NCBI GenBank assembly: GCA_024281215.1
Contig: JAMJTX010000134.1
Coordinates: 1,569 to 65,568, forward strand
Length of the DNA: 64,000 bases
Direction of reading: 5' to 3'
From: Candidatus Thiovulum karukerense
GTDB lineage: Bacteria; Campylobacterota; Campylobacteria; Campylobacterales; Thiovulaceae
In this document: positions 1 through 64,000 of the stretch, one piece after another
Numbering within the stretch: the stretch's first letter is position 1
Layout: the number at the start of each line of letters is the position of its first letter
Translations under genes and position numbers: made by a program
The notes under the pieces: model-generated
Database searches by the model: none
Told to the model about the DNA's origin: nothing
The model's input: the letters and a program-made list of their open reading frames with translations, nothing else

Positions 1-446
1 AGCTCAATTGGATTAATGGAGAGTATCTTAAAAAAAGAAGTCGAGAAGAGTTGGCAAAAGATTTAAATATTGAACCAACCCCAATTATTAATCTTGTTAA
101 AGATAGATGTTCAACTCTTGGAGAGCTTCAAACAGAGATTGATAAGATTCTTCTTCGACCAGAAAGCTATGATAGTAAATCAATTAAAAAACACTTTAAA
201 GAGTTGAATCGAGAGCTTTTAGAGGAGTTTTTAGAGCAACTTAAAAGTAGTGAAAATAGTTGTGAAGAGATTTTTTCATCTATTCTTGAAAAGAGTGGAA
301 CTGGAATGGTTAAATTAGCTCAACCAGTTAGAATTGCTCTTGTTGGAGTTGCTCAAAGTCCATCAGTTGTTGATGTTGTATCAATTCTTGGAAGAGATGA
401 GGTGGTTTATAGAATAGAGAAGTTCTTAGAGTCTCAAAAGGGTTAA
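1..446 (+). CDS. gltX: Glutamyl-tRNA synthetase, C-terminal fragment (5' end outside window)
   Basis: Frame is open from base 3 ([11 protein letters not shown]...) to the stop at 444-446. The tail ...[37 protein letters not shown] resembles the GltX C-terminal domain. Confidence 0.7.
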
Positions 447-450
447 TAGT

Positions 451-1094
451 ATGATTGATAAAAAGAGGATTTATAATCCTGACTCGAAAGAGATAACAAA
501 AGAGCGAAAGATATTTGGCGGAAATCCGACGGGTATTTTTGAGCTTAATGATATTAAATATCAATGGGCTTATAATCTTTGGGAAGCGATGTTAAATAAC
601 ACCTGGTTTCCAAAAGAGGTGAATATGAATAGCGATGTCAAGGATTATCGTGATGGTCTAAGTGATAGAGAGAAGAATGCTTATGATAAAGCTCTTGCTC
701 AACTTATTTTTATGGATTCTCTACAGACAAACAACATTATTGATAATGTAAATCCATACATTACAGCACCAGAAATTAATCTTATTCTGGTTAGACAATC
801 GTTTGAGGAGGCTCTTCATAGTCAATCGTATGCTGTTATGGTTGATTCTATCTCATCAAATAGTGATGAGATTTATCAACTATGGCGAAAAGATATGATG
901 TTGAAGACCAAGAATGACTCTATCGCAAGAGTCTATGAGGAGTTAGCAGAGAAACCAACAGCTCATAACTTTCTAAAATCTCTCTTTGCAAACCAAATTC
1001 TTGAGGGGATCTACTTCTACTCTGGTTTTGCATATATATATGCTCTTGCAAAGAGTGGAAAGATGTTAGGAAGTTCTCAGATGATCAAGTTCAT
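451..1094 (+). CDS. nrdB: Ribonucleotide reductase class I beta subunit, exon 1
   Basis: [10 protein letters not shown]...[22 protein letters not shown] and EEALHSQSY iron-ligand motif. Homology ends at ...SSQMIKFI, and the remaining 7 codons to the stop (KLIVTI*) are intron sequence. Boundary is +/- a few nt. Confidence 0.85.
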
Positions 1095-2023
1095 TAAATT
1101 AATAGTGACTATATAACAGAAATGTATATAGAAAACCTCCTTAAAACGGGAAACTCTGACCGAGTCGTGTCGAAGACAATCCGTTGCTAAAGAGTGCTTT
1201 AAGTTGTCTTATCTTACAGTATCTCATCTCGACAAAAAGGATATTAAGATGAGACAAATCTTGGATTATCCAAACTATTCAGTAACATCTGATGGAAAAG
1301 TTATCTCAAATCAGAGAGTTGCAGGAAGAAGTGGAAAGGGTATCAGTACAAAAGAGAAAGAGTTAGCACAGATGTATAATCAAAGAGGCTACAAAATGGT
1401 AAATCTTATTAGAGATAAAAAATCGAAAACAAGATATGTTCATAGATTAGTAGCTCAAGCTTTTATACCTAATCCAGATAATTTACCTCAAGTCAATCAT
1501 ATTGATGGTAATAAAGAGAATAATGATGTTGCTAACCTTGAATGGGTATCAGCAAAAGAGAATAATCATCATGCATTAAGAACTGGACTTAGAACAGGTC
1601 AAAAGGGTAGTGCAAACTCTCAATCCAAGCTACAAGAAGAAGATGCAATTAAAATAATTCATTTAGTTATGCAGGGACTATCTAATATAGAGATAGCAGA
1701 ACAGTTTAAACTGCACGATAGATATGTCTCTTTAATCAGAGGTAAAAAAAGATGGAAACATTTATGGGAGACAATGTATCAAAATGAAGAAGTTCCATAT
1801 TCTTGTAGAAAAAGAACAAAAGCATTTAATGCCGAACGACTATCGAAAGCACAGCTTACAGAAAAGCTGGAAGCGAGTAGAGTAGAATCAAGTGATTCGA
1901 AACGGGAGGACTCTTAGCAGAATCAATGATTGCTGAAGAGTGTGATATAGTCTGCTCTATATGGAAACATATAGCTGGATATAGTTCCGGAGTAAGATTA
2001 ACGACCTTACTTGAACATCAAGG
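1095..2023 (+). mobile_element. Group I intron (about 929 nt) interrupting nrdB, carrying a homing-endonuclease ORF
   Basis: It interrupts the conserved NrdB I-x-RDE-x-x-H motif. Exon TCAT (1091-1094) can pair with GTGA (1105-1108), giving a U.G wobble at the 5' splice site. The last intron base is G (2023). A GAAA-capped 7-bp hairpin lies at 1957-1974. Joining 1094 to 2024 restores the frame (..KF-I-QRDEVTH..). Confidence 0.75.
1249..1917 (+). CDS. Intron-encoded HNH homing endonuclease (NUMOD4-like N-terminus, HNH core, C-terminal HTH)
   Basis: [20 protein letters not shown] (NUMOD4-like); [40 protein letters not shown] (HNH); [22 protein letters not shown] (HTH). An AAGGA RBS precedes the ATG at 1249, so the track ORF start at 1204 (TTG) is probably too early. 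Confidence 0.8.
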
Positions 2024-2423
2024 ACAAAGAGACGAGGTGACACACCTCTTAATTTACCAAAATATGATTAAAGATCTGAAGAAAGAGAGACCAGACCTAT
2101 TTACAACTCAGCTCATTGAAGAGGTTGAAGATATGTTTAAAGAGGCAGTTGAACTTGAGACAGCTTGGGGTAAATATATTACCGATGGAGAGATTCTTGG
2201 ATTGACAGATAAACTTATTGAAGATTACATCAAATATCTTGCAAATCAGAGACTCTCAAAAGTTGGTATGCAACCTCTATATTTAGTTAATGAGAATCCT
2301 CTTAAATGGGTTGATGATTTTGCAAAGTTTAATGACCAGCGAACAAACTTCTTTGAGGGGAATGTTACCAACTACACAAAAGGTTCATTAACCTTTGAAG
2401 ATGACTGGGATAGAGACTTTTAA
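2024..2423 (+). CDS. nrdB: Ribonucleotide reductase class I beta subunit, exon 2
   Basis: [18 protein letters not shown]... continues NrdB through to the C-terminal tail. The track ORF residues before QRDE (1926-2023) are intron sequence. Confidence 0.85.
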
Positions 2424-2507
2424 TAGTTTCTGTTATTACCATAGATGAGTTAGTGATCTATCACTGAGATCGAAAAGATAGATAGATTATAATTCGCAAT
2501 CAATTTT

Positions 2508-2529
2508 ACCCCCTAAAGAGTTTGGGGGT
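2508..2529 (+). terminator. Hairpin ACCCCC-N10-GGGGGT downstream of nrdB
   Basis: Perfect 6-bp GC-rich stem followed by a T-containing tract (ttaccaaatttcttt). Confidence 0.5.
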
Positions 2530-2584
2530 TACCAAATTTCTTTAAGGGAGAGGTGCTAGATTCAGTTTTAGTGCCAAATATAGT

Positions 2585-3598
2585 ATGAGCCTAAATAGTA
2601 TCAATTTAGTAGAGGAGATAGAGCGACTTAAGAGAGAGCTTGATGTTACTGTTGTCGCTCACTTCTATCAGAAAGATGAGGTTTTTCAGTTAGCTGATAT
2701 AACTGGTGACAGTCTAGAACTTGCAAAAAAGACAGTCAGTAGTGATAGTGAGTTTGTTGTCTTTTGTGGTGTAGGTTTTATGGGTGAGAGTGTTAAAGTT
2801 CTTAATCCAGAAAAGAGAGTAATTATGCCTAAAATGGCTTGTTGCTCAATGGCACAGATGATTGATGGAAACTACTATGATAAATCTATTGAGATTCTTC
2901 AGAAGAGCGGTGTCGCTAAAGAGAATATTATGCCCATTACATATATCAACAGCAGTGCTGAAGTAAAAGCAAAAGTTGGAGAGATGGGCGGAATGGTCTG
3001 TACAAGCTCAAATGCTGAGATGATTATTACCAATGCTCTGGATAGTGGAAAGAAGATTCTCTTTGTTCCTGATAGATGTCTTGGACAGAATATTGCAAAT
3101 AAGATGGGATTAAAATCATCGATTGTTAATATTCTTGATGATAGGGCTGATGAGGTTCATCAAGAAGCAGATGTTATCTGTTATGATGGTTTCTGTTCTG
3201 TCCATCAGCTCTTCTCAACTGATGATATAGATTTCTACCGAGAGAAGTATCCAGATATTCTTGTAGCTGTTCATCCAGAGTGCGATCCAGCTATTGTTGA
3301 GAAATCTGACTTCACAGGTTCAACTTCACAGCTGATTAAATATATCAAAGATTTACCAGAAGATCAGAAAGTTGTTGTTGGAACTGAGTTTAATATGGTC
3401 AATAGACTGAGAGAGAAGAATACTTATGTTCTATCTTCAACAAAACCAGAATGTCCAACAATGAATGAGACTACCCTTGAGGATCTATATCGAACTCTTA
3501 AAAGTATCGAAGATGGTGAGCCATTCTATGAGGTTGAATTGGATTCAACTGTTCAGCAAAATGCAAAACTTGCTCTTGAGAGAATGTTAGCTCTTTAA
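2585..3598 (+). CDS. nadA: Quinolinate synthase
   Basis: 337 aa with NadA-like layout (VVAHFYQ, FCGVGFMGES, MVCTSSNA, VHPEC, PECPTMN). Confidence 0.85.
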   Translation: MSLNSINLVEEIERLKRELDVTVVAHFYQKDEVFQLADITGDSLELAKKTVSSDSEFVVFCGVGFMGESVKVLNPEKRVIMPKMACCSMAQMIDGNYYDKSIEILQKSGVAKENIMPITYINSSAEVKAKVGEMGGMVCTSSNAEMIITNALDSGKKILFVPDRCLGQNIANKMGLKSSIVNILDDRADEVHQEADVICYDGFCSVHQLFSTDDIDFYREKYPDILVAVHPECDPAIVEKSDFTGSTSQLIKYIKDLPEDQKVVVGTEFNMVNRLREKNTYVLSSTKPECPTMNETTLEDLYRTLKSIEDGEPFYEVELDSTVQQNAKLALERMLAL

Positions 3599-3605
3599 AT
3601 CAGAC

Positions 3606-3625
3606 AGGGGGGCTTTATAACCCCT
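3606..3625. terminator. Hairpin AGGGG-N10-CCCCT between convergent nadA and pgk
   Basis: 5-bp G/C stem in a 49-bp convergent gap with T-rich flanks. Confidence 0.4.
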
Positions 3626-3647
3626 CCTATTTATATTGCAAATAGTA

Positions 3648-4847
3648 CTAATTTTCCTCTTTTACAAGAGGTACAACACCTGGAAGAACTTTCCCCTCAA
3701 TTAGCTCAAGAGAAGCTCCACCACCTGTTGAGATAAAACTCATATCCTCATCAAGACCTGTTCGTTTAATAAGGTCAGCAGTATCACCACCCCCAATAAC
3801 AGTTGTTGCAAAACTATCAGCAACAGTATGAGCAAGTTTAAAGCTACCTCGAGAGAACTTCTCAATCTCATAAACTCCCATCGGTCCATTCCATAGAATA
3901 GTCTGAGAGTCTCGAATCGCAAGTTGGAAATATTTTACAGAGGCTGGTCCAATATCTAACCCCATCCACTTATCAGGAATCTCTTTTGTTGTTACAGCTT
4001 TAATTGTAGCCTTATCTGAGAATTTATCAGATGCAATAACATCAACAGGCAGGAATAACTTAACACCAAGTTTTCTAGCCTCTCTCATAATATTGAGAGC
4101 CTCCGGCATTAGATCATCTTCAACAATTGAGTTTCCAACATCTTCACCCATAGCTTTAAGGAATGTAAATGCCATTCCTCCACCAATTACAAGTTTATCA
4201 ACTCTTGGAAGAAGATTTTGAAGAGCCTCAAGTTTTCCAGAGACTTTACTTCCACCAACAATTGCTGTAAATGGTCTTGCTGGAGCATTGAGAAGTTTTG
4301 AGAAGAACTCAATCTCTTTTTGAAGTAGGAATCCAGCAGCCTTTTTCCCAACTTCAAAATATTCTGTAATTCCATTAACAGATGAGTGGGCTCGGTGGCT
4401 AACACCAAAAGCATCATTTATATAGAGTTCAGCAAACTCAGATAGAGCCTTTGAGAACTCCTCATCGTTTTTTGTCTCACCAGCTTCAAATCGGAGGTTT
4501 TCAAGAAGAAGAACCTCCCCAACTTTAAGATTTTTAGCTTTCTCTTTTGCATCATCTCCAACAACATCATCAGCGAGTTGAATATCCATATGGAGAAGAC
4601 TGTGGAGTCGTCTCTGAACAGGCTTCAGAGAGTATTTTGGATCATACTTACCTTTTGGTCTTCCAAAGTGAGAACCAAGGACAACAGAGGCATTATTATC
4701 TAAACAGTACTCAATTGTTGATAGAGCCGATCTAATTCTTCTGTCGTCTGTAATATTTCCAAATTCATCAAGTGGAACATTGAAGTCACATCTGATAAAT
4801 ACCTGTCTTCCCTCTAAGTCTAAATCTTTAAGGTTGTATAGTGTCAT
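3648..4847 (-). CDS. pgk: Phosphoglycerate kinase
   Basis: 399 aa; [29 protein letters not shown] and STGGGASLE motifs. Confidence 0.95.
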
Positions 4848-4856
4848 GGTAATAAC

Positions 4857-5858
4857 CTACTTTTGACTCACAAAAACAGCCATATCTACAAGTCGGTTTG
4901 AATAACCCCACTCATTATCGTACCAAGCCATAACTTTAACCATATTGCCATCGATAACTTGAGTTAAATCCTCTGCAACAATTGAGCTATTTGAATCCCC
5001 TTGGAAATCTTGAGATACTCTGTATTCGCTATCAATTGCGATAATACCTTTTAGTTCTCCCTCAGCTTTCTCTCGAAGAATCGCATTAACCTCCTCTTTA
5101 GTTGTGTTCTTTTTAACGAGAACATTTAGATCAACCATAGATACATTTGGAGTTGGAACTCTTACACTCTGACCGTGAAGCTTCCCTTTGAGTTGTGGAA
5201 GGACAAGACCAATAGCCTTTGCTGCACCTGTTGTTGTAGGAATCATATTAACAGCAGCAGCTCTTGCTCGTCTCTTGTCTTTTTTATGTTTTACATCAAG
5301 AATATTCTGGTCATTTGTGTAGCTGTGGATAGTTGTCATAAGACCCTTGTCGATACCAAAAGCATCATCAAGAACTCGTGCAACTGGTGCTAAACAGTTT
5401 GTTGTACAACTAGCATTTGAGACAATATCTTGACCCGTATACTCCTCGTTATTAACACCGATAACAAAAGTATCAGTATCATCTTTAGCAGGAGCTGAGA
5501 ATACAACTTTTCTAACACCATCTTTAAGATGAACTTGAGCTTTCTCTTTTGTTAAAAATACACCTGTACATTCAAGAACAACCTCTGCACCTAACTCACC
5601 AAAGTTTAAGTTGTTTGGATCTTTATCAGATAACATCTTAACCTTCATATCACCCATTCTGATATAAGCATCTTCAAGAAGCTCTGTCTCAATATCAAAA
5701 TGTCCATGGACACTATCATTATCTAAAAGGTACTTAACCATATCTGGTTCTGCTAAATCATTGATTGCCACAAGCTCAACATCACTTCTCTTTGTGATGA
5801 TTCTTGCTACACTTCTACCGATACGACCGAAACCGTTAATTGCAACTTTTAATGCCAT
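4857..5858 (-). CDS. gapA: Glyceraldehyde-3-phosphate dehydrogenase
   Basis: 333 aa; INGFGRIGR, SNASCTTNCLAP active site, WYDNEWGYS. Confidence 0.95.
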   Translation of the reverse strand: MALKVAINGFGRIGRSVARIITKRSDVELVAINDLAEPDMVKYLLDNDSVHGHFDIETELLEDAYIRMGDMKVKMLSDKDPNNLNFGELGAEVVLECTGVFLTKEKAQVHLKDGVRKVVFSAPAKDDTDTFVIGVNNEEYTGQDIVSNASCTTNCLAPVARVLDDAFGIDKGLMTTIHSYTNDQNILDVKHKKDKRRARAAAVNMIPTTTGAAKAIGLVLPQLKGKLHGQSVRVPTPNVSMVDLNVLVKKNTTKEEVNAILREKAEGELKGIIAIDSEYRVSQDFQGDSNSSIVAEDLTQVIDGNMVKVMAWYDNEWGYSNRLVDMAVFVSQK

Positions 5859-5939
5859 AAAAACCCTATTCCTATTTTGTATTTAAAATCTATTTTTAAT
5901 TTTAGCAAAAAATATTAAAAAAGAATTGTGTGTGAAAGA

Positions 5940-5979
5940 AATCACCTTACCCCATACTATGTAAGAGTATGAGGTGATT
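5940..5979 (-). terminator. Long hairpin downstream of the 6001-6393 lipoprotein gene
   Basis: AATCACCT...AGGTGATT outer stem (8 bp) plus ATACT/AGTAT inner stem. A T-rich run follows on the minus strand. Confidence 0.5.
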
Positions 5980-6000
5980 ACAGTTTGTTAATCAAGTCTA

Positions 6001-6393
6001 TTATATAACAGGTGGTTGAGGGGGAAACTCATCATTAGTTGAAGTTGGAATAGGGTGAGGCACAGCTCGATTTACTTTTGTTCCATCTGTTAATTCTATA
6101 CACTCTTCACCCTCACATACAGGAGTTGGCTCAATAGTATCTTCTTCACTTGAATCACTGCTATTTGATGTTGGCTCATCACTACTAGAGGGGTTGTCTG
6201 AACTTGAGTCAGATGTTGATGAACTACTATTTGCAGGGGGAGGTGATTGATTATCAGATGTTGAACTATTGTTGGGAGAGACCTCTGTTCCACCAGTATC
6301 ATCTTGAAGATTTGTACTGTTATCATTACACCCACTCAATAGAGCTGCTGCTCCAATCATTAGTGCCAATATATATTGTTTATCTATTCTCAT
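6001..6393 (-). CDS. Ser/Asp-rich lipoprotein, unknown function
   Basis: Signal peptide with lipobox LLSGC. Low-complexity S/D/N/P region. Its start overlaps the stop of the upstream gene (ATGA at 6390-6393). Confidence 0.6.
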   Translation of the reverse strand: MRIDKQYILALMIGAAALLSGCNDNSTNLQDDTGGTEVSPNNSSTSDNQSPPPANSSSSTSDSSSDNPSSSDEPTSNSSDSSEEDTIEPTPVCEGEECIELTDGTKVNRAVPHPIPTSTNDEFPPQPPVI

Positions 6394-8894
6394 TCAGCAA
6401 TCCTTTTTGTAAATAACTTTCCGTTATTAAGATAGAGAATATAATTACTGCTTAAATAGTTCATAAAGAGAACTCTTGAGTTACTGTCATAACTATTGAT
6501 AAAGCTATCACTACTATAAGCACTCTCTCGAATTAGAGCTGAATTACCACTCTCATCACTCTCAAGTCTATATGAATAGACACTACTTGCAACAGTTGAA
6601 GGAGAGTAGCTATTCCCATCATTCTGAATTGGTAATACAACTCTACTATCTTTATATCCAAATGTTTTACCAGAGTAATAGACTGGTGAGAAGTTATGAT
6701 AATCACCTATTGTTCGACTTGCCAACTCAACAGGTGTATCAATCACCTCTACATCAATAGCTCTTAGGGTAACTCCTCCATCTATACCTTTCTCATCAAC
6801 CTCTTGACCAACTAAAAACAGCCTCTTATCGTCAGTTGAGTAGTGTATATAGCTATTTTTACCATTAAGAGTGATAGAGCCTCCACTCTTTCTTGGAGCT
6901 TCTAAATCACTTAAGTCTATTAAGTAGAGAGGTTTATTAGCACTCTCTGATGATGCAACTGCTATATCGTCGTAAAACTTAACCCCCTCTAAGAAGTATC
7001 TATAATCAACAATATCTTGAAGAGTTCCAAGAGAATCAAATGTGCCATCACCCTTATCTTTCAGAATATCTATTCTTCCTCGTCCCTTATCTCCAGTTGA
7101 TAATTCACTCCGTGAAGCAACTCGAATTACACCACTATCTACACTACTCTCATCTAAACTAAATCGATCGATTAAAGATGAGTTCAGTTCGGTAGAAGCA
7201 ACATATTTAGGCTGATATTTAAAATAGAACTTATGGATATCTGTTCGTCCAGTTGTCTCTTCAAATGAGACTCTGTGAGGCGACTGAGAAGATGTGAAAT
7301 ATATACTACTCTCTGTAAATTTTACTAAATCCATCTCGCCCATAACTGTTAGGCTAGTAAGAAGTTTTCCACTCTCTATATTAAACTGTGAAACAGTATA
7401 TAGATCACTGTTTTGAGCTAAATTGCTTGATGCATAAAACTGTTTTGGGTCTTTAATCAACTCTTGCCAAACTCCAGTAGAGTCTGAATATTTTGGAGTT
7501 AAATAGCTCTCTTTCAGATCTGGATATTCATAGTTGTAACGATATAGAGTTCCATTTTCATCAGATTTTACATCATAACATCTCGCTCTATAATCTGCTG
7601 TATCTTCTGGATTAAAACAGCTATCACTCTGTTGAAGAAGAACTCGTGGATATTGAAGTTCTACACATGGTTCAAACTTTGTAATAACATATAGACTATT
7701 GTCAATTAACCTTGAACTATTAACCTCTCCATCAATGAAGATATCTCTTTTAGCTCGATATCCAATAGGATTGAGATTCAAGTCGTGAATAGTAATAGCA
7801 CTCTTCTTTTCTCGACATCTTTCAGCAAATGATGGAGATATTTTTGTGTCATTAATAGTCGAGAAACTAATTAATCTTCCACCACTGATAGCGAAATTTT
7901 TTAGAGAAGATGTTTTAAGTTGTCCATTTTCACTATACTCTAATTTAAACTCTTTTGGAGTGAAAACATCATTTGAGGCAAACCTACTTATCATTCCAGC
8001 TCTAACAGAGTTATCTTGCTTATAAAAAATATACTCATTGTACTCTTTGATAGTATCTGGAATCTCAACTCCATTGTATCTCTTCTCAAATCCACTATTA
8101 CCGTTTGTAATGCCATTGCTAACAATAGTATAACTATCTGTAACTGTTGTATCAGTCTGGAATATGTCTATTGATTCACTCCAGTTCCAGTAGTTCTGTT
8201 CTCGATTATTTATAACCAAGGTTTTTGATATATGATTATGGACACTATCTAGTGTTGTAAATGATGAGGTGATTTGATCGTCGCTACCTGTGAGGAGAAG
8301 CTCCCCTCCTCGCTTTGCTAAATCAACTGTTCTCTCTTCTGGCGAATAGAGCCAAAATCCTCTTTTACTATTAAGCTCATCAACCTCTGGAAAGTCAAAA
8401 AATGTGTAGTCTCGATTTGTCTGCCATTGCGAGTCTCTATCATACTTCCATATTTTAAACTCACTTAAAACTTTAGGGGAGATCACAGCATTGAAAGGGA
8501 TAGATAGAAGATTCCAGCCACGAGAGACGGTTACAGAGTCAAGAAGTTGAGATGATAGAGATGGTTCGTTACTCTCACTAACTGTTAAAGTCCAGTTGTT
8601 GTAACTAAAGACCCAGAGACCTTGCCACCGCTTAACTCTGTTTAATCGATTAATATTCTGACTATCAATAGCAGAAAGGACAGAAGTTTCAGGTGAGAAA
8701 CCTTCCCAGTCATTATATTCACTGTTGTAGCTCCAGACAAGTCGAACATCAGAGCGGTTAAATAGCCTCATATTCTCTGTATCAGCTGGAAGACCAATAA
8801 GTTGCCAACCACTCTTCATATTAATAGAGTACTCTTTTCCCCAGACAACGGAGTACATCAACACCATTAATATAAATAGATTTCTTTTCAACAT
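6390..8894 (-). CDS. Secreted beta-propeller-domain protein (Beta_propel-like) with N-terminal GW-module repeats
   Basis: 834 aa with a signal peptide. C-terminal half shows TDIHKFYF..YVAST..LIDRFSLDES..GVIRVASRS and PLYLIDLSDLEAPRKSG..NSYIHYS, which resemble the Beta_propel family pattern. Confidence 0.6.
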   Translation of the reverse strand: MLKRNLFILMVLMYSVVWGKEYSINMKSGWQLIGLPADTENMRLFNRSDVRLVWSYNSEYNDWEGFSPETSVLSAIDSQNINRLNRVKRWQGLWVFSYNNWTLTVSESNEPSLSSQLLDSVTVSRGWNLLSIPFNAVISPKVLSEFKIWKYDRDSQWQTNRDYTFFDFPEVDELNSKRGFWLYSPEERTVDLAKRGGELLLTGSDDQITSSFTTLDSVHNHISKTLVINNREQNYWNWSESIDIFQTDTTVTDSYTIVSNGITNGNSGFEKRYNGVEIPDTIKEYNEYIFYKQDNSVRAGMISRFASNDVFTPKEFKLEYSENGQLKTSSLKNFAISGGRLISFSTINDTKISPSFAERCREKKSAITIHDLNLNPIGYRAKRDIFIDGEVNSSRLIDNSLYVITKFEPCVELQYPRVLLQQSDSCFNPEDTADYRARCYDVKSDENGTLYRYNYEYPDLKESYLTPKYSDSTGVWQELIKDPKQFYASSNLAQNSDLYTVSQFNIESGKLLTSLTVMGEMDLVKFTESSIYFTSSQSPHRVSFEETTGRTDIHKFYFKYQPKYVASTELNSSLIDRFSLDESSVDSGVIRVASRSELSTGDKGRGRIDILKDKGDGTFDSLGTLQDIVDYRYFLEGVKFYDDIAVASSESANKPLYLIDLSDLEAPRKSGGSITLNGKNSYIHYSTDDKRLFLVGQEVDEKGIDGGVTLRAIDVEVIDTPVELASRTIGDYHNFSPVYYSGKTFGYKDSRVVLPIQNDGNSYSPSTVASSVYSYRLESDESGNSALIRESAYSSDSFINSYDSNSRVLFMNYLSSNYILYLNNGKLFTKRIAE

Positions 8895-9039
8895 TTTATA
8901 AACCCTTATACAATCTCAACTACATTTTAATTAAAGATAGAATCGCTTAAAGTAAAATAAATTTTAATCCGAAATATATCTAAATTCGGAGTTTTAAATA
9001 ATGTTAAAATTCTAACAAAAAAAGTGGTAAAGTTATTTT

Positions 9040-9534
9040 ATGCATAAAAGCCTCAATATCTTCTATATCTTTATTGCACTATTAGGAGAGCTTGTAGGAG
9101 CTACTTGGATAGACTCAAACACATATCTCATGTGGGAAGTAAAAAATGAGTATAACATAATGTATGAATATGATTGGAGAGAGGCAAATGATTATTGCGA
9201 ACATCTAGTATTAGATGGCTATGATGATTGGTGGTTACCATCAACTTCACAGTTGCGAACCATCTCCAACATAAGACTCTATGGAGAGTATAATGAGAAC
9301 TGGGATAGTTGGTTTTTACGAAGTGAGCGATATAAAAATAATGGTTATTTCATACGATCTGAACTCCAGTACAATATGGGAACAGAGGGAGATTACTGGT
9401 CTCTTTCAGATTATGCAAGTACTGCTAGAAGTGAAGAGGAGGAGGCTTGGTTTGTCGATTTTGAGGCTGGTTACGATGACTGGACATACACATCGAGCCA
9501 ACACTATGTTAGATGTGTTAGAAGCTCCTATTAG
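9040..9534 (+). CDS. Secreted DUF1566 (Lcl C-terminal domain)-like protein
   Basis: Signal peptide; W..A..YC....L.GYDDWWLPSTSQL and terminal HYVRCVR are typical of DUF1566. Confidence 0.6.
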   Translation: MHKSLNIFYIFIALLGELVGATWIDSNTYLMWEVKNEYNIMYEYDWREANDYCEHLVLDGYDDWWLPSTSQLRTISNIRLYGEYNENWDSWFLRSERYKNNGYFIRSELQYNMGTEGDYWSLSDYASTARSEEEEAWFVDFEAGYDDWTYTSSQHYVRCVRSSY

Positions 9535-9544
9535 GTTAAATTAG

Positions 9545-9895
9545 ATGGTAGTTGTAGATTGTAAATCTCCTATCTCTCAGGAGATATTAAAAAGAGTTTT
9601 AAAAGAGTCTATTGAGAGTAGATTAGAGAATAGTCACATTGAACTGATTGTTACTGATAGAGATGATATTAGGGGTTCTAATGTGGTCAATATTTCTCAT
9701 CTCCAACCACCTTTAAAACAAGAGGCTATTATTACTCTTATGAACGAGAGAGAGAGGCAATCAAATTTAGAGGCTAAAAAAGATTGTGATTGTAGTGAGG
9801 AGTTAGCAACTCTTAAAAGGGAGATTTTTGAACTTTTAACTGTCAGCAGTCAAGAAAGAGATAGAAAGATAGAGGCTCTTTTTGAAAAAAAATAA
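9545..9895 (+). CDS. Hypothetical protein
   Basis: 116-aa ORF, co-directional with rsmD and overlapping it by 14 nt. No recognisable motif. Confidence 0.4.
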   Translation: MVVVDCKSPISQEILKRVLKESIESRLENSHIELIVTDRDDIRGSNVVNISHLQPPLKQEAIITLMNERERQSNLEAKKDCDCSEELATLKREIFELLTVSSQERDRKIEALFEKK

Positions 9896-10469
9896 CTATA
9901 TACATATAAACTCTGGTAAATATAAGGGTAAAAAAATACTGCTTCCCGATGTAGAGACAACTCGTCCCTCTAAATCAATTGTTAGAAACTCAATTTTCGA
10001 TACCCTCCAAAATGAGGTATATAACAAAACTTTTATAGAGCTGTTTGGTGGAAGTGGGTCTGTTGGATTTGAAGCGATAAGTCGAGGAGCTTCTCAACTA
10101 TATCTGTTTGAGATGAATCGAGTTGCCCTAAAGACTCTTCAGCAGAACAGAAAGAGTTTTTCAGATGAGAATATTGAGATTATCGGAGGAGATAGTTTTC
10201 AAAATATCTATACAATTTTAGATAAACTACAAAACAATAGTTCAATTCTATATATTGATCCACCTTTCTCAATTCGAGATGGAATGGAGAATATATATAA
10301 TAAGCTATATGATTTAATAGATGAGCTTGTTGAGAGTAACAAGTTTAAATATATAATTATTGAACACTTATCTACGGAAAAACCTAAAGAGAGTTTTAGA
10401 AGCTTTTCTTTAAATAAGAGTAGAAAGTTTGGAAAAACAACTCTCTCCTATTATTTTCTAAGCAAATAG
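9882..10469 (+). CDS. rsmD: 16S rRNA (guanine966-N2)-methyltransferase
   Basis: SGKYKGKKILLPDVETTRPS, ELFGGSGSVGFEAISRGA and IDPPF motifs. Apparent TTG start. Confidence 0.8.
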   Translation: MKKNNYIHINSGKYKGKKILLPDVETTRPSKSIVRNSIFDTLQNEVYNKTFIELFGGSGSVGFEAISRGASQLYLFEMNRVALKTLQQNRKSFSDENIEIIGGDSFQNIYTILDKLQNNSSILYIDPPFSIRDGMENIYNKLYDLIDELVESNKFKYIIIEHLSTEKPKESFRSFSLNKSRKFGKTTLSYYFLSK

Positions 10470-10495
10470 TCTTATTCGGGATTAATCACCCGAAT
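10464..10495. repeat. Intergenic repeat family 1, right-half copy (AAATAGTCTTATT + hairpin ATTCGGG/CCCGAAT)
   Basis: The 13-nt AAATAGTCTTATT is identical to 25298-25310. A 7-bp hairpin sits at the same relative position, followed by AATCTC as in 34485-34490. Confidence 0.5.
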
Positions 10496-10504
10496 CTCTA
10501 TCTC

Positions 10505-10699
10505 TTATCTACGAACCCTACTTCGTGCTATCTGATCTTTAATGTTTTTATACTGGTCTCGTAGTTCATCTTTCTTTTTCAGGTGTTCATCACGATCTGG
10601 AAAACTATCTCCATCAACCTCTTCATCATACTCTACTTGCTCTAATTGGTAGCTTTCGTCAAAAACATAATCTTTAATATCTAGCTTTTTATCTGACAT
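10505..10699 (-). CDS. Small acidic hypothetical protein
   Basis: A GGAGA RBS precedes the ATG at 10699 (MSDKKLDIKDY...). The track start at 10720 (TTG) is less likely. Confidence 0.4.
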   Translation of the reverse strand: MSDKKLDIKDYVFDESYQLEQVEYDEEVDGDSFPDRDEHLKKKDELRDQYKNIKDQIARSRVRR

Positions 10700-10856
10700 A
10701 ATATCTCCGTAAAATAACAAAAAATCGATTTTAAGATTCTAATTAAAGAAAGCTTAAATGTTGTTTTGTTTTAAAATAGAGCAGATGGTTGGAAGTTAAA
10801 GCTATTTTTTAATAAAAAACGACTATTGTTCGACAATTATATTTTAAGGAGATAGA

Positions 10857-11996
10857 ATGAATGAAGAGTTAGTGAAATCAGCCCTCTCAAAAGTTATCTA
10901 TCCAGGTTTTCAGAAAGATATCGTATCTTTCGGCTTTGTGGATAAGATTGAGACAGATGGGTCAGATGTAACAGTAGAAATCACAGTTACATCATCGGCA
11001 AATGAGGTTGAGGAGCAGTTACGAAAAGATATCGATCTTGAACTTTCAAAAGCCGGTGCTGAAAAGGTGTTTATTAAAATCAATAAACCGGCTATTCCAA
11101 GAGAGACCTCATCAAAAGGTAAAAACATAGCTCCAAATGTGAAGAACTTTGTAATGGTAAGTTCTGGAAAAGGTGGAGTTGGAAAATCTACAACATCTGT
11201 CAATCTAGCTGTGGCTTTAGCTATGAAAGGGAAGAGAGTTGGTCTTTTAGATGCTGATATTTATGGTCCAAATATTCCTAGAATGTTAGGTGTTGAGAAA
11301 ATTAAACCTGAGGTTATTGGAAATAAAGTTAAACCTATTGAGGCTTATGGAATCGAAATGATCAGTATGGGTTCTCTTATGGGTGAGGGCGAAGCTCTTC
11401 TCTGGAGAGGTTCATTAATTATTAAAGCAATTCAGCAGTTCCTGACAGATATTCTATGGAGTGATTTAGATGTACTTGTTATCGATATGCCTCCAGGGAC
11501 TGGTGATGCTCAATTAACTCTTGCTCAATCTATTCCTGTTACAGCTGGTGTAACAGTTACAACTCCTCAAACAGTAGCTCTTGATGATGCAGAGAGAAGT
11601 TTAGCTATGCTGAAAAAACTCCATATACCTGTTGCTGGTATTGTTGAGAATATGAGTGGGTTTATCTGTCCAGAGACTGGAAAAGAGTATGACATCTTTG
11701 GAAAAGGGACAACTGACGAGTTAGCAAAAAAATATGATACTTTTATCTTGGCTGACCTACCTATCGATCCATCAATCCGAGTTGGTGGAGATAGTGGAAG
11801 TCCTATCACATATGCAAAACCAGATAGCGAAGTTGCAAAGAGATACCTTAAAGCTGTTGAAATCCTTTGGGGTGAGATTGAGAAAATCAATGAGCAGGGT
11901 ATCGCTAGTAATGAAGCTATTCAACCAACTTCTGGTGTCTCTGCTTGTTCAACAGGCGGTGGTTCGCACTCTTCTGGTAGTAGTTGTAGTTGCTAA
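10857..11996 (+). CDS. apbC: Fe-S cluster carrier ATPase Mrp/ApbC
   Basis: N-terminal MIP18-like domain; SGKGGVGKSTTSVNLA deviant Walker A; DMPPGTGD; ENMSGFICP. Cys/Ser-rich tail. Confidence 0.9.
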   Translation: MNEELVKSALSKVIYPGFQKDIVSFGFVDKIETDGSDVTVEITVTSSANEVEEQLRKDIDLELSKAGAEKVFIKINKPAIPRETSSKGKNIAPNVKNFVMVSSGKGGVGKSTTSVNLAVALAMKGKRVGLLDADIYGPNIPRMLGVEKIKPEVIGNKVKPIEAYGIEMISMGSLMGEGEALLWRGSLIIKAIQQFLTDILWSDLDVLVIDMPPGTGDAQLTLAQSIPVTAGVTVTTPQTVALDDAERSLAMLKKLHIPVAGIVENMSGFICPETGKEYDIFGKGTTDELAKKYDTFILADLPIDPSIRVGGDSGSPITYAKPDSEVAKRYLKAVEILWGEIEKINEQGIASNEAIQPTSGVSACSTGGGSHSSGSSCSC

Positions 11997-12000
11997 AAGG

Positions 12001-13029
12001 TTGAAACTTCTAATTTCGGCTCTTGAGCCATCTGCGAATCTCCATCTAAAAGAGATTTTAAGAAGTGAAGATTTTAGAGATATTGAGGTCTCTGGACTCT
12101 TCGACCCCTCTTTGGGGAGTCCCAACATCTCATCGACCGATTTTGGAGTAATGGGCATATTTTCAGTGATTCCAAAGCTTCTTAAGGCTAAAGAGAGTCT
12201 CAACAAAATGGTTGAGTTAGCAAAAGATAGCGATAAAATTCTTCTTATCGATGCACCTGCATTTAATCTGCCCCTTGCAAAAAATATAAAAGCTAAATAT
12301 CCAGATAAAGAGATTATCTACTATATCCTGCCAAAGGTTTGGGCTTGGAAACCAAAGAGAATAGAGGCAGTTAATAGATATATCGATAAGCAGATAGCCA
12401 TATTCCCATTTGAAAAAGATTACTATGGGAACTCGCTCTATTTTGGGAATCCGCTTCTAAGTGAATTAAAAAATTTGCGAAATGAGATTCAAAAAGATGG
12501 AGCAGTTGCATTTTTAGCTGGAAGTCGAAAGAGTGAGATAAAAAATCTTATGCCAACTTTTCGAGAGTTAGCAGGTAGGTTAGATGGTGAAAAGATTCTT
12601 GTTATTCCACCGCATCTTAGAGATTTATCGATATATGGAGATATTTCTGGGTTTACCATCTACCGAGATACTGAGACAGCTCTGGCAGATAGTCGGTTTG
12701 CATATATTTGTAGCGGTACAGCAACCCTTGAAGCTTCACTTATCGGAGTTCCGTTTGTTCTTGTATATAAGACTTCACCATTAGAGTTTGCTATTGGAAA
12801 AAGGTTTGTTAAACTGAAATATGTTGGTTTAGCTAATATTATATTTGAGAAGATGGGATTAAATATTGAGTTTCATAGGGAGTTTTTACAAAATTTCAAT
12901 ATTGATGAACTGCTAGAACTTTCAGAAAATATTGATTATGAGAGATTTCTAGAAAACTCAAAAAGACTGCAAGAGATTCTAAAAGGGTCTCCAGAAAAAG
13001 AGATTATAGAGATAATCAAAACACGGTAA
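12001..13029 (+). CDS. lpxB: Lipid-A-disaccharide synthase
   Basis: Homology starts at KLLISALEPSANLHLKEIL. TTG at 12001 is preceded by AAAAGG. The track ORF start at 11734 runs through the apbC 3' end and is spurious. Confidence 0.8.
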   Translation: MKLLISALEPSANLHLKEILRSEDFRDIEVSGLFDPSLGSPNISSTDFGVMGIFSVIPKLLKAKESLNKMVELAKDSDKILLIDAPAFNLPLAKNIKAKYPDKEIIYYILPKVWAWKPKRIEAVNRYIDKQIAIFPFEKDYYGNSLYFGNPLLSELKNLRNEIQKDGAVAFLAGSRKSEIKNLMPTFRELAGRLDGEKILVIPPHLRDLSIYGDISGFTIYRDTETALADSRFAYICSGTATLEASLIGVPFVLVYKTSPLEFAIGKRFVKLKYVGLANIIFEKMGLNIEFHREFLQNFNIDELLELSENIDYERFLENSKRLQEILKGSPEKEIIEIIKTR

Positions 13030-13050
13030 AAGTTTTCAACTATGACAAGA

Positions 13051-13069
13051 GTGGTGCAAAAAGCACCAC
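13051..13069. terminator. Hairpin GTGGTGC-AAAAA-GCACCAC between convergent lpxB and the lipoprotein gene
   Basis: Perfect 7-bp stem in a 52-bp convergent gap. Confidence 0.5.
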
Positions 13070-13081
13070 CGCATAAGAGTT

Positions 13082-14641
13082 CTACTCTTCAGAAGTTGCT
13101 GTGTCCTCGGAAGTTACAGGTGTTTCTGTTGCATTATCATCTTCAGAAGTTGCTGTATCCTCGGAAGTAATTACTCCACTATCACTAATACCTTTATTAA
13201 CGATTGCTTTTAAGTCACTGACAATGCTTGTTGTAACTTGTCCAAAACCAGTTTTCTGCTCATCGCTCATATTTGCCATTGCATCTGCAAATAGAACACC
13301 GAACATATAGGTAGGGTTTAAGTAACTTACATCAATTGAGTTGTTATTCTCGCCCATAACAATTGCCACTTCACACGGTAGAGCTGTTGCATGATGAACT
13401 CCTGTATCCATAGCCATTTTTGCATAAGTTGGAGAACAGAATTCAAAGACCTTTGTCCCACCAGGAATTGGAAGAGGATCATGTCTTGCAGTAACCCAAT
13501 CATAAGTAGATAAATTTAACTCTTTACCTTGATAGTATGTTGTTGTTGCATTTAAATCTGGATACTCTGTTTGACCATGAATTAATGCTGTATGAAGAAT
13601 CGACTCAGCAATATCATTGATATCTTCTTGAGTAAAAGTTTTATTCTCTTCTGGCTTAAGGTTCTCTACTAAGAATGGCTTTAAGTTTGTAAATAGATTC
13701 ATAAACTCATCAGATGAGATCTCTGCACCCATTCCAATATCTAATGTAGTTATCTCTTTGCTTTCAAGAGCAGAAGAGATCATTGTTTTAATCTGATTTT
13801 TCACATCAAGAGGCATAGATTGAAGTTGTTCCATCATCTCTGCCGGTGCATCTACAAAGAATAGAGAGAAGATAGCTTCTGGATCAAGAATATCAACATA
13901 TGTCTTATTACCATCACTATGAACAGCTATTTCACATGGTAGAGCTGGTGCATGATATGCTCCTGTTGCCATGGCCATACCTGCATACTCCTTATTACAG
14001 AGTTCCACAAGTTTAACTTTATTCCCATCACTAAGAGGCACACCGAGAACATCAGCTGTTACATCACTCTCCTCTCCAGCAACAACCCAGTTACTTGGAA
14101 AAGTTTTACCCTCTGTTCCATAAGATAGGTTTGTCTCATCAGTCTCATCGATATATTGAGCAATAAGAGTTGCGACTTCACCTACTGTTGTCCAGTTTCC
14201 ATCTAGCTCTGCAACTCTTAAGAACGGCTGTACAGAGTAAAGATCTTTCTCTGTTGCATTATCATCTTCAGAAGTTGCAGGTGTTTCTGTTGCATTGTCA
14301 TCTTCAGAAGTTGCAGGTGTCTCTGTTGCATTGTCATCTTCAGAAGTTGCAGGTGTTTCTGTTGCATTGTCATCTTCAGAAGTTGTCGGTGTCTCTGTTG
14401 CATTATCATCTTCAGAAGTTGTCGGTGTCTCTGTTGCATTATCATCTTCAGAAGTTGTCGGTGTCTCTGTTGCACTGTCATCTTCAGAAGTTGAAGGTGT
14501 CTCTGTTGCACTGTCATCTTCAGAAGTTGCAGGTGTCTCTGTTGTTGATGCAATTGGTTCATCATCATTACTTCCACAACCAGTTAAGTTTAGTGAAGCC
14601 AACATTGATATAGCAATAAGTGAGTATCTACTAAATTTCAT
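13082..14641 (-). CDS. Lipoprotein with acidic tandem repeats and two DUF302-like domains
   Basis: Lipobox LTGC. Eight 12-aa TETPxTSEDD(N/S)A repeats. Two internally homologous halves each carry C..YA.MAM.TG..HA.ALPCE(I/V)A(V/I) and a following ..DP/NP.. motif, resembling the DUF302 core. Confidence 0.65.
   Translation of the reverse strand: MKFSRYSLIAISMLASLNLTGCGSNDDEPIASTTETPATSEDDSATETPSTSEDDSATETPTTSEDDNATETPTTSEDDNATETPTTSEDDNATETPATSEDDNATETPATSEDDNATETPATSEDDNATEKDLYSVQPFLRVAELDGNWTTVGEVATLIAQYIDETDETNLSYGTEGKTFPSNWVVAGEESDVTADVLGVPLSDGNKVKLVELCNKEYAGMAMATGAYHAPALPCEIAVHSDGNKTYVDILDPEAIFSLFFVDAPAEMMEQLQSMPLDVKNQIKTMISSALESKEITTLDIGMGAEISSDEFMNLFTNLKPFLVENLKPEENKTFTQEDINDIAESILHTALIHGQTEYPDLNATTTYYQGKELNLSTYDWVTARHDPLPIPGGTKVFEFCSPTYAKMAMDTGVHHATALPCEVAIVMGENNNSIDVSYLNPTYMFGVLFADAMANMSDEQKTGFGQVTTSIVSDLKAIVNKGISDSGVITSEDTATSEDDNATETPVTSEDTATSEE
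14255..14542. repeat. 36-nt tandem repeat, 8 in-frame units (coding)
   Basis: The unit gttgcattRtcatcttcagaagttgYMggtgtYtct is repeated head-to-tail. Degenerate copies also lie at the gene's 3' end (about 13085-13165). Confidence 0.95.
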
Positions 14642-14760
14642 TTAATCCCCCTAGTATTTATAGTTCATAAAATATTATAGCTAAAAATAATACCTCTGTT
14701 TCAAAAAGCTTAAAGTAGATTTAAAGATAGTTATCATTCTCAGATTAATATGAAGCTGTG

Positions 14761-14769
14761 TGGTAAAAT
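14761..14769 (+). promoter_or_regulatory. Candidate extended -10 element (TGgTAAAAT) for the parA-like operon
   Basis: TGnTAAAAT lies 28 nt upstream of the ATG at 14797. No experimental support. Confidence 0.3.
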
Positions 14770-14796
14770 TTCCCTATATTGAATGATGGAGAGAGT

Positions 14797-15600
14797 ATGA
14801 GTAAGATAGTAATTCTAAATGCAAAAGGTGGGGTTGGAAAATCAACAATCTCAATGCAAGTTGTTGTCCCCTATCTATATACAAGAAGTGGAAACAAGAT
14901 GATAAATTATTATGAGTTTGATGATGAGAATGAGGATAGCAAGTCATTTATCAACTCAAAACTTGTAAATTCACAACAGATAAAAGTTACAGAGAGTAAT
15001 CTGCGAGATGTAATTACAGATATTGTATTGCGAGATGAACCTATGTGTGTTGATGTAGGAGCGAATAAGACAACAACTTACTTTATGACATCTCTTATAG
15101 ATAGCGGTATGATTGATGCTATTGATATGATTGTGATTCCACTGTCTGATGGAGAACTTGACTCAATTAATGCTATTGAACTCTACTATAAAATTAAAGA
15201 GAGTGGAAGTGATGTAAAAGTTCTATTTATTCTTAATAGATATAACGAACTCCGAGATATTCATTCACAATTTGATATTTTCCTCGGCGACAAAAGAGGG
15301 TTCTTTGATACTCAAGGCTTTATCGAGAATGTTCTTGAAAAAGATAGAAACTATGTAACTCTTGCAGATAGCGATGCTATTAAATATTGCCGAAGTTTCG
15401 GAACAACAGTTTGGGAACTTGCACACCTTGATAGAGACCTTGCTGGACAACTTCGAGAGGCTATAAAAGAGAAGAGAGATAAGCAGGAGATTAAACTTCT
15501 ATCTTTCAAGAAAGCTCTTAAAGGGGATTGCGAACTATTTACAGAGAAGAGTCTTGACCCTATTTTTGAGAGAATCGATAATCTACTCGATAGAGATTAG
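14797..15600 (+). CDS. ParA/MinD-superfamily ATPase (orphan, ParA-like)
   Basis: KIVILNAKGGVGKSTIS deviant Walker A and VDVGANKTT. A GGAGAG RBS precedes the ATG at 14797, so the track start at 14779 (TTG) is probably too early. Confidence 0.7.
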   Translation: MSKIVILNAKGGVGKSTISMQVVVPYLYTRSGNKMINYYEFDDENEDSKSFINSKLVNSQQIKVTESNLRDVITDIVLRDEPMCVDVGANKTTTYFMTSLIDSGMIDAIDMIVIPLSDGELDSINAIELYYKIKESGSDVKVLFILNRYNELRDIHSQFDIFLGDKRGFFDTQGFIENVLEKDRNYVTLADSDAIKYCRSFGTTVWELAHLDRDLAGQLREAIKEKRDKQEIKLLSFKKALKGDCELFTEKSLDPIFERIDNLLDRD

Positions 15601-15602
15601 TC

Positions 15603-16961
15603 ATGGAGAGTAGAAAAACCAGATTTACAAGGTGGGGGTTTATCTTCGCCACTGTTGGAAGTGCTGTTGGTCTTGGAAATATATGGAAATTCCCATATAT
15701 CACAGGTGAGTATGGTGGAGGGGCATTTGTTCTTGTCTATCTCTTAACAATTATGTTTGTCGGTATATCAATCCTGATTGCAGAGATGTTTCTTGGAAAT
15801 TACGGAAAGAGTGATGCTGTATCAACATTTGAGATGATTGGAAACGAACTTCCAGAGAAAAAACCATCGATGAGGTACTTAGGGTTTATGACCTTTAATG
15901 GTCTCATTATTATGACATTCTATTCAGTTGTTATCGGTTGGATCTTCTACTATATCTACTCTGCAATCAATGGATTACCAACAACTGTGAGTGAAGCTGA
16001 AACTGAGTTCTCAACTTTAATTGGTGAAAATATATGGACTCAGATATTTTTCCATACATTTGCAACTTTAACTATTCTCCACTTTGTTAATGGTGGTATC
16101 AAAAAGGGGATTGAGAAATTAAATAATCTACTTATTCCATCTCTTCTGGTAATTATGGTTGGACTTCTAATCTACTCAATGACTCTTCCAGCATTTGGTG
16201 ACTCATTTAAATTTCTCTTCTATCCAGAGTGGGATAAACTAAGTTCTGAAGCATTTATTCGAGCTGTTGGACACTCATTTTTTACATTATCTCTTGGAAT
16301 GGGAGCAATTATCACCTATTCAGCTTCTGTGCCAAACAGTATTAACCTAACAAAGTCAGCACTAACTGTTGGATTCTTTGATACAGTTATAGCTCTGGTT
16401 GCTGGACTGGTTATATTTACATTCCTATTTCAGTATGGTGAAGAGCCATCAAAGGGTGCTGGACTGGTGTTTATATCAATGCCTGTGATCTTCTCTCAGA
16501 TGGGTGAGATAGGCTCAGTAATATCTGTTCTATTTCTATCAGCTCTAGCGATGGCAGGATTAACTTCGGCTGTATCACTTGTTGAACCAGCTGTTCTATA
16601 TGTTATCAATAGATTCAATATGAGTAGATTTAGAGCAACTATCTCTATGGGATTCGTCTATTGGCTGATTGGAATATTTGCAATTCTCTCATATTCAACA
16701 ACTTATGGTGAAACATTTTCACTCTTTGGAAAGCCGATATTTGACATTCTTGAGACAACAACAGATTCACTTCTATTACCACTGTCTGGAATCTTTATAG
16801 CTCTTGTAACAGGTTATGCGATTAGAAAGGTTGATCTGAAAAAACTTCAGATTGAGATGGGTGATGTGATGTTTAGAGTCTGGTACTTCTCTATAAGAGT
16901 TATCTCACCAATAGCTGTTCTCTTTTTAATGTTGAATCTCTTTGGAGTGATTGAGCTTTAA
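15603..16961 (+). CDS. Sodium-dependent transporter, neurotransmitter:sodium symporter (NSS/SNF) family
   Basis: RWGFIFATVGSAVGLGNIWKFPY signature, multi-TM, 452 aa. Confidence 0.85.
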   Translation: MESRKTRFTRWGFIFATVGSAVGLGNIWKFPYITGEYGGGAFVLVYLLTIMFVGISILIAEMFLGNYGKSDAVSTFEMIGNELPEKKPSMRYLGFMTFNGLIIMTFYSVVIGWIFYYIYSAINGLPTTVSEAETEFSTLIGENIWTQIFFHTFATLTILHFVNGGIKKGIEKLNNLLIPSLLVIMVGLLIYSMTLPAFGDSFKFLFYPEWDKLSSEAFIRAVGHSFFTLSLGMGAIITYSASVPNSINLTKSALTVGFFDTVIALVAGLVIFTFLFQYGEEPSKGAGLVFISMPVIFSQMGEIGSVISVLFLSALAMAGLTSAVSLVEPAVLYVINRFNMSRFRATISMGFVYWLIGIFAILSYSTTYGETFSLFGKPIFDILETTTDSLLLPLSGIFIALVTGYAIRKVDLKKLQIEMGDVMFRVWYFSIRVISPIAVLFLMLNLFGVIEL

Positions 16962-18085
16962 TGTTAAAGAGTTTAAAATATAAGGGAGGAGAGCGGCTAA
17001 GTCGTTGGTCTATCTTTTTCCTACTTATCTTAGATGTTTTTGTTTTTACTATTATTGAGTATGGGGTATCTTTCCAAAAAGATATAGTTACTAATCCAAG
17101 AGTTGAATACCCTTATGAGTGTAGAAAACTAACAGAGAGTGAAAATCCTGATCTATATAGCGGTAGTACCTATCAACTTAACTATATTAATAAAAGTGAG
17201 CTAAGTTCAGAGTGTCGAGAGATTCTTCAACTCTCGCAATCTGTCATAAATGATTCTGAGATTACAGAGACAAAATCAAAGATATATACGACAAAACAAG
17301 AGATTACAGATTTAAAAACGAAGTTAAACAGTAGCTACAAACATTATGATACATCTCTTCTGGAGACAATAGCGGATCGAGATAAGAATAGATCGATTAA
17401 ATTAAAAAAACTGATAACTCAATATGAGTTGAAATTAAAAAATAGAAGAGAGTTACTTAAAGATTACGAGAGGCTTTTAGAACTCAATTCTAATGTTGTT
17501 GAGTTGCGAAACTATCTTCAGAAGAGCAGAGATAAAGTTAATGCAGATTACGAAACAGCACTTAAATATTATCAAGTTGAGATGTATGCAGTCTCTCTCC
17601 TATTTATAATACCAGTTGTTGCTATTTTTTATAACCAGATGAAAAGACGATTAGAGAGAGATGAGTATCTGAAATACACTCTCTATAAACACCTCTTCTT
17701 TACATCTCTGATTCCTCTATTTTTAACTATATTCTCAATTATCTACAACTATCTTCCAAGAGTATTGATTAATGCTCTGATTGAACTCTTCTATAAACTT
17801 CACTTAACATTTCTTCTCTATTATATATTGATGGGAATAGGTGTATTTACTATATATTTCCTTGTGAAATATATTCAAAATAGAAAGATACAAAGATATA
17901 GAAGTAGTAATATCTCATCTATTGAGAGTTACCAAAAGAGCGAGTGTTCTGAATGTGGCAACAGAGTCAATTACGAGAGTATGAACTTCTGTCCATACTG
18001 CTCAAACAGTCTAAAGAGCAGATGTGAATGTGGTGGTATGAAAATAGATATACTCAATTTCTGTCCAGAGTGCGGAAAGGGCTAG
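16961..18085 (+). CDS. Membrane protein with coiled-coil region and C-terminal double zinc ribbon
   Basis: N-terminal TM, K/E-rich heptad-like middle, then 3 TM. The C-terminus is CSECGN..FCPYCSN...CECGG..FCPECG. Its start overlaps the upstream stop (TAATG). Confidence 0.55.
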   Translation: MLKSLKYKGGERLSRWSIFFLLILDVFVFTIIEYGVSFQKDIVTNPRVEYPYECRKLTESENPDLYSGSTYQLNYINKSELSSECREILQLSQSVINDSEITETKSKIYTTKQEITDLKTKLNSSYKHYDTSLLETIADRDKNRSIKLKKLITQYELKLKNRRELLKDYERLLELNSNVVELRNYLQKSRDKVNADYETALKYYQVEMYAVSLLFIIPVVAIFYNQMKRRLERDEYLKYTLYKHLFFTSLIPLFLTIFSIIYNYLPRVLINALIELFYKLHLTFLLYYILMGIGVFTIYFLVKYIQNRKIQRYRSSNISSIESYQKSECSECGNRVNYESMNFCPYCSNSLKSRCECGGMKIDILNFCPECGKG

Positions 18086-18765
18086 AATTTTCTTGAAAAG
18101 GCTAGAATTGTAAAGCTTTTACGACGACTATCCACAATTGGACTACCTACAATCTCATCTCCCAAAAAAGTCTCTTTATGCATCAGGGAGATTGAGTATT
18201 TATCACTTAAATTATAGATAAACATAAAACCAGCAAAGCTATTAAAGTCTCCATTGGGATGATATTCAGACTCTCCTCTCTCATAACTCTTTACACCATA
18301 ATAGTAGTTATTGAACTCTCTACTTTGATACTCCACTCCAAAAAATGGAATAGTTATAAAAGGGTAGTTGATGTATGGACGGCTAATTTTAAAAGCTGTA
18401 TGATAGCTATCATATACAGATAGAGCATCATGGAGATATTTCATCTCAAAGATAATTGCATCTTCTGTTCGATAACCAATTTTAAAACCTATCTCGGCTG
18501 TCATATTTCGGCTATCCATTTCACTGATTTCGTGAGATAGAAATAGAGGTTGAGCAATTATAGAAAATCCATGATGAAATTTATATCCAACCTCTACACC
18601 TCTTATATAGGCTTTATCGTGTTGATAACTTAAAAATGGAATAACAACTCTATTGTTGTTATTCTCTATATAAGGGGAGTCAGAGAGAAGTACTCCAACT
18701 CCAAAAGAGTTTTGGTGAGCCATTAAACTATATATGAAAATAGATATTAAAACAGCTACTCGCAA
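18082..18765 (-). CDS. MipA/OmpV-family outer-membrane protein
   Basis: Signal peptide, alternating beta-strand pattern, terminal F, and Y/G-rich motifs similar to MltA-interacting MipA. Confidence 0.55.
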   Translation of the reverse strand: MRVAVLISIFIYSLMAHQNSFGVGVLLSDSPYIENNNNRVVIPFLSYQHDKAYIRGVEVGYKFHHGFSIIAQPLFLSHEISEMDSRNMTAEIGFKIGYRTEDAIIFEMKYLHDALSVYDSYHTAFKISRPYINYPFITIPFFGVEYQSREFNNYYYGVKSYERGESEYHPNGDFNSFAGFMFIYNLSDKYSISLMHKETFLGDEIVGSPIVDSRRKSFTILAFSRKF

Positions 18766-18769
18766 TGTA

Positions 18770-20728
18770 CTACTTGCCCTTTTTCTCCTCTTTCAGCTCC
18801 TCAACCTCATCTTCAAAGATATGCTGTTGTCTTAAACTGATACCTTTCATATGTGAAATTGGGAATGCAAAAGCGATACCATCACCATGAGTTGTAATAT
18901 GGAGTCGGTGAATGACAGAGTGAAGAACTTTCTCAACAAGTCTCTCTGGAAGAATAAATAGAAGAATCGCATCATCTGCTTCATGAGGCATTCGATAGAA
19001 GTTATTCATCTCCATAAGACCAAGACCTTGACCGTCAAGAATTGTCACACCAGTTGCTCCACCATCTTTTGCAGCATGAATTGCATCTTCTTTCTTATCT
19101 TTAGGGATAATAACCACAACAGCACTAAATGCTAAATTCATAAGCAGTTGCTCTCCATCTATATTAATTGTTGGTAGGCTTGTATCATTAAAGTCCTCTT
19201 GATAGCTATCAGCTTTAGCCTGTCCTTCGTCCTCTTTCTCAATATCACTATCTGTTCGAGCATCAAGTTTTTCAGAGATTATTCCATAAACCATAACTGT
19301 AATCATTGGGAATAGAGAAGCAAAAGCGATAAGACCAAATCCATCAATCAGTGGGCTTCGTCCATCGATATTTGAAGCTAAACCGATACCGAGAGCAGCA
19401 ACAAGAGGAACTGTTACAGTTGAAGTTGTAACACCTCCACTATCATAAGCAATAGGGATAATATATTTTGGAGCTAAGAATGTTAGAGCAATAACAATCA
19501 TATATCCAACAATAATATAGTAGTGAAGGTGACCACCATCAACAATTCTGAATGCACCAAGTGCTATACCGATTGCAACTCCAAGAGCAACAAAGACCCT
19601 TAGCCAGAAGTCATTAATCTTTCCATCAGATATCTCTCTTGATTTCTTTGCAATCGCCATAAGAGCTGGTTCTGCCATTGTTGTAGAGAAACCGATAGCA
19701 AATGCAAATGTATAGATAAGAATTGTTTGACCTGTGTGAGTTAGCTGATATGCCATTGTCTCACCAAGTGAGAATAGACCAAGCTCTAACCCTAAGATAA
19801 AGGCATAGAGACCAATGATAACAAATATAAATCCAAAGATTACACTCTTAATATTGTGAATATTTTTCTTAATCACACCATATTGGAAGAATAGGATAAT
19901 TGCTAAAATAGGGATAATGTCTTTAACAACATTCAAGATACCATTAACAACAGTAGCTGTATCAAGTTGTAGAGCCTGTGATGCTTTAGCTTCGATAACA
20001 ACCTGTGCAACCTCTTTTGCTTCAACAAAGTTATATACAAATACACCATAAATCTGAACAAAAATCATAGGTGTTAGAGAAGCAAAAGCAATAAGACCAA
20101 ATCCATCAATAACAGGGTTTCGCCCTTTTATCGTTGAGGCAAGACCAATACCCAGAGCAGCAACCAATGGAACTGTTACGGTTGAAGTTGTGACACCTCC
20201 AAGGTCATAAGCTAAACCAACAATCTCATTAGGTGCAGCAAATGTTACAGATACAACTAATACATATCCAGCGATAATATAGTAGTGGATAGGGTGTCCC
20301 TTGATAATTCGGAAGACACCAAGAAGAATAGCAAAACCAACTGAACCAGCAACAACAAATCTAAGTGTACTGGCATCTATTCTACCGCTACTGATTGCCG
20401 CTGCCTTTTCGGCAATAACAACAAGAGCAGGTTCTGCAATCGTTGTACCAAAACCGATCATAAATCCAAAAAGAAGAGTCCAGTAGTTTGAGTTTTTAGT
20501 AGCAAACTCCTGTGCTAAGTTCTCCCCAACTGGAAATATGCCGACCTCGAGTCCCTGAAGAAAGATTGCAAGACCAAATCCTACAATCACTAAACCAATA
20601 GCTGTTGATACCCAACCCTCTGGAACAACTTGAATAATTGCAAGTTGAAAGAATAGAATAACAACAACAATAGGTAGCAAGTCTCTAAAAGACTCTCTAA
20701 GTAGTTTTAAAAAAAAGCTAAAATCCAC
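18770..20728 (-). CDS. Membrane protein with two DUF1538-like repeats fused to a C-terminal PII-like domain
   Basis: Two homologous halves each carry ..G(F)(G/S)TT(I/M)AEPAL..IA.K and YDLGGVTTSTVTVPLVAALGIGLAS / YDSGGVTTSTVTVPLVAALGIGLAS. The last ~110 aa align to the GlnB/PII fold (..GVTILDGQGLG...GDGIAFAFPISHMKGI). GTG start. Confidence 0.65.
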   Translation of the reverse strand: MDFSFFLKLLRESFRDLLPIVVVILFFQLAIIQVVPEGWVSTAIGLVIVGFGLAIFLQGLEVGIFPVGENLAQEFATKNSNYWTLLFGFMIGFGTTIAEPALVVIAEKAAAISSGRIDASTLRFVVAGSVGFAILLGVFRIIKGHPIHYYIIAGYVLVVSVTFAAPNEIVGLAYDLGGVTTSTVTVPLVAALGIGLASTIKGRNPVIDGFGLIAFASLTPMIFVQIYGVFVYNFVEAKEVAQVVIEAKASQALQLDTATVVNGILNVVKDIIPILAIILFFQYGVIKKNIHNIKSVIFGFIFVIIGLYAFILGLELGLFSLGETMAYQLTHTGQTILIYTFAFAIGFSTTMAEPALMAIAKKSREISDGKINDFWLRVFVALGVAIGIALGAFRIVDGGHLHYYIIVGYMIVIALTFLAPKYIIPIAYDSGGVTTSTVTVPLVAALGIGLASNIDGRSPLIDGFGLIAFASLFPMITVMVYGIISEKLDARTDSDIEKEDEGQAKADSYQEDFNDTSLPTINIDGEQLLMNLAFSAVVVIIPKDKKEDAIHAAKDGGATGVTILDGQGLGLMEMNNFYRMPHEADDAILLFILPERLVEKVLHSVIHRLHITTHGDGIAFAFPISHMKGISLRQQHIFEDEVEELKEEKKGK

Positions 20729-20818
20729 TTATATCCCTTATGCTAAAAATTTCTCAAATGATATTAGATTTTGTTCTATTAACCAAGAATTGCAGAGATT
20801 ATAAAAAATAAGTGTGTA

Positions 20819-20845
20819 GGAATGACCTTTATAACAAGGTCATTC
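20819..20845. repeat. Perfect hairpin GGAATGACC-N10-GGTCATTC preceding a family-2 motif
   Basis: 8-bp perfect stem located 14 nt upstream of TTGGATTCATATGATAAGC. Confidence 0.6.
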
Positions 20846-20859
20846 AAAAGTGAAGTCTC

Positions 20860-20886
20860 TTGGATTCATATGATAAGCGAATAATC
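20860..20886. repeat. Intergenic repeat family 2, copy A (TTGGATTCATATGATAAGCGAATAATC)
   Basis: 19 of 20 nt match 41980-41999. The ATAAGCGAATAAT tail is shared with 45264-45276. Confidence 0.7.
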
Positions 20887-20959
20887 AAAGTAAATGTATG
20901 ATTTTTAAGCACTGAATCAGTAACATGCTTTGTAATTTGTTCAAATCAAGGAATGTAGT

Positions 20960-22297
20960 TTGAAAATTGAGATTATCAAATCACAAAAACCAAAAACACT
21001 AAAAATATACTTTGTAAAAAAACTGGAGAGAGACTCCCTTTTTCTACCAGAGTCAAAAAAGTTATATATCAAAATTGAGAATAGTGATAGCGAAAGCTAC
21101 CGGTTAGCTGGTGGAAAGGCTATGAAAATTCTTGAGAATGAGGATTTCAAATCCGCTGTTGTTGAGTCATCAAAAGGGATTCAATATATCATAGAGGGAA
21201 TGCTTCTTGGCAGTTATAGATTTACAAAATATAAGAGTAAGCCAAAGAAATTCCCACTTGAACGACTCTTTATTCGAGCTGAATATGGGGTAGAAGATGC
21301 TATTAAACGAGCAACTACCATTGCAGAAGCTACGAACTTTACAAAAGATATTATCAACTCAATGCCAAATGAGATGACTCCTCAAAATGTATCTAAAGTG
21401 GCTGAAGAACTAGCCAAAGCTAATAATCTTGAATTCTCAGCTCTTCAAGTTAAAGATATGGAGAGAGAGAGAATGGAGGCATTTCTTGCCGTTGGTCGAG
21501 CAAGTTCTAACCCTCCAACTCTTGTTAAATTGGCATATCGACCAGCAAATTCAAAAAAGAGAGTTCTTCTTATTGGAAAAGGCTTGACTTATGATAGTGG
21601 TGGTCTTAGCCTAAAACCTGCAACAGCTATGACAACAATGAAATCTGATAAGAGTGGTGCTTCAGCAGTTATCGGTATTATGAAAGCTATTTCAGAATTA
21701 AAACTAGATGTTGAAGTGGTTGGGTTCTTAGGTCTTGCAGAAAATATGGTTGGTGGAAATGCCTATAAACCTGATGATATTCTCAGAGCTAAAAATGGGA
21801 AAACTATCGAGGTTAAAAATACTGATGCAGAGGGTCGTCTAGTCCTTGCTGATACTCTTGTTTATGCTCAAGAGAGTGAGCCAGAGTTTGACTACATTAT
21901 AGACATAGCAACTTTAACTGGTGCTGCTGTTATCTCTGTTGGTGAATTTACAACCCTTGCAATGGGACATAATGATAAGCTGAAAGAGAAGATGTTAAAA
22001 GCAGGTGAGAAGAGTGGTGAGCTTGTAACAACTCTACCGTTTAATAGATACTTAAAAGAGTTGATTGAAAGTAAAGTTGCTGACATCTCAAATACTGGTG
22101 CAACTCGATATGGTGGCTCATTGACTGCTGGACTCTTTTTAAGCGAGTTTATCAAAGAGGAGAATCACAATAAGTGGTTACACCTTGATATTGCAGGACC
22201 TGCTTATGTCGAGAGAGAGTGGGGATATAACCAGTTTGGTGCAAGTGGTGCAGGTGTCAGAATGGTGACTGAATTTATTGAGAGGTTAGGAAAATAG
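20960..22297 (+). CDS. pepA: Leucyl aminopeptidase (M17)
   Basis: GKGLTYDSGGLSLKP and NTDAEGRLVLAD motifs. Apparent TTG start with AAGGAA RBS. Confidence 0.9.
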   Translation: MKIEIIKSQKPKTLKIYFVKKLERDSLFLPESKKLYIKIENSDSESYRLAGGKAMKILENEDFKSAVVESSKGIQYIIEGMLLGSYRFTKYKSKPKKFPLERLFIRAEYGVEDAIKRATTIAEATNFTKDIINSMPNEMTPQNVSKVAEELAKANNLEFSALQVKDMERERMEAFLAVGRASSNPPTLVKLAYRPANSKKRVLLIGKGLTYDSGGLSLKPATAMTTMKSDKSGASAVIGIMKAISELKLDVEVVGFLGLAENMVGGNAYKPDDILRAKNGKTIEVKNTDAEGRLVLADTLVYAQESEPEFDYIIDIATLTGAAVISVGEFTTLAMGHNDKLKEKMLKAGEKSGELVTTLPFNRYLKELIESKVADISNTGATRYGGSLTAGLFLSEFIKEENHNKWLHLDIAGPAYVEREWGYNQFGASGAGVRMVTEFIERLGK

Positions 22298-22300
22298 ATT

Positions 22301-23418
<1,118 letters not shown>

Positions 23419-23537
23419 AAGTCTATTAATTTCTTTCACAATGTAGGGCGGAAGTTCCGTCCTCAAATCTAACTTTCTGAGTTTCGGTAAAATAACTTTT
23501 CAATCCTATTCTAGTACATCTCACTTTAAGGATCACC

Positions 23538-25247
23538 TTGTTAAATGTCTTAAAATATTTCTTACCATACCTCAAAGGGTATAAGAGAGAGTTTATATTT
23601 GTCATCTTTGGAATTATTGCAACAGCAGTAGCTACTGTCTTTACTGCTCATATTATTAAACCTATATTAGATGATATATTTATCGCCAAAGATGAAGATA
23701 TGCTCCATATCATTCCTCTATTTTTAGTCTTGATATATCTTATTAAAAGTGTAGGTAGATACTTTCAAGCCTATTTTACAGTGAAGATTGGTGAGTCAAT
23801 TGTTATGAGATTACGAAATGAGATGTTAGAGAAGATTCTATATTTTGATATGCAATATATTAACTCAATTAGAAGTGGAGAGTTGATAAGCCGGATTAAT
23901 GGTGATATTATGAGGGTTAGGTATATTGTCTCTGAGATGTTACCTGAACTATCTCGTGAAGTTGTTACAATCCTCGGACTTGTAGGGTATGTGATTTATC
24001 AAAATCCACTTTTAGCATTCTATACTCTTGTTATTCTTCCTGTTACATTTTACCCGCTCTCTATCTTGGCAAAAAAGATGAAATCTACATCAAAAGATTC
24101 TCAAGAGAAGAGTGCTGACCTTGTCTCAAAACTTAGCGAACTCTTTAATAGTATCGAGATTATTAAAGCAAACTCAACTGAAAAAGTGGAACTCGAGAGT
24201 TTTAAAAAAGAGAATCGAAGTCTATTCTTTATAACAATGAGAGGAACTAAGATTTTTAACTTTGTAAGTCCAATGATGGAGACATACAGCTCTCTATCTA
24301 TCGCTTTAGTTATTATCTTTGGGGGTCGAGCAGTTATCGATGGAGATATGAGTGTTGGTAGCTTTTTCGCTTTTTTAACAGCTGTTGGACTACTCTTTGA
24401 TCCAATCAAAAAGGTATCAGCAATCTTTAACAAAATGCAAGATGGAGTCTCTGCAACAGAACGAATTATTCAACTGCTAAGTGTGGAGCGAAAAATTATT
24501 GATGGAGATATTCAGGTTGAAAAGATAGAGAGATTAGAGTTTAAGGGGGTTTCATTCTCATTTGGAGATAAAAAGATAGTTGAAAATATCAATTTTCAAA
24601 TTCATCGAGGGGAGAGTATTGCACTTGTTGGAGATAGTGGAGGTGGTAAAAGTACCCTATTAAATCTCCTTTTGCGATTCTACGATCGAGAAAGTGGAAC
24701 AATAACTATAAATAGCCATAAAATTGAAGATTTAAAACTCGAGAGCTTTAGGAGAGAGATTGCAACAGTCTCACAGAGAGTCTATATCTTTAATGACTCC
24801 ATTCTTAACAATGTTGCTTATGGGGATAAGGTAGATCGTGATAGAGTAATAGAGGCTCTTAAGATAGCAGAAGCACTTGACTTTGTCGAAAAGATGGATA
24901 GAGGTGTAGATACAGAATTACAAGAGTTTGGGGCTAATCTTTCGGGAGGACAGAGACAGAGGATAGCTTTAGCACGGGCGATATATCGAAACTCATCTAT
25001 TTTAATTCTTGATGAGGCAACATCTGCACTTGATAATAGAGTTGAGATGAAAATTTTAGAGAACCTAAAACAGCATATCAAAGACAAGATAGTTATTACA
25101 GTTGCCCATAGGTTATCAACAGTGAGAGATGTTGATAGAATTCTATTAGTCTCAAATGGGCATATAGTAGCTGATGGGACTCATACAGATCTTCTTAAGT
25201 TTTCAGATGAGTATAAGAGACTAAATGGCAGTTTTGAGAGTGAGTAG
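23538..25247 (+). CDS. ABC exporter, fused permease/ATPase (MsbA-like)
   Basis: Six-TM N-terminal half; GDSGGGKST Walker A; LSGGQRQRIALARA signature; ILILDEATSALD Walker B. Confidence 0.85.
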   Translation: MLNVLKYFLPYLKGYKREFIFVIFGIIATAVATVFTAHIIKPILDDIFIAKDEDMLHIIPLFLVLIYLIKSVGRYFQAYFTVKIGESIVMRLRNEMLEKILYFDMQYINSIRSGELISRINGDIMRVRYIVSEMLPELSREVVTILGLVGYVIYQNPLLAFYTLVILPVTFYPLSILAKKMKSTSKDSQEKSADLVSKLSELFNSIEIIKANSTEKVELESFKKENRSLFFITMRGTKIFNFVSPMMETYSSLSIALVIIFGGRAVIDGDMSVGSFFAFLTAVGLLFDPIKKVSAIFNKMQDGVSATERIIQLLSVERKIIDGDIQVEKIERLEFKGVSFSFGDKKIVENINFQIHRGESIALVGDSGGGKSTLLNLLLRFYDRESGTITINSHKIEDLKLESFRREIATVSQRVYIFNDSILNNVAYGDKVDRDRVIEALKIAEALDFVEKMDRGVDTELQEFGANLSGGQRQRIALARAIYRNSSILILDEATSALDNRVEMKILENLKQHIKDKIVITVAHRLSTVRDVDRILLVSNGHIVADGTHTDLLKFSDEYKRLNGSFESE

Positions 25248-25260
25248 ATAGAGGTATTCG

Positions 25261-25352
25261 GGTCAAGCTCGAAAACAAAGTTGTTACAATATGACAAAAT
25301 AGTCTTATTGCCGTGCTTAACACGGTAACCTCGTATGGATTCACTCACTCCC
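25261..25352. repeat. Composite intergenic repeat (family 1 full copy + truncated family 2 motif)
   Basis: GGTCAAGCTCGAA..ATATGACAAAATAGTCTTATTGCCGTGCTTAACACGG matches 34435-34495 apart from a 14-nt insertion. It is followed by TGGATTCAC..ACTCCC, which matches 41981-42005 apart from a ~10-nt deletion. Confidence 0.7.
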
Positions 25353-25371
25353 ACATCATAAATAATCTCTT

Positions 25372-26655
25372 TTAAAGTTCTGACATAACTTTGTCAGCAA
25401 CTCTGATTGTCTCTTCAATCATCTCATCAGTTGTTGCTGTTGAGATAAATCCAGCCTCAAATTGAGAACAGGCGAGGTATACACCATTCTCTAGCATCTT
25501 TCCGTGGAATTTAGCAAATCTATCTGTATCAGACTTTAGAGCATCATCAAAATTTTTGACTCCATTCTCATTAAAGAAGAATCCAAACATTGAACCTCTG
25601 TAATCAGTCTGAAGAGGAATATTATATTTTCTAGCAACTTCGCTAAAGCCATCCATCAATCTCTTTGCACGAGCTTGTAGAGTTTTATAGATAGCTCCAT
25701 TTTTAAGAAGAATATCAAGCATCGCATTTCCTGCACTCATAGCGATAGGGTTTCCTGAGAGAGTTCCAGCCTGATATACTCCACCATTTGGTGAAAGGTG
25801 ATTCATAATATCCTCTCGACCACCAAAAGCACCAACAGGCATTCCACCCCCGATAACTTTTCCAAAGGTAATCATATCTGGAACAACTCCAACAACTCCT
25901 TGAGAACCTGTTAAACTAGCTCGGAAGCCACTCATAACCTCATCAAAAATAAGTAAAGCCCCATTTTGATGACAAAGTTCTTTCAGTTCAATAAGAAACT
26001 CTTTATCAGCAGGAACAAGTCCCATATTTCCAGCTATTGGCTCAATAATTACACAAGCGATATTATCACTCTCTTCAAAAGCCTTTTTTACACTCTCGAT
26101 AGAGTTGTATTTAACCAGAAGAGTATGGTCTGTAAAATCTTTTGGAACACCTGATGAACTAGGCTTCCCAAATGTTGTTGCACCACTTCCCGCTTGAACA
26201 AGGAGTGAGTCAGAGTGTCCGTGATAGTTCCCCTCAAATTTAACAATATTATCTTTTCCAGTAAATCCTCTAGCCAGTCGAATAGCACTCATAACAGCTT
26301 CAGTTCCAGAGCTAACAAATCGAACCATATCGATACCATCAAATAGATTAACAATCTTCTCTGCTAACTCTGTTTCAGCTAGAGTTGGAGCACCAAAAGA
26401 TAATCCTCTATCAACTGCACTCTTTACAGCATTCTGAATTCTCTCATCACTATGTCCAAGAATTAGAGGTCCCCAACTCTGAACATAATCGATATATCTA
26501 TTTCCATCAATGTCGATGAGGTATCCACCCTCACCCCGCTCAATAAACGGAGGAGTTCCACCAACACTATTAAATGCTCGAACAGGTGAATTTACACCCC
26601 CAACAATATACTTTTTTGCATCTTCAAAAGCTTCAACACTCTTCTCTATATTCAA
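25372..26655 (-). CDS. hemL: Glutamate-1-semialdehyde 2,1-aminomutase
   Basis: [10 protein letters not shown], class-III aminotransferase layout, [10 protein letters not shown] (PLP lysine). TTG start with strong AAGGAGAG RBS. Confidence 0.95.
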
Positions 26656-26664
26656 CTTCTCTCC

Positions 26665-27798
26665 TTAACTCTCAATAATATGTTTAACAAACTCTGTAAA
26701 TATGTAGTTACTCTCGTGTGGTCCTGGACTCGCTTCAGGGTGGTGCTGAACTGAGAAGATAGGTCTATCTTTGTAGATTAAACCTTCAATCGTATCATCA
26801 AAAAGATTTTTATGAGTAACATCTGCAATTTCAACAATATTGTCAGGAACAGAGTAGTTATGGTTTTGAGAAGTGATCTCAACTGCACCTGTCTTTAAAT
26901 TTTTAACAGGGTGATTTCCACCGTGGTGTCCAAACTTAAGTTTCTCTGTTCTATATCCATTTGCAATAGATAGAAGTTGATGACCTAAACATATTCCAAA
27001 CATTGGAATATCTGCCTTAACTAATTTCTCAATCATCTCTGCCTCATTTGTCAGAACAAGAGGATCACCAGGACCATTTGAGAGGAATACACCTTTAATC
27101 TCACCAGAGCTATATTTCTGGAGAATGTACTCTACATCAATAGTGTTCGGAACAACTTCAACCTCTACTCCAGCCGTAACAAGTTCATTGAGGATATTTC
27201 TCTTGACTCCGAAATCGACAGCAATAATCTTTGCTTTCGGTTTATTTGGAACTTTATAATCAAACTTGGATATATCATAGTTGCCAAACTGATGAATATA
27301 GCTCTCTTTTGTTGAGACCTCGTCAATATAGTTAATATCCTCTATTCTTGGTGAGTTTTGTAGAATAGCTTTGAGCTTATCCTCTGTATGAAACTCAGTT
27401 GAAGCTACCATCATCATTGCACCATCTTTCCGAAGAGTCTTTGTTATGAATCGTGTATCAATCTCAGCAATTCCCATAACACCTTGCTCTTTCAGAAACT
27501 TACTTAGACTCTGCTCACCTCGAAAATTAGAGTATCTCTCATTATAACTTCTTACAAAAATTCCTTTAGAGAATGATTTTGCACTCTCCATATCTTGAAG
27601 ATTTGTCCCAACATTTCCTATCTCTGATGTTGTAAATGTTATAAACTGACCAGCATAACTTGGATCAGAGATAATCTCTTGATAACCTGTTAGAGATGTA
27701 TTAAAAACTATCTCACCAACTGAAGTTCCATCAGCTCCAAAGCTTTCACCCTCAAAAAAGAGTCCATTCTCTAAATATATTGAAACTCTATTCTCCAT
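26665..27798 (-). CDS. carA: Carbamoyl-phosphate synthase small (glutaminase) subunit
   Basis: GICLGHQLL catalytic Cys; HHGGNHPV; FSVQHHPEASPGPHE. Confidence 0.95.
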   Translation of the reverse strand: MENRVSIYLENGLFFEGESFGADGTSVGEIVFNTSLTGYQEIISDPSYAGQFITFTTSEIGNVGTNLQDMESAKSFSKGIFVRSYNERYSNFRGEQSLSKFLKEQGVMGIAEIDTRFITKTLRKDGAMMMVASTEFHTEDKLKAILQNSPRIEDINYIDEVSTKESYIHQFGNYDISKFDYKVPNKPKAKIIAVDFGVKRNILNELVTAGVEVEVVPNTIDVEYILQKYSSGEIKGVFLSNGPGDPLVLTNEAEMIEKLVKADIPMFGICLGHQLLSIANGYRTEKLKFGHHGGNHPVKNLKTGAVEITSQNHNYSVPDNIVEIADVTHKNLFDDTIEGLIYKDRPIFSVQHHPEASPGPHESNYIFTEFVKHIIES

Positions 27799-28349
27799 TA
27801 CATATTTCCCTTTGCTCTTAATTCATTCTCATATAGTTTTTGGAAAACAATCTGATACTCATCTGTACCAGGAATTAGTTTTCGTTTATAACTCTTGATT
27901 CGTTCTAAAACTCTATCTTCAACATTAAATCTATCATCTATGTAGTTTTCAATTGAGTCAAATATTAGACCTTTAACCTTTATCTCACTAACCTTAAACT
28001 CTATTAATTTACGAGCAATAAGCCCTTTCAATACCTGATAAGAGAGATGATTAAATCGATCTTCGTGAGAGATAAGAAAGTTATATTGTGGAGCAAGTTT
28101 CTTTTTAACCATTCTAAAAAGCTCTTTTTCATCAGCAAAGTTATACTCAATCTCAGCTTCATGCTCCTCCAACATCTCTCGAACTCGCTCTTCAAGAGCA
28201 TTCTCATTTTTTAGATCTGCTAACACAATCTCTTCAGTGGTCTCTATAACAGCATCAAGTCCTTTTGTCAGTTTGACAAAAGAGCTATTACTTAAATCTA
28301 TCGCCACCCTATTTGCAATATATCTACTGTGAGAAACCCCTATCTTCAA
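27798..28349 (-). CDS. Conserved hypothetical protein (possibly DUF507 family)
   Basis: 183 aa and helical/charged. Overlaps the carA start by 1 nt. TTG start with AGAGGA RBS. The family name is from memory only. Confidence 0.45.
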   Translation of the reverse strand: MKIGVSHSRYIANRVAIDLSNSSFVKLTKGLDAVIETTEEIVLADLKNENALEERVREMLEEHEAEIEYNFADEKELFRMVKKKLAPQYNFLISHEDRFNHLSYQVLKGLIARKLIEFKVSEIKVKGLIFDSIENYIDDRFNVEDRVLERIKSYKRKLIPGTDEYQIVFQKLYENELRAKGNM

Positions 28350-28791
28350 ATCAAATCCTCTATATCTTTTTCAATCAAGAATTATATAGTAAGAGTTTTT
28401 AATCGCAACCCTTGATTTTGAGAAGAGATATCAGGAGGTCTTTTTAGGTTCTTAATAATGCTTATATTCACACTAGTAAATTATTTTTTAACAAAAGAGA
28501 GGGGTTATATACTCCTGTACCTACCTCTATACTCTCCTTAACGGAATAAGATAGAATTGGTTTAGCAACTGTGTCGTAAAGCCTCGCCATTTGACGGGGA
28601 TATAAGGCACAAATTTTCTGTATAATTATAGACAAGATACCGTGGAAAGCACGGAAATTACACCTAGAATATATGAAATCTGTAGGGAAAGAGTTGTCTA
28701 TCAAATAAAAACCAAATCTTCTTCTATGAGCAGATTCAGGGCTAGGAAGCTTCGTCGTTCATGGCTGGGTACTTCATAAATAAAGGTAAAT

Positions 28792-30579
28792 ATGATGTTG
28801 AGATATAAGTTAATACTACTATTTATATTTTCTATCCCTTTACTATCAAGTCAGATAGTTGAAGAGAGTGTTATTAAGTCACAAAAAGCGCTATTTATCC
28901 CTTTTGAAGAGGTTGGCACATCAAAAAGCACAGTTGTCGCACCAGTTTATGACTGCTCCAGAGCTTGTGAAGAGATAAATAGATGGAGTATTCCTCTTAA
29001 TAGTTATTATATATCTGAGTTTAAGAAGTCAATAGAGAGAGTGGAACTAGGAAATAGTTTCGACCTCATCACAAAAGAGGGAGATATATTTCTTTTGACT
29101 GGTAATGGTTTAGATTTTGGAGAGAAGAGTTCAAATGTTCCATTCTCATCTCGAAATCAGAACTTTAGTGCTATGGGTGTAGAAGTTGAGAGATATACAG
29201 GAACACCTCAATATCAGAAGCCACTCAAAACACTGCTTCAGAAGTCTCTCTTTTCCAGAATATCACTCAAGACAAACCTAAAACCGAGTTCCAGTTTTCA
29301 AAATAGAGTTTTATCGAAAAGCTACTTCTACTTTCTACACATTGACCACATAGATAGTGAGTTCCGAGTTATGAGAAGTCGTAAAGATGGTGGATTCTCA
29401 ATTAGTACAGATATAGATTTAGTTTTAAAGATGGCTCTTTATAGATATAACCCTGTTGCAGAGAAGTTTGTTCCTTTTGCTGATATTGAGGGAAGCTCTT
29501 TATCAATTGGAGCAACTAATGATCTACGAGAACTATACTCTATAAACTATTTTGATAGTAACTACACAACTTTTCCAACTCGTTTGGATGGTGAGCGAGA
29601 GTTTAAGAGTGCATTTCGAAAAAGTTTCCAAAAGGCTTTTAGTCAAATCAAAAATCAGATAGATGAGATTGATGAATTTAAAAGAGTTTCACCAGTGGTT
29701 GATATAAATGGAACTCTTCTACACTTTCAGAACATATCCAGAGATGATACTATTCGAGTAAATAGCCCAATCGAGTTTTATGATACAGATAATAATAAGA
29801 GTCGCATCGAGACTCTCCGAGGCTGGGGACGAGTTGTTTCAAATGGTGTGTTATCTGATAGAAATCGTACAACTTATGGAGAGGTTAAAGTTATTGATAA
29901 CTTTGGAATTAAACCTTACAGCTATACACTATTACCAGAGTATAACGGTTATCGATTTGGATTTAAGTCTGCTATTGAGTTTGGTGGAATTGAGTATGAT
30001 GAGGTGGATATTATCAGCTCAACTTCATATTTTTTTGCTGGAGGTGTTGAGTTAGATTTAGGCTATATATTTAATTCAAAATTTTTCTCAGATCTATGGC
30101 TCAACTTCTCTCTCTTTACCGCATATCAATCTATGGAGGCTGATAATCTCTCTATTCCCCTATCGTCAATTGAGCAGAAATATCTATATGGGTACGATCT
30201 GGAGTTTGAGTATCGATACTATCTTAAAAGTTATCCACCGTTCTATTTAAATGCTCTTTTAGGGTTTAGTGACAGAAGTGGTCAATATGGAGTTGAGTGG
30301 TTTAACGAGGTTAATGGAGTGCGGAGCTACGGAAATGGTGATCTTCAGATAGATTCTGCAAATTTGCAATATGGATTTGGAGTTGGATATTCTATCTCTC
30401 ACTCTTTCGATCTATACCTCCAGTATAGCCGTTACAACACTGTTGAGAACATTAGTAGAATAGAAGTTGATAAAAGAGAAGTTCAACTACAACAGATTGA
30501 TGGTGATAAGTTTGGATATGGAAGTTCATCTTCAATTTCGTTTGGAGCTAAACTCCACTACAATTCGCTCTTTCAATAA
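28792..30579 (+). CDS. Secreted protein with beta-barrel-like C-terminal region, unknown function
   Basis: Signal peptide. The C-terminal ~200 aa show alternating aromatic/Gly strands (YGFGVGYSISHSFDLYLQYSRY..). Confidence 0.45.
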   Translation: MMLRYKLILLFIFSIPLLSSQIVEESVIKSQKALFIPFEEVGTSKSTVVAPVYDCSRACEEINRWSIPLNSYYISEFKKSIERVELGNSFDLITKEGDIFLLTGNGLDFGEKSSNVPFSSRNQNFSAMGVEVERYTGTPQYQKPLKTLLQKSLFSRISLKTNLKPSSSFQNRVLSKSYFYFLHIDHIDSEFRVMRSRKDGGFSISTDIDLVLKMALYRYNPVAEKFVPFADIEGSSLSIGATNDLRELYSINYFDSNYTTFPTRLDGEREFKSAFRKSFQKAFSQIKNQIDEIDEFKRVSPVVDINGTLLHFQNISRDDTIRVNSPIEFYDTDNNKSRIETLRGWGRVVSNGVLSDRNRTTYGEVKVIDNFGIKPYSYTLLPEYNGYRFGFKSAIEFGGIEYDEVDIISSTSYFFAGGVELDLGYIFNSKFFSDLWLNFSLFTAYQSMEADNLSIPLSSIEQKYLYGYDLEFEYRYYLKSYPPFYLNALLGFSDRSGQYGVEWFNEVNGVRSYGNGDLQIDSANLQYGFGVGYSISHSFDLYLQYSRYNTVENISRIEVDKREVQLQQIDGDKFGYGSSSSISFGAKLHYNSLFQ

Positions 30580-30601
30580 ATAGAAGAAAGGGGAGTAGCT
30601 T

Positions 30602-33600
30602 TTGGAGATACCTTACCAGAAACTGTTTAATAAATCGGTTGAGAGAGTTATTCTCTCATCTATAATGTTTCAACCAGAATTTTTAGAGGACTTTATATCT
30701 GAAATTAAAGTTGATGACTTCTATGTCCCATTTCACAGGGATTTTTTTGATGCTGTTTTACGAGTTCATGAGAAAAAAGGGGTTATTACTGAGGAGCTTT
30801 TAAAACTTCAACTTGAAGAGAATGATAAGTTTAAAGAGGAGGAGTTTTTTAGTGTCTTCCTTGAACAGCCCGTTACAAAACTAGATTTTTATGTAAAAGA
30901 GCTAAAGAATAAAAGCACAAAACGGAGACTCCTATCTGTTGCAAAAGAGATTGAAGATGCTATTTTTGAGCAGGATACAGACTCTATCGAACTTCTTAAT
31001 TTTGTCGAGAGTGAGATATTTGCTATTGGGCAGGATAGTGCAACAGGTGGATTTAAGAATACTCCTGAGATTCTTGAAATTACAAAAGCATATATCGAAG
31101 AGATGCGAAACCGAGAGAATAAAACTCTCACAGGTGTTGATACAGGATTTACATCTCTTAATAAGATGACAACAGGTCTTAATGCCGGTGACTTGGTAAT
31201 TCTTGCAGCTAGGCCAGCGATGGGAAAATGTTTATCCTTGGGAACGAATGTTATAAAATATGATGGAAGTGTTGAGAAAGTAGAGAATATCAGAGAGGGA
31301 GATCTTCTGATGGGAGATGACTCAACTCCAAGAAAAGTTCTATCTCTTGCTCGTGGACGAGAGAAGATGTACTGGATTAGACAGAATAAAGGGATTGACT
31401 ATCGAGTGAATGAGTCTCATATTCTTTCACTTAAAAGAAGTAGAAACGAGGGGCGACATAAAAATGGAGATGTCCTAAACATCTCTGTAAAAGAATATAT
31501 TCAGAAGTCTGATAAATTTAAAAGTAACTATAAAGGGTATAAGGTTGCTGTTGAGTTTGAGGAGAAACCTATAACAGTTGAACCATACTTTTTAGGAGTT
31601 TGGCTTGGTGATGGTAGTTCAAGTTCGGTAACGGTTACAAATACAGATAAAGAAGTTGTCCAATTCTTATATAGTTATGCAGAAAGATTAAATTTACAAG
31701 TTCATAAATATAAAGGAAAAAATCGAACAGCAAACTTTAGTATTACGAATGGTAAGAAAGGTTCAAATAATTTTTCACTTCAAGCTCAGTTAAGAGACCT
31801 AAATCTGCTCAATAATAAACATATTCCACAAAACTATTTAACAAATAGTACAGAGATTCGACTTCAACTTCTTGCTGGTCTAATCGATTCTGATGGTCAT
31901 TATGATAGACAGGCGAATGGTTATGAGATAACTCAAAAGAGCGAGAGTTTGGCAAAGCAAATTAAACTTCTTTGTGACTCACTCGGTTTCCGAACATCTC
32001 TTAAAAGTAAAAAGGCAAAGATAAAATCTATCGGTTATGAGGGAACAGTTCATAGAGTGAGATTCTTTGGTGATATTGATAAGATACCTGTAAAAATTGA
32101 GAGAAAAAAAGCGAGAGCTTGGGGTATTAATCGCACTTGGAATCAGACTGGTATTAGAGTTGAAGAGGATATTGTAGATGACTACTACGGCTTTACACTA
32201 GACGGCAATAATCTATTTCTTCTTGAAGATATGACGGTTACTCACAACACAGCTTTTTCATTAAATATTGTCTATCAATCTCTTCAAAATGGTGATGGTG
32301 TGGCATTTTTCTCTCTTGAGATGCCAGTTGAGCAGTTGATGTTAAGACTTCTTAGTATTGACTCCCTTGTTGAGCTTCAGAAGTTAAGAACAGGCGATTT
32401 GAAAAACTCTGAATTAGCCAGATTGAATGAAGCGATGAAGAAGTTTGCCAACTATAAACTATTTATTGATGATGATGGTGGGGTAAATATTCATCAACTC
32501 AGAACAAAACTCCGAAAACTGAAAGCTAAAAATCCTGAACTTGGTTTAGCAGTTATTGACTATATTCAGATTATGAGTTCAAGTGGGTCAAAAGATAGAC
32601 AAGCTGAAGTTAGTGAAATAAGCCGAGGTCTAAAACTTCTAGCTCGTGAATTGAAAATACCTATTTTAGCTCTTTCTCAACTTAATAGATCTCTTGAGAG
32701 TCGAAATGATAAACGACCAATTATGAGTGACATTCGCGAAAGTGGTTGTTTAACGGGAGACTCACTTATTACTAATGGTGTCACTGGTAAAAGATATAGA
32801 ATCGATGATATTGTAGAGAACAGAGATAAACTACTTCCATTTAAAACAAAAGCAATGAGTGACAACTTAAAGATAGATAATTTTAGCATCACAAATGCTT
32901 TCTTTTCTGGAGTAAAAAAAGTCTATCAATTAACTACAAAATCTGGGAAAGTTATTAAGGCTACTGCAAATCATAAATTTTATAGAGTTGACGGTTGGTT
33001 TCCATTAGAAGAGTTAAGAGTTGGAGATAAGATAGCAACACCAGAAAATATGAATAGTGTAGGAGATAAAACTCTTCAAGATGATGAGGTTATTCTCTTA
33101 GCCCATCTATTAGGAGATGGCTCTATTCTTCCAAACCAGCCATATCATTATACAAGTCAAGATATGGAAAATATTGAAATTGTCCAACAGACAGTTCGAA
33201 GACTTTTTAATATTGAGGGCAACATCATTCAACAGAAGAGTTGGTGGCACATCTATCTAAAATCACCTTATCATTTAACACATAATGTGAAAAATCCTAT
33301 CACTCTATGGTTTGAAAAGCTCGGAATAGATAGAGTTCGCTCTTACGATAAAGAGATTCCAGAGATTGTATTTCAATTATTAGAAAAGCAAATAGCTCTC
33401 TTTTTACATCATCTTTGGGCTACTGATGGTTCAATCACTAGACAAAAAGGCAAAAACAATAGAAGCGATAAGATCCAAATCTATTATGCTTCAACTAGCT
33501 ATGTTTTATCTAAACAGGTTCAATCTTTACTTTTAAAGCTTGGAATTATTTCAACTATTAGAAAAAACAGACAGACCAAAAAAGGTAAAGAGTTCCGACC

Positions 33601-34381
33601 AATCTTTCATACATCAATTCAAGGAAAAGAGAATTTAGAGAAATTTCTTCTTAAGATTAACTCATTTGGAAAACGAGGAGAGCCAAAAGATGAATATCTT
33701 CAAATCTTAGCTCAAATTAAGGCAAATCCTAATAATGGTGTAATCGATAAGATTGTTTGGACAACAACTATTAAAGAAGCTAAGGATAGAGCTGGTATCT
33801 CTTGGCGAGATTTTGCAGGTAAGTTAAATATGTCATATGCTGGTAGCACTCTTTTTAAACATGGTATTTCTAAAAATAGAATGAAAAGAGTCGCTAAATT
33901 TTTAAGTGATAAAGATCTAGATAATTTAGCAAACTCTAATATCTATTGGGACGACATTAGCTCTATCGAAGAGCTAGGAGAAGAGAAAACTTATGATTTA
34001 ACTGTCGATTCAGTTCATAACTTTGTTGCAAATGATATTGTTGTCCATAATTCAATTGAACAAGATGCAGATATTATTATGTTTGTCTATCGAGATGATG
34101 TTTATAGATTAAAAGCTGAAAAAGAGAAAGAGAAAGAGGCTCAAGCTAAAGGTGAAAAGTATGTTTCACAAGCTGAAGAGAAGAGTGAAGAGTTGGCAGA
34201 GATTATTATTGGAAAACAGCGAAATGGTCCAACAGGTGTTGTAAAGCTAAATTTTATTAAACATCAAACCAGATTCGTTGATTTTGCAGATGAACATCAC
34301 ACTATTGATGAAGAGGTTCAACAGGCAACTCGAAGCAACCTTGACTCATTAAATAATGATGTGGATATGCCACCAATCTAA
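30602..34381 (+). CDS. dnaB: Replicative DNA helicase DnaB precursor containing two inteins
   Basis: 1259 aa. The exteins (484 aa) carry DnaB motifs: Walker A ARPAMGK|T split by intein 1, IDYIQIM, LSQLNR, and RESG|SIEQDADI split by intein 2. TTG start with AGGGGAG RBS. Confidence 0.9.
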   Translation: MEIPYQKLFNKSVERVILSSIMFQPEFLEDFISEIKVDDFYVPFHRDFFDAVLRVHEKKGVITEELLKLQLEENDKFKEEEFFSVFLEQPVTKLDFYVKELKNKSTKRRLLSVAKEIEDAIFEQDTDSIELLNFVESEIFAIGQDSATGGFKNTPEILEITKAYIEEMRNRENKTLTGVDTGFTSLNKMTTGLNAGDLVILAARPAMGKCLSLGTNVIKYDGSVEKVENIREGDLLMGDDSTPRKVLSLARGREKMYWIRQNKGIDYRVNESHILSLKRSRNEGRHKNGDVLNISVKEYIQKSDKFKSNYKGYKVAVEFEEKPITVEPYFLGVWLGDGSSSSVTVTNTDKEVVQFLYSYAERLNLQVHKYKGKNRTANFSITNGKKGSNNFSLQAQLRDLNLLNNKHIPQNYLTNSTEIRLQLLAGLIDSDGHYDRQANGYEITQKSESLAKQIKLLCDSLGFRTSLKSKKAKIKSIGYEGTVHRVRFFGDIDKIPVKIERKKARAWGINRTWNQTGIRVEEDIVDDYYGFTLDGNNLFLLEDMTVTHNTAFSLNIVYQSLQNGDGVAFFSLEMPVEQLMLRLLSIDSLVELQKLRTGDLKNSELARLNEAMKKFANYKLFIDDDGGVNIHQLRTKLRKLKAKNPELGLAVIDYIQIMSSSGSKDRQAEVSEISRGLKLLARELKIPILALSQLNRSLESRNDKRPIMSDIRESGCLTGDSLITNGVTGKRYRIDDIVENRDKLLPFKTKAMSDNLKIDNFSITNAFFSGVKKVYQLTTKSGKVIKATANHKFYRVDGWFPLEELRVGDKIATPENMNSVGDKTLQDDEVILLAHLLGDGSILPNQPYHYTSQDMENIEIVQQTVRRLFNIEGNIIQQKSWWHIYLKSPYHLTHNVKNPITLWFEKLGIDRVRSYDKEIPEIVFQLLEKQIALFLHHLWATDGSITRQKGKNNRSDKIQIYYASTSYVLSKQVQSLLLKLGIISTIRKNRQTKKGKEFRPIFHTSIQGKENLEKFLLKINSFGKRGEPKDEYLQILAQIKANPNNGVIDKIVWTTTIKEAKDRAGISWRDFAGKLNMSYAGSTLFKHGISKNRMKRVAKFLSDKDLDNLANSNIYWDDISSIEELGEEKTYDLTVDSVHNFVANDIVVHNSIEQDADIIMFVYRDDVYRLKAEKEKEKEAQAKGEKYVSQAEEKSEELAEIIIGKQRNGPTGVVKLNFIKHQTRFVDFADEHHTIDEEVQQATRSNLDSLNNDVDMPPI
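31229..32248 (+). mobile_element. DnaB intein 1 (340 aa) in the P-loop, with LAGLIDADG homing endonuclease domain
   Basis: Starts with Cys (GK|CLSLG) and ends VTHN|T. Block B is NESHILSL. LAGLIDADG motifs are YFLGVWLGDGSS and LLAGLIDSDGHY. Confidence 0.85.
32747..34051 (+). mobile_element. DnaB intein 2 (435 aa) at the RESG/SIEQDAD site, with LAGLIDADG homing endonuclease domain
   Basis: Starts with Cys (ESG|CLTGDSLI) and ends VVHN|S. Block B is TANHKF. LAGLIDADG-like motifs are LLAHLLGDGSI and HLWATDGSI. Confidence 0.85.
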
Positions 34382-34434
34382 GCACCTCTTCTAATATTTG
34401 GATATTGGACGAAGCGACTAATTAGAGAGATTAT

Positions 34435-34495
34435 GGTCAAGCTCGAATATGACAAAACAGTGTTATTGTCGTGCTTGATACATCAATCTCTCTTC
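34435..34495. repeat. Intergenic repeat family 1, second full copy
   Basis: GGTCAAGCTCGAATATGACAAAACAGTGTTATTGTCGTGCTTGATAC..AATCTC aligns with 25261-25330. The hairpin has degenerated in this copy. Confidence 0.7.
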
Positions 34496-34607
34496 TTAAG
34501 CAGTTTGGAGCTTTAGGCTACTAGAATATATGTTTTCACCAAATTGACTTATAAACTCTTTTACTATAAAATACATCGACTAAACTTATTTTAAAGGAAT
34601 ATGTTAA

Positions 34608-36383
34608 ATGGGTAATAGAGTTTTAAAAACAGGACTTTTAAGTTTAACAGCTGCTAGTTTATTAACTACTGGTGCATTCGCTTTTACTGTTAGTGGTACA
34701 GATAATGCTATTAGTGGAAGTGCTTTCAAAAAACTTGGTGGAAGATTAGATGTTGCAAAAATTACAGTTCAAACAGATTATATTTTTGAGATTACAAACC
34801 TTGAAGTAAATGTAACTCAAGATGTTAATGATACAGAAAGCTACCTCCAAACTGTTAAACTTTTTGGCGAAAGTTTAAATGAGGAGAACAAAATTGCTGA
34901 GAAGACAATCACTTTAGCTCCAAAAGATGAAAATGCAACTACAAAAGATGCAAATGTTGTATTTACAGCTAGTGATTTCTCAAATGCTAATTCTAATTTC
35001 TTAACATTTGAAGCTGGTAAAAACTTATATGTTGCTCTCCAATATGGTGCTATTAATAGTGCAACAGGTAAAGATAGTACAATAACAGTTAAAGCTGGTA
35101 ACTTAAAAGTTGTAGCAACAGATGATGAAAATAATACAGGTGACTCTAACATCACTTTTGCTTCTAGAAGCTTTACAATTGATAGAACTGCTCCAACTCT
35201 TCAATCAATTTCATCTGCACTATCAACAGGATTCAACACCCCTACTGTTACACTTAAATTTAGTGAGCCTGTAAAAATAAATGGTGGAACAACAGCTGCA
35301 AAAGATGGTAAGGCTGATGCTATCTCAGTTACATCGCATACAGTAAGCACTACTGATACTAATGCTACTACTATTACACTTGGTAGTGAGCTTAACTCAA
35401 CTCTATCTGGTGATGTTTATGTATCTTACACAGACAATCAAATTACAGATATTTTTGGAAACTTAGCTGTACTTGATAGAAATGTATCTGTTAGCTATTA
35501 TGATTCTAAAAACAATAAATCAAGTAGCCGACACGAAGTTGTAGCTCTCGCAACTGGTGTAAAAGCATATGATGATAACACATCAGCAACAATTGAAGCT
35601 GTGCATGTTGATTTTGATACAAAATCAAGCGGATATGTGCTTTTCACAGAAGAGGTTAAGACTCCTGCTCTATGGAACATCAAAAATAACAATGGTGCAA
35701 CTTTAACTTTTGGAACAGCTGAAGAGTCTAGTAACAAAACAAAAGTACCATTTACTATTACAAGTGGTTCTATTACAGATTTAGATTTATATTTTAAAGA
35801 TGGTAATAGTACAACATCTGTTATAGATTATGGTGAGAATAACTCAACTTCTTCAGAGGGTAACTATACTCCAAAACACATTACAACTCTTTCAATCAAA
35901 GAGGGTTGGAACTTAATCGCTCTCAACTCACAAACAAGAACAACATCTGAAAGAGTCATTAAAAGTGGTGCTGTTGAGATGATCTGGGGTTATGACAACG
36001 ATAACGGAAAGTGGAATAGATTCCCTCAAGACATTAAAGCTGGTCACGGTTACTGGGTAAAAGGTAATAAAAACTTTGCAGAGTTCAATAACTCAAAAAT
36101 TGAGTATGCAGACTTAAATGATGAGACTGCGAAAGCTTATGATGTTAATAACTCAACAGTAATTAAAAATGCTGGTAAAACAGGTTGGGCATTAGTTGGA
36201 ACAAAAGAGACTAACTTAACTTGGGCAGAAGCTTACTCACAAGTTGCTGATGGTTGTTACGGAGTATCTGTATATGCTTATGACAACGGCAACGGTTGGA
36301 ATAGTTCTGCAACAGGAATTCCTGCTAACTCTGGTGTATGGGTTAAACAAGACTGTGACAACGAGTACAATATCGGTCAATAG
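34608..36383 (+). CDS. Secreted surface protein, Ig-like middle region and C-terminal GW-module repeats; sequon-rich
   Basis: Signal peptide (..TTGAFA|F). FTIDRTAPTL Ig-like domain boundary motif. Two C-terminal GW(N/A)L..(W/Y).YD..NG.W....G.WVK modules. About 15 D/E-x-N-x-S/T sites. Confidence 0.6.
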   Translation: MGNRVLKTGLLSLTAASLLTTGAFAFTVSGTDNAISGSAFKKLGGRLDVAKITVQTDYIFEITNLEVNVTQDVNDTESYLQTVKLFGESLNEENKIAEKTITLAPKDENATTKDANVVFTASDFSNANSNFLTFEAGKNLYVALQYGAINSATGKDSTITVKAGNLKVVATDDENNTGDSNITFASRSFTIDRTAPTLQSISSALSTGFNTPTVTLKFSEPVKINGGTTAAKDGKADAISVTSHTVSTTDTNATTITLGSELNSTLSGDVYVSYTDNQITDIFGNLAVLDRNVSVSYYDSKNNKSSSRHEVVALATGVKAYDDNTSATIEAVHVDFDTKSSGYVLFTEEVKTPALWNIKNNNGATLTFGTAEESSNKTKVPFTITSGSITDLDLYFKDGNSTTSVIDYGENNSTSSEGNYTPKHITTLSIKEGWNLIALNSQTRTTSERVIKSGAVEMIWGYDNDNGKWNRFPQDIKAGHGYWVKGNKNFAEFNNSKIEYADLNDETAKAYDVNNSTVIKNAGKTGWALVGTKETNLTWAEAYSQVADGCYGVSVYAYDNGNGWNSSATGIPANSGVWVKQDCDNEYNIGQ

Positions 36384-36399
36384 TTTTAAATAAACTTTT

Positions 36400-36457
36400 G
36401 GAGGGGAGATGAGCTTTAACCCTCCGATCTCCTCCCCGCCTCTAAACTCTTAGAGGC
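36400..36457 (+). terminator. Two consecutive hairpins downstream of 34608-36383
   Basis: GGAGGGGAGAT..ATCTCCTCCCC is an 11-bp stem with one mismatch and one G.U pair. GCCTCTA..TAGAGGC is a 7-bp stem. No clear U-run follows. Confidence 0.4.
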
Positions 36458-36490
36458 AAAAAGACCTCTTTATATTAAAGGAAATTTCAG

Positions 36491-38581
36491 ATGAAAACAT
36501 TCTATTCGCTACTGATGATTTTAGCGATCTCATTTTTTGCCACTGGTTGTAGTAGTTCTAGTGATGAACCAACAACAGCAGTAGCAACAGATGATAACAC
36601 CTCAACAGGTGGTGAAAATAACACTACAACTTGTGAGGCTGATCAAACACTAGTTGATGGTGTATGTGTTGATAATGAACCAGCTCCAACTTGTGAGGCA
36701 AATCAAACACTAGTTGATGGTGTATGTGTTGATAATGAACCAGCTCCAACTTGTGAGGCAAATCAAACACTAGTTGATGGTGTATGTGTTGATAATGAAC
36801 CAGCTTCAACTTGTGAAGCTGACCAAACACTAGTTGATGGTGTATGTGTTGATAACGAACCAGCTCCAGCTTGTGATGAAAACAGCACAATTGAGAATGG
36901 TGAGTGTGTTGATGGTGAAATCCAATGTAATGCTGATTATCTATTAACTGATGGTCAATGTACAATCGATCCAGCTATTGAGTGTAATGATGGCGACACT
37001 ATCTCTCATGGTAGTTGTGAAGATAGAAAAGTAGTATGTTACGAAAACTTCAGTAAAGATGCTGAGGGTAACTGTGTTGCTGATACTTTAGCTTGTGCTT
37101 TCAATGAAGTTCAAGTTGTTGAAGAAGAGACAAATGAGTGTGTTGAGCCAGAGAATCAAGATATCACTTCAGGAACAGCAAGAGATGGTTTAATCTCTGG
37201 TGCTACTGTTACAGCTTGTAAAGTTGTAAATGGTGAGAAGAGTGAAGCTAATGCAACTTGTACTGATACTAACTCATCTGGTGAATTCCAGTGTGCAGTA
37301 AGAGAGAGTAGTGATAGTTACGAATATCTTATATTTAAAGTTGTAAGTGGAACAGATATTGGTGAAAATGTTGCCGATACTAGAGACGACAGACCAAATG
37401 TTGATACTCTAAAATCTGTTTTAAGTAGCAGTGATGTTGTTGCTAATAAAAAAGCTTTTGTATCTCCAGCTACAACTCTTATAGTTCTAAATGCTTCAAA
37501 TAACGGATATGATATCGGGAGTGCAAAGAAAGATATTGCAGATGCTCTAAATGTCTCTGAAGATGATATGTTTGATGAAACAGCTGGTATAAAAGCTGGA
37601 ACTATTGTTGCAAATATTATTGATGCACTAGGTAGTGTTGATAGAGCTAATGCATTTACTATCCTATCTACTAAAACAGCTATTTATGATGAAAATGGTG
37701 TTGTTAATGGACTTTTAACTGAGTTAAATCCGTCAATTACAGCAGAAAGTGTTGTATCTGCTCTTATTAAAGAGAGTGTTGATACTCCATCAGAAAATAG
37801 TGAAACTATTATTGACCTTATTGCAGATAGAGTTGATGCTAACAAAACTGTTTCTGAAACTGTTGTAGCTAATATTAAAACTGTTGTTGAAGCTGATATC
37901 ACAGATAAGACAAATACAGCTCTTTTAGATGTTGTTGCAGAAGTAACAGATCTTAACATTACAAAAATAGATAAAGTCAAAGAGATTCTTGATGCAACAA
38001 CTGATGATACAGCTGCTTCTGAGAAAATCAAAGAGGAGTGGAGTAATATCCTCTCTATAACAGTTGATGATATTAAGAGTGCAATTGGCGAGGATACAAC
38101 TCCAACTTGTGAAGCTAATCAAACTTTAGTTGATGGTGTATGTGTTGATAACAATGTCACTGAAGATAATGCAACAACGGTATGTGATGAGAACAGCACA
38201 ATTGAGAATGGTCAATGTATTGATGGCAATATCACTTGTGACAGCGGGTTCTCTCTAAATAGCGATAACAATGTGTGTGTTCAAGATGATGAGCCAGAGA
38301 CACCAACAATCACTTGTCCAACTGGTGAGACTCTAGTTAATGGTCAATGTATTGTAGTTCAGAAAGATGAAGTCTCTTCACCTGAGGATGTTCCAGCTCT
38401 TCCAACAGATAGAGCATTTGTAGTTGTGCCAGATAGTTTTCCATCTATTCCAAGTGATAGTGATTACAACTCAACAGATAGTTTAGATACGAATCCTACA
38501 ACTCCTGCTGATAATAGCTATCCTTCTCCAGTCTCAATTAGTGGTGAAAATAACAGCACTACACCTTATAGTGTAAATTAA
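36491..38581 (+). CDS. Lipoprotein with Cys-pair (C-x6-8-G-x-C) repeats; sequon-rich
   Basis: Lipobox ATGC. Four 20-aa units TCE(A/D)(N/D)QTLVDGVCVDNEPAP plus about 12 further divergent C...G.C units at both ends. The central ~330 aa are Cys-poor. Confidence 0.6.
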   Translation: MKTFYSLLMILAISFFATGCSSSSDEPTTAVATDDNTSTGGENNTTTCEADQTLVDGVCVDNEPAPTCEANQTLVDGVCVDNEPAPTCEANQTLVDGVCVDNEPASTCEADQTLVDGVCVDNEPAPACDENSTIENGECVDGEIQCNADYLLTDGQCTIDPAIECNDGDTISHGSCEDRKVVCYENFSKDAEGNCVADTLACAFNEVQVVEEETNECVEPENQDITSGTARDGLISGATVTACKVVNGEKSEANATCTDTNSSGEFQCAVRESSDSYEYLIFKVVSGTDIGENVADTRDDRPNVDTLKSVLSSSDVVANKKAFVSPATTLIVLNASNNGYDIGSAKKDIADALNVSEDDMFDETAGIKAGTIVANIIDALGSVDRANAFTILSTKTAIYDENGVVNGLLTELNPSITAESVVSALIKESVDTPSENSETIIDLIADRVDANKTVSETVVANIKTVVEADITDKTNTALLDVVAEVTDLNITKIDKVKEILDATTDDTAASEKIKEEWSNILSITVDDIKSAIGEDTTPTCEANQTLVDGVCVDNNVTEDNATTVCDENSTIENGQCIDGNITCDSGFSLNSDNNVCVQDDEPETPTITCPTGETLVNGQCIVVQKDEVSSPEDVPALPTDRAFVVVPDSFPSIPSDSDYNSTDSLDTNPTTPADNSYPSPVSISGENNSTTPYSVN
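36629..36868. repeat. 60-nt tandem repeat, 4 in-frame units (coding)
   Basis: Units 2 and 3 (36689-36748 and 36749-36808) are identical. An isolated related copy lies at about 38100-38155. Confidence 0.95.
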
Positions 38582-38624
38582 TTTTCTACCTACTCTCCCC
38601 CCATTTGGGGGTAGTCTATAAACA

Positions 38625-39074
38625 ATGAAAACATCTATCTTAATACTAACTGTAATTTTTGGTACATTCTTATATTTTCAGTTTAATCCATCTTATCGAC
38701 TCTCAATGGAGGCAAAGCTCTACTATACAGTTGGCGATTATGAGATAGCCTATAAATTGGCAGATGAATCTTTAAAGATTCGCGAATACAATACAATGGC
38801 TTTTCACATTAAAACTAGAAGTGGTTTAGCTCTTGAGATGAAGAGGTTTATTGAAGAAGCTGATGGGTTTGAAGTTAAAATCTTAGAGATCTTTAAAAAG
38901 GGTAAAGCTTCTCGACAAGATAAACTAAGAGTCAAAATGATGTCTGATGTGATTCTCTCAAAATATCATAACTTATCTCATAGGTTTATTGAAGATGAGG
39001 AGTTGCAAGAGAGTGCAAAAGAGAGATTTGAGAAGTTTCAAAAGATTAACTCTCAAGTAAAAGAGGTGATTTAA
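38625..39074 (+). CDS. Hypothetical membrane-anchored protein
   Basis: 149 aa with an N-terminal TM and a helical remainder. No recognised motif. Confidence 0.4.
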   Translation: MKTSILILTVIFGTFLYFQFNPSYRLSMEAKLYYTVGDYEIAYKLADESLKIREYNTMAFHIKTRSGLALEMKRFIEEADGFEVKILEIFKKGKASRQDKLRVKMMSDVILSKYHNLSHRFIEDEELQESAKERFEKFQKINSQVKEVI

Positions 39075-39099
39075 CACTTTAACAGAGGTAACTGACATA

Positions 39100-39387
39100 A
39101 TGAAGTTAAAACGAGTAGAGGGTATAGAGTTCGTAGGTAGTTACGAGTTTCAACCTGTTGATGTAAAGTTCTTTCGTAAATTCTATTTAGAAGTTTCCCA
39201 TGCAAACCTTTTTAAATTTAAATTAAAGATAACTGTCAAAAAAAACAATCTTTTCGAATATCACTTTATAAGTAAGAAGCGAAATATTCATGAAGCTTTC
39301 CACACAAAAAGAGGTTTAATAGATGGTCTTTTAGAGTTAAAAGCTATTTTAATGGACTCAGAAAACTTTAGAAGTTCAAAGAGATAG
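39100..39387 (+). CDS. Hypothetical basic protein
   Basis: 95-aa ORF with an ATG start, 25 nt after the previous gene. No recognised motif. Confidence 0.35.
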   Translation: MKLKRVEGIEFVGSYEFQPVDVKFFRKFYLEVSHANLFKFKLKITVKKNNLFEYHFISKKRNIHEAFHTKRGLIDGLLELKAILMDSENFRSSKR

Positions 39388-39465
39388 TGTAGTTTAGATT
39401 TTAAAGGGAGTTTCAGAAAAAAATATTGTAAAATGACAAAAATTAAATTAAGAGGATTTTAATAA

Positions 39466-39789
39466 ATGGCAAAACCTGTAAGTTTAACAGATGCTACATT
39501 TGATAGCGGTATTGCAGAAGGTGTATCTTTAGTAGATTTCTGGGCTCCTTGGTGTGGTCCTTGTAGAATGATTGCTCCAATTATCGAAGAGTTAGCTGAA
39601 GAGTTTGATGGTAGAGCAACTATCGCTAAAGTAAATACTGATGAAGAGCAGATGACTGCTGTTAAATATGGAATTAGATCTATCCCAACACTTCTTATCT
39701 TTAAAGATGGTAAGCCAGTTGATCAAGTGATTGGTGCTGTTCCTAAGCAAGTTTTCACTTCTAAGTTAGAAGCTGTATTAAACTCTTAA
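39466..39789 (+). CDS. trxA: Thioredoxin
   Basis: 107 aa with VDFWAPWCGPCRMIAP active site. Confidence 0.95.
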   Translation: MAKPVSLTDATFDSGIAEGVSLVDFWAPWCGPCRMIAPIIEELAEEFDGRATIAKVNTDEEQMTAVKYGIRSIPTLLIFKDGKPVDQVIGAVPKQVFTSKLEAVLNS

Positions 39790-39790
39790 T

Positions 39791-40234
39791 ATGGTTGGAA
39801 GGCTTTTCGCCTCCTTCTTTGGCGCCGCAATGATTGCCGGTGCCTTTGCCTACTATAACTACAAATTTTCCCAATTCAAATTTATCGATTTTGACTATTT
39901 TACACTTTATGAGAAGAGTGATATATTTAAGCCAGTAGCTGAAGAGTATCTTCTTATTATCTATAACTCAAGAGATCAATTAAGTTTAGAAAAATTAAAA
40001 AAGATAAAGAGTAATTCACCTATAATCCTCTTGGACTATTATCAGACAATCTCCGAACGAGATATGGGTGAATTAAATGTAACAGAGGTAAAGACTGGAA
40101 CAGACACTTTTTTAAAGATTGTTCAGAGATTTAATGTTTATGATTTGCCAACCCTCTTTTATATAAAAAGGGCAAAAGAGCATCTCTATAAACAGGATAG
40201 TGATATTTACAAATTAAGCGAATTTAAATTTTAG
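39791..40234 (+). CDS. Membrane-anchored hypothetical protein between trxA and trxB
   Basis: 147 aa with an N-terminal hydrophobic helix and no Cys motif. It starts 2 nt after the trxA stop. Confidence 0.45.
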   Translation: MVGRLFASFFGAAMIAGAFAYYNYKFSQFKFIDFDYFTLYEKSDIFKPVAEEYLLIIYNSRDQLSLEKLKKIKSNSPIILLDYYQTISERDMGELNVTEVKTGTDTFLKIVQRFNVYDLPTLFYIKRAKEHLYKQDSDIYKLSEFKF

Positions 40235-40243
40235 GAGTAAATT

Positions 40244-41179
40244 ATGTTAGATGTAGCAATTATTGGGGGAGGTCCTGCGGGATTGACGGCTGGACTCTAT
40301 GCAACTAGAGGTGGTCTTAAAAATGTAACTATGTTTGAGAAGGGTATGCCAGGAGGTCAGATTATGAACTCTTCAGAGATTGAGAACTACCCTGGGGTTT
40401 CTCAAGTTATGAGTGGTATGGACTTAATGGCATCTTGGCCAGAGCAGTGTCAGAGATTTGGACTTAAGCATGAGATGGTAAATGTTGAAAAAGTTTCAAG
40501 AAATAAGAATGGAACTTTCACAATCCATAAAGATGATGGTTCAACAGAAGATGCCCTATCTGTAATTGTTGGAACTGGTTCAACTCCAAAAAGAGCTGGA
40601 TTCAAAGGTGAAGCAGAATTCTTTGGAAAGGGTGTCTCAACTTGTGCAACTTGTGATGGTTTCTTTTATAAGAACAAAGAGGTAACAGTTATTGGTGGTG
40701 GTGATACCGCTCTTGAAGAGGCTGTTTATTTAGCAGGAATCTGCTCAAAAGTCTATCTTGTTCATCGACGAGAAGAGTTCCGAGCTGCACCATCAACAGT
40801 GGAGAGAGCTAAAAATACAGAGAATATTGAATTTGTTCTTAACTCTAAGCCTGATGAAGTGTTTGGAGATATGATGGGTGTTCAAGGAATAAAAGTTGCA
40901 ACTCCAGAGGGAATTAGACAACTCGATACAACTGGTGTATTTATTTTTGTTGGGAACGATGTAAATAACGGTGTTCTCAAAGATGAGAACGGTAACTTTA
41001 TTTGTGATGTTACAGAGTGGGGTGAAGTTGTTGTTGATCTGAAGATGAAGACATCTGTTGATGGTCTTTTTGCGACTGGTGATATGAGACTTGATGCTCC
41101 AAAACAGGTTGTTGTTGCTGCGGGTGATGGTGCAACTGCTGCAATTGGTGCAATCTCTTATGTAATGGAGCATAAATAA
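40244..41179 (+). CDS. trxB: Thioredoxin-disulfide reductase
   Basis: [15 protein letters not shown], redox-active [16 protein letters not shown]. Confidence 0.95.
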
Positions 41180-41949
41180 TGGCTAAAGTTGGACTGTTTG
41201 GAGGCTCTGGAAGAGTTGGTCAGAGACTTGTAGCACTCTTAGAAGAGCATAAAAGCCTAAGTTTATCAGCTGTTTTCATTAAAGATCTTGGTGATTTCCC
41301 AGAGACTGATGGTGTTGTTGTAACACAGAGTGTAGAGGAGTTTCTAAACTCTGTTGATCTTGTTATTGACTTCTCTCTACCAGAGGCAACAGAGACTCTT
41401 CTTGAGGGAGTGCTATCTAATGGAGCAAAATCTCTTGTTATCGGAACAACAGGACTTTCACCTCATCAACAGAATTTGCTTGTTAAAGCTTCAGAGAAGT
41501 CACCTATTCTCTATGCTACCAATATGTCGCTTGGGGTAGCAATGTTAAATCAACTTGTAGCAACAGCATCAAAGTCGTTGAGAGAGTTTGATATTGAGAT
41601 TGTTGAGATGCACCATAGACATAAGAAAGATGCTCCATCTGGAACTGCTCTAACTCTTGCAGAGAGTGCAGCAAAAGCTCGTGATTTCAATCTTGATGAT
41701 GTGAGAATTAGCGGACGAGATGGAAACATAGGGGCTAGAACAAAAGATGAGATCTCTGTTATGGCTCTTCGTGGTGGTGATATTGTTGGTCGTCATACTG
41801 TTGGCTTCTATAATGATGGTGAGTTTATTGAACTGAATCATACGGCAACAAGTCGAGATACTTTTGCAAAGGGTGCTCTACATGCTGGAGAGTGGCTTCT
41901 TAATCAAGAGGCTGGACTCTATGATATTAAAGACTGTTTAGATATTTAA
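41179..41949 (+). CDS. dapB: 4-hydroxy-tetrahydrodipicolinate reductase
   Basis: GGSGRVGQ NAD site; EIVEMHHRHKKDAPSGTA signature. Confidence 0.9.
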   Translation: MAKVGLFGGSGRVGQRLVALLEEHKSLSLSAVFIKDLGDFPETDGVVVTQSVEEFLNSVDLVIDFSLPEATETLLEGVLSNGAKSLVIGTTGLSPHQQNLLVKASEKSPILYATNMSLGVAMLNQLVATASKSLREFDIEIVEMHHRHKKDAPSGTALTLAESAAKARDFNLDDVRISGRDGNIGARTKDEISVMALRGGDIVGRHTVGFYNDGEFIELNHTATSRDTFAKGALHAGEWLLNQEAGLYDIKDCLDI

Positions 41950-41960
41950 CAAGTTAAAAC

Positions 41961-41977
41961 GGGACTCTTTTTGTCCC
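41961..41977 (+). terminator. Hairpin GGGAC-TCTTTTT-GTCCC downstream of dapB
   Basis: 5-bp G/C stem immediately after dapB. It abuts the family-2 repeat motif. Confidence 0.45.
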
Positions 41978-41978
41978 A

Positions 41979-42007
41979 CTTGGATTCACATGATAAGCAA
42001 CTCCCTC
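41979..42007. repeat. Intergenic repeat family 2, copy B (CTTGGATTCACATGATAAGCAACTCCCTC)
   Basis: Near-identical core to 20860-20879. The ACTCCC tail is shared with 25346-25351. Confidence 0.7.
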
Positions 42008-42113
42008 AAAACTTAAAGTGTGTTAAAATTTTCTAATAATAAAAATTAGATATATGGATTTTAATATTGGAAAAGAAGATAGACTATACTCTTAAAAATA
42101 GTAAATATATACT

Positions 42114-44444
42114 TTGGGGGCATTGATATTTGCTTGGATAGCCCTGTTTCTTGATACAAGCGATAAAATTGAGAACTTTTATAAAGAGAAGCTCTATGAT
42201 GTAGAAGTTCAATATAGCAGTCAAACAATATCATTACAAGAGAATGTTGAAAATCTATTTTTATCTATTATTACTCCAGAAATTAAAGCTCTACTCTCTC
42301 AAACATACAATGAAGAGAACTCAACACGATTAAATATTATTAGAGACGAGTTACATAAAAGACTTAAAGATGATTATCAATTTTTAAAGAGTCGAGGAAT
42401 TAAGCTGGTGCATTTCCACCTACCTAACGGAGACTCATTTTTAAGACTGCATAAACCTAATAAGTTTGGGGACAATCTTCTATCAGTTCGTAAAACTGTT
42501 GAACAAGTTATCAATACAGAGAAGATTGTTAGAGCTTTTGAAGTTGGAAAGCACTTTGAAGGTTTTAGATATATATTTCCTATTAAACTCGGTGGTCAAT
42601 ACTTAGGTAGTGTAGAGTTCTCTCTATCATCACAATCTTTTAAAGAGTCTCTTAATAGTTCTCTTGATTCAATGTTCTTTTTCATACTCAAAAAAGAGTA
42701 TATGGTTCAACATCTAAATAGTGGATATCTAGCTAAAAACTTTCATCAAAGTAGAGTGAATAAAGAGTACTTTATTGCTAATCATCATAATGTAGATAGA
42801 GGCGGTGTCTGTCTACTATCTCATATTGCTCCAGAGGTAAAAAGTAATATGAAAAGTCAAGAGAGCTTTATTCATCATAACTACAACTCTCTACTGACTG
42901 GTAATATTTTTACTTTTCTCTCAATTGCAGATATTAATGGAGTTCATATGGGCTATCTTGTCTCCGTTAGAGATGATTGGATAGTCAATAAACTTACAAT
43001 AGAGTTAGTTGTTAGAGTCCTAGTCGCAACAATCTTACTTCTAATAATATATCGCCTCTACTCTCGTTCAATTGTGGATAGCTATCAACTGACACAGTTT
43101 GTCAATTTTCTTGACAATACAGCCCTTGTCTCAAAAACAGATAAATATGGTCGCATTACCTATGTCAATAGTAAGTTTTGTGAAATTAGTGGATACTCTA
43201 AAAATGAACTAATTGGCAGTGGTCATAGTCTTGTTCGTTCTAGTGCTACACCTAAAGAGGTGTATAGAGATTTATGGAAAACTATTGTTTCTGGAAAGCA
43301 CTGGCATGGGCACTTAACAAATAGAAAAAAGAGTGGTGAGAATTACACTGTTTTAGCTGATGTCTTCCCTATTTTCGATCCTCAAGGTGAAGTGGCTGAA
43401 TATATAGCTATTCGCCATGATATAACCGAACTAGAACTTCTTAGAAAAGAGCTTCACAACAGTTTGATTGAACAGAGTGGTATCTTTAAACAGTATGAAG
43501 ATGCTGTTGTTAATTCAACTATTGTTGTCAAATTAAATAAAGACTTTGAGGTGACTTTTGTTAATAATAACTACCTATCTATATCTGGTCGTAGAAAAGG
43601 CGAGGCTGAGGGTAGAAATATTATTGAGCTACTTGCAACAGAAGATCGTGAGATGTTCAAGGAGACAATTGAGAGGTTATCTAAAGGTGAAGTTGTAAAA
43701 GATATCTTTAGAAGCCTAAAGCAAGACGGTAGTCAATTATACACAAAAACTGTTATTAAACCTCTAACAGATAGTCAAGGTAATATATTAGAGTACTTAA
43801 CAATAGGGATAGATATTAGTGAAGTTATTGAGCTTCAACATGAGATTGAAGATACTCAAAAAGAGGTTGTTTTTAGAATGGGTGCCATTGGAGAGACTCG
43901 CTCTAAAGAGACTGGCAATCATGTTAAACGAGTTGCAGAGTACTCAAAACTACTAGGAACACTCTATGGGTTACCTGATAGTGAGGTTGAACTTCTGAAA
44001 CAAGCTTCTCCTATGCATGATATCGGAAAGGTTGGTATTCCGGACTCTATTCTTAAAAAACTTGGCAAATTAACATTTGAGGAGTTTGAGATTATGAAGA
44101 CTCACTCAATGTTGGGCTATGAGATGTTAAAACACTCAAACAGACCAATTCTCAAAACTGCAGCAATTGTAGCTTATGAGCATCATGAAAAATGGAATGG
44201 AAAAGGTTATCCAAGAGGATTAAAGGGTAATAACATTCATATCTATGGTCGAATTACAGCTATTGCTGATGTCTTTGATGCTCTTGGAAGCGACAGAATT
44301 TATAAAAAAGCTTGGGAGCTAGATAGAATCATCAATTTGCTAAAAGAGGAGTCTGGACAACACTTTGATCCACATCTAATAAATCTATTTCTCCAGAGTT
44401 TGCCAAAATTCCTAGAGATTAGAGATCAGTTCCAAGACTGCTAA
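42114..44444 (+). CDS. Sensor HD-GYP phosphodiesterase (Cache-like periplasmic domain, TM, two PAS, HD-GYP)
   Basis: KLVHFHLPNGDSFLRLHKPNKFGDNL (Cache_3-Cache_2-like). PAS regions (GRITYVNSKFCEISGY..). HDIGKVGIPD and HHEKWNGKGYPRGL. Confidence 0.8.
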   Translation: MGALIFAWIALFLDTSDKIENFYKEKLYDVEVQYSSQTISLQENVENLFLSIITPEIKALLSQTYNEENSTRLNIIRDELHKRLKDDYQFLKSRGIKLVHFHLPNGDSFLRLHKPNKFGDNLLSVRKTVEQVINTEKIVRAFEVGKHFEGFRYIFPIKLGGQYLGSVEFSLSSQSFKESLNSSLDSMFFFILKKEYMVQHLNSGYLAKNFHQSRVNKEYFIANHHNVDRGGVCLLSHIAPEVKSNMKSQESFIHHNYNSLLTGNIFTFLSIADINGVHMGYLVSVRDDWIVNKLTIELVVRVLVATILLLIIYRLYSRSIVDSYQLTQFVNFLDNTALVSKTDKYGRITYVNSKFCEISGYSKNELIGSGHSLVRSSATPKEVYRDLWKTIVSGKHWHGHLTNRKKSGENYTVLADVFPIFDPQGEVAEYIAIRHDITELELLRKELHNSLIEQSGIFKQYEDAVVNSTIVVKLNKDFEVTFVNNNYLSISGRRKGEAEGRNIIELLATEDREMFKETIERLSKGEVVKDIFRSLKQDGSQLYTKTVIKPLTDSQGNILEYLTIGIDISEVIELQHEIEDTQKEVVFRMGAIGETRSKETGNHVKRVAEYSKLLGTLYGLPDSEVELLKQASPMHDIGKVGIPDSILKKLGKLTFEEFEIMKTHSMLGYEMLKHSNRPILKTAAIVAYEHHEKWNGKGYPRGLKGNNIHIYGRITAIADVFDALGSDRIYKKAWELDRIINLLKEESGQHFDPHLINLFLQSLPKFLEIRDQFQDC

Positions 44445-45171
44445 TATAACTCTCTGATAATTTTCTTAGAGCCTCTTTATGACCAGTACTATTAAAATGG
44501 ATACCATCATATAGCTCTTGAATATTGGAGAAATCGACTATTGTAGAGTTGTCAATTGCTAATGATAGTTGATCAAGAAAGATATTAGTTATTTTTAACT
44601 GCTTATAAAATGATGCCGGTCTTTTCCTTGGTGATATATAGTCTTTGCTTAGAATAGGTGTATTAATAATAAACTGTTTTGTAAATGAGTTGTTCACTAT
44701 CTGACCAATCTCTTTAGTAATCTTCTCTCCATATTCTATTGAGTATAAAGAACTACTATCTCCTGATGAGATTCTAAACTCTTTTTCAACCTCTTTAACT
44801 AAAAAATTGCCACCTAAACTACTCTCTATCTGCATAGCACTATCATTAATGTTAGATAGTTTTTTAGGTGTAAAATCTACCAATCCTAAATTTGTTATAA
44901 GTATTTCAAAAGATATATCTTTATACTCTTTTAGGAAGTTTATAAGAGTTGCAAATGTAGTTAGGTTTTTTGGTCTTGATATTAGTAAGAAACTATTTTG
45001 AGCTAAATAACTTTTTGCAAACTGATAGCAGAAACCATCTTCAATATTTTGTGTAGCTGTTTGAAGCCCACGACTATCACAAAAGAGTAGATAGTCATAG
45101 TGAGATAAGAGGAGTTCGCTATTACTAATAGCTATATTCTCATTTGATGTGCTATCTTCACCTATTGGCAA
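44419..45171 (-). CDS. SGNH/GDSL-like hydrolase family protein
   Basis: FCDSRG (block I-like) and DGIHFNSTGH (block V D-x-x-H). Start codon uncertain (TTG at 45171). The 3' end overlaps the HD-GYP gene by 26 nt. Confidence 0.5.
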   Translation of the reverse strand: MPIGEDSTSNENIAISNSELLLSHYDYLLFCDSRGLQTATQNIEDGFCYQFAKSYLAQNSFLLISRPKNLTTFATLINFLKEYKDISFEILITNLGLVDFTPKKLSNINDSAMQIESSLGGNFLVKEVEKEFRISSGDSSSLYSIEYGEKITKEIGQIVNNSFTKQFIINTPILSKDYISPRKRPASFYKQLKITNIFLDQLSLAIDNSTIVDFSNIQELYDGIHFNSTGHKEALRKLSESYISSLGTDL

Positions 45172-45253
45172 AGTTATCCTATGTGAAAACAGTATATGGT
45201 TATTAAGTTTTATAATGATAATCCTCTTCTATCTCTATTTATACATGAGGGCA

Positions 45254-45288
45254 GATTCACACAATAAGCGAATAATTATTTATGATTT
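45254..45288. repeat. Intergenic repeat family 2, divergent copy C
   Basis: GATTCACACAATAAGCGAATAATTATTTATGATTT aligns with 20863-20903 (GATTCATATGATAAGCGAATAATC..TATGATTT). Confidence 0.55.
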
Positions 45289-45645
45289 GACATACTCTCC
45301 ATAGCTAAAGCTAGAGGATTCTGCTTCAACAAGAGTGGCCTATAATTAGGTCTTACACTCTCTCTATATAAGTTGATGCCCCAACTCAAATTTTATATCC
45401 GAGATTTTACCCTTCGTGATATAATCAATAAAAGAATTATACTTAAAATTACTCAGGTGAAAAAACTTCACCATCATAATTTTATAAGCCCTATATCCCC
45501 ATATCTAAAAGATAGGGGCTTTACGGCTTGTTCGGTAAATCAACTTAATAGTTTGAATCTATTTCAATTTTCAAAATATAACTCAGAACTATTTAATTAA
45601 AAAAGATTAAGATTCCGCACAAATAAAAAAGTTTGGAATAAGTAT

Positions 45646-45873
45646 TTGAAAACCTTATATGATTTGAAACAGGACGAAAGGGCTGTTGTTTCAAATATAA
45701 AATCTGACCGTGAGCTAAAAGAGAGATTAACCTCATTTGGAGTTACTCGTGGTTCGGAGATTGTGATGAAACACTGCAATGCAAAGAGAAAAAATATAGA
45801 GATTGATATTGATGGTGTTTTTGTAGCTCTACGAGAAAAAGAGGCAAAAGCTATTGAGGTTGAGGTAGTTTAA
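45646..45873 (+). CDS. feoA: Ferrous iron transport protein A
   Basis: 75 aa, SH3-like FeoA pattern (L.DLK.DE.AVV..I......ERL.S.GV..G.EI), directly upstream of feoB. TTG start. Confidence 0.8.
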   Translation: MKTLYDLKQDERAVVSNIKSDRELKERLTSFGVTRGSEIVMKHCNAKRKNIEIDIDGVFVALREKEAKAIEVEVV

Positions 45874-47931
45874 ATGGTTAAGATTGCTGTTGTTGGACAA
45901 CCAAATGTCGGTAAGAGTATGCTTATCAATGCTATTAGTAATAGTCGCCTTAAAGTTGGGAACTTCTCTGGTGTAACAGTTGAGAAGAAAGAGGTTATCA
46001 CTAGTTTCAGAGGTGAAGAGTTAGATTTTATAGATCTGCCAGGTTCATACTCCCTTAAAGATTATACTCTTGATGAGAGAGTAACAAGCCATTTTCTAAA
46101 AGATGATAGTTATGACCTCATCGTTAATGTTGTAGATTCAACCCACCTTGAGAAGAATCTATATCTCACAACTCAACTCTTAGAGCTAAATAGAGATATG
46201 GTTCTTGTTCTCAATATGATTGATGAGGCAGAGGAGAAGAAGATTGATATTGATAGTGAGAAATTATCAGCTCTTCTCGGTATTCCTGTCATAAAAACAT
46301 CAGCAAGTCATAAGAGAGGTATAGATGAACTTCTTCAGACAATAGTTGAAGTAACAAAAAATGGAACTGAAAATAGGTTAGTCTATTCTGATTTTATTGA
46401 AGAGGAGATTATCAATATTGAGAATTTTCTCAATGAGAGAAATTTTCAAGATGGAGAGTTGTCAAATCGTCAGGTAGCTTTAGCACTTCTTCAAAACTCA
46501 GAGAAAATGTTTGAGAAACTCCACAACACTATTTTATGGGTGGAGTTAGCAAAGGTGTTACGAGAGGCTCTTGAACATATCTATATCCACTCTGGAGAGA
46601 AGGATATAGAGTCAATTTTTGGTGACGAACGAGTCTCAATTGCAAAGGGGCTTATTCGTGAGTGTCAATCTGCTCCGACAAGAGATATCAAAAAGAAGAG
46701 TTCAACAGAGAGAGTTGATGAGGTTCTCCTCCACAATATTTGGGGGTTACCTATATTTCTATTTCTGATATGGGGACTCTTTCAGCTCACATTTGAAGTT
46801 GGTTCTATTCCAATGGATTGGATTGATATTGGTGTAGCTATGTTTGGAGAGTTTGTTGGCTCAAATATAGATGATGAGTTTTTTCGCTCTCTGATTGTTG
46901 ATGGAATAATCTCTGGTGTTGGTGCTGTTCTTCTCTTCTTACCAAATATTCTCATTCTTTTTCTTGGAATAGCTCTTCTTGAGACAACAGGCTATATGAG
47001 TCGGGTCGCCTTTCTGCTTGATGGATTCTTTCATAAGTTTGGGCTTCATGGAAAATCGTTTATACCTCTTGTCACAGGGTTTGGCTGTTCGATCCCAGCA
47101 TATATGTCGGCACGAACTCTTAAAAATGAGAAAGATAGACTTATCACAATGTTTATCATTGGATTTATGAGCTGTGGGGCAAAACTACCTGTATATGTTC
47201 TATTTATCAGTGCATTCTTTCCAACAGAAGATGCAGGAAATATTCTTTTTGCTATCTATATTCTTGGAGCTATCTTTGGATTAATTGGGGCAAAGATATT
47301 AAGAGTGTTTGTATTTAAGGGTGATGATGAACCATTTGTTATGGAGCTTCCAACATATAGACTACCATCGTTATACCTGATCTGGCATACAGTATATACT
47401 CAAGCAATTATGTACCTTAAAAAGGCTGGGACATTTATTCTTGGTGCATCGATGGTAATCTGGTTTGCAAGTAACTTCCCTCAGCAGACAAAAAGTAGTG
47501 ATATGAGTGAAATAGAGTATCAAAAGATAGTTCTTGAAAATAGCTATCTTGGGGTGATTGGAAAAGCTACATCACCTCTATTTGAACCTTTAGGTTTTGA
47601 TTGGCAATTGACAGTTGCTCTTGAGACAGGAGTAGTTGCAAAAGAGGTAATCGTCGCTACACTCGGAGTGCTATACTCACTGGGTGATGAGATTGATGAG
47701 GAGTCAGAATCACTCTTAGAGAAGATTCGAGAGAATATACCAGTGGCAACAGCAGTGGCATTTATAATATTTGTAATGGTCTATATGCCTTGTTTTGCTG
47801 CCTCTATTGTATTTGTAAAAGAGAGTGGCAAAAATATCTACTTCCTCTATCTAGTACTATTTACAACTGTCTCAGCCTATCTTTTAAGTTTAATAGGTTA
47901 TACAGTTACAAAACTTGTAACTATGGAGTAG
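45874..47931 (+). CDS. feoB: Ferrous iron transporter B
   Basis: N-terminal G-domain (GQPNVGKS, DLPG, NMID) followed by a polytopic membrane domain. 685 aa. Confidence 0.95.
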   Translation: MVKIAVVGQPNVGKSMLINAISNSRLKVGNFSGVTVEKKEVITSFRGEELDFIDLPGSYSLKDYTLDERVTSHFLKDDSYDLIVNVVDSTHLEKNLYLTTQLLELNRDMVLVLNMIDEAEEKKIDIDSEKLSALLGIPVIKTSASHKRGIDELLQTIVEVTKNGTENRLVYSDFIEEEIINIENFLNERNFQDGELSNRQVALALLQNSEKMFEKLHNTILWVELAKVLREALEHIYIHSGEKDIESIFGDERVSIAKGLIRECQSAPTRDIKKKSSTERVDEVLLHNIWGLPIFLFLIWGLFQLTFEVGSIPMDWIDIGVAMFGEFVGSNIDDEFFRSLIVDGIISGVGAVLLFLPNILILFLGIALLETTGYMSRVAFLLDGFFHKFGLHGKSFIPLVTGFGCSIPAYMSARTLKNEKDRLITMFIIGFMSCGAKLPVYVLFISAFFPTEDAGNILFAIYILGAIFGLIGAKILRVFVFKGDDEPFVMELPTYRLPSLYLIWHTVYTQAIMYLKKAGTFILGASMVIWFASNFPQQTKSSDMSEIEYQKIVLENSYLGVIGKATSPLFEPLGFDWQLTVALETGVVAKEVIVATLGVLYSLGDEIDEESESLLEKIRENIPVATAVAFIIFVMVYMPCFAASIVFVKESGKNIYFLYLVLFTTVSAYLLSLIGYTVTKLVTME

Positions 47932-47934
47932 AGA

Positions 47935-49047
47935 TTGAACTGTAAATATTTCGGTCAGTGTAAAAGTTGTAATTTGCATGGTGAGTATAGTTGGCAATTC
48001 TCTGAAAAAGAGAGAGAGATTAGAGATGAGTTTGGAGATGTGTATAGTGGAGAGATAGATAGATTTTACTCTCCTGAACAGCACTATCGAGCAAGAGCTG
48101 AGTTTCGAATCTGGCATGATGATGGAAAAATATTCTATGCAATGAGTAGTGTTGAGAAGAGAAGTATCCTAAAAATCGATAGTTGCCCAATGGTTTTAGA
48201 GCCAATTGCAGAGATTATGCCAAGCTTGATAGAGGAGATTCAGAAAGAGAAGATTCTATCTGAAAAACTATTCTCAATTGAGTTTCTATCGAATCGAGCT
48301 GGAGAGATGGTAATTACTCTGATTTATCATAAAAAGCTCTCTGAAGAGTGGCGAGAGTCTGCTTCTAAATTTATTACTGATAAAATCTCAATTATTGGTA
48401 GAAGCCGAAAGCAGAAAGAGATTCTAGGTAGAGACTATATAGAGGAGAATCTAGATTTAAAAAATCGAAGCTACCGATTTAAACATCTTGAAAATAGCTT
48501 TTCGCAACCAAATCCTGCTGTTAACGAGAAGATGGTAGATTGGATCCTCAGTGAGTTACAATCTTCTGAAGATAGCAACCTCATCGAACTCTATTGTGGC
48601 TCAGGAAACTTTACAATTCCTCTAGCTTCAAAGTTCCATAGAGTTGTTGCAACAGAAGTCGCAAAGAGTGGAATTGCTACGGCAACAGAGAATATGGAGA
48701 GAAATGGAGTAACTAATATTGAGTTTGGACGAGTAAGCAGTGAGGAGTTTGTTCAAGCTATCGATGGTGTTCGACCATTTAACAGACTTCAACATATCAA
48801 CTTAAAAACTCTCTCTCTCGATACTATATTTGTTGATCCACCTCGGGCTGGACTCGATAGTGAAACTCTCAAGTTTGTATCAAGATTTAAGAATATTCTA
48901 TATATCTCCTGTAATCCAGAGACTCTGAAACGAGATTTAGAGATATTGCAGAAGAGCCACTCGGTTAATAGACTGGCTATGTTTGATCAGTTTCCATATA
49001 CACACCATATGGAGATGGGAGCTTCTCTTCAAAGGGTTGAGAATTGA
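47935..49047 (+). CDS. trmA: tRNA (uracil54-C5)-methyltransferase
   Basis: Collinear with E. coli TrmA: [68 protein letters not shown]. Confidence 0.9.
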
Positions 49048-49928
49048 GTATTGAAGAGATAAAAAGAGAACGAGAGAAGTGGTTTTCTTGGAAAAATATT
49101 AAACCGCTTCGAGAGATGTTAGAGAGTCTTAAGATTGAATCAGGTGAGTTAAGTTTTCAAGATGGAGCTGTATCCCTCTCTCAAAAAGCTACTGATGAGG
49201 TAATTGAACTAGCCAAAGCATTAAAACCTTGGCGAAAAGGTCCTTTTAAAATTGGAGATATGTTTATCGACAGTGAGTGGCAGAGTCAAATTAAATACTC
49301 AATTATTGAGCCACACTTAGATATTGAGGGTGGAGTTGTTGGTGATATTGGTTGTAACAATGGATATTATATGTTCAGAATGTTAGAGAAGAGACCAAAA
49401 GAGATAATCGGTTTTGACCCATCGCCTCTATATAGAACTCAATTTGATTTTATCAATAAATTTATCCAGTCAGATATTCAATATGAGCTACTTGGAGTTG
49501 AACACATTGAGAGTTATGGAGTTGAGTTTGATACTCTTCTCTGTCTTGGAGTCCTATATCATCGAAGCGATCCTGTTGCAACTCTCAAATCATTACGAGC
49601 TGGACTTAAAAAAGGTGGAACTCTCATTTTGGATACTTTCTATATTGAGGGTGATGGAGATTATGCACTTGTTCCAGATGGAAAATACTCAAAAATTCCA
49701 AATATCTACTTTGTTCCAACAGTCTCAGCTCTTCATAACTGGTCAAAAAAAGCAAAATTCTCAGCATTTGAAGTTATTGGAGAGTTTCCAACAACAGTTG
49801 ATGAGCAGAGAAAGACTGAGTGGATTGATGGAGAGAGTCTTGGAGAGTTTCTAGATCCTAAAGATAGCTCTAAAACAGTTGAGGGGTATCCAGCACCAAG
49901 ACGAATATATGTAAAATTGAGCAGATAA
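49044..49928 (+). CDS. cmoB: tRNA U34 carboxymethyltransferase
   Basis: [33 protein letters not shown]. Overlaps the trmA stop by 4 nt. TTG start. Confidence 0.85.
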
Positions 49929-50073
49929 TCAACTGAAAAGCTATCTCCATATCTCTATTACAAGAGATTATAGTTTTGCTTTTTAGTGAGAATCAGCAGA
50001 CAATCAAATATGCTACAATTATGGCAGTATAGGGCTTTTAAAATAGAGTGTCATTATTAAAGAGGGAGATTGA

Positions 50074-50547
50074 GTGAAATATATTATAGCTACTGATCAT
50101 GCAGGGGTTGATGTTAAGAACTTTACAAAAGAGCTACTCCAGAAGATGGGGCATGAAGTTGAAGATTTAGGGCCATTCTCAACAGATAGAGTAGATTATC
50201 CAGATTATGCTGAAACACTCTCAAAAAGGGTCGTTGAAGTTGCTGGAGATGTAAGTGAAGAGAGTGACTGGAGAGAGAGTGGTGTCTTTGGAATTCTGAT
50301 CTGTGGAACTGGAATCGGAATGAGCATCACAGCCAATAAAGTCAATGGTGTTAGAGCTGGTCTCTGTCATGATGCCTACACATCAGCAATGGCAAGAGCT
50401 CACAATAATGCCAATGTTCTCTGTTTTGGTGCAAGAACTTCAGGTGAAGGGACAATTGAGTCTATGATAGAGGCTTGGGACAAAACTGCTTTTGAGGGTG
50501 GAAGACATCTTCAAAGAGTTAAGAAGATAAATCAGTTAGATAGATAG
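50074..50547 (+). CDS. rpiB: Ribose-5-phosphate isomerase B
   Basis: IATDHAGV, VDYPDYA, ILICGTGIGMSITANK, FEGGRHLQRV. Contains a ~10-aa acidic insertion. GTG start. Confidence 0.9.
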   Translation: MKYIIATDHAGVDVKNFTKELLQKMGHEVEDLGPFSTDRVDYPDYAETLSKRVVEVAGDVSEESDWRESGVFGILICGTGIGMSITANKVNGVRAGLCHDAYTSAMARAHNNANVLCFGARTSGEGTIESMIEAWDKTAFEGGRHLQRVKKINQLDR

Positions 50548-50551
50548 AGTT

Positions 50552-50884
50552 ATGTTTTTAGAGTGGTCACTATTAACTTTTGTAACAATAGTAGCTTCTT
50601 TTCTCTTTCTTCAAGTTCTCTTCTATAAAAATCTTTTTGAGAGAGAGCAGAAGGGGATTAAAGTGATGAAGACTACCCTTCGAGAGGCTGAAACATTGAT
50701 TAGAAAATATCAAGTTCAACTTCAAAGGTCTCTTGGAAATGTTGATCTGATGACCTCTGAGATGATGTCAATTAAGAGTGACTTAAAGGGTGTAAAACAG
50801 TCTCATGCTACTCTCAAATTTGAGAAAAAGAGATTAGAAGAGGAGTTAGCAACTCTTCAAAATAAGATAGATGCTTTAACATAG
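50552..50884 (+). CDS. Small membrane-anchored coiled-coil protein
   Basis: 110 aa with an N-terminal TM followed by a heptad-like helical region. Confidence 0.4.
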   Translation: MFLEWSLLTFVTIVASFLFLQVLFYKNLFEREQKGIKVMKTTLREAETLIRKYQVQLQRSLGNVDLMTSEMMSIKSDLKGVKQSHATLKFEKKRLEEELATLQNKIDALT

Positions 50885-50893
50885 GAGAATATA

Positions 50894-51637
50894 TTGAAAT
50901 TTAGTGGAAAGAATGTATTAGTTACAGGTTCAAGTCGAGGAATTGGTGCAGAGATTGCTCGAACACTCGCAGAGTATGGACTTAAAGTTTGGATCAGCTA
51001 TCGAAGTGGGGCTGATGAAGCAGATAAACTTCATAATGAACTTCAAGAGAGAGGACTTCAATCTGCTGTTATAGGATTTGATGTTAGCAATGAAGATGAG
51101 TTTATAGGGGCTATCAAGACAATTATTGATGCTGATGGTGAGTTGAGCTATTTAGTAAATAATGCTGGTATCACAAATGATAAACTTGCTATAAGAATGA
51201 AAGGTGAGGATTTTGACTCTGTTATTAGAGCAAACCTAAATTCAACATTCTATGGTTGTCGAGAGGCTCTAAAAGCTATGAATAAAAAGAGATTTGGTGC
51301 TGTTGTTAATATCTCATCGATTGTTGGTGAGACTGGAAATGCTGGACAGACAAACTACTCAGCTTCAAAAGGTGCAGTTATCTCAATGACAAAGAGTTTT
51401 GCGCTTGAGGGTTCAGCTCGTGGTATCCGATTCAATGCAATTACCCCAGGGTTTATTGAGACAGATATGACAGCCACTCTAAAAGATGAGATTAAAGATA
51501 GTTACATCTCAAATATTCCTTTAAAGAGATTTGGAAGCGGTCGAGAAGTTGCAGAAGCGACAGCTTTTCTTCTGAGTGATGGAGCTGGTTACATAACTGG
51601 TGAGACTCTAAAAGTTAATGGTGGATTAAGTATGTAA
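50894..51637 (+). CDS. fabG: 3-oxoacyl-ACP reductase
   Basis: VTGSSRGIG, NNAGIT, YSASKGA. TTG start with AGGAGA RBS. Confidence 0.9.
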   Translation: MKFSGKNVLVTGSSRGIGAEIARTLAEYGLKVWISYRSGADEADKLHNELQERGLQSAVIGFDVSNEDEFIGAIKTIIDADGELSYLVNNAGITNDKLAIRMKGEDFDSVIRANLNSTFYGCREALKAMNKKRFGAVVNISSIVGETGNAGQTNYSASKGAVISMTKSFALEGSARGIRFNAITPGFIETDMTATLKDEIKDSYISNIPLKRFGSGREVAEATAFLLSDGAGYITGETLKVNGGLSM

Positions 51638-51665
51638 CTTCTGTTACATATTTTAAAGGTTTAGT

Positions 51666-52166
51666 TTGAATAACAATTTAGATTCGTTACGAAATGAGTT
51701 TGAGCAGTTTGTTGCTGAGAAGTGTTCTACAAGTGAAGATGGGAGTTGTGAAACTGGTGAAGAGGAGATTCCTGAAGAGGAGTTACCCTATTTTACGGAG
51801 GAGCTATCTAAAAAGCTTTTAGCCCCAGAGTATTCTGGAGTTAATCTATCAAGAATTGATCTTAAAAGAATCAGTGATGAACTTGATGATAGTGTAGCAA
51901 TTCAGGATCGAAAGAGAATGCTGAAGGCGATTCTCAGACACAAACAGACAAAAGAGGAGCTAAAGAGCATTTTTGATATGGTTGAACTCCATATGAATGG
52001 TAGAGTTCTAATATATAGAGAGATAGCAGAAGCATATCCATCATCAGCTGATGTTATGAACTCATACATTGAGAAAGTGGATCGAATGAGACGAACTTTC
52101 AAGAGAATTATTGATGATTTTGAAGATATGAATCCAGAGGCTGAACCAATTCACTTTGATGACTAG
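51666..52166 (+). CDS. Acidic hypothetical protein
   Basis: 166-aa ORF with no recognised motif. Confidence 0.4.
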   Translation: MNNNLDSLRNEFEQFVAEKCSTSEDGSCETGEEEIPEEELPYFTEELSKKLLAPEYSGVNLSRIDLKRISDELDDSVAIQDRKRMLKAILRHKQTKEELKSIFDMVELHMNGRVLIYREIAEAYPSSADVMNSYIEKVDRMRRTFKRIIDDFEDMNPEAEPIHFDD

Positions 52167-52218
52167 CTCTGTGATAGATTTAAGGAGGTGCAGTCTCTAA
52201 AAATTTGACTGCCAAGAG

Positions 52219-53028
52219 ATGAAGTACGATACACTCTTCCCGATGAACAACCTGAAAAAGCTTAATCAGTTGGAAGCAGAGCAGTCGAGCAGAGCTGGAT
52301 TAATTAAGTATGGCTCAAAAGTTCCATTAACAATGGATATTTTAGAGAGATTAGATCCTCTGAGCTATCTTCTTCAAATGAATGGTAAAAAGGCTTTTGC
52401 TGAGAGTGAGAAGCTTCTTGAACCTGGGATGAAGTATTGGGGTGAAGCTACTCATAAAAGGGGAGAGAAGTTCGTTATTAAAAACCTTATCAAAGAACCG
52501 GCTTTTTTTCGTCAAGTTCAAGATAATGCTTTTGTTGATGCCAAAAAGGTTCTTGAGGCATTTTCAAGTAACTCAAAGACTCCATTTGAAGCAAAATTCA
52601 AACAAGAGATAATTTCTCAAATGGCAAATAGCTCTAGTCGAGAAGAGTTTATATTTCTAAATCAGCTTCTACTATCTATGGAGAATCAAGTTATCTCTAT
52701 TCCTATCACATATGAGGATCGTTCAGCTCTATTTCAATATAAGTATGGTCGTGAAAAGAAAAAAAAAGAGGAAGATGGAGTAAAGACTCTTGACTTTTAT
52801 GCCCTTTTTGAGACTCTTGGACCAATGAAAGGAAAGTTGATATATTATCAAGATGGTATCAGTGTAAATGTAGAGGTCAATTTTGAGGCTTCTAAAGAGT
52901 TTTTAATGAGAAATATTGTAACTAATAGTTCAATAAAGGATATGGAGATTGTTGTAAAAGTTGTTGAGAGTGAGATTCAACCACTATACTCCTTTACACA
53001 AAACAATCTTCTTGATCTTCGAACATAA
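52219..53028 (+). CDS. Hypothetical protein
   Basis: 269-aa ORF with no recognised motif. Confidence 0.4.
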   Translation: MKYDTLFPMNNLKKLNQLEAEQSSRAGLIKYGSKVPLTMDILERLDPLSYLLQMNGKKAFAESEKLLEPGMKYWGEATHKRGEKFVIKNLIKEPAFFRQVQDNAFVDAKKVLEAFSSNSKTPFEAKFKQEIISQMANSSSREEFIFLNQLLLSMENQVISIPITYEDRSALFQYKYGREKKKKEEDGVKTLDFYALFETLGPMKGKLIYYQDGISVNVEVNFEASKEFLMRNIVTNSSIKDMEIVVKVVESEIQPLYSFTQNNLLDLRT

Positions 53029-53096
53029 GTTTCAAATATTTTTAACAAAATAATTAATATAATTTTAAGATTTTTTAATAGGTATTGGGGAATAAC

Positions 53097-54533
53097 ATGA
53101 TTACTTGGATGCAGAATAATAAGAAGTATCTAATCGTTACACTTTGGATAAGTGCCATAGCATTTATCGGGGCAGGTTTTGTTGGTTGGGGTTCATACCA
53201 ATATGGTAGTAAGAGCCAATCGATAGCTAGAGTCGGTGAAGTCGATATTAAGATGTCTGAGCTTCAAATTACATATAGTAATCTTTATGGATACTATTCA
53301 CAGATGTTTGGTGGCAATTTTGACGAAGCGATGGCAAAACAGCTACGACTTGAAGAGAATGCTTTTAATATTCTTAAAAGAGAAGCTCTTATGATTAACC
53401 TCGCTAAAGAGTATGGTCTTCGAGTTTTAGATGAGGAAATTGCAGAAAACATCTTTAAAAATGAGAATTTCTTTAAAGAGGGTAAGTTTAATCGAGAACA
53501 GTATGAGTTAATTCTTAAAAATAGTCGTTTAACTCCAAAAGAGTATGAGGCTAGATTATCAAAAGTTATTCTTATCTCTAAGCTTAAAGAGTTACTAAAA
53601 ATATCTGTAACACCTTTTGAAGAGGAGGTGATTAGCTCAATAACAAAACTTCAAGATAAGTTAGAGATTAAGATCTTAACAGTTGGAGATGTTGAGGTGG
53701 AGGTATCTGAGAGTGATATTAGAGCCTCTTGGGAGCTTACAAAAAACAGCTATATGAGTGATGAGGTCTATAATGTCTCATATATAGAGACTCCTCTACT
53801 TGATAAAATCTACTCTGCAACAGAGATTGAAGAGTTCTACAATACTAATGCACTTGAGTATAGTGACTCGCTTGAAAAAGTTAAATCTCAAGTAATTGAA
53901 GATATGCTCAAAAAAGATAGTAAAAAAGATGCAATGAGAGACTATATCTCATTTAAAAAGGGTGAATTTAGCGGTGATGTATCATCAGACACTATTACAG
54001 CTGTAAACCTTCTCCTATCACCTGAAGATATGAATGAGTTAAAGACTCTTCAAACCGGTGATGTTATGAAACCTAAATACTCTAATGGCAGATATATCAC
54101 TGTTAAACTTGACTCTATTAAAGCTCCGGAAGTTGAGCCTTTTGAGAAAGTTTCACACCTTGTAAAAAGTAATCTTGAACTTCAGAAGAGAGAAGAGAAG
54201 CTTTTAGAGGTAGCAAAAGCTGAGTATCAAAACTTCTCTGGTGAGAAGACAGACTATTTAGATGTTACCGGTGTTGATAAGATTAAAGGTCTATTTCCAC
54301 AAGAGGCTAGTCAATTACTGAATACTATTTTCACACAATCTGTTGATGCTGGTTTTGTAAAACTTGGTTCTAAAGTTGCAATGTATAGAGTGCTTGAGCA
54401 GAAGATTAGTGATAGTAGCAGTGAAGATATTGACAAAGAGACGATCACAAATCTGAAAGAGCAGATTCTTGATAACAATTTAATTAAAAAATTGGAGTAT
54501 CATTACCCAGTTGAAACCTATTTTAAAGGATAA
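53097..54533 (+). CDS. Periplasmic chaperone / PpiD-SurA-like protein
   Basis: N-terminal anchor (KKYLIVTLWISAIAFIGAGF) and SurA_N-like region (SELQITYSNLYGYY.., LINLAKEYGLRV.DEEI). ATG at 53097 has a GGGGA RBS. TTG at 53085 is an alternative start. Confidence 0.55.
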   Translation: MITWMQNNKKYLIVTLWISAIAFIGAGFVGWGSYQYGSKSQSIARVGEVDIKMSELQITYSNLYGYYSQMFGGNFDEAMAKQLRLEENAFNILKREALMINLAKEYGLRVLDEEIAENIFKNENFFKEGKFNREQYELILKNSRLTPKEYEARLSKVILISKLKELLKISVTPFEEEVISSITKLQDKLEIKILTVGDVEVEVSESDIRASWELTKNSYMSDEVYNVSYIETPLLDKIYSATEIEEFYNTNALEYSDSLEKVKSQVIEDMLKKDSKKDAMRDYISFKKGEFSGDVSSDTITAVNLLLSPEDMNELKTLQTGDVMKPKYSNGRYITVKLDSIKAPEVEPFEKVSHLVKSNLELQKREEKLLEVAKAEYQNFSGEKTDYLDVTGVDKIKGLFPQEASQLLNTIFTQSVDAGFVKLGSKVAMYRVLEQKISDSSSEDIDKETITNLKEQILDNNLIKKLEYHYPVETYFKG

Positions 54534-54536
54534 ATT

Positions 54537-56102
54537 TTGGAGAGCAGTAAGAACATTTTAGCTATTGATGTAGGCTCAACAAAGGTATGTGCAATAATCG
54601 CCGAGGAGAAGGGTCATAGTGGCGATGTTAGAATTATTGGTGCTGGAGTTGAAAAGTCGCAGGGGTTGAAGAGAGGTTCAATCACAAACATTGATTTAGC
54701 ATCAAAATCTATCAAGAGTGCATTCGAAGATGCAAAAAGAGTTGCTGGAACATTTGAGACAGAGGCTATTGTATCTATATCTGGAGCTTATGCGAAGAGC
54801 ATTGACAGTACAGGTATTGTTAATGTTCCAAATGGTGAAATTGGTCTTGTTGAAATAGATAGAGTAATGCAGACAGCTAGATATAATGCCAATGTCCCGT
54901 CTGATTACGATATCCTCCATATTCTGCCATACAACTTTAAAGTTGATGAGCAAGATTTTGTAGAAGATCCCCTCGGAATGAATGCTTCAAGACTTGAAGC
55001 TTTTGTCCATATTATTGTTACTCCAAAATCAAACTACAATAACCTAAAAAGAGCAGTTGAGTCTGCTGGACTAAAAGTAAAAAACATTGTTCTAAATAGC
55101 TATGCCTCATATATTGCAACTGTTAATCATGACGAGAGAAGTCTCGGAGTTGGTGTTATTGATATGGGTGGTAATACAAGTAGTTTTGTTATCCAAGCAT
55201 CAGGTAATGCAATTAGACATAATGGATTTTTAGGTGTGGGTTCAAATCATATTACAAATGACCTTTCAATGGCTCTCCACACACCTGTCACGGTTGCTGA
55301 AAATGTAAAAACAACTTATGGTAATCTTAACTTTTATAGTGATGATCTAATTGAGTTGCCAGTTATTGGTGATGAGCATTCAACTCACGAAGTATCTTTA
55401 GATATAGTTGGTCAAGTTATACATGCCAGAGTTGCAGAGACTCTTGAATTGATAGCTCAACAGATTGATGCAAGTGGCTTACGACAAGATATTGGTGGTG
55501 GTTTTGTTTTGACTGGTGGTCTTACAAAGCTTGATGGTGTTCGAGAATTAGCTATGCAGATCTTTGATGCACCAATCAGACTAGCAAAACCTAAACATAT
55601 CAGCGGACTTTTTGAGAGTTTAAGAGACCCTGCTTTTTCCACATCAATAGGTCTTATTATGTACTCAACAGGACACTACTCTCTCTATGAGTTTGATTCA
55701 AATGGAAAGATGAGATACAACGAAGATAGTGTTGAGCAGAATCAGATTCCAAATCAGATATCTCTTGATAATATCTCTCCTCAATCATTTCAGAGAACTG
55801 TTCAGCAACAAAATCAAAGACCTGAACCAAGAAGAGAAGCTCCTCAATACAGCAATAACCAACAACAACCAAATATCGGTATGGGAGCTATTCCAACAAT
55901 GGGAATACCACCACAAGGTGGAGGTAACAATTCAAATAAACCACAAAAGGGTCCCCAGCAACAACAGCCTATTGGTGGTGAATTAAAACAGACAGACTAT
56001 TATGATCAGATGAAGGGAGGAAATGGGTTAAATCTCCAACCAGGCAAAAATCAAAATAGTGCGGTATCAAAGATGTGGCAGTGGGTCACACAGCTATTTT
56101 AA
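54537..56102 (+). CDS. ftsA: Cell division protein FtsA with extended Q/P/N-rich C-terminal linker
   Basis: ILAIDVGSTKVCAII, actin-like fold motifs (DMGGNTS, VLTGG), and a terminal amphipathic helix VSKMWQWVTQLF. TTG start. Confidence 0.9.
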   Translation: MESSKNILAIDVGSTKVCAIIAEEKGHSGDVRIIGAGVEKSQGLKRGSITNIDLASKSIKSAFEDAKRVAGTFETEAIVSISGAYAKSIDSTGIVNVPNGEIGLVEIDRVMQTARYNANVPSDYDILHILPYNFKVDEQDFVEDPLGMNASRLEAFVHIIVTPKSNYNNLKRAVESAGLKVKNIVLNSYASYIATVNHDERSLGVGVIDMGGNTSSFVIQASGNAIRHNGFLGVGSNHITNDLSMALHTPVTVAENVKTTYGNLNFYSDDLIELPVIGDEHSTHEVSLDIVGQVIHARVAETLELIAQQIDASGLRQDIGGGFVLTGGLTKLDGVRELAMQIFDAPIRLAKPKHISGLFESLRDPAFSTSIGLIMYSTGHYSLYEFDSNGKMRYNEDSVEQNQIPNQISLDNISPQSFQRTVQQQNQRPEPRREAPQYSNNQQQPNIGMGAIPTMGIPPQGGGNNSNKPQKGPQQQQPIGGELKQTDYYDQMKGGNGLNLQPGKNQNSAVSKMWQWVTQLF

Positions 56103-56115
56103 TTAGGAGAGACAG

Positions 56116-57618
56116 ATGTCATATATTATAGAAGAGGTTTTACAAGAGGAGCTTAGCGGAGCTAAGATAAAGGTCATCGGAGTCGGTGGTGGTGGTGGAA
56201 ATATGATCAACCACATGATTCAGAATGGTGTCCAAGATATTGAGATGATTGTTGCAAATACAGATGCACAAGTTCTTGAGAGGTCGCTCTGTCCAAATAG
56301 AATTCAACTTGGTGCGAAGCTTACAAAAGGTCTTGGTGCCGGAATGGTTCCTGAGATTGGGAAAGAGTCAGCTATCGAGAATGCAGAAGAGATTCGAGAG
56401 TATCTTGATGGGGCTGATATTGTCTTTATCGCTGCTGGACTTGGTGGAGGAACAGGAACAGGTGCTTCACCAGTCATTGCACAGATAGCACGAGAGGCTG
56501 GAGCTTTAACTATCTCTGTCGTAACAAAACCTTTTATGTTTGAGGGTGGAAAACGGGATAAGTTAGCTAGAGCTGGTCTTGAAGAGCTTAAAAAAGAGAG
56601 TGACTCTATTGTTGTTATACCTAATGATAAGCTTCTCTCAATTGTTGATAAAGGTCTTGGTCTAAAAGAGAGCTTTAAAATTGTTGATGAGGTTCTTGCT
56701 CGTGCTGTAACAGGAACAAGTGGAATCATTCTTGCAAGTGGAGATCAAGATATTAACCTTGACTTTGCTGACTTGAGAACAGTTATGAGTTATAGAGGTC
56801 TTGCTCTTATGGGTATGGGACAAGCTGAGGGTGAGAAGTCAGCTTATGAGGCTATCAAAAATGCTATTGAATCACCTCTTCTTGATGATGTATCCATTCA
56901 TGGAGCTATGGGGATTCTTGTACATTTCAATATCCACCCTAACTATCCACTTATTGAGCTTACGAGTGCAATGGAGGTGGTTAAAGAGAATGCTGATAGT
57001 GATGCGACTATCATTATGGGTACAACAACTGATGAGACTCTACCAGAAGACTTTGTTAAGATAACTCTTATTGCAACAGGCTTTGAAAAAGCTGAAGAGG
57101 AGAAGAAAAAAATCACTACAAAAGAGAGTGATGGTACTAACCTCAATATTATGCAGAGAAGAATCCAAAAGCCAGAAGCTTCTCAACAACCAGCTTCAAA
57201 GGGGCAACAACCATCTGCACAGCCAAAACCACAGCAACCACAAGTCGATGAAAAACCTCAGTTTCAACCTCAACAGCAGAGCCAAGCTCAAACAAATCAG
57301 TTTCAACAACCTGCTCAACCTGAATTTGAAGAGCAACCTGCACACTCATATCAGCAACAGGGTGGATTTGGAAGTCAGAGTAGTTTCGGGAGTCAGAGAC
57401 CACAGGCTAGACCTCAAAACTTTGGACAACAGCAACATAATGGGTTTGGAAATAGTTTTGGTGGAAACCAACATAGCAGATCTCAAGGCTTTGGGCAACA
57501 GAGTGGATTTGGAGATGCTCCAAAGAGACCGAGTTATACAAAACAGGATAAAAATCAACACATCAGTGAAGAGTATTTAGATGTACCAACTTGGTTGAGA
57601 CAACGAGGAAACAAGTAA
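56116..57618 (+). CDS. ftsZ: Cell division protein FtsZ with long Q-rich linker
   Basis: GVGGGGGNMINHM, NTDAQVL, GLGGGTGTGASPVIA, and conserved C-terminal peptide YLDVPTWLR. Confidence 0.95.
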   Translation: MSYIIEEVLQEELSGAKIKVIGVGGGGGNMINHMIQNGVQDIEMIVANTDAQVLERSLCPNRIQLGAKLTKGLGAGMVPEIGKESAIENAEEIREYLDGADIVFIAAGLGGGTGTGASPVIAQIAREAGALTISVVTKPFMFEGGKRDKLARAGLEELKKESDSIVVIPNDKLLSIVDKGLGLKESFKIVDEVLARAVTGTSGIILASGDQDINLDFADLRTVMSYRGLALMGMGQAEGEKSAYEAIKNAIESPLLDDVSIHGAMGILVHFNIHPNYPLIELTSAMEVVKENADSDATIIMGTTTDETLPEDFVKITLIATGFEKAEEEKKKITTKESDGTNLNIMQRRIQKPEASQQPASKGQQPSAQPKPQQPQVDEKPQFQPQQQSQAQTNQFQQPAQPEFEEQPAHSYQQQGGFGSQSSFGSQRPQARPQNFGQQQHNGFGNSFGGNQHSRSQGFGQQSGFGDAPKRPSYTKQDKNQHISEEYLDVPTWLRQRGNK

Positions 57619-57621
57619 AAC

Positions 57622-58161
57622 TTGCTCCAAATATTTAAAAAGATATTGAAAGGATTAGGATTGAGAGGCGAACTTAAAAATTATAATTTATCAGAAGATG
57701 AGATTAAAAAATTAAACTATGTAAAGATGACAACATCAAAAGGTGTTATTTGGCTAAAACTATTTAACGATGAAGTTCCAAACACTGTTGCAAATTTTTC
57801 ACACCTTATTGGAGAAGGATTCTACAATGGACTTAACTTTCACCGAGTTATAGCTGGTTTTATGGCTCAAGGTGGTTGTCCAACAGGAACAGGGACAGGT
57901 GGTCCTGGTTGGAGGATTCCGTGCGAAACAGCTCTTAATACTCATACACATAAGAGAGGAACTCTATCAATGGCTCATGCCGGACCAAATACAGGTGGAA
58001 GTCAATTCTTTATCTGTTTTGTAGATTGTCCTCATCTTAATGGTGTTCATACAGTTTTTGGAGCGATTGAAGATAGCGATTCAGCAAGTTTTGAAGTGCT
58101 TGATTCGATTCGACAAAATGATATTATGGAAAAACTAGAAGTTCTAGCAGAGAAAGAGTAA
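57622..58161 (+). CDS. ppiB: Peptidyl-prolyl cis-trans isomerase, cyclophilin type
   Basis: FHRVIAGFMAQGG.P.GTGTGGPG, LSMAHAGPNTGGSQFFI. Start uncertain: TTG at 57622, or ATG at 57727 giving MTTSKGVIWLKL. Confidence 0.85.
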   Translation: MLQIFKKILKGLGLRGELKNYNLSEDEIKKLNYVKMTTSKGVIWLKLFNDEVPNTVANFSHLIGEGFYNGLNFHRVIAGFMAQGGCPTGTGTGGPGWRIPCETALNTHTHKRGTLSMAHAGPNTGGSQFFICFVDCPHLNGVHTVFGAIEDSDSASFEVLDSIRQNDIMEKLEVLAEKE

Positions 58162-58172
58162 GGAGCATAGTA

Positions 58173-59123
58173 TTGATCTCTACTGTTTTTGGACCAATTA
58201 ACTCAAGACGATTTGGAACTTCACTTGGTGTGGATCTCTCTCCAAACTTAAAACAGTGCAATTTTGATTGCCTCTACTGTGAGCTTGGTGGAGAGAGACA
58301 TAGAGTTAATCATCAAGTTGATCCAATCGTTAGTTCAAAAATTTTAGTAGAGATTGAAGACTCTTTAAAAAAATTTAAAGATGTTGATGTTCTCACATTT
58401 ACAGCAAATGGAGAACCAACACTATATTCTGATCTAGACAATCTTATTATTCGTGTAAATCGAATTAAGTCTCAATATGGTATTAAAACACTTATCCTCT
58501 CAAATAGTGGCAATATCTGGTTTCCTGAAATTAAAAAATCTCTTCTAAAGTTTGATAAAGTTAAACTCTCTCTTGATTGTGCAACTGAAGATTGTTTTCA
58601 GAAGATGGATAGACCTATGAAAGGGATTGATGTTGAAGCTATTAAAAATGGTATCCTTGATTTTAGTAGAGAGTATCGGGGAGAACTATATATTGAGATT
58701 CTATTTCTGGAGAATATTAATGCAAATGAGGCTGAAATAGCAGAGTTAAATAGATTTCTCTTAACACTCCCAAAGCTCTTTCGAGTCGATATTGGTACAG
58801 TTGAGAGACCTCCTGCCTATGATGTACAACCTGTAAATTATAGTAAGCTCTTTAGAATTTCACACCTTTTTGATAGCTCTCTTCCTATTTTAATTACTAA
58901 ACATCAAGAGAAAAAAGGGGTTAAGAACCATCTTACAAAGAGTGAACTTCTCCATACTATTAAACTTCGCCCTTTAACCCATTATGATATAGCATCTCTA
59001 TTTGATTTAGCAACTGGTGAAAATCTAAACTTATTGATAGCAGAAAAGATGATAGAGACAAAAGTTGTTGGTGGAATAGAGTTTTATATACCAACACACC
59101 ATATTAAAGATAGAATCTTATAA
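58173..59123 (+). CDS. Radical SAM protein, function unassigned
   Basis: CNFDCLYC (CxxxCxxC) near the N-terminus. 316 aa. TTG start with AAGGAG RBS. Confidence 0.7.
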   Translation: MISTVFGPINSRRFGTSLGVDLSPNLKQCNFDCLYCELGGERHRVNHQVDPIVSSKILVEIEDSLKKFKDVDVLTFTANGEPTLYSDLDNLIIRVNRIKSQYGIKTLILSNSGNIWFPEIKKSLLKFDKVKLSLDCATEDCFQKMDRPMKGIDVEAIKNGILDFSREYRGELYIEILFLENINANEAEIAELNRFLLTLPKLFRVDIGTVERPPAYDVQPVNYSKLFRISHLFDSSLPILITKHQEKKGVKNHLTKSELLHTIKLRPLTHYDIASLFDLATGENLNLLIAEKMIETKVVGGIEFYIPTHHIKDRIL

Positions 59124-59206
59124 CTTATATTTATATAAAAACTTCAAGATACTCTAAGCTATATTAATATAGGATTGAATCTAATTAAAGATTTAGGAGT
59201 TCTATT

Positions 59207-59767
59207 ATGTTTAAGACTACTCTCTTAACCTCTATTCTTGCCCTATCATTGGTGGCTGGTGAATATGTTATCGACTCTTCGCACTCTCAAATTGGTTTCT
59301 CAATTAAGCATATGATGATAAGTAATGTTAAAGGTGAGTTTAAAAACTATGATGGAGACATTGAGTTTGATGAAAAATTGAACAGATTTACCACTCTCTC
59401 AGGTGAGGTAGAGGTAGATTCAATTGATACGGGTATAGAGAAGAGGGATAACCACCTTCGAAGCTCAGACTTCTTTGACTCAAAAAAGTTTCCGACAATC
59501 AACTTCTCTATGATAAAACAGAGTGGAGATATTATTGATGCTGATTTAACTATTCATGGTGTTACAAAAAGAGTTAAATTAGAGGTAGAAATGGGTGGTA
59601 TAGCTCAAGATCCTTGGGGTAATCAAAGAATAGGCTTTTCACTCTATGGTAAAATTAAAAGAAGTGATTTTGGTCTCTCTTGGAATAAAACTATTGAAAC
59701 AGGTGGGTTTCTTGTAGGAGATGATGTTAAGTTAATTATTGATATTGAGGGAATATCAATGGACTAG
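59207..59767 (+). CDS. YceI-family periplasmic protein
   Basis: Signal peptide; Y.IDSSHSQIGFSIKHMMISNVKGEF and F...KFP...F patterns typical of YceI. Confidence 0.8.
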   Translation: MFKTTLLTSILALSLVAGEYVIDSSHSQIGFSIKHMMISNVKGEFKNYDGDIEFDEKLNRFTTLSGEVEVDSIDTGIEKRDNHLRSSDFFDSKKFPTINFSMIKQSGDIIDADLTIHGVTKRVKLEVEMGGIAQDPWGNQRIGFSLYGKIKRSDFGLSWNKTIETGGFLVGDDVKLIIDIEGISMD

Positions 59768-59773
59768 AGAGTA

Positions 59774-59805
59774 GATAACTATCCATATCTCAATGGGTAG
59801 TTATC
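59774..59805. terminator. 12-bp hairpin between convergent yceI-like gene and fabH
   Basis: GATAACTATCCA-N8-TGGGTAGTTATC with one G.U pair. No clear U-run on either strand. Confidence 0.4.
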
Positions 59806-59815
59806 AAAAAGTCTC

Positions 59816-60808
59816 TTATTTTCCAGCAAATGGAATTAAAGCACTACCCCAAGTTAAACCACCGCCAAAGGCGTCAAGAAGCATTAACTCTCCATTTTTG
59901 AGCTTTCCACTCTCATATAGATCATTCATTGCCATCGGAATAGATGCTGATGATGTGTTTCCATATTTATGAACGGTTAAAACAACCTGCTCACTATCAA
60001 GTTTGAGGGCATCGCCAACAGCTTTGATAATTCGGTAGTTTGCTTGATGAGGAATAAAGTGTTTAATATCCTTAGGGTCTATCTCATTCTTTCCAAGAAT
60101 ATCAATTACATCTTTTGTCAGTGTCTTTACAGCTACTTTAAAAGTTGCATTTCCCTGCATTTTCATATAGTGTCTTCGATTCTCAATAGTCTCTAAGCTA
60201 CAAGGTTCAGCACTCCCTCCACCTGGAGTTATAAGATAGTCAGAGTATGAACCATCAGCCCCTGTATGGACATCGATAACTGCATCTTCTTTTTTATCAG
60301 TAGCCCCAATAACAGCAGCACCCGCACCATCTCCAAAGAGAATACAAGTTGTTCTATCTGTGTAATCTACTATCGATGATAGCTTCTCAGCTCCAACTAT
60401 TAGTACATTCTTAAATGAACCAGACTCCACAAATGATTTAGCGATATTGAGAGCATAGATAAAGCCTGTACAGGCAGCACTAATATCAAATGATGTTACG
60501 GGATTAAGACCGAGTTTGTGAGATATTAAGTTTGCTGTTGATGGCATACAGAAGTGGTCAGGAGATATTGTCGCACAAATTACGGCATCAATATCACTCT
60601 TTTGAAGACCAGCTCTTTTGATAGCCAACTCACCAGCTTTAACTCCCATATCACTTGTCAATTCACTATCGTCAGCAATATGTCTCTCTTTGATTCCAGT
60701 CCGTTTGATAATCCACTCATCACTGGTATCAACCATCTTTTCAAGTTCCTCATTTGTCAGAACTTTTTCAGGTATATATGCACCTATTGACTTAAAAGAA
60801 GCGTACAC
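59816..60808 (-). CDS. fabH: 3-oxoacyl-ACP synthase III
   Basis: ISAACTGFIYAL active-site Cys, HQANYRI, GNTSSASIP. GTG start. Confidence 0.95.
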   Translation of the reverse strand: MYASFKSIGAYIPEKVLTNEELEKMVDTSDEWIIKRTGIKERHIADDSELTSDMGVKAGELAIKRAGLQKSDIDAVICATISPDHFCMPSTANLISHKLGLNPVTSFDISAACTGFIYALNIAKSFVESGSFKNVLIVGAEKLSSIVDYTDRTTCILFGDGAGAAVIGATDKKEDAVIDVHTGADGSYSDYLITPGGGSAEPCSLETIENRRHYMKMQGNATFKVAVKTLTKDVIDILGKNEIDPKDIKHFIPHQANYRIIKAVGDALKLDSEQVVLTVHKYGNTSSASIPMAMNDLYESGKLKNGELMLLDAFGGGLTWGSALIPFAGK

Positions 60809-60816
60809 TATTTTTC

Positions 60817-61809
60817 CTATATCTCTATTGTTGTCAGTTTCTGCTCAATCTCTTGCTCTATCTCTGCATTCACATAAGATATAGCTTGAAATATCGCATT
60901 TTTTACAGCTTTGGGATTGCTTTTCCCATGTCCAATAATAGTACAGGCTTTTAGTCCAAGAAGAGGTGCTCCACCATATTCAGCATAATCAATCTCTTTC
61001 TTAAGGAGACGGAAAACTTTTTTCATTAATAAAGCCCCAGCAATGGCAATAGCCGATCTCTTGATTCGCTTTTTAATGAAGTAGCTAATTGTTTCAGCAA
61101 CACCTTCGCTTGTCTTTAGTACAAGATTTCCAACAAACCCATCACAAACAATTACATCAACAGAGCCATCAAAGATATTATTACCTTCAACATTTCCTTT
61201 GAATGATGGTAGGTTTTGCAGAAGCTTAAAACTCTCTTTCGTCAGCTCATTCCCCTTAGAGTCCTCTTCACCATTTGAGAGAAGACCTACTCTAGGAGAT
61301 GGGATATTCAGAATCTTTTTTGCATAGACCTCACCCATTACACCAAACTGAAATAGATTTTCAGCTTTACAATCAACATTTGCACCAACATCAAGAACAA
61401 GAGACCTCTTACCCTCTTTTGTTGGCATAAATGCAGCAATTGCTGGACGACTGATTTTAGAAATCCGTCCAATTCGTAGAGTAGCAAGAGACATTGTTGC
61501 TCCACTATGTCCAGCAGATACAACTGCTCTAGCCTCTCCATCTCGAACTAAATCAACAGCTCTATATATTGAACTATCTTTTCGTTTAAAAACATCAGTA
61601 GCAGAATCTTCCATTGAAATTACATCAGAAGCCTCAACAATCGTTACACGATCGCCTAAGTTCTTTGGAAGATACTTGATGATCTCCTCTCGTTTTCCAA
61701 CAAGGGAGAGTGTAAAATCATCTCTTTCATAAAGTGCATGAACTGCACCAGTTACGATAGGTTCAGCACCAAAGTCACCACCCATCGCATCAAGAGCTAT
61801 ATTAATCAT
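60817..61809 (-). CDS. plsX: Phosphate acyltransferase
   Basis: [26 protein letters not shown]. Confidence 0.95.
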
Positions 61810-61957
61810 CTAATCTGCTATATTCTCCGTTGCTATCCATTCGGTGTGGCATTCTCCACTCACCATTCTCTTTAATAGGTCTTGCAAGTGTTACTTTATA
61901 GTGTGTTCTTCTTTTTGCAGATCGAGCTTTGCTCACTCTTCTCTTAGGTACTGCCAT
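61802..61957 (-). CDS. rpmF: 50S ribosomal protein L32
   Basis: Absent from the supplied ORF track (51 codons). The reverse strand reads [51 protein letters not shown]. It sits in the conserved yceD-rpmF-plsX context, and its stop overlaps the plsX start (ATGATTAA). Confidence 0.85.
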
Positions 61958-61973
61958 CTAATAATCCTTATAT

Positions 61974-62351
61974 TTAAAATTCTTTATTGTCGATATCTTC
62001 GCACTTTCCACAGTGAAAATAGCTACTGGCAACCAACTCTAGCTCTCCAATAACCACCTCCTCTAGATCGATTGAACCATCAATCGCTTCAATAACATCA
62101 AAATCATCATCAAAGCCGTTATAGACCCCATCGCTAATAAGAAACTCAATCTCCTCATCAATGGGTTCAATAACCTCATCTCCGCAACTATTACAGATAC
62201 TCTTTAATTGACCACTCATTTTAAGATGAGCTAGTAGCATTGTAAGATTTCTCTTTTGAAATCTGAGAGTCGCATCTACGGAGAACTGCTCACTCTCTAT
62301 CTTTATAGGATATTCACTATCGTTAGCTACTCGGCTAAAAGGTATCTTCAT
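61974..62351 (-). CDS. yceD: YceD/DUF177 family protein
   Basis: 125 aa with C..CG......I and a terminal ..HCGKCE Cys pair. Conserved position upstream of rpmF. Confidence 0.7.
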   Translation of the reverse strand: MKIPFSRVANDSEYPIKIESEQFSVDATLRFQKRNLTMLLAHLKMSGQLKSICNSCGDEVIEPIDEEIEFLISDGVYNGFDDDFDVIEAIDGSIDLEEVVIGELELVASSYFHCGKCEDIDNKEF

Positions 62352-62364
62352 ACTGTTTTAGATA

Positions 62365-62784
62365 TTAAAAAATATCTCTCTGTCCAAAGAAGAAAGCGAT
62401 CTCAATCTCTGCATTCTCTGGAGAGTCACTTCCGTGAACAGCATTAGCATCAATACTCTCAGCAAAATCTGCTCTGATTGTTCCCTTTGCTGCATCTTTA
62501 GGGTTTGTAGCTCCCATAATTACTCTATTCTCGATGATAGCATTTTCACCCTCAAGAACCATAACTACAACAGGACCACTTGTCATAAACTCAACTAAAT
62601 CTTTAAAGAAAGGTCTCTCTCTATGAATATCATAAAAGTTACCAGCATCTTCTTCGCTTAGTAGAACTTTTTTCATAGCTGCAATTCTGAGACCTTTACT
62701 CTCAAATCTATCAACTATCTTTCCGATAACACCCTTTGCTACCGCATCAGGCTTAATTATTGATAAAGTTTGTTCAACAGCCAA
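62365..62784 (-). CDS. ndk: Nucleoside diphosphate kinase
   Basis: [18 protein letters not shown] active-site His. TTG start with AAGGAAA RBS. Confidence 0.95.
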
Positions 62785-62894
62785 ATCTTTTCCTTTATTA
62801 TAAATAAAACAGTTGTCGCAATTATAACAAACTTTTCTATTGAAAAATTTGATTATTAAAGCAAATTTAAGATTTAAAAACTCAAGAAATTTTC

Positions 62895-64000
62895 TTACTT
62901 CTCTGTTCTTTCAAAGAGAAAAGATTTTAACTTAAGAGCTTGTAGAAGCAATCGATAAATTCCATAAATTGGTGCAAACGAGTTTGTTGAGGCTCTATAT
63001 AAAATAGGGAAATAGTTTGGCTTAACTTTTAAAATATTGCCTACTCTTTTGTGAATATGTAGAAAGATTAATAGTGACAATAGAACTATTAGAATCTCAA
63101 CACTATCTCCAAAAAAAATTACTATATAGAATCCAATTGAACCCCATAACCAATCTAAGATATGTAGATATCGTTGCAATATTTTTATTGAAGATGTCCA
63201 AGTAAGCTCTATATATTTAAGAAATATTAGATCCCCAGCAAACCAACGAGAGGTCTGTTTAACTGTTTTAATAAACTCACTAGGAACTGTTGCTGAATCA
63301 AAAAATGGAAGTGGTTCTGCTCGATAATCAGATAGATATAGTTCATATCCAAAGATAAGATCCTCTGTAATAGTCTCTTCATTAAATCGAAACTTACTGA
63401 AAATCTCTTTTTTGACAAAAAGACCATGTCCGACAAGGTATGTAAAGTCACCATTAAGTAGAGATGGTATCTCAAATGATAAAACTCTTCGACTCTGATA
63501 TATTGCTGAACCCTTACCGTAAATACTATTTGTAGAGTAATTTGATATAAACTTTGTTGGCATCTGATAGATATTTGCTGTTCCATATCTCTCAATATAT
63601 TCAAAGACCTTTAGGTCTGGTCGCGAATCAATATCAAAGATAGCTATATAATCAATATCCTCTAATTGAGAGATAGCATAGTTTAGTTGAACAGCTTTAT
63701 AGCCAGAAAGGTTTGGAGAGTTGATAACTTGAAAATTTGATAGATCTTTAACTATCTTTAGACTATTACACCCTGCTTCCATCTCTCGTTCAGTAGTAAT
63801 AAATATAGGCGATAAATTTGACTCTTTCCAAAACTCCAGAGCTTCAGGAAGATGTTTATCTTCGCAATATATTGGAATAATAATAGCTACTCTATTTTCT
63901 TTCTCCTGATAACTCTTAAGAGGAGCTGTTAAAAATTTCTCACTCTGCCATACTCCGTGAAGTTGCTGAAGAACTCTAAAGAGTAGATAGAGTGAGATAG
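62895..64000 (-). CDS. Family 2 glycosyltransferase with C-terminal TM segments (5' end outside window)
   Basis: The frame stays open upstream of the track ATG (63782) to the window edge. Upstream residues ...[19 protein letters not shown] form a GT2 N-terminal motif. DIDSRPD is a DxD-like motif. Confidence 0.6.

Follow-up and report, generated by a model that had tools for sequence, protein, structure and literature searches.

A predicted mobile group IA intron with an HNH endonuclease gene in the chromosomal nrdB of Candidatus Thiovulum karukerense

Introduction

What interrupts the nrdB gene of Candidatus Thiovulum karukerense, and can an intact NrdB still be made from it? In the stretch of chromosome analyzed here (64,000 nt, hereafter the window), similarity to NrdB breaks off inside the gene and resumes further downstream, with an HNH endonuclease ORF lying between the two parts. 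A first-pass annotation of the same DNA had proposed that a group I intron splits the gene. We conclude that the insert is very probably a mobile, self-splicing group I intron of subgroup IA in a chromosomal class Ia nrdB, whose splicing and homing we infer from its sequence. All features described below lie on the plus strand.

The nrdB gene is interrupted within a single codon

The upstream part of nrdB (exon 1, 451-1094) supplies codons 1-214 and the AT that opens the Ile215 codon, as judged from its translation and from a gap-free alignment to intact NrdB orthologues. Similarity to NrdB last matches at ...SSQMIKFI (1094), and the nrdB frame, open from 451, runs into a TAA at 1114-1116, in keeping with the earlier remark that the insert contains stops in this frame. 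Similarity restarts at 2024 (A/CAA AGA GAC GAG, i.e. I-QRDE), where exon 2 (2024-2423) provides the third base of Ile215 and continues as QRDEVTH... to the stop codon at 2421-2423. The insert between the exons is exactly 929 nt long (1095-2023). Together the exons (644 and 400 nt) form 348 in-frame codons including the stop, giving a 347-aa NrdB, so that the junction at 1094/2024 and the product of about 347 aa given by the first-pass annotation were both exact. The split gene is a class Ia nrdB on the chromosome, with the insert between the second and third bases of codon Ile215, and its neighbors are the housekeeping genes gltX, nadA and pgk.

The protein encoded by the joined exons fits the Pfam family Ribonuc_red_sm (PF00268) from position 2 to position 281 of the 281-position profile (4e-81), scores 514 bits against NCBIfam NF007184 (cut-off 310) and aligns to 11 uninterrupted orthologues, at 76-88% identity, with no gap across the junction. 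Residues F214, I215, R217, D218, E219, T221 and H222 are invariant in the joined NrdB and all 11 orthologues. The insert abuts the Q-R-D-E-x-x-H iron-ligand motif on its upstream side; in the protein alignment, joining the exons restores the RDE-x-x-H metal-ligand motif, invariant over the junction, as had been anticipated. The spliced RNA is predicted to read ...AAGUUCAU/ACAAAGAGAC... across 1094/2024 (in shorter form, AAGTTCAT/ACAAAGAGAC), and the NrdB peptide expected over the exon junction is ...MIKFIQRDEVTH....

Gene callers cut this nrdB into pieces of 221 and 165 aa and report a separate stray ORF as "HNH" or "hypothetical"; the records of Thiovulum sp. ES and Yersinia phage fHe-Yen9-04 are mis-annotated in the same way. 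One might instead take the pieces at face value: the insert would stay in the RNA, and the nrdB halves (451-1116 and 1926-2423) would be translated apart, their products then coming together as an active protein. A precedent for such a split RNR gene is the mobE-split nrdA of Aeromonas phage Aeh1 (PMC3045599, PMC3653736), and the 165-aa ORF of the window that runs into exon 2 starts at an in-frame ATG (1926) and is annotated in this form by gene callers. However, the in-frame upstream extension of exon 2 lacks an ATG in 8 of 10 homologues, where it is just 8-15 codons long, the GGAGG 16 nt from ATG 1926 is poorly spaced, and the break adjoins the E-x-x-H metal-ligand helix. Separate translation would also leave the conserved covarying ribozyme fold, the U.G splice site and the terminal G unexplained, and we regard it as a very remote prospect.

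The insert has the architecture of a group IA intron

The ends of the 929-nt intron (1095-2023) are set by the protein alignment, by the U1094.G1105 pair and by the terminal G, and its fold by covariation. The helix order, P1-P2-P3-P4-P5-P4'-P6-P6a[ORF]-P6a'-P6'-P7-P7.1-P7.2-P3'-P8-P7'-P9.0-P9-P9.1-P9.2, is that of a canonical group I intron with a P3/P7 pseudoknot. P1 (1091-1096/1103-1108; six pairs in RNAalifold) has as its core the pairing of UCAU (1091-1094) with GUGA (1105-1108), lengthened by U1095-A1104 and A1096-U1103, and does not vary across 8/8 sequences, since these share one exon sequence. The internal guide sequence is UAGUGA, with the 5' splice site after U1094, which is paired to G1105. 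This U.G wobble, together with the final G (omega, 2023), had been singled out in the first-pass annotation as a group I hallmark, and both occur in 10/10 homologues. By-eye inspection of the intron found P10 weak or absent.

Downstream of P1, the P2 hairpin (1109-1118/1123-1131, with a GAAA tetraloop at 1119-1122) has 8 pairs, 3 of them compensatory, and is 100% paired across the alignment. The 5' strand of P3 (CCUCCU, 1136-1141) pairs with GGGAGG (1904-1909), the 3' strand obtained from both RNAalifold and the comparative alignment; its 6 pairs are 100% paired and 2 vary on one side (C-G/U.G). The nested hairpins reported earlier within 1140-1200 resolve into P4 and its enclosed P5 arm (1145-1185): AACGG/CCGUU is P4 (1145-1150/1180-1185), and its strands flank small hairpins that make up the P5 region (1155-1157/1174-1176 plus an extension), in which one pair covaries between C-G and U-A and the length of the arm differs between homologues. 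P6 (GC, 1186-1187) and the 5' strand of P6a (1192-1200), within 1186-1200, pair in RNAalifold with a segment of the endonuclease ORF (1819-1832) that carries the 3' strands of P6a (1819-1827) and P6 (1831-1832). This long-range duplex closes a loop of about 620 nt (1201-1818) containing most of the ORF, and it keeps the same register in 10/10 homologues despite differing sequence (L006, with 13 bp; L009; L011, with C-G to U-A). A local hairpin at 1187-1203 was considered as P6 and dropped, as comparison of the homologues favors the long-range P6/P6a around the ORF. Its strands (1187-1192/1197-1203) make it a possible folding competitor of P6a.

The 5' strand of P7 (GACUAU, 1838-1843), inside the R element GAACGACUAUCG, forms 6 pairs with AUAGUC (1947-1952) in a pseudoknot with P3, and P7 is unchanged in all homologues as well as in introns from unrelated hosts (L007, L008, L023). 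P7.1 (CAGCUU/AAGCUG, 1852-1869), in which 3 of 4 counted pairs are compensatory, is reduced or missing in Thiovulum sp. ES (L006), while P7.2 (GAAUC-AAGU-GAUUC, 1885-1898) shows a double compensatory change, A-U in the window against C-G in the homologues. The P8 hairpin (1910-1941; 9 counted pairs, 2 compensatory) holds the ORF stop codon UAG (1915-1917) in its 5' strand and varies from ACUCU/AGAGU in the window to GCCCU/AGGGU in L022. J8/7 (GUGAU) and the P7 3' strand follow (1942-1952, S element GAUAUAGUC), and then the 5' strand of P9.0 (CU, 1955-1956), which, read from the homologue sequences, pairs with AG (2021-2022) before the terminal G and is compensated in L022 (GU...AC). The 7-bp, GAAA-capped stem at 1957-1974 listed in the first-pass annotation is P9, with 3 of 7 pairs compensatory and 100% pairing; it is succeeded by P9.1 (1976-1989; 4 pairs, 2 compensatory) and by P9.2 (1990-2012), which has a conserved loop, AUUAACGAC, and compensatory changes in 7/7 pairs.

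Two other placements were dropped in light of the homologues. P7 at GGACU (1908-1912)/AGUCU (1950-1954) conflicts with their assignment of GGGAGG to P3' and of ACUCU to the start of P8, and an ORF located in P8 or between P6 and P7 conflicts with the position of the P7 5' strand GACUAU inside the ORF.

The P (from 1143, AAACGGGAAAC), Q (from 1178, AAUCCGUUGC), R (from 1834, GAACGACUAUCG) and S (from 1944, GAUAUAGUC) elements match the P/Q/R/S consensus of group I introns, which reportedly goes back to Cech in 1988 and to Michel and Westhof in 1990. Subgroup IA, with its extra helices P7.1/P7.2 and P9.1/P9.2 extensions, is likewise said to have been defined by Michel and Westhof in 1990. By the P7.1/P7.2 and P9.1/P9.2 layout, the intron is assigned to subgroup IA, probably of the IA2-like phage type.

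Covariation supports the predicted fold

For the covariation analysis we used an alignment of 8 related sequences from which the ORF had been deleted and replaced by an artificial AAAA linker. RNAalifold independently yielded P1, P2, P3, P4, P5, P6, P6a, P7.1, P7.2, P8, P9, P9.1 and P9.2 from this alignment, with compensatory changes in 25 of 86 predicted pairs. After inclusion of the P7 pseudoknot, pairing extends to 97.4% of the 652 cells in the 8 sequences, and 25 of 82 pairs show double changes (60 cells). None of 500 shuffles reached the observed pairing and compensation values in a control that ignores phylogeny, and register-slid controls, which are unaffected by that neglect, gave at most 9 compensatory pairs and at most 44% pairing. 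P1, P4, P6 and P7 are invariant in the 8 sequences and thus give no covariation signal of their own. The single-sequence fold of the ORF-deleted window RNA again gave the same helices (z = -3.5). The group I assignment of the first-pass annotation is strengthened by a full P1-P9.2 fold with 25/82 compensatory pairs, and by the same elements at the same codon in 10 independent loci.

The covariance-model match named in the first-pass annotation as a test did not materialize in the window. Rfam RF00028 scored 20.4 bits (E 0.016), short of its gathering score of 50, in a local match at 1944-1972 to model positions 223-251, i.e. J8/7-P7'-P9 (the S element and P9). The score is below threshold because the ORF-bearing P6a loop splits the core. 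On ORF-less relatives with the same P7-P9 core, RF00028 scored 56.0 bits (the first intron of Thiovulum sp. ES, above threshold) and 42.3 bits (L007).

A sub-threshold score would also fit a decayed group I intron that no longer splices, in which case this nrdB copy would be a pseudogene and the cell would use another reductase. Splicing is read here from sequence, and with 64 kb of the genome in view, a second, intact nrdB may lie outside. Decay is nevertheless at odds with exons that are free of stops and frameshifts and encode a full-length equivalog (514 vs 310 bits), with core helices and splice-site nucleotides that are all intact, and with window-specific changes in the core helices that are compensatory, e.g. 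the A-U for C-G in P7.2. The endonuclease ORF is also full length with invariant catalytic residues, and the arrangement has been kept in diverged lineages at 60-85% exon identity. Taken together, these observations make decay highly improbable and leave a functional group IA intron as the preferred reading.

The P6a loop encodes an I-HmuI-like endonuclease

The ORF at 1249-1917 encodes a 222-aa protein with NUMOD4, HNH and C-terminal helix-turn-helix parts. The HNH homing-endonuclease call is secured by Pfam matches above the cut-offs (HNH_3, 40.6 bits with a cut-off of 24.8; NUMOD4, 28.4 bits with a cut-off of 23.4), by PHROG 59 (2.5e-53) and by a sequence match in the PDB to I-HmuI (1u3e, 8.6e-10). 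In a Foldseek comparison of its AF2 model (pLDDT 80) with the PDB, 1u3e was the sole significant match (E 3.4e-8, probability 1.0, 181 columns; next E 0.18). The ORF is full length and its length is conserved in homologues, 18 of which share H65, N83, H84, N92, N96, N105 and H108 without exception, and the HNH motif lines up with that of I-HmuI. Asn83 occupies the position of the I-HmuI metal ligand Asp74; this Asn is invariant in the family and is therefore probably normal for the endonuclease clade. The protein has at least 583 relatives in IMG/VR; the best 80 of these matches are mostly 34-55% identical, and none of the 80 is a close relative of the nrdB-specific endonuclease subfamily.

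The ORF had been described as free-standing within the insert. While it is indeed an intact NUMOD4/HNH/HTH gene, its last ~30 codons overlap P6a', P6', P7, P7.1, P7.2 and P3', with the stop codon falling in P8. Exchanges between E and D in the tail of the protein mirror the compensatory changes in P7.2; disorder is predicted for the final ~19 residues. At the other end of the gene, a hairpin at 1204-1257 covers the Shine-Dalgarno sequence (AAGGA, 1237-1241) and the AUG (1249), with an MFE of -21.2 kcal/mol (z = -4.6, 0/200 shuffles); by MFE folding, the Shine-Dalgarno sequence and/or AUG lie in weaker hairpins in 7 of 9 other homologues. No internal promoter ahead of the endonuclease gene emerged from a sigma-70 scan of the window; in homologues, -10-like hexamers and a conserved UCAUCUC motif are the sole basis for a speculative promoter in the intron.

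HNH genes are often free-standing in or between phage RNR genes (PMC2790892, PMC3653736), and the insert could in principle be such a gene, or an intein, with no ribozyme at all. Yet the ~260 nt of flanking non-coding sequence and the 3' end of the ORF form a covarying group I fold, and the same core is found without an ORF (L007 and the first intron of L006) or with an unrelated GIY-YIG ORF (L008, L023). As for an intein, the insert contains stops in the nrdB frame and its length of 929 is 3n+2, so it cannot be one. Barring an alignment artefact of the fold, an insert without a ribozyme is already refuted by the covariation data, and its probability appears vanishingly small.

Homologous introns and intron-less alleles coexist

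Homologous introns occur at the same nrdB codon in at least 10 cases, including Thiovulum sp. ES and phage-like contigs (L003-L006, L009-L022 and JGI contigs of the same organism as the window). All 10 analyzed copies start after UUCAU, end in G and have an in-frame stop 7-49 nt into the intron, and the nrdB of Thiovulum sp. ES carries a second intron besides the one at the same site. The nrdB locus of the window was also found, through NadA, in two JGI metagenomes. Intron-plus and intron-less nrdB coexist among close relatives: the gene is uninterrupted in P0001 (88% identity), which reads ...CAAATGATTAAGTTTATCCATCGTGATGAGGTAAC... around the insertion site, and in P0004, which is 91-98% identical to the first and last Thiovulum nrdB exons. 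Exons and introns have diverged to a similar extent (both about 70-80% identity), so there is no sign of very recent horizontal transfer.

An exact-pattern scan for the P3'-P8-S core gave 0 matches in species-representative genomes and IMG/VR, and an exact look-up with the endonuclease protein matched no contig. A protein scan of the representative genomes, a set apparently without the source genome and Thiovulum ES, found distant HNH relatives only (43-46% identity).

A model for splicing, homing and translational control

From these features we infer how splicing, endonuclease action and translational control might proceed. Once transcribed, the intron RNA would adopt the P1-P9.2 fold. With P7 as its binding site, an exogenous guanosine would attack after U1094, held in P1 by UAGUGA via the U.G wobble, and the freed exon 1 would then attack after G2023, positioned by P9.0, creating the ...AAGUUCAU/ACAAAGAGAC... 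junction and an mRNA for normal 347-aa NrdB. Ribosomes on exon 1 would halt 22 nt into the intron, within P2 and ahead of the core. The endonuclease would presumably attack nrdB alleles that lack the intron, nicking or cutting them close to the conserved site, with repair copying the intron in. Its ribosome binding site and AUG would be locked in the hairpin at 1204-1257; given this hairpin and the last ~30 codons lying in the ribozyme core, translation of the endonuclease and folding of the ribozyme are probably mutually exclusive on one RNA.

A broader reading joins these elements, and we see the case for and against it as evenly balanced. It holds that an undescribed phage-type IA intron lineage at a new nrdB site (Ile/Gln-Arg-Asp-Glu) is common to chromosomes of sulfur-oxidizing Campylobacterota (this organism and Thiovulum sp. 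ES) and to phage-like nrdA-nrdB-thyX contigs, implying phage-to-host traffic. Its ORF would have crept ~100 nt into the core (P6a' to P8, including the guanosine-binding P7), so that its last ~30 codons are dictated by RNA structure, and endonuclease translation and splicing would exclude each other on each transcript.

Implications

Recognizing the intron restores an intact essential nrdB in the affected records. Few bacterial group I introns are listed outside phages and tRNA/rRNA genes, and this short list gains a new phylum and a protein-coding host gene on a chromosome. ORF-bearing IA introns now escape Rfam, and the family of at least 10 covarying sequences would allow better covariance models to be built for them; the locus also offers a clean case of an endonuclease ORF that overlaps a ribozyme core. 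The prevailing view of how such elements work is left unchanged by this intron.

Comparison with known systems

In the literature searched, we came across no nrdB intron reported for Campylobacterota or Thiovulum. The first-pass annotation had pointed to the nrdB introns of T-even phages, and the parallel extends to the gene and the intron class. As in T4/RB3, the host gene is a class Ia nrdB, the intron is of the same class (group 1A in the T4 record), and an ORF for an HNH-family endonuclease is looped out from the P4-P6 side. It does not extend to the insertion site, which in T4 lies about 22 codons upstream, after ...FYVSFA, nor to the host, a phage rather than a bacterial chromosome. The T4/RB3 enzyme I-TevIII acts as a zinc-finger HNH dimer and introduces a double-strand break, with homing demonstrated for RB3 (PMC1865063), whereas the window ORF is of the NUMOD4/HNH/HTH, I-HmuI-like type.

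I-HmuI itself (PDB 1u3e) is a nicking enzyme (PMC1865063), also encoded in a phage-type group I intron, that of the DNA polymerase gene of Bacillus phage SPO1. The window protein aligns to it over the whole chain, but at 26% identity, with a different host gene and target and with Asn83 replacing Asp74.

The 3' core of the window intron is ~70% identical to introns in phage RNR genes. In Yersinia jumbo phage fHe-Yen9-04 (LT960551.1, g298/g299/g300), an unannotated nrdB intron shares ~70% identity over P7-P9.2, the same P7.1/P7.2/P9.x layout and the same nrdB region at the RDE iron-ligand motif. Its site, however, is 7 nt further downstream (R/DE), its ORF is of the GIY-YIG rather than the HNH type, and its NrdB is 26-30% identical to that of the window. 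The nrdE introns of Twort-like Staphylococcus phages and the Twort orf142 ribozyme (IA2) are likewise phage-type IA introns associated with RNR genes and HNH ORFs, and the HNH ORF and 3' core of the window have BLAST similarity to the Romulus/Remus nrdE region. These introns differ in gene (nrdE, class Ib large subunit), site and host phylum; self-splicing of the Twort intron was shown experimentally, according to work cited in PMC3653736.

Chromosomal group I introns in bacterial protein-coding genes have been described as rare (PMC4853749, PMC2504315), which agrees with the earlier expectation that a chromosomal copy would be uncommon, but the present one is not unique, as Thiovulum sp. ES has the same intron. 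Its closest chromosomal parallels in kind are the introns of Bacillus nrdE and recA, Geobacillus flagellin and Thiomargarita dsrA, which differ in gene and phylum and, as here, place a phage-type IA2 intron in an essential chromosomal gene.

A split nrdB gene with uninterrupted relatives

On the + strand, an ORF opening at the ATG at 451 encodes a NrdB-like product as far as ...GSSQMIKFI. The final nrdB base before the insert is 1094, after which the frame meets TAA at 1114-1116. Similarity to NrdB picks up again at 2024, and joining 451-1094 to 2024-2423 (644 + 400 nt, 348 codons) yields a 347-aa protein that covers the whole Pfam Ribonuc_red_sm profile (4e-81) and reaches 514 bits with the NCBIfam equivalog NF007184 (cut-off 310). 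Its 2,755 relatives in a database search are headed by uninterrupted proteins of 339-350 aa with up to 88% identity, and named matches include Sulfurimonas, Sulfuricurvum, Thiovulaceae and Campylobacterales. In an alignment with 11 uninterrupted relatives the junction is gap-free, and F214, I215, R217, D218, E219, T221 and H222 are invariant. These results bear out the first-pass annotation, which had proposed a split nrdB with a 1094/2024 junction, a product of about 347 aa and stops within the insert in the nrdB frame. Close relatives lack the intron: the orthologue P0001 is 88% identical, and P0004, an uninterrupted NrdB from metagenomes, shares 91-98% identity with the first and last Thiovulum nrdB exons. 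The insert has 34% GC (36% for the window), and its length of 929 nt (3n+2) and its nrdB-frame stops rule out an intein. The adjacent genes gltX (3' end), nadA and pgk make this a chromosomal housekeeping context.

Automatic gene calling gives nrdB as two ORFs, of 221 aa (451-1116) and 165 aa (1926-2423), the second of which begins within the intron at an ATG that happens to be in frame; at the same organism's locus in two JGI metagenomes (L109, L110), nrdB is likewise recorded in pieces. Separate translation of two nrdB halves has one argument for it, this ATG at 1926, which has poor Shine-Dalgarno (SD) spacing and is missing in 8 of 10 homologues, and would leave the ribozyme described below unexplained. 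Eleven nt into exon 2, a 6-bp GC-rich hairpin at 2034-2048 (GAGGUGACACACCUC) followed by a U-rich stretch was flagged as terminator-like; as it is not conserved among homologues, it probably reflects chance.

A covarying group I intron fold in the insert

For a fold alignment of eight distinct homologues, the ORF loop was removed and 1087-1208 joined to 1811-2029 via an artificial AAAA linker. RNAalifold, which has no knowledge of group I introns, returned P1, P2, P3, P4, P5, P6, P6a, P7.1, P7.2, P8, P9, P9.1 and P9.2, with 25 of 86 pairs compensatory, while both P7 strands were mispaired because pseudoknots are beyond its reach. After two of its helices were swapped for P7 (GACUAU at 1838-1843 with AUAGUC at 1947-1952), 97.4% of 652 cells were paired (89.0% in shuffles), double changes occurred in 25 of 82 pairs and 60 cells (13 and 19 in shuffles), and the covariation score was 0.299 (0.131 in shuffles); none of 500 shuffles matched any of these values. 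When the 3' partners were shifted by 1-3 columns, 29-44% pairing and 3-9 double-change pairs remained.

Covariation falls mostly in P2, P6a, P7.1, P8, P9, P9.1 and P9.2 (7 of 7 pairs in P9.2), while P1, P4, P6 and P7 are invariant and hence uninformative either way. In two sequences P6a was wrongly aligned by MAFFT; a direct duplex search found the same GC, internal loop and 9-13-bp helix (P6/P6a) in all ten copies. P6a forms 13 perfect pairs of different sequence in Thiovulum sp. ES (L006), and the helix is also formed in the nrdB copies L009 (unrelated sequence) and L011 (C-G to U-A). P7.2 reads GAAUC/GAUUC in the window and GACUC/GAGUC elsewhere; the window-specific base changes are compensatory. 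P9.0 pairs CU at 1955-1956 with AG at 2021-2022 (GU/AC in L022, another copy), and the ORF-deleted window RNA, folded alone, recovers the same helices (z = -3.5).

The core elements AAACGGGAAAC, AAUCCGUUGC, GAACGACUAUCG and GAUAUAGUC correspond to P, Q, R and S, and P7.1/P7.2 with P9.1/P9.2 mark subgroup IA, phage (IA2-like) type (definitions of Cech 1988; Michel & Westhof 1990). Together with the covarying fold, these elements support the proposed group I intron. The Rfam group I model RF00028, the check proposed in the first-pass annotation, gave in the window only a local match below threshold, to the S element and P9 (20.4 bits, threshold 50; E 0.016; model positions 223-251), and no gathering-level match within the whole 64 kb, as expected because a ~620-nt loop (1201-1818) splits the core. 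A second, ORF-less intron in Thiovulum nrdB (L006), with the same R...S...P9 core, scores 56.0 bits (E 3e-12), above the gathering score of 50, and the ORF-less intron of L007 scores 42.3 bits (E 4e-8).

A local hairpin at 1187-1203 (CUAAAG-AGUG-CUUUAAG) competes with the long-range P6a (1192-1200/1819-1827) for the CUUUA bases, and most homologues repeat the CUAAAG motif at the distal strand; this hairpin may be a transient intermediate of co-transcriptional folding that gives way after transcription of the ORF. Two single-stranded segments, 1997-2005 (the L9.2 loop, AUUAACGAC) and 1876-1884 (GUAGAGUAG), are near-invariant while their flanking stems covary freely, and are likely tertiary-contact sites.

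An endonuclease gene that overlaps the ribozyme core

The ORF at 1249-1917 encodes 222 aa, with AAGGA 8 nt 5' of its ATG. Its product matches NUMOD4 and HNH_3 over both Pfam thresholds and PHROG 59 "HNH endonuclease" (2.5e-53), and its sole PDB sequence match is I-HmuI (8.6e-10). An AlphaFold model built with 18 homologues (mean pLDDT 80) is confident in the N-terminal sheet, HNH module and C-terminal helices; the only significant Foldseek match in the PDB is 1u3e, covering the whole I-HmuI chain (E 3.4e-8, probability 1.0; runner-up E 0.18). The HNH residues are invariant across the homologue alignment, and subfamily members are 56-70% identical and 191-259 aa long. The HNH assignment made from sequence is thereby confirmed; the ORF is not fully free-standing, since its 3' end overlaps ~100 nt of the core (P6a', P6', P7, P7.1, P7.2 and P3') and its stop lies in P8.

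[quoted passage not shown] The endonuclease SD and AUG lie within a stable hairpin at 1204-1257 (-21.2 kcal/mol, z = -4.6), with weaker equivalents in most homologues. Because the ORF enters the core, its conserved tail, ...NA(E/Q)RLSKA...ASRV(E/D)SS(D/E)SKREDS, appears to be largely a shadow of RNA constraints, its E/D swaps corresponding to the P7.2 compensatory changes. Disorder is predicted for the final ~19 residues (pLDDT below 50), and some homologues end earlier. Since ribosomes translating the tail would unfold the ribozyme, endonuclease translation and ribozyme function are probably mutually exclusive on one RNA.

In the P6a loop, which is otherwise variable, a UCAUCUC(R)A motif (1222-1231) about 12 nt 5' of the SD is shared by 8 of 10 homologues, and a ninth has a close variant (UCAUCCCA). 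Several homologues carry -10-like TAnnnT hexamers 5' of it. A simple promoter scan gave no hit at this site in the window; the region may serve as an internal promoter or a start of transcription.

Homologous introns and exchange of core and ORF

In all subfamily members whose contig was retrieved, the endonuclease gene is flanked by two nrdB fragments. L003-L005 and L011-L014 lie in nrdA-nrdB-thyX-dGTPase-ClpP contexts that look phage-like; the others are L015-L017, L018-L021, L022 and Thiovulum sp. ES (contig AKKQ01000039.1), the last with neighbours asd, hemE and carA. A DNA pattern from the core recovered two further nrdB copies (L009, L010). Across ten nrdB copies, introns of 898-1078 nt are directly preceded by UUCAU and end in G, the terminal base noted in the first reading, followed by (A/U)CA(A/U)....

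The second intron of Thiovulum sp. ES nrdB lies at ~1976-2350, after codon ~53 (NNTWF|P). In L015 (715-2331), the called product ending at nrdB exon 1 has 538 aa rather than the usual ~215 aa, which suggests an N-terminal fusion or extension; P7.1 and the P9 region of the intron there both carry large insertions.

The same pattern matched other genes. The P7-P7.1-P7.2-P3'-P8-P9 core is found without any ORF in a family-B DNA polymerase gene (L007, ~645-975) and, with a GIY-YIG ORF (2218-3018), on the minus strand in a phage-like gene (L008), where the ORF begins inside P4'/P6. Judged from these arrangements, ribozyme cores and endonuclease genes have evidently been swapped independently of each other. 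A free-standing endonuclease gene or intein within nrdB is excluded by the insert's reading frame and stop codons, by the covarying fold, and by the occurrence of the core ORF-less or with a GIY-YIG ORF. That the intron is dead, or nrdB a pseudogene, is unlikely, because diverged lineages keep the exons, the core and the ORF intact. The finding is real, and its original interpretation is correct in all essentials.

Proposed splicing and homing, and comparison with known introns

By the standard pathway, the intron RNA would self-splice through two guanosine-initiated transesterifications, restoring ...KFIQRDEVTH... in NrdB. The endonuclease would nick or cut intron-less nrdB near the highly conserved metal-ligand region, and repair would copy the intron in. 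Beyond correcting the annotation, the locus can enrich covariance models for ORF-bearing IA introns and offers a tidy case of an ORF overlapping a ribozyme.

A group I intron is also found in another chromosomal protein-coding gene, Thiomargarita dsrA. Bacillus nrdE/recA are further examples (PMC2504315), and PMC4853749, citing Hausner 2014, describes such introns in bacteria as rare. Our literature search, whose coverage is incomplete, found no description of an nrdB intron in Campylobacterota or Thiovulum. HNH-endonuclease nrdB introns are classic in T-even phages (T4/RB3 I-TevIII; PMC1865063, PMC3653736), and their splicing has been demonstrated in Pectobacterium phage CB7 (PMC7344957).

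By BLAST, the 3' core is ~70% identical to RNR-gene introns of Yersinia phage fHe-Yen9-04, Klebsiella phages and Twort-like Staphylococcus phages. The fHe-Yen9-04 record (LT960551.1, 1628-2667) shows nrdB as two separate CDS, g298 and g300, on either side of a 'hypothetical' g299; what separates them is a group I intron that the record leaves unannotated and that carries a GIY-YIG-type ORF. Its site lies 7 nt downstream of ours, between R and DE, while that of T4 nrdB lies ~22 codons upstream. The early stop, SD/AUG hairpin and ORF overlap with the core fit known features of T4 introns. The endonuclease resembles not I-TevIII but I-HmuI, an HNH endonuclease encoded by an intron of Bacillus phage SPO1. 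The window intron represents a new insertion site and a new host lineage for a well-understood kind of element.

Follow-up and report, generated by a model that had tools for sequence, protein, structure and literature searches.

The closest described counterpart of the locus analysed here is Cj1433c of Campylobacter jejuni, which naturally bears nine copies of KIDLNNT (the 'GlycoTag'; Nothaft et al. 2016, PMC4879521). When this array was exported in E. coli with the pgl locus, it received up to nine N-glycans, so that every sequon in a closely spaced tandem can serve; the demonstration used a ToxC fusion in E. coli and did not extend to the native protein (PMC4879521). The engineered C-terminal DQNAT tag is also modified by PglB and is the experimentally optimal acceptor (Ollis et al. 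2015, PMC4894442), and PglB homologues are frequent in the phylum Campylobacterota (PMC4894442).

Here, we analysed a 64-kb window (the whole stretch of DNA under study) that carries a lipoprotein gene with a tandem array of the PglB sequon. We propose, with a probability of about 0.68, that the array forms the tether of a Campylobacterales envelope lipoprotein and serves as a multi-site PglB acceptor to which glycans would be attached and whose length may change.

Results

The lipoprotein gene lies on the minus strand (13082..14641; ORF list, Pfam and homologues) and encodes 519 residues comprising a signal peptide, the repeat tether, a double DUF302 core and an acidic C-terminal tail. The frame is genuine, as shown by a lipobox, two DUF302 matches and 136 homologues, all of which have DUF302. 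By direct reading, a Shine-Dalgarno-like AGGGGGA (14646..14652, minus strand) stands 4 nt ahead of the ATG at 14641, and a TATAAT hexamer that may be a -10 box lies 33 nt upstream of the ATG (14674..14679, minus strand). The hexamer was missed by a sigma-70 consensus scan because it has no -35 match; the scan was uninformative for a promoter of this type. A bacterial lipoprotein was taken to start with a positively charged n-region, followed by an h-region that is hydrophobic and, inside the first 35 or so residues, a lipobox [LVI][ASTVI][GAS]C. In the translation, residues 1-22 (14576..14641, minus strand), which read MKFSRYSLIAISMLASLNLTG followed by the Cys, have K2 and R5 in the n-region, SLIAISMLASL as the h-region and the lipobox L-T-G-C at residues 19-22. 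A lipobox-like x-x-[GAS]-C was present in 28 of the 32 first-listed (closest) homologues and was undetected in most of the more distant matches. The protein is predicted to be a lipoprotein that reaches the periplasm by means of a lipobox-bearing type II signal peptide.

An acidic lead-in, GSNDDEPIAST (residues 23-33; 14543..14575, minus strand; unit table), connects the Cys that would be lipidated to the repeat array (14255..14542, minus strand; residues 34-129). Tandem Repeats Finder reported a repeat at 14248-14544 with a period of 36, 8.2 copies, 95% matches, 0 indels and a score of 496. When the minus-strand ORF is read in register, eight complete head-to-tail 36-nt units occupy exactly 14542..14255 and encode TETPxTSEDD(S/N)A, so that the eight 12-residue units of the original prediction were recovered to the nucleotide. 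Units 1-2 read TETP(A/S)TSEDDSA with the codon AGT and form DDSAT with the next Thr, and thus have no Asn. Units 3-5 read TETPTTSEDDNA and units 6-8 read TETPATSEDDNA, with the codon AAT at the Asn position; together with the next Thr they form six DDNAT sites, whose Asn residues are 68, 80, 92, 104, 116 and 128. Both the six DDNAT junctions, all of which fit D/E-x-N-x-S/T, and the two DDSAT units are exactly as had been predicted. The locus is a tandem sequon array, in frame and head to tail, with a sequon in 6 of 8 units. Its units are 92-100% identical and their length (36 nt) is divisible by three, as in a variable-number tandem repeat. Other ORFs that overlap the repeat on both strands were dismissed as by-products of the repeat.

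The acidic tether (residues 23-130), which links the lipid anchor to the folded core, is predicted to be disordered. AlphaFold2 gives residues 1-130 a pLDDT of about 40-50; over residues 1-101 it stays mostly below 50, and as far as residue 120 it is about 49. The tether (about 108 residues) contains 27% Thr, 32% Asp+Glu, 39% Thr+Ser and 8% Pro, has a net charge of -35, and is devoid of hydrophobic residues apart from a single Ile and 13 Ala. The folded core, about residues 135-495 (13157..14239, minus strand; AlphaFold2, Foldseek and Pfam), has a pLDDT mostly above 90 and consists of two DUF302 domains with seven dispersed D/E-x-N-x-S/T sequons. Pfam DUF302 (PF03625) matched two stretches (E = 2.4e-14, 53.4 bits against a cut-off of 23), and Foldseek with the core found the DUF302 structures 1q9u, 1j3m and 7tj1 (probability 1.0, E about 1e-3); a PDB sequence search with the core found no relative. 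Each domain contains a Cys pair (C215/C236 and C402/C423) that is invariant in the columns of the homologue alignment. Most of the dispersed core sequons (N149, N245, N333 and N376) are placed in loops or turns of the predicted structure or where a secondary-structure element ends. In folded PglB substrates, the modified sites are in disordered segments. On prediction, the sequons of this protein are flexible and exposed, with the array in a region of pLDDT mostly below 50 and most core sequons in loops, turns or element ends.

Beyond the core, the protein ends in a disordered acidic C-terminal tail, GVITSEDTATSEDDNATETPVTSEDTATSEE (13085..13177, minus strand; unit table, DNA comparison and pLDDT), with pLDDT below 50 at residues 503-519. 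A seventh DDNAT, expected in a related C-terminal repeat, was located here at residues 499-503. Since the 50-nt segment at 13104-13153 matches the junction of units 7 and 8 at 92% identity, the tail is a DNA-level copy of a unit. A profile scan of representative genomes with the protein-family alignment gave a best match of 40% identity and showed that the family is confined to sulfur oxidisers; among the orthologues, none has a comparable repeat tether.

The population carrying this locus is sampled in JGI samples 3300048662 and 3300048663 and also in SRA run SRR35930561. In one metagenome contig (L001, 6.3 kb) the array counts three units where the window has eight, and the flanks match those of the window at 99.7-99.9% identity. 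The alleles differ by a clean in-register 180 nt, and the three units are identical to units 6-8 of the window; this is a single variant allele from a short-read metagenome assembly. A second contig (L002) matches the window at 100% identity and has all eight units. Scanning a metagenome contig collection that does not include the two JGI samples with a 29-mer from the repeat junction gave no match. The eight-versus-three difference could be an assembly artefact in which the repeat collapsed in L001, rather than a real polymorphism. L001 is a short-read contig whose units match units 6-8. As units 1 and 6 agree at 30 of their first 31 nt, a de Bruijn graph could jump from one to the other. Against a collapse, 11 SNPs in 6.3 kb and a Ser in place of Asn at residue 25 (lead-in GSSDDEPIAST) mark L001 as a distinct strain. 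Furthermore, its junction between the flank and the first unit (…AST + ACAGAA) has no counterpart in the eight-unit allele and thus cannot derive from reads of the eight-unit type alone, and the sister sample readily yielded all eight units. We regard a collapse as unlikely, although it retains some weight. These results suggest that the copy number of the array varies between strains; the predicted proneness to such variation is supported by this one near-identical contig, from one short-read assembly.

No pglB/STT3 gene was found in the 64-kb window, where WWDYG was absent from all six frames and tblastn with 11 diverse PglB queries gave 0 matches; the sole ABC exporter in the window is MsbA-like and not PglK. 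The host is an uncultured, sulfur-oxidising member of the Campylobacterales related to Thiovulum: the Pgk encoded in the window shares 80% identity with that of Thiovulum sp. ES, compared to about 70% with those of Sulfurimonas and Sulfuricurvum. With a cut-off of E <= 1e-10, a representative library yielded 1,206 PglB clusters, among them clusters from Sulfurimonas, Wolinella and Helicobacteraceae. The C. lari PglB query was checked against PDB 3rce, and the matches from the search were dominated by Campylobacter; a profile search of 50%-identity representatives returned 150 diverse PglBs. No Thiovulum was among twenty PglB cluster records. Some Campylobacterota are without PglB. The contigs of six candidate PglBs included two pglB loci of the same JGI sample series, which have a GC content of 0.31 compared to 0.36 for the window and a tetranucleotide correlation with it of r = 0.77-0.80, and which correlate with each other at r = 0.98. 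By GC content and tetranucleotide profile they belong to another organism, and they were dismissed as evidence on the window genome. For a relative whose Pgk is 90% identical, the contig comes from a different project and provided no link. The literature on Thiovulum does not mention glycosylation or pgl, and we found no report of DDNAT, with Asp at -1, as a tested PglB substrate.

We defined the PglB acceptor sequon as D/E-x-N-x-S/T with no Pro at -1 or +1. The 519 residues contain 14 such sequons, 6 of them in the array. D/E is found at -2 in 14 of the 16 N-x-S/T sites of the protein (binomial p = 7e-9), and in 9 of 10 when repeat copies are counted once (p = 3e-6). Across the window, D/E stands at -2 in 52/77 N-x-S/T sites of exported proteins compared to 7/96 sites of non-exported proteins (Fisher p = 1.4e-17); with duplicates removed, 45/70 sites compare with 7/96 (p = 1.9e-15). 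The density of N-x-S/T is 2.0 per 100 aa in exported proteins versus 0.66 in non-exported proteins, and two further exported proteins have D/E at -2 in 15/20 and 14/19 of their sites. In exported proteins the frequency of D/E is 0.64 at -2, 0.11-0.24 at -5 to -3, -1 and +3 to +5, and 0.03 at +1, while it is 0.17 at -2 of non-sequon Asn. The orthologues from Campylobacterota have D/E at -2 in 69/117 N-x-S/T sites (0.87 sites per 100 aa), and those from Gammaproteobacteria and other taxa in 23/84 (0.35 per 100 aa). Several sequon positions are conserved, with the column of residue 433 being a sequon in 19 homologues, and the N-terminal linkers of the Campylobacterota-like homologues have 1-3 single sequons each. 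The excess of D/E at -2, which is restricted to exported proteins, is a strong indirect sign of a PglB-type enzyme, and the host genome would then probably encode an oligosaccharyltransferase.

The array could also be an unmodified acidic spacer rich in Thr, Ser and Pro, of a type common in lipoprotein tethers, in which DDNAT is an unused by-product. The unit is indeed acidic and of low complexity, units 1-2 serve as spacer without Asn, the repeat gave only weak low-complexity NCBIfam matches to wall-protein repeat regions, and the window has no oligosaccharyltransferase gene. However, a compositional cause would also raise D/E at -1 and -3, which is not observed. Nor would a spacer account for the seven non-repeat sequons of the same protein, for the -2 rule at 9 of its 10 distinct sites and in the two other exported proteins but not in the non-exported ones, or for the sequons in the linkers of the Campylobacterota orthologues. 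We consider an unmodified spacer distinctly unlikely. An N-glycosylated stalk, as originally predicted, is favoured by the predicted disorder of the array and by the -2 signature in exported proteins.

A mucin-like tether that is O-glycosylated on Thr/Ser, in place of or besides N-glycosylation, would fit its Thr+Ser and Pro content. In a co-habiting Campylobacterota (locus L139), a Wzy_C gene (O-antigen-ligase/PglL-like) is immediately upstream of pglB, which shows that such enzymes exist in the community. We consider this very unlikely as the explanation of the array, because the window has no general O-glycosylation system or O-OTase gene and O-glycosylation leaves the acidic rule at -2 of Asn unexplained; it is, moreover, compatible with the N-glycosylated tether that we propose. 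Selection of the acidic SEDD repeats for binding cations (Ca2+ or metals) or mineral or sulfur surfaces is hardly credible, since the net charge over the 108 residues and the limitation of the family to sulfur oxidisers are set against repeats with no known metal-binding motif, orthologues with no such tether and sequon statistics that it leaves unexplained.

Discussion

In the proposed N-glycosylated tether, export and lipidation at Cys22 would leave about 108 residues as an unfolded spacer that keeps the double-DUF302 globular domain clear of the membrane. Tandem duplication of the 12-residue module would have raised one D-D-N-A-T acceptor site to six copies, with a seventh acceptor in the duplicated C-terminal module and seven more sequons dispersed in the core. 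Mechanistically, a periplasmic PglB-type oligosaccharyltransferase most likely glycosylates the exposed Asn residues, which would turn the tether into a dense, glycan-bearing, hydrated and protease-resistant stalk. Each unit spans 36 nt and keeps the frame, and identity among the units is 92-100%. Recombination between misaligned units, or slippage, would therefore alter the number of units, and hence probably the tether length and the glycan load, and the gene would not be inactivated. We infer this biological effect of the array, like its N-glycosylation, from sequence. Both halves of the earlier interpretation, the stalk and the length variation, gained independent support, and neither was refuted.

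A broader possibility is that much of the exported proteome of the organism is remodelled for very dense PglB-type N-glycosylation, with modules amplified in tandem as an evolvable control of glycan load and tether length. We hold this only tentatively and consider it doubtful; if true, the envelope would carry a length-variable 'glycan brush'. Thiovulum-type organisms are known secretors of mucous veils. The sequon density in this reading is about 2 per 100 residues, with individual proteins reaching 20, and in-frame tandem amplification of sequon modules occurs in two cases within 25 kb.

If glycosylated, the array would be only the second natural tandem PglB sequon array found and, among environmental, non-pathogenic Campylobacterota, the first; envelope proteins with heavy N-glycosylation would then occur well past Campylobacter. 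It would also offer glycoconjugate engineering an acidic, soluble multi-site acceptor with 12-residue spacing that could stand in for the GlycoTag and whose Asn-to-Ser units provide internal controls. The position-specific D/E statistic at -2 worked on one 64-kb contig and could cheaply flag an active PglB-type system in incomplete MAGs. Since the mechanism follows the established rules of PglB, the conceptual advance is modest.

The native PglB substrates of C. jejuni are periplasmic proteins and lipoproteins with sequons in exposed loops. Like them, the present protein is exported and has extended sequons in flexible regions, and lipoproteins are frequent among them; they usually have one to a few dispersed sites, whereas this protein packs 14 sequons into 519 residues, some of them as a tandem block. 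The sox-cluster DUF302 protein of Acidithiobacillia (PMC5037610) and the structures 1q9u and 1j3m share the DUF302 core, and the sox-linked protein also shares occurrence in a sulfur oxidiser; in contrast to the present protein, all of these are single-domain proteins of about 130-190 aa without a repeat tether. The DQNAT tag resembles the array in presenting D-x-N-A-T in a short flexible peptide on an exported protein, and DDNAT differs from it only at the permissive -1 position; however, the tag is synthetic and has a single site in the cited work, while the array is natural and has six to seven sites with 12-residue spacing. The GlycoTag is most similar in arrangement, as both are natural, N-terminal, head-to-tail arrays in Campylobacterota with one perfect D/E-x-N-x-S/T (DLNNT in the GlycoTag) in each sequon unit. 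The GlycoTag unit is 7 aa/21 nt and basic or neutral (KIDLNNT), whereas the present one is 12 aa/36 nt, strongly acidic and Thr-rich (TETPxTSEDDNA); the present array also forms part of a lipoprotein tether, contains units with a natural Asn-to-Ser change and is copied at the C-terminus. The two share no sequence homology but only the logic of the sequon, and the resemblance is by analogy and not by common descent. As the GlycoTag array is glycosylated up to nine times in E. coli with the pgl locus, it works in the way proposed for this array, which is a natural tandem sequon array of the type for which Cj1433c is the precedent.

A sequon array in the tether of a double-DUF302 lipoprotein

TRF detected a tandem repeat at 14248-14544 (period 36, 8.2 copies, 95% matches, 0 indels, score 496) within a 519-aa ORF on the minus strand (13082-14641). 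Eight full units, in register with this ORF, span exactly 14542 to 14255, which confirms the original prediction of eight 36-nt units at 14255-14542. On the minus strand, units 1-2 read TETP(A/S)TSEDDSA, units 3-5 read TETPTTSEDDNA and units 6-8 read TETPATSEDDNA. Since Thr comes after each unit, units 3-8 form six D-D-N-A-T sites (Asn 68, 80, 92, 104, 116 and 128), and units 1-2 read D-D-S-A-T because the codon there is AGT, not AAT; both features had been predicted. The units differ from one another at only 5 of their 36 nucleotides; the changes at three of these are synonymous, and those at the other two affect just the x residue of TETPx and the N/S residue. The seventh DDNAT expected in a related C-terminal repeat was found at residues 499-503, inside a 50-nt stretch (13104-13153) with 92% nucleotide identity to the junction of units 7 and 8, which makes the C-terminal tail a displaced copy of the array module. 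Other ORFs over the array on both strands were rejected, as they arise from repeat periodicity.

Reading of the sequence places AGGGGGA 4 nt ahead of the ATG and TATAAT 33 nt upstream. The N-terminus, MKFSRYSLIAISMLASLNLTG|C, is a predicted lipoprotein signal peptide, and a lipobox-like motif is present at the equivalent position in 28 of the first 32 homologues listed, which are the closest ones. Pfam found two DUF302 stretches (E = 2.4e-14). In an AlphaFold2 model that drew on 63 homologues, pLDDT is mostly >90 for residues ~135-495 and ~40-50 for residues 1-130 and the final 17 residues. The predicted core matches the DUF302 crystal structures 1q9u and 1j3m and the DUF302-like 7tj1; no solved structure was found among the sequence relatives. 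In residues 23-130, Thr makes up 27%, Asp+Glu 32%, Ser 12% and Pro 8%; the only hydrophobics are one Ile and 13 Ala, and the net charge is -35. The low pLDDT and this composition on the N-terminal side of the DUF302 core suggest that the array would be a flexible tether joining the lipid anchor to a globular double-DUF302 head.

The double-DUF302 lipoprotein family occurs in sulfur oxidisers (Sulfurimonadaceae, Sulfurovum, Chromatiaceae, Thiomargarita and Thiobacillus), and its orthologue loci in named genomes are restricted to sulfur-oxidising lineages. At these loci the gene has as neighbour an OmpR-type response regulator in 50 cases, a TlpA-like thioredoxin in 28, a rhodanese in 15, a sensor kinase in 14 and a monothiol glutaredoxin in 11; none of these adjoins the gene in the window. 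Four Cys are invariant in the family (C215, C236, C402 and C423). Together, the neighbours and these Cys hint that the family may handle thiols or sulfur in the periplasm.

The window consists of ordinary chromosomal DNA (GC 35.8%) with housekeeping genes that include gap, pgk, lpxB, msbA-like, hemL, carA, dnaB, feoB and ftsA/Z. Its Pgk matches one NCBI/JGI protein exactly and is 80% identical to that of Thiovulum sp. ES, 83% to that of a 'Campylobacterales bacterium' MAG and ~70% to those of Sulfurimonas and Sulfuricurvum. Divergent from the lipoprotein gene lies an orphan ParA/MipZ-like P-loop ATPase (14779-15600, plus strand) with weak Pfam matches only; after it come an SNF-family transporter and a membrane protein bearing a double zinc ribbon at its C-terminus.

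A minus-two signature in exported proteins

No WWDYG motif was present in six frames of the 64-kb window, tblastn with 11 diverse PglB queries gave no match there, and the sole ABC exporter in the window is MsbA-like, not PglK-like. Since there is no pglB in the window, the footprint of a PglB-type enzyme, which recognizes D/E-x-N-x-S/T, was sought in all window ORFs of at least 150 aa. D/E stands two residues before Asn (-2) in 14/16 N-x-S/T sites of the array lipoprotein, in 15/20 of a secreted protein (34608-36383, plus strand) and in 16/21 of another lipoprotein (36491-38581, plus strand), compared to 0/15 in the cytoplasmic, intein-bearing DnaB (30602-34381, plus strand). When pooled, eight exported proteins have 52/77 such sites vs 7/96 in 39 others (Fisher p = 1.4e-17), or 45/70 vs 7/96 with repeat copies counted once (p = 1.9e-15). 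N-x-S/T density per 100 residues is 2.0 in exported proteins vs 0.66 in the others. In exported proteins, D/E occurs at -2 with a frequency of 0.64, compared to 0.11-0.24 at -5, -4, -3, -1, +3, +4 and +5; at -2 of non-sequon Asn it is 0.17. These results show that the D/E excess around sequon Asn is specific to position -2 and confined to exported proteins. We are aware of no system other than PglB that would favour this pattern. For Campylobacter PglB, D/E at -2 is known as the 'minus-two rule' (PMC4894442).

The interpretation of the array as a putative N-glycosylated tether is well supported indirectly, with the OST (oligosaccharyltransferase) gene and the glycan as predicted elements. O-glycosylation of the Thr/Ser-rich tether could also occur, possibly alongside N-glycosylation. 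An unmodified acidic spacer would match the tether composition, but is disfavoured by the site-specific -2 statistics. Cation binding by the SEDD motifs has nothing specific to support it.

The secreted protein at 34608-36383 (591 aa, no family match; p = 7e-11 for its sites) is the densest candidate N-glycoprotein in the window. The lipoprotein at 36491-38581, which has no Pfam or NCBIfam match, carries a second in-frame tandem array (36627-36876, plus strand; 60 nt x 4.2 copies, TRF score 437) with the unit PTCEA(N/D)QTLVDGVCVDNEPA; two units have the sequon EANQT, two read EADQT without Asn, and a further EANQT module copy lies near the C-terminus. The DnaB, a replicative helicase, has 1,259 aa and two intein/homing-endonuclease insertions (Hom_end_hint + Hom_end; Intein_splicing + LAGLIDADG_3).

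PglB homologues are abundant and diverse (1,206 clusters at 50% identity, E <= 1e-10), and include Sulfurimonas, Wolinella and Helicobacteraceae. Two different pglB loci (L139, 10001-12094; L142, 10001-12124) from the JGI sample series that also contains the window's population have pgl-like neighbours, including a PglC-like transferase, a PglF-like dehydratase, GT4 transferases, a DegT aminotransferase and a Wzy_C protein. In L139 the Wzy_C (O-antigen-ligase-like) gene overlaps the pglB start. Both were rejected as this genome's own pglB and assigned to a co-habiting organism because their GC (0.31 vs 0.36) and tetranucleotide profile differ from those of the window (r = 0.77-0.80, vs 0.985 within the window and 0.98 between L139 and L142); they probably represent a single Campylobacterota member of the community that has two PglB paralogues. 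For the genome of the window, the sequon signature and phylogenetic position lead us to infer that PglB is present.

Orthologues and copy number

Among orthologues from named genomes, 30 from Campylobacterota have D/E at -2 in 69/117 N-x-S/T sites (0.87 sites/100 aa), compared to 23/84 (0.35 sites/100 aa) in 50 from Gammaproteobacteria and other taxa, so that in this set the -2 bias follows the phylum known to carry PglB. Single metagenomic homologues reach 10/13, 10/10 and 6/6. Sequon positions are partly conserved: 149, 245 and 333 are common to the protein and its closest relatives, and the residue-433 column has a sequon in 19 homologues. The best orthologue among representative genomes has only 40% identity. 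Among the 120 best protein matches the repeat is limited to its own species, and the next relatives (46-50% identity) have short, non-repetitive linkers. Campylobacterota-like homologues carry one to three single sequons in each N-terminal linker; the simplest history would be that tandem duplication in this lineage multiplied an ancestral linker sequon.

Clustered at 90%, the protein falls in a group of three. One metagenomic contig (L002, JGI 3300048662) shows 100% identity with the window across 4,757 nt and carries eight units. The other (L001, JGI 3300048663) has flanks of 99.7-99.9% identity (11 SNPs, one amino-acid change beside the lipobox) and three units with the sequence of window units 6-8; the difference of 180 nt is clean and in register. 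Both contigs contain a 29-mer taken from the repeat junction, which had no exact match in metagenome_contigs, a collection without samples 3300048662 and 3300048663. L001 keeps the ATPase/SNF transporter/zinc-ribbon order. The predicted length variation may be present here as three vs eight units, with the reservation that the three-unit contig may be an assembly collapse. Collapse is conceivable within a strain whose first unit begins ACAGAA; the L001 flank/first-unit junction (…AST + ACAGAA…) is absent from the 8-unit allele, which argues against simple collapse of 8-unit reads, and we regard an artefact as the clearly less probable account. Because the unit is 36 nt, variation would alter length and sequon number, not the reading frame; the array would act as a length-variable repeat rather than as a phase switch between on and off.

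Comparison with known sequon arrays

Two by-products are the most useful: a natural candidate acceptor module with several sites, and a statistic that allows PglB activity to be inferred at contig level. The -2 D/E test succeeded on one contig and may serve to indicate an active PglB-type system where MAGs are incomplete. C. jejuni Cj1433c is a known precedent for a natural tandem sequon array, and the present array is a further case. The Cj1433c N-terminus has nine perfect KIDLNNT repeats; when a carrier fused to them was exported in E. coli equipped with the pgl locus, they received up to nine N-glycans (PMC4879521). The two are alike in proposed working, on paper, but are not homologous: the present unit is 12 aa, not 7 aa, is acidic and Thr/Pro-rich, and sits in a lipoprotein tether, and unlike Cj1433c the array has natural Asn-to-Ser units and a copy at the other protein end. 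DDNAT departs from DQNAT, the optimal acceptor, only at -1, where the site is permissive (PMC4894442).
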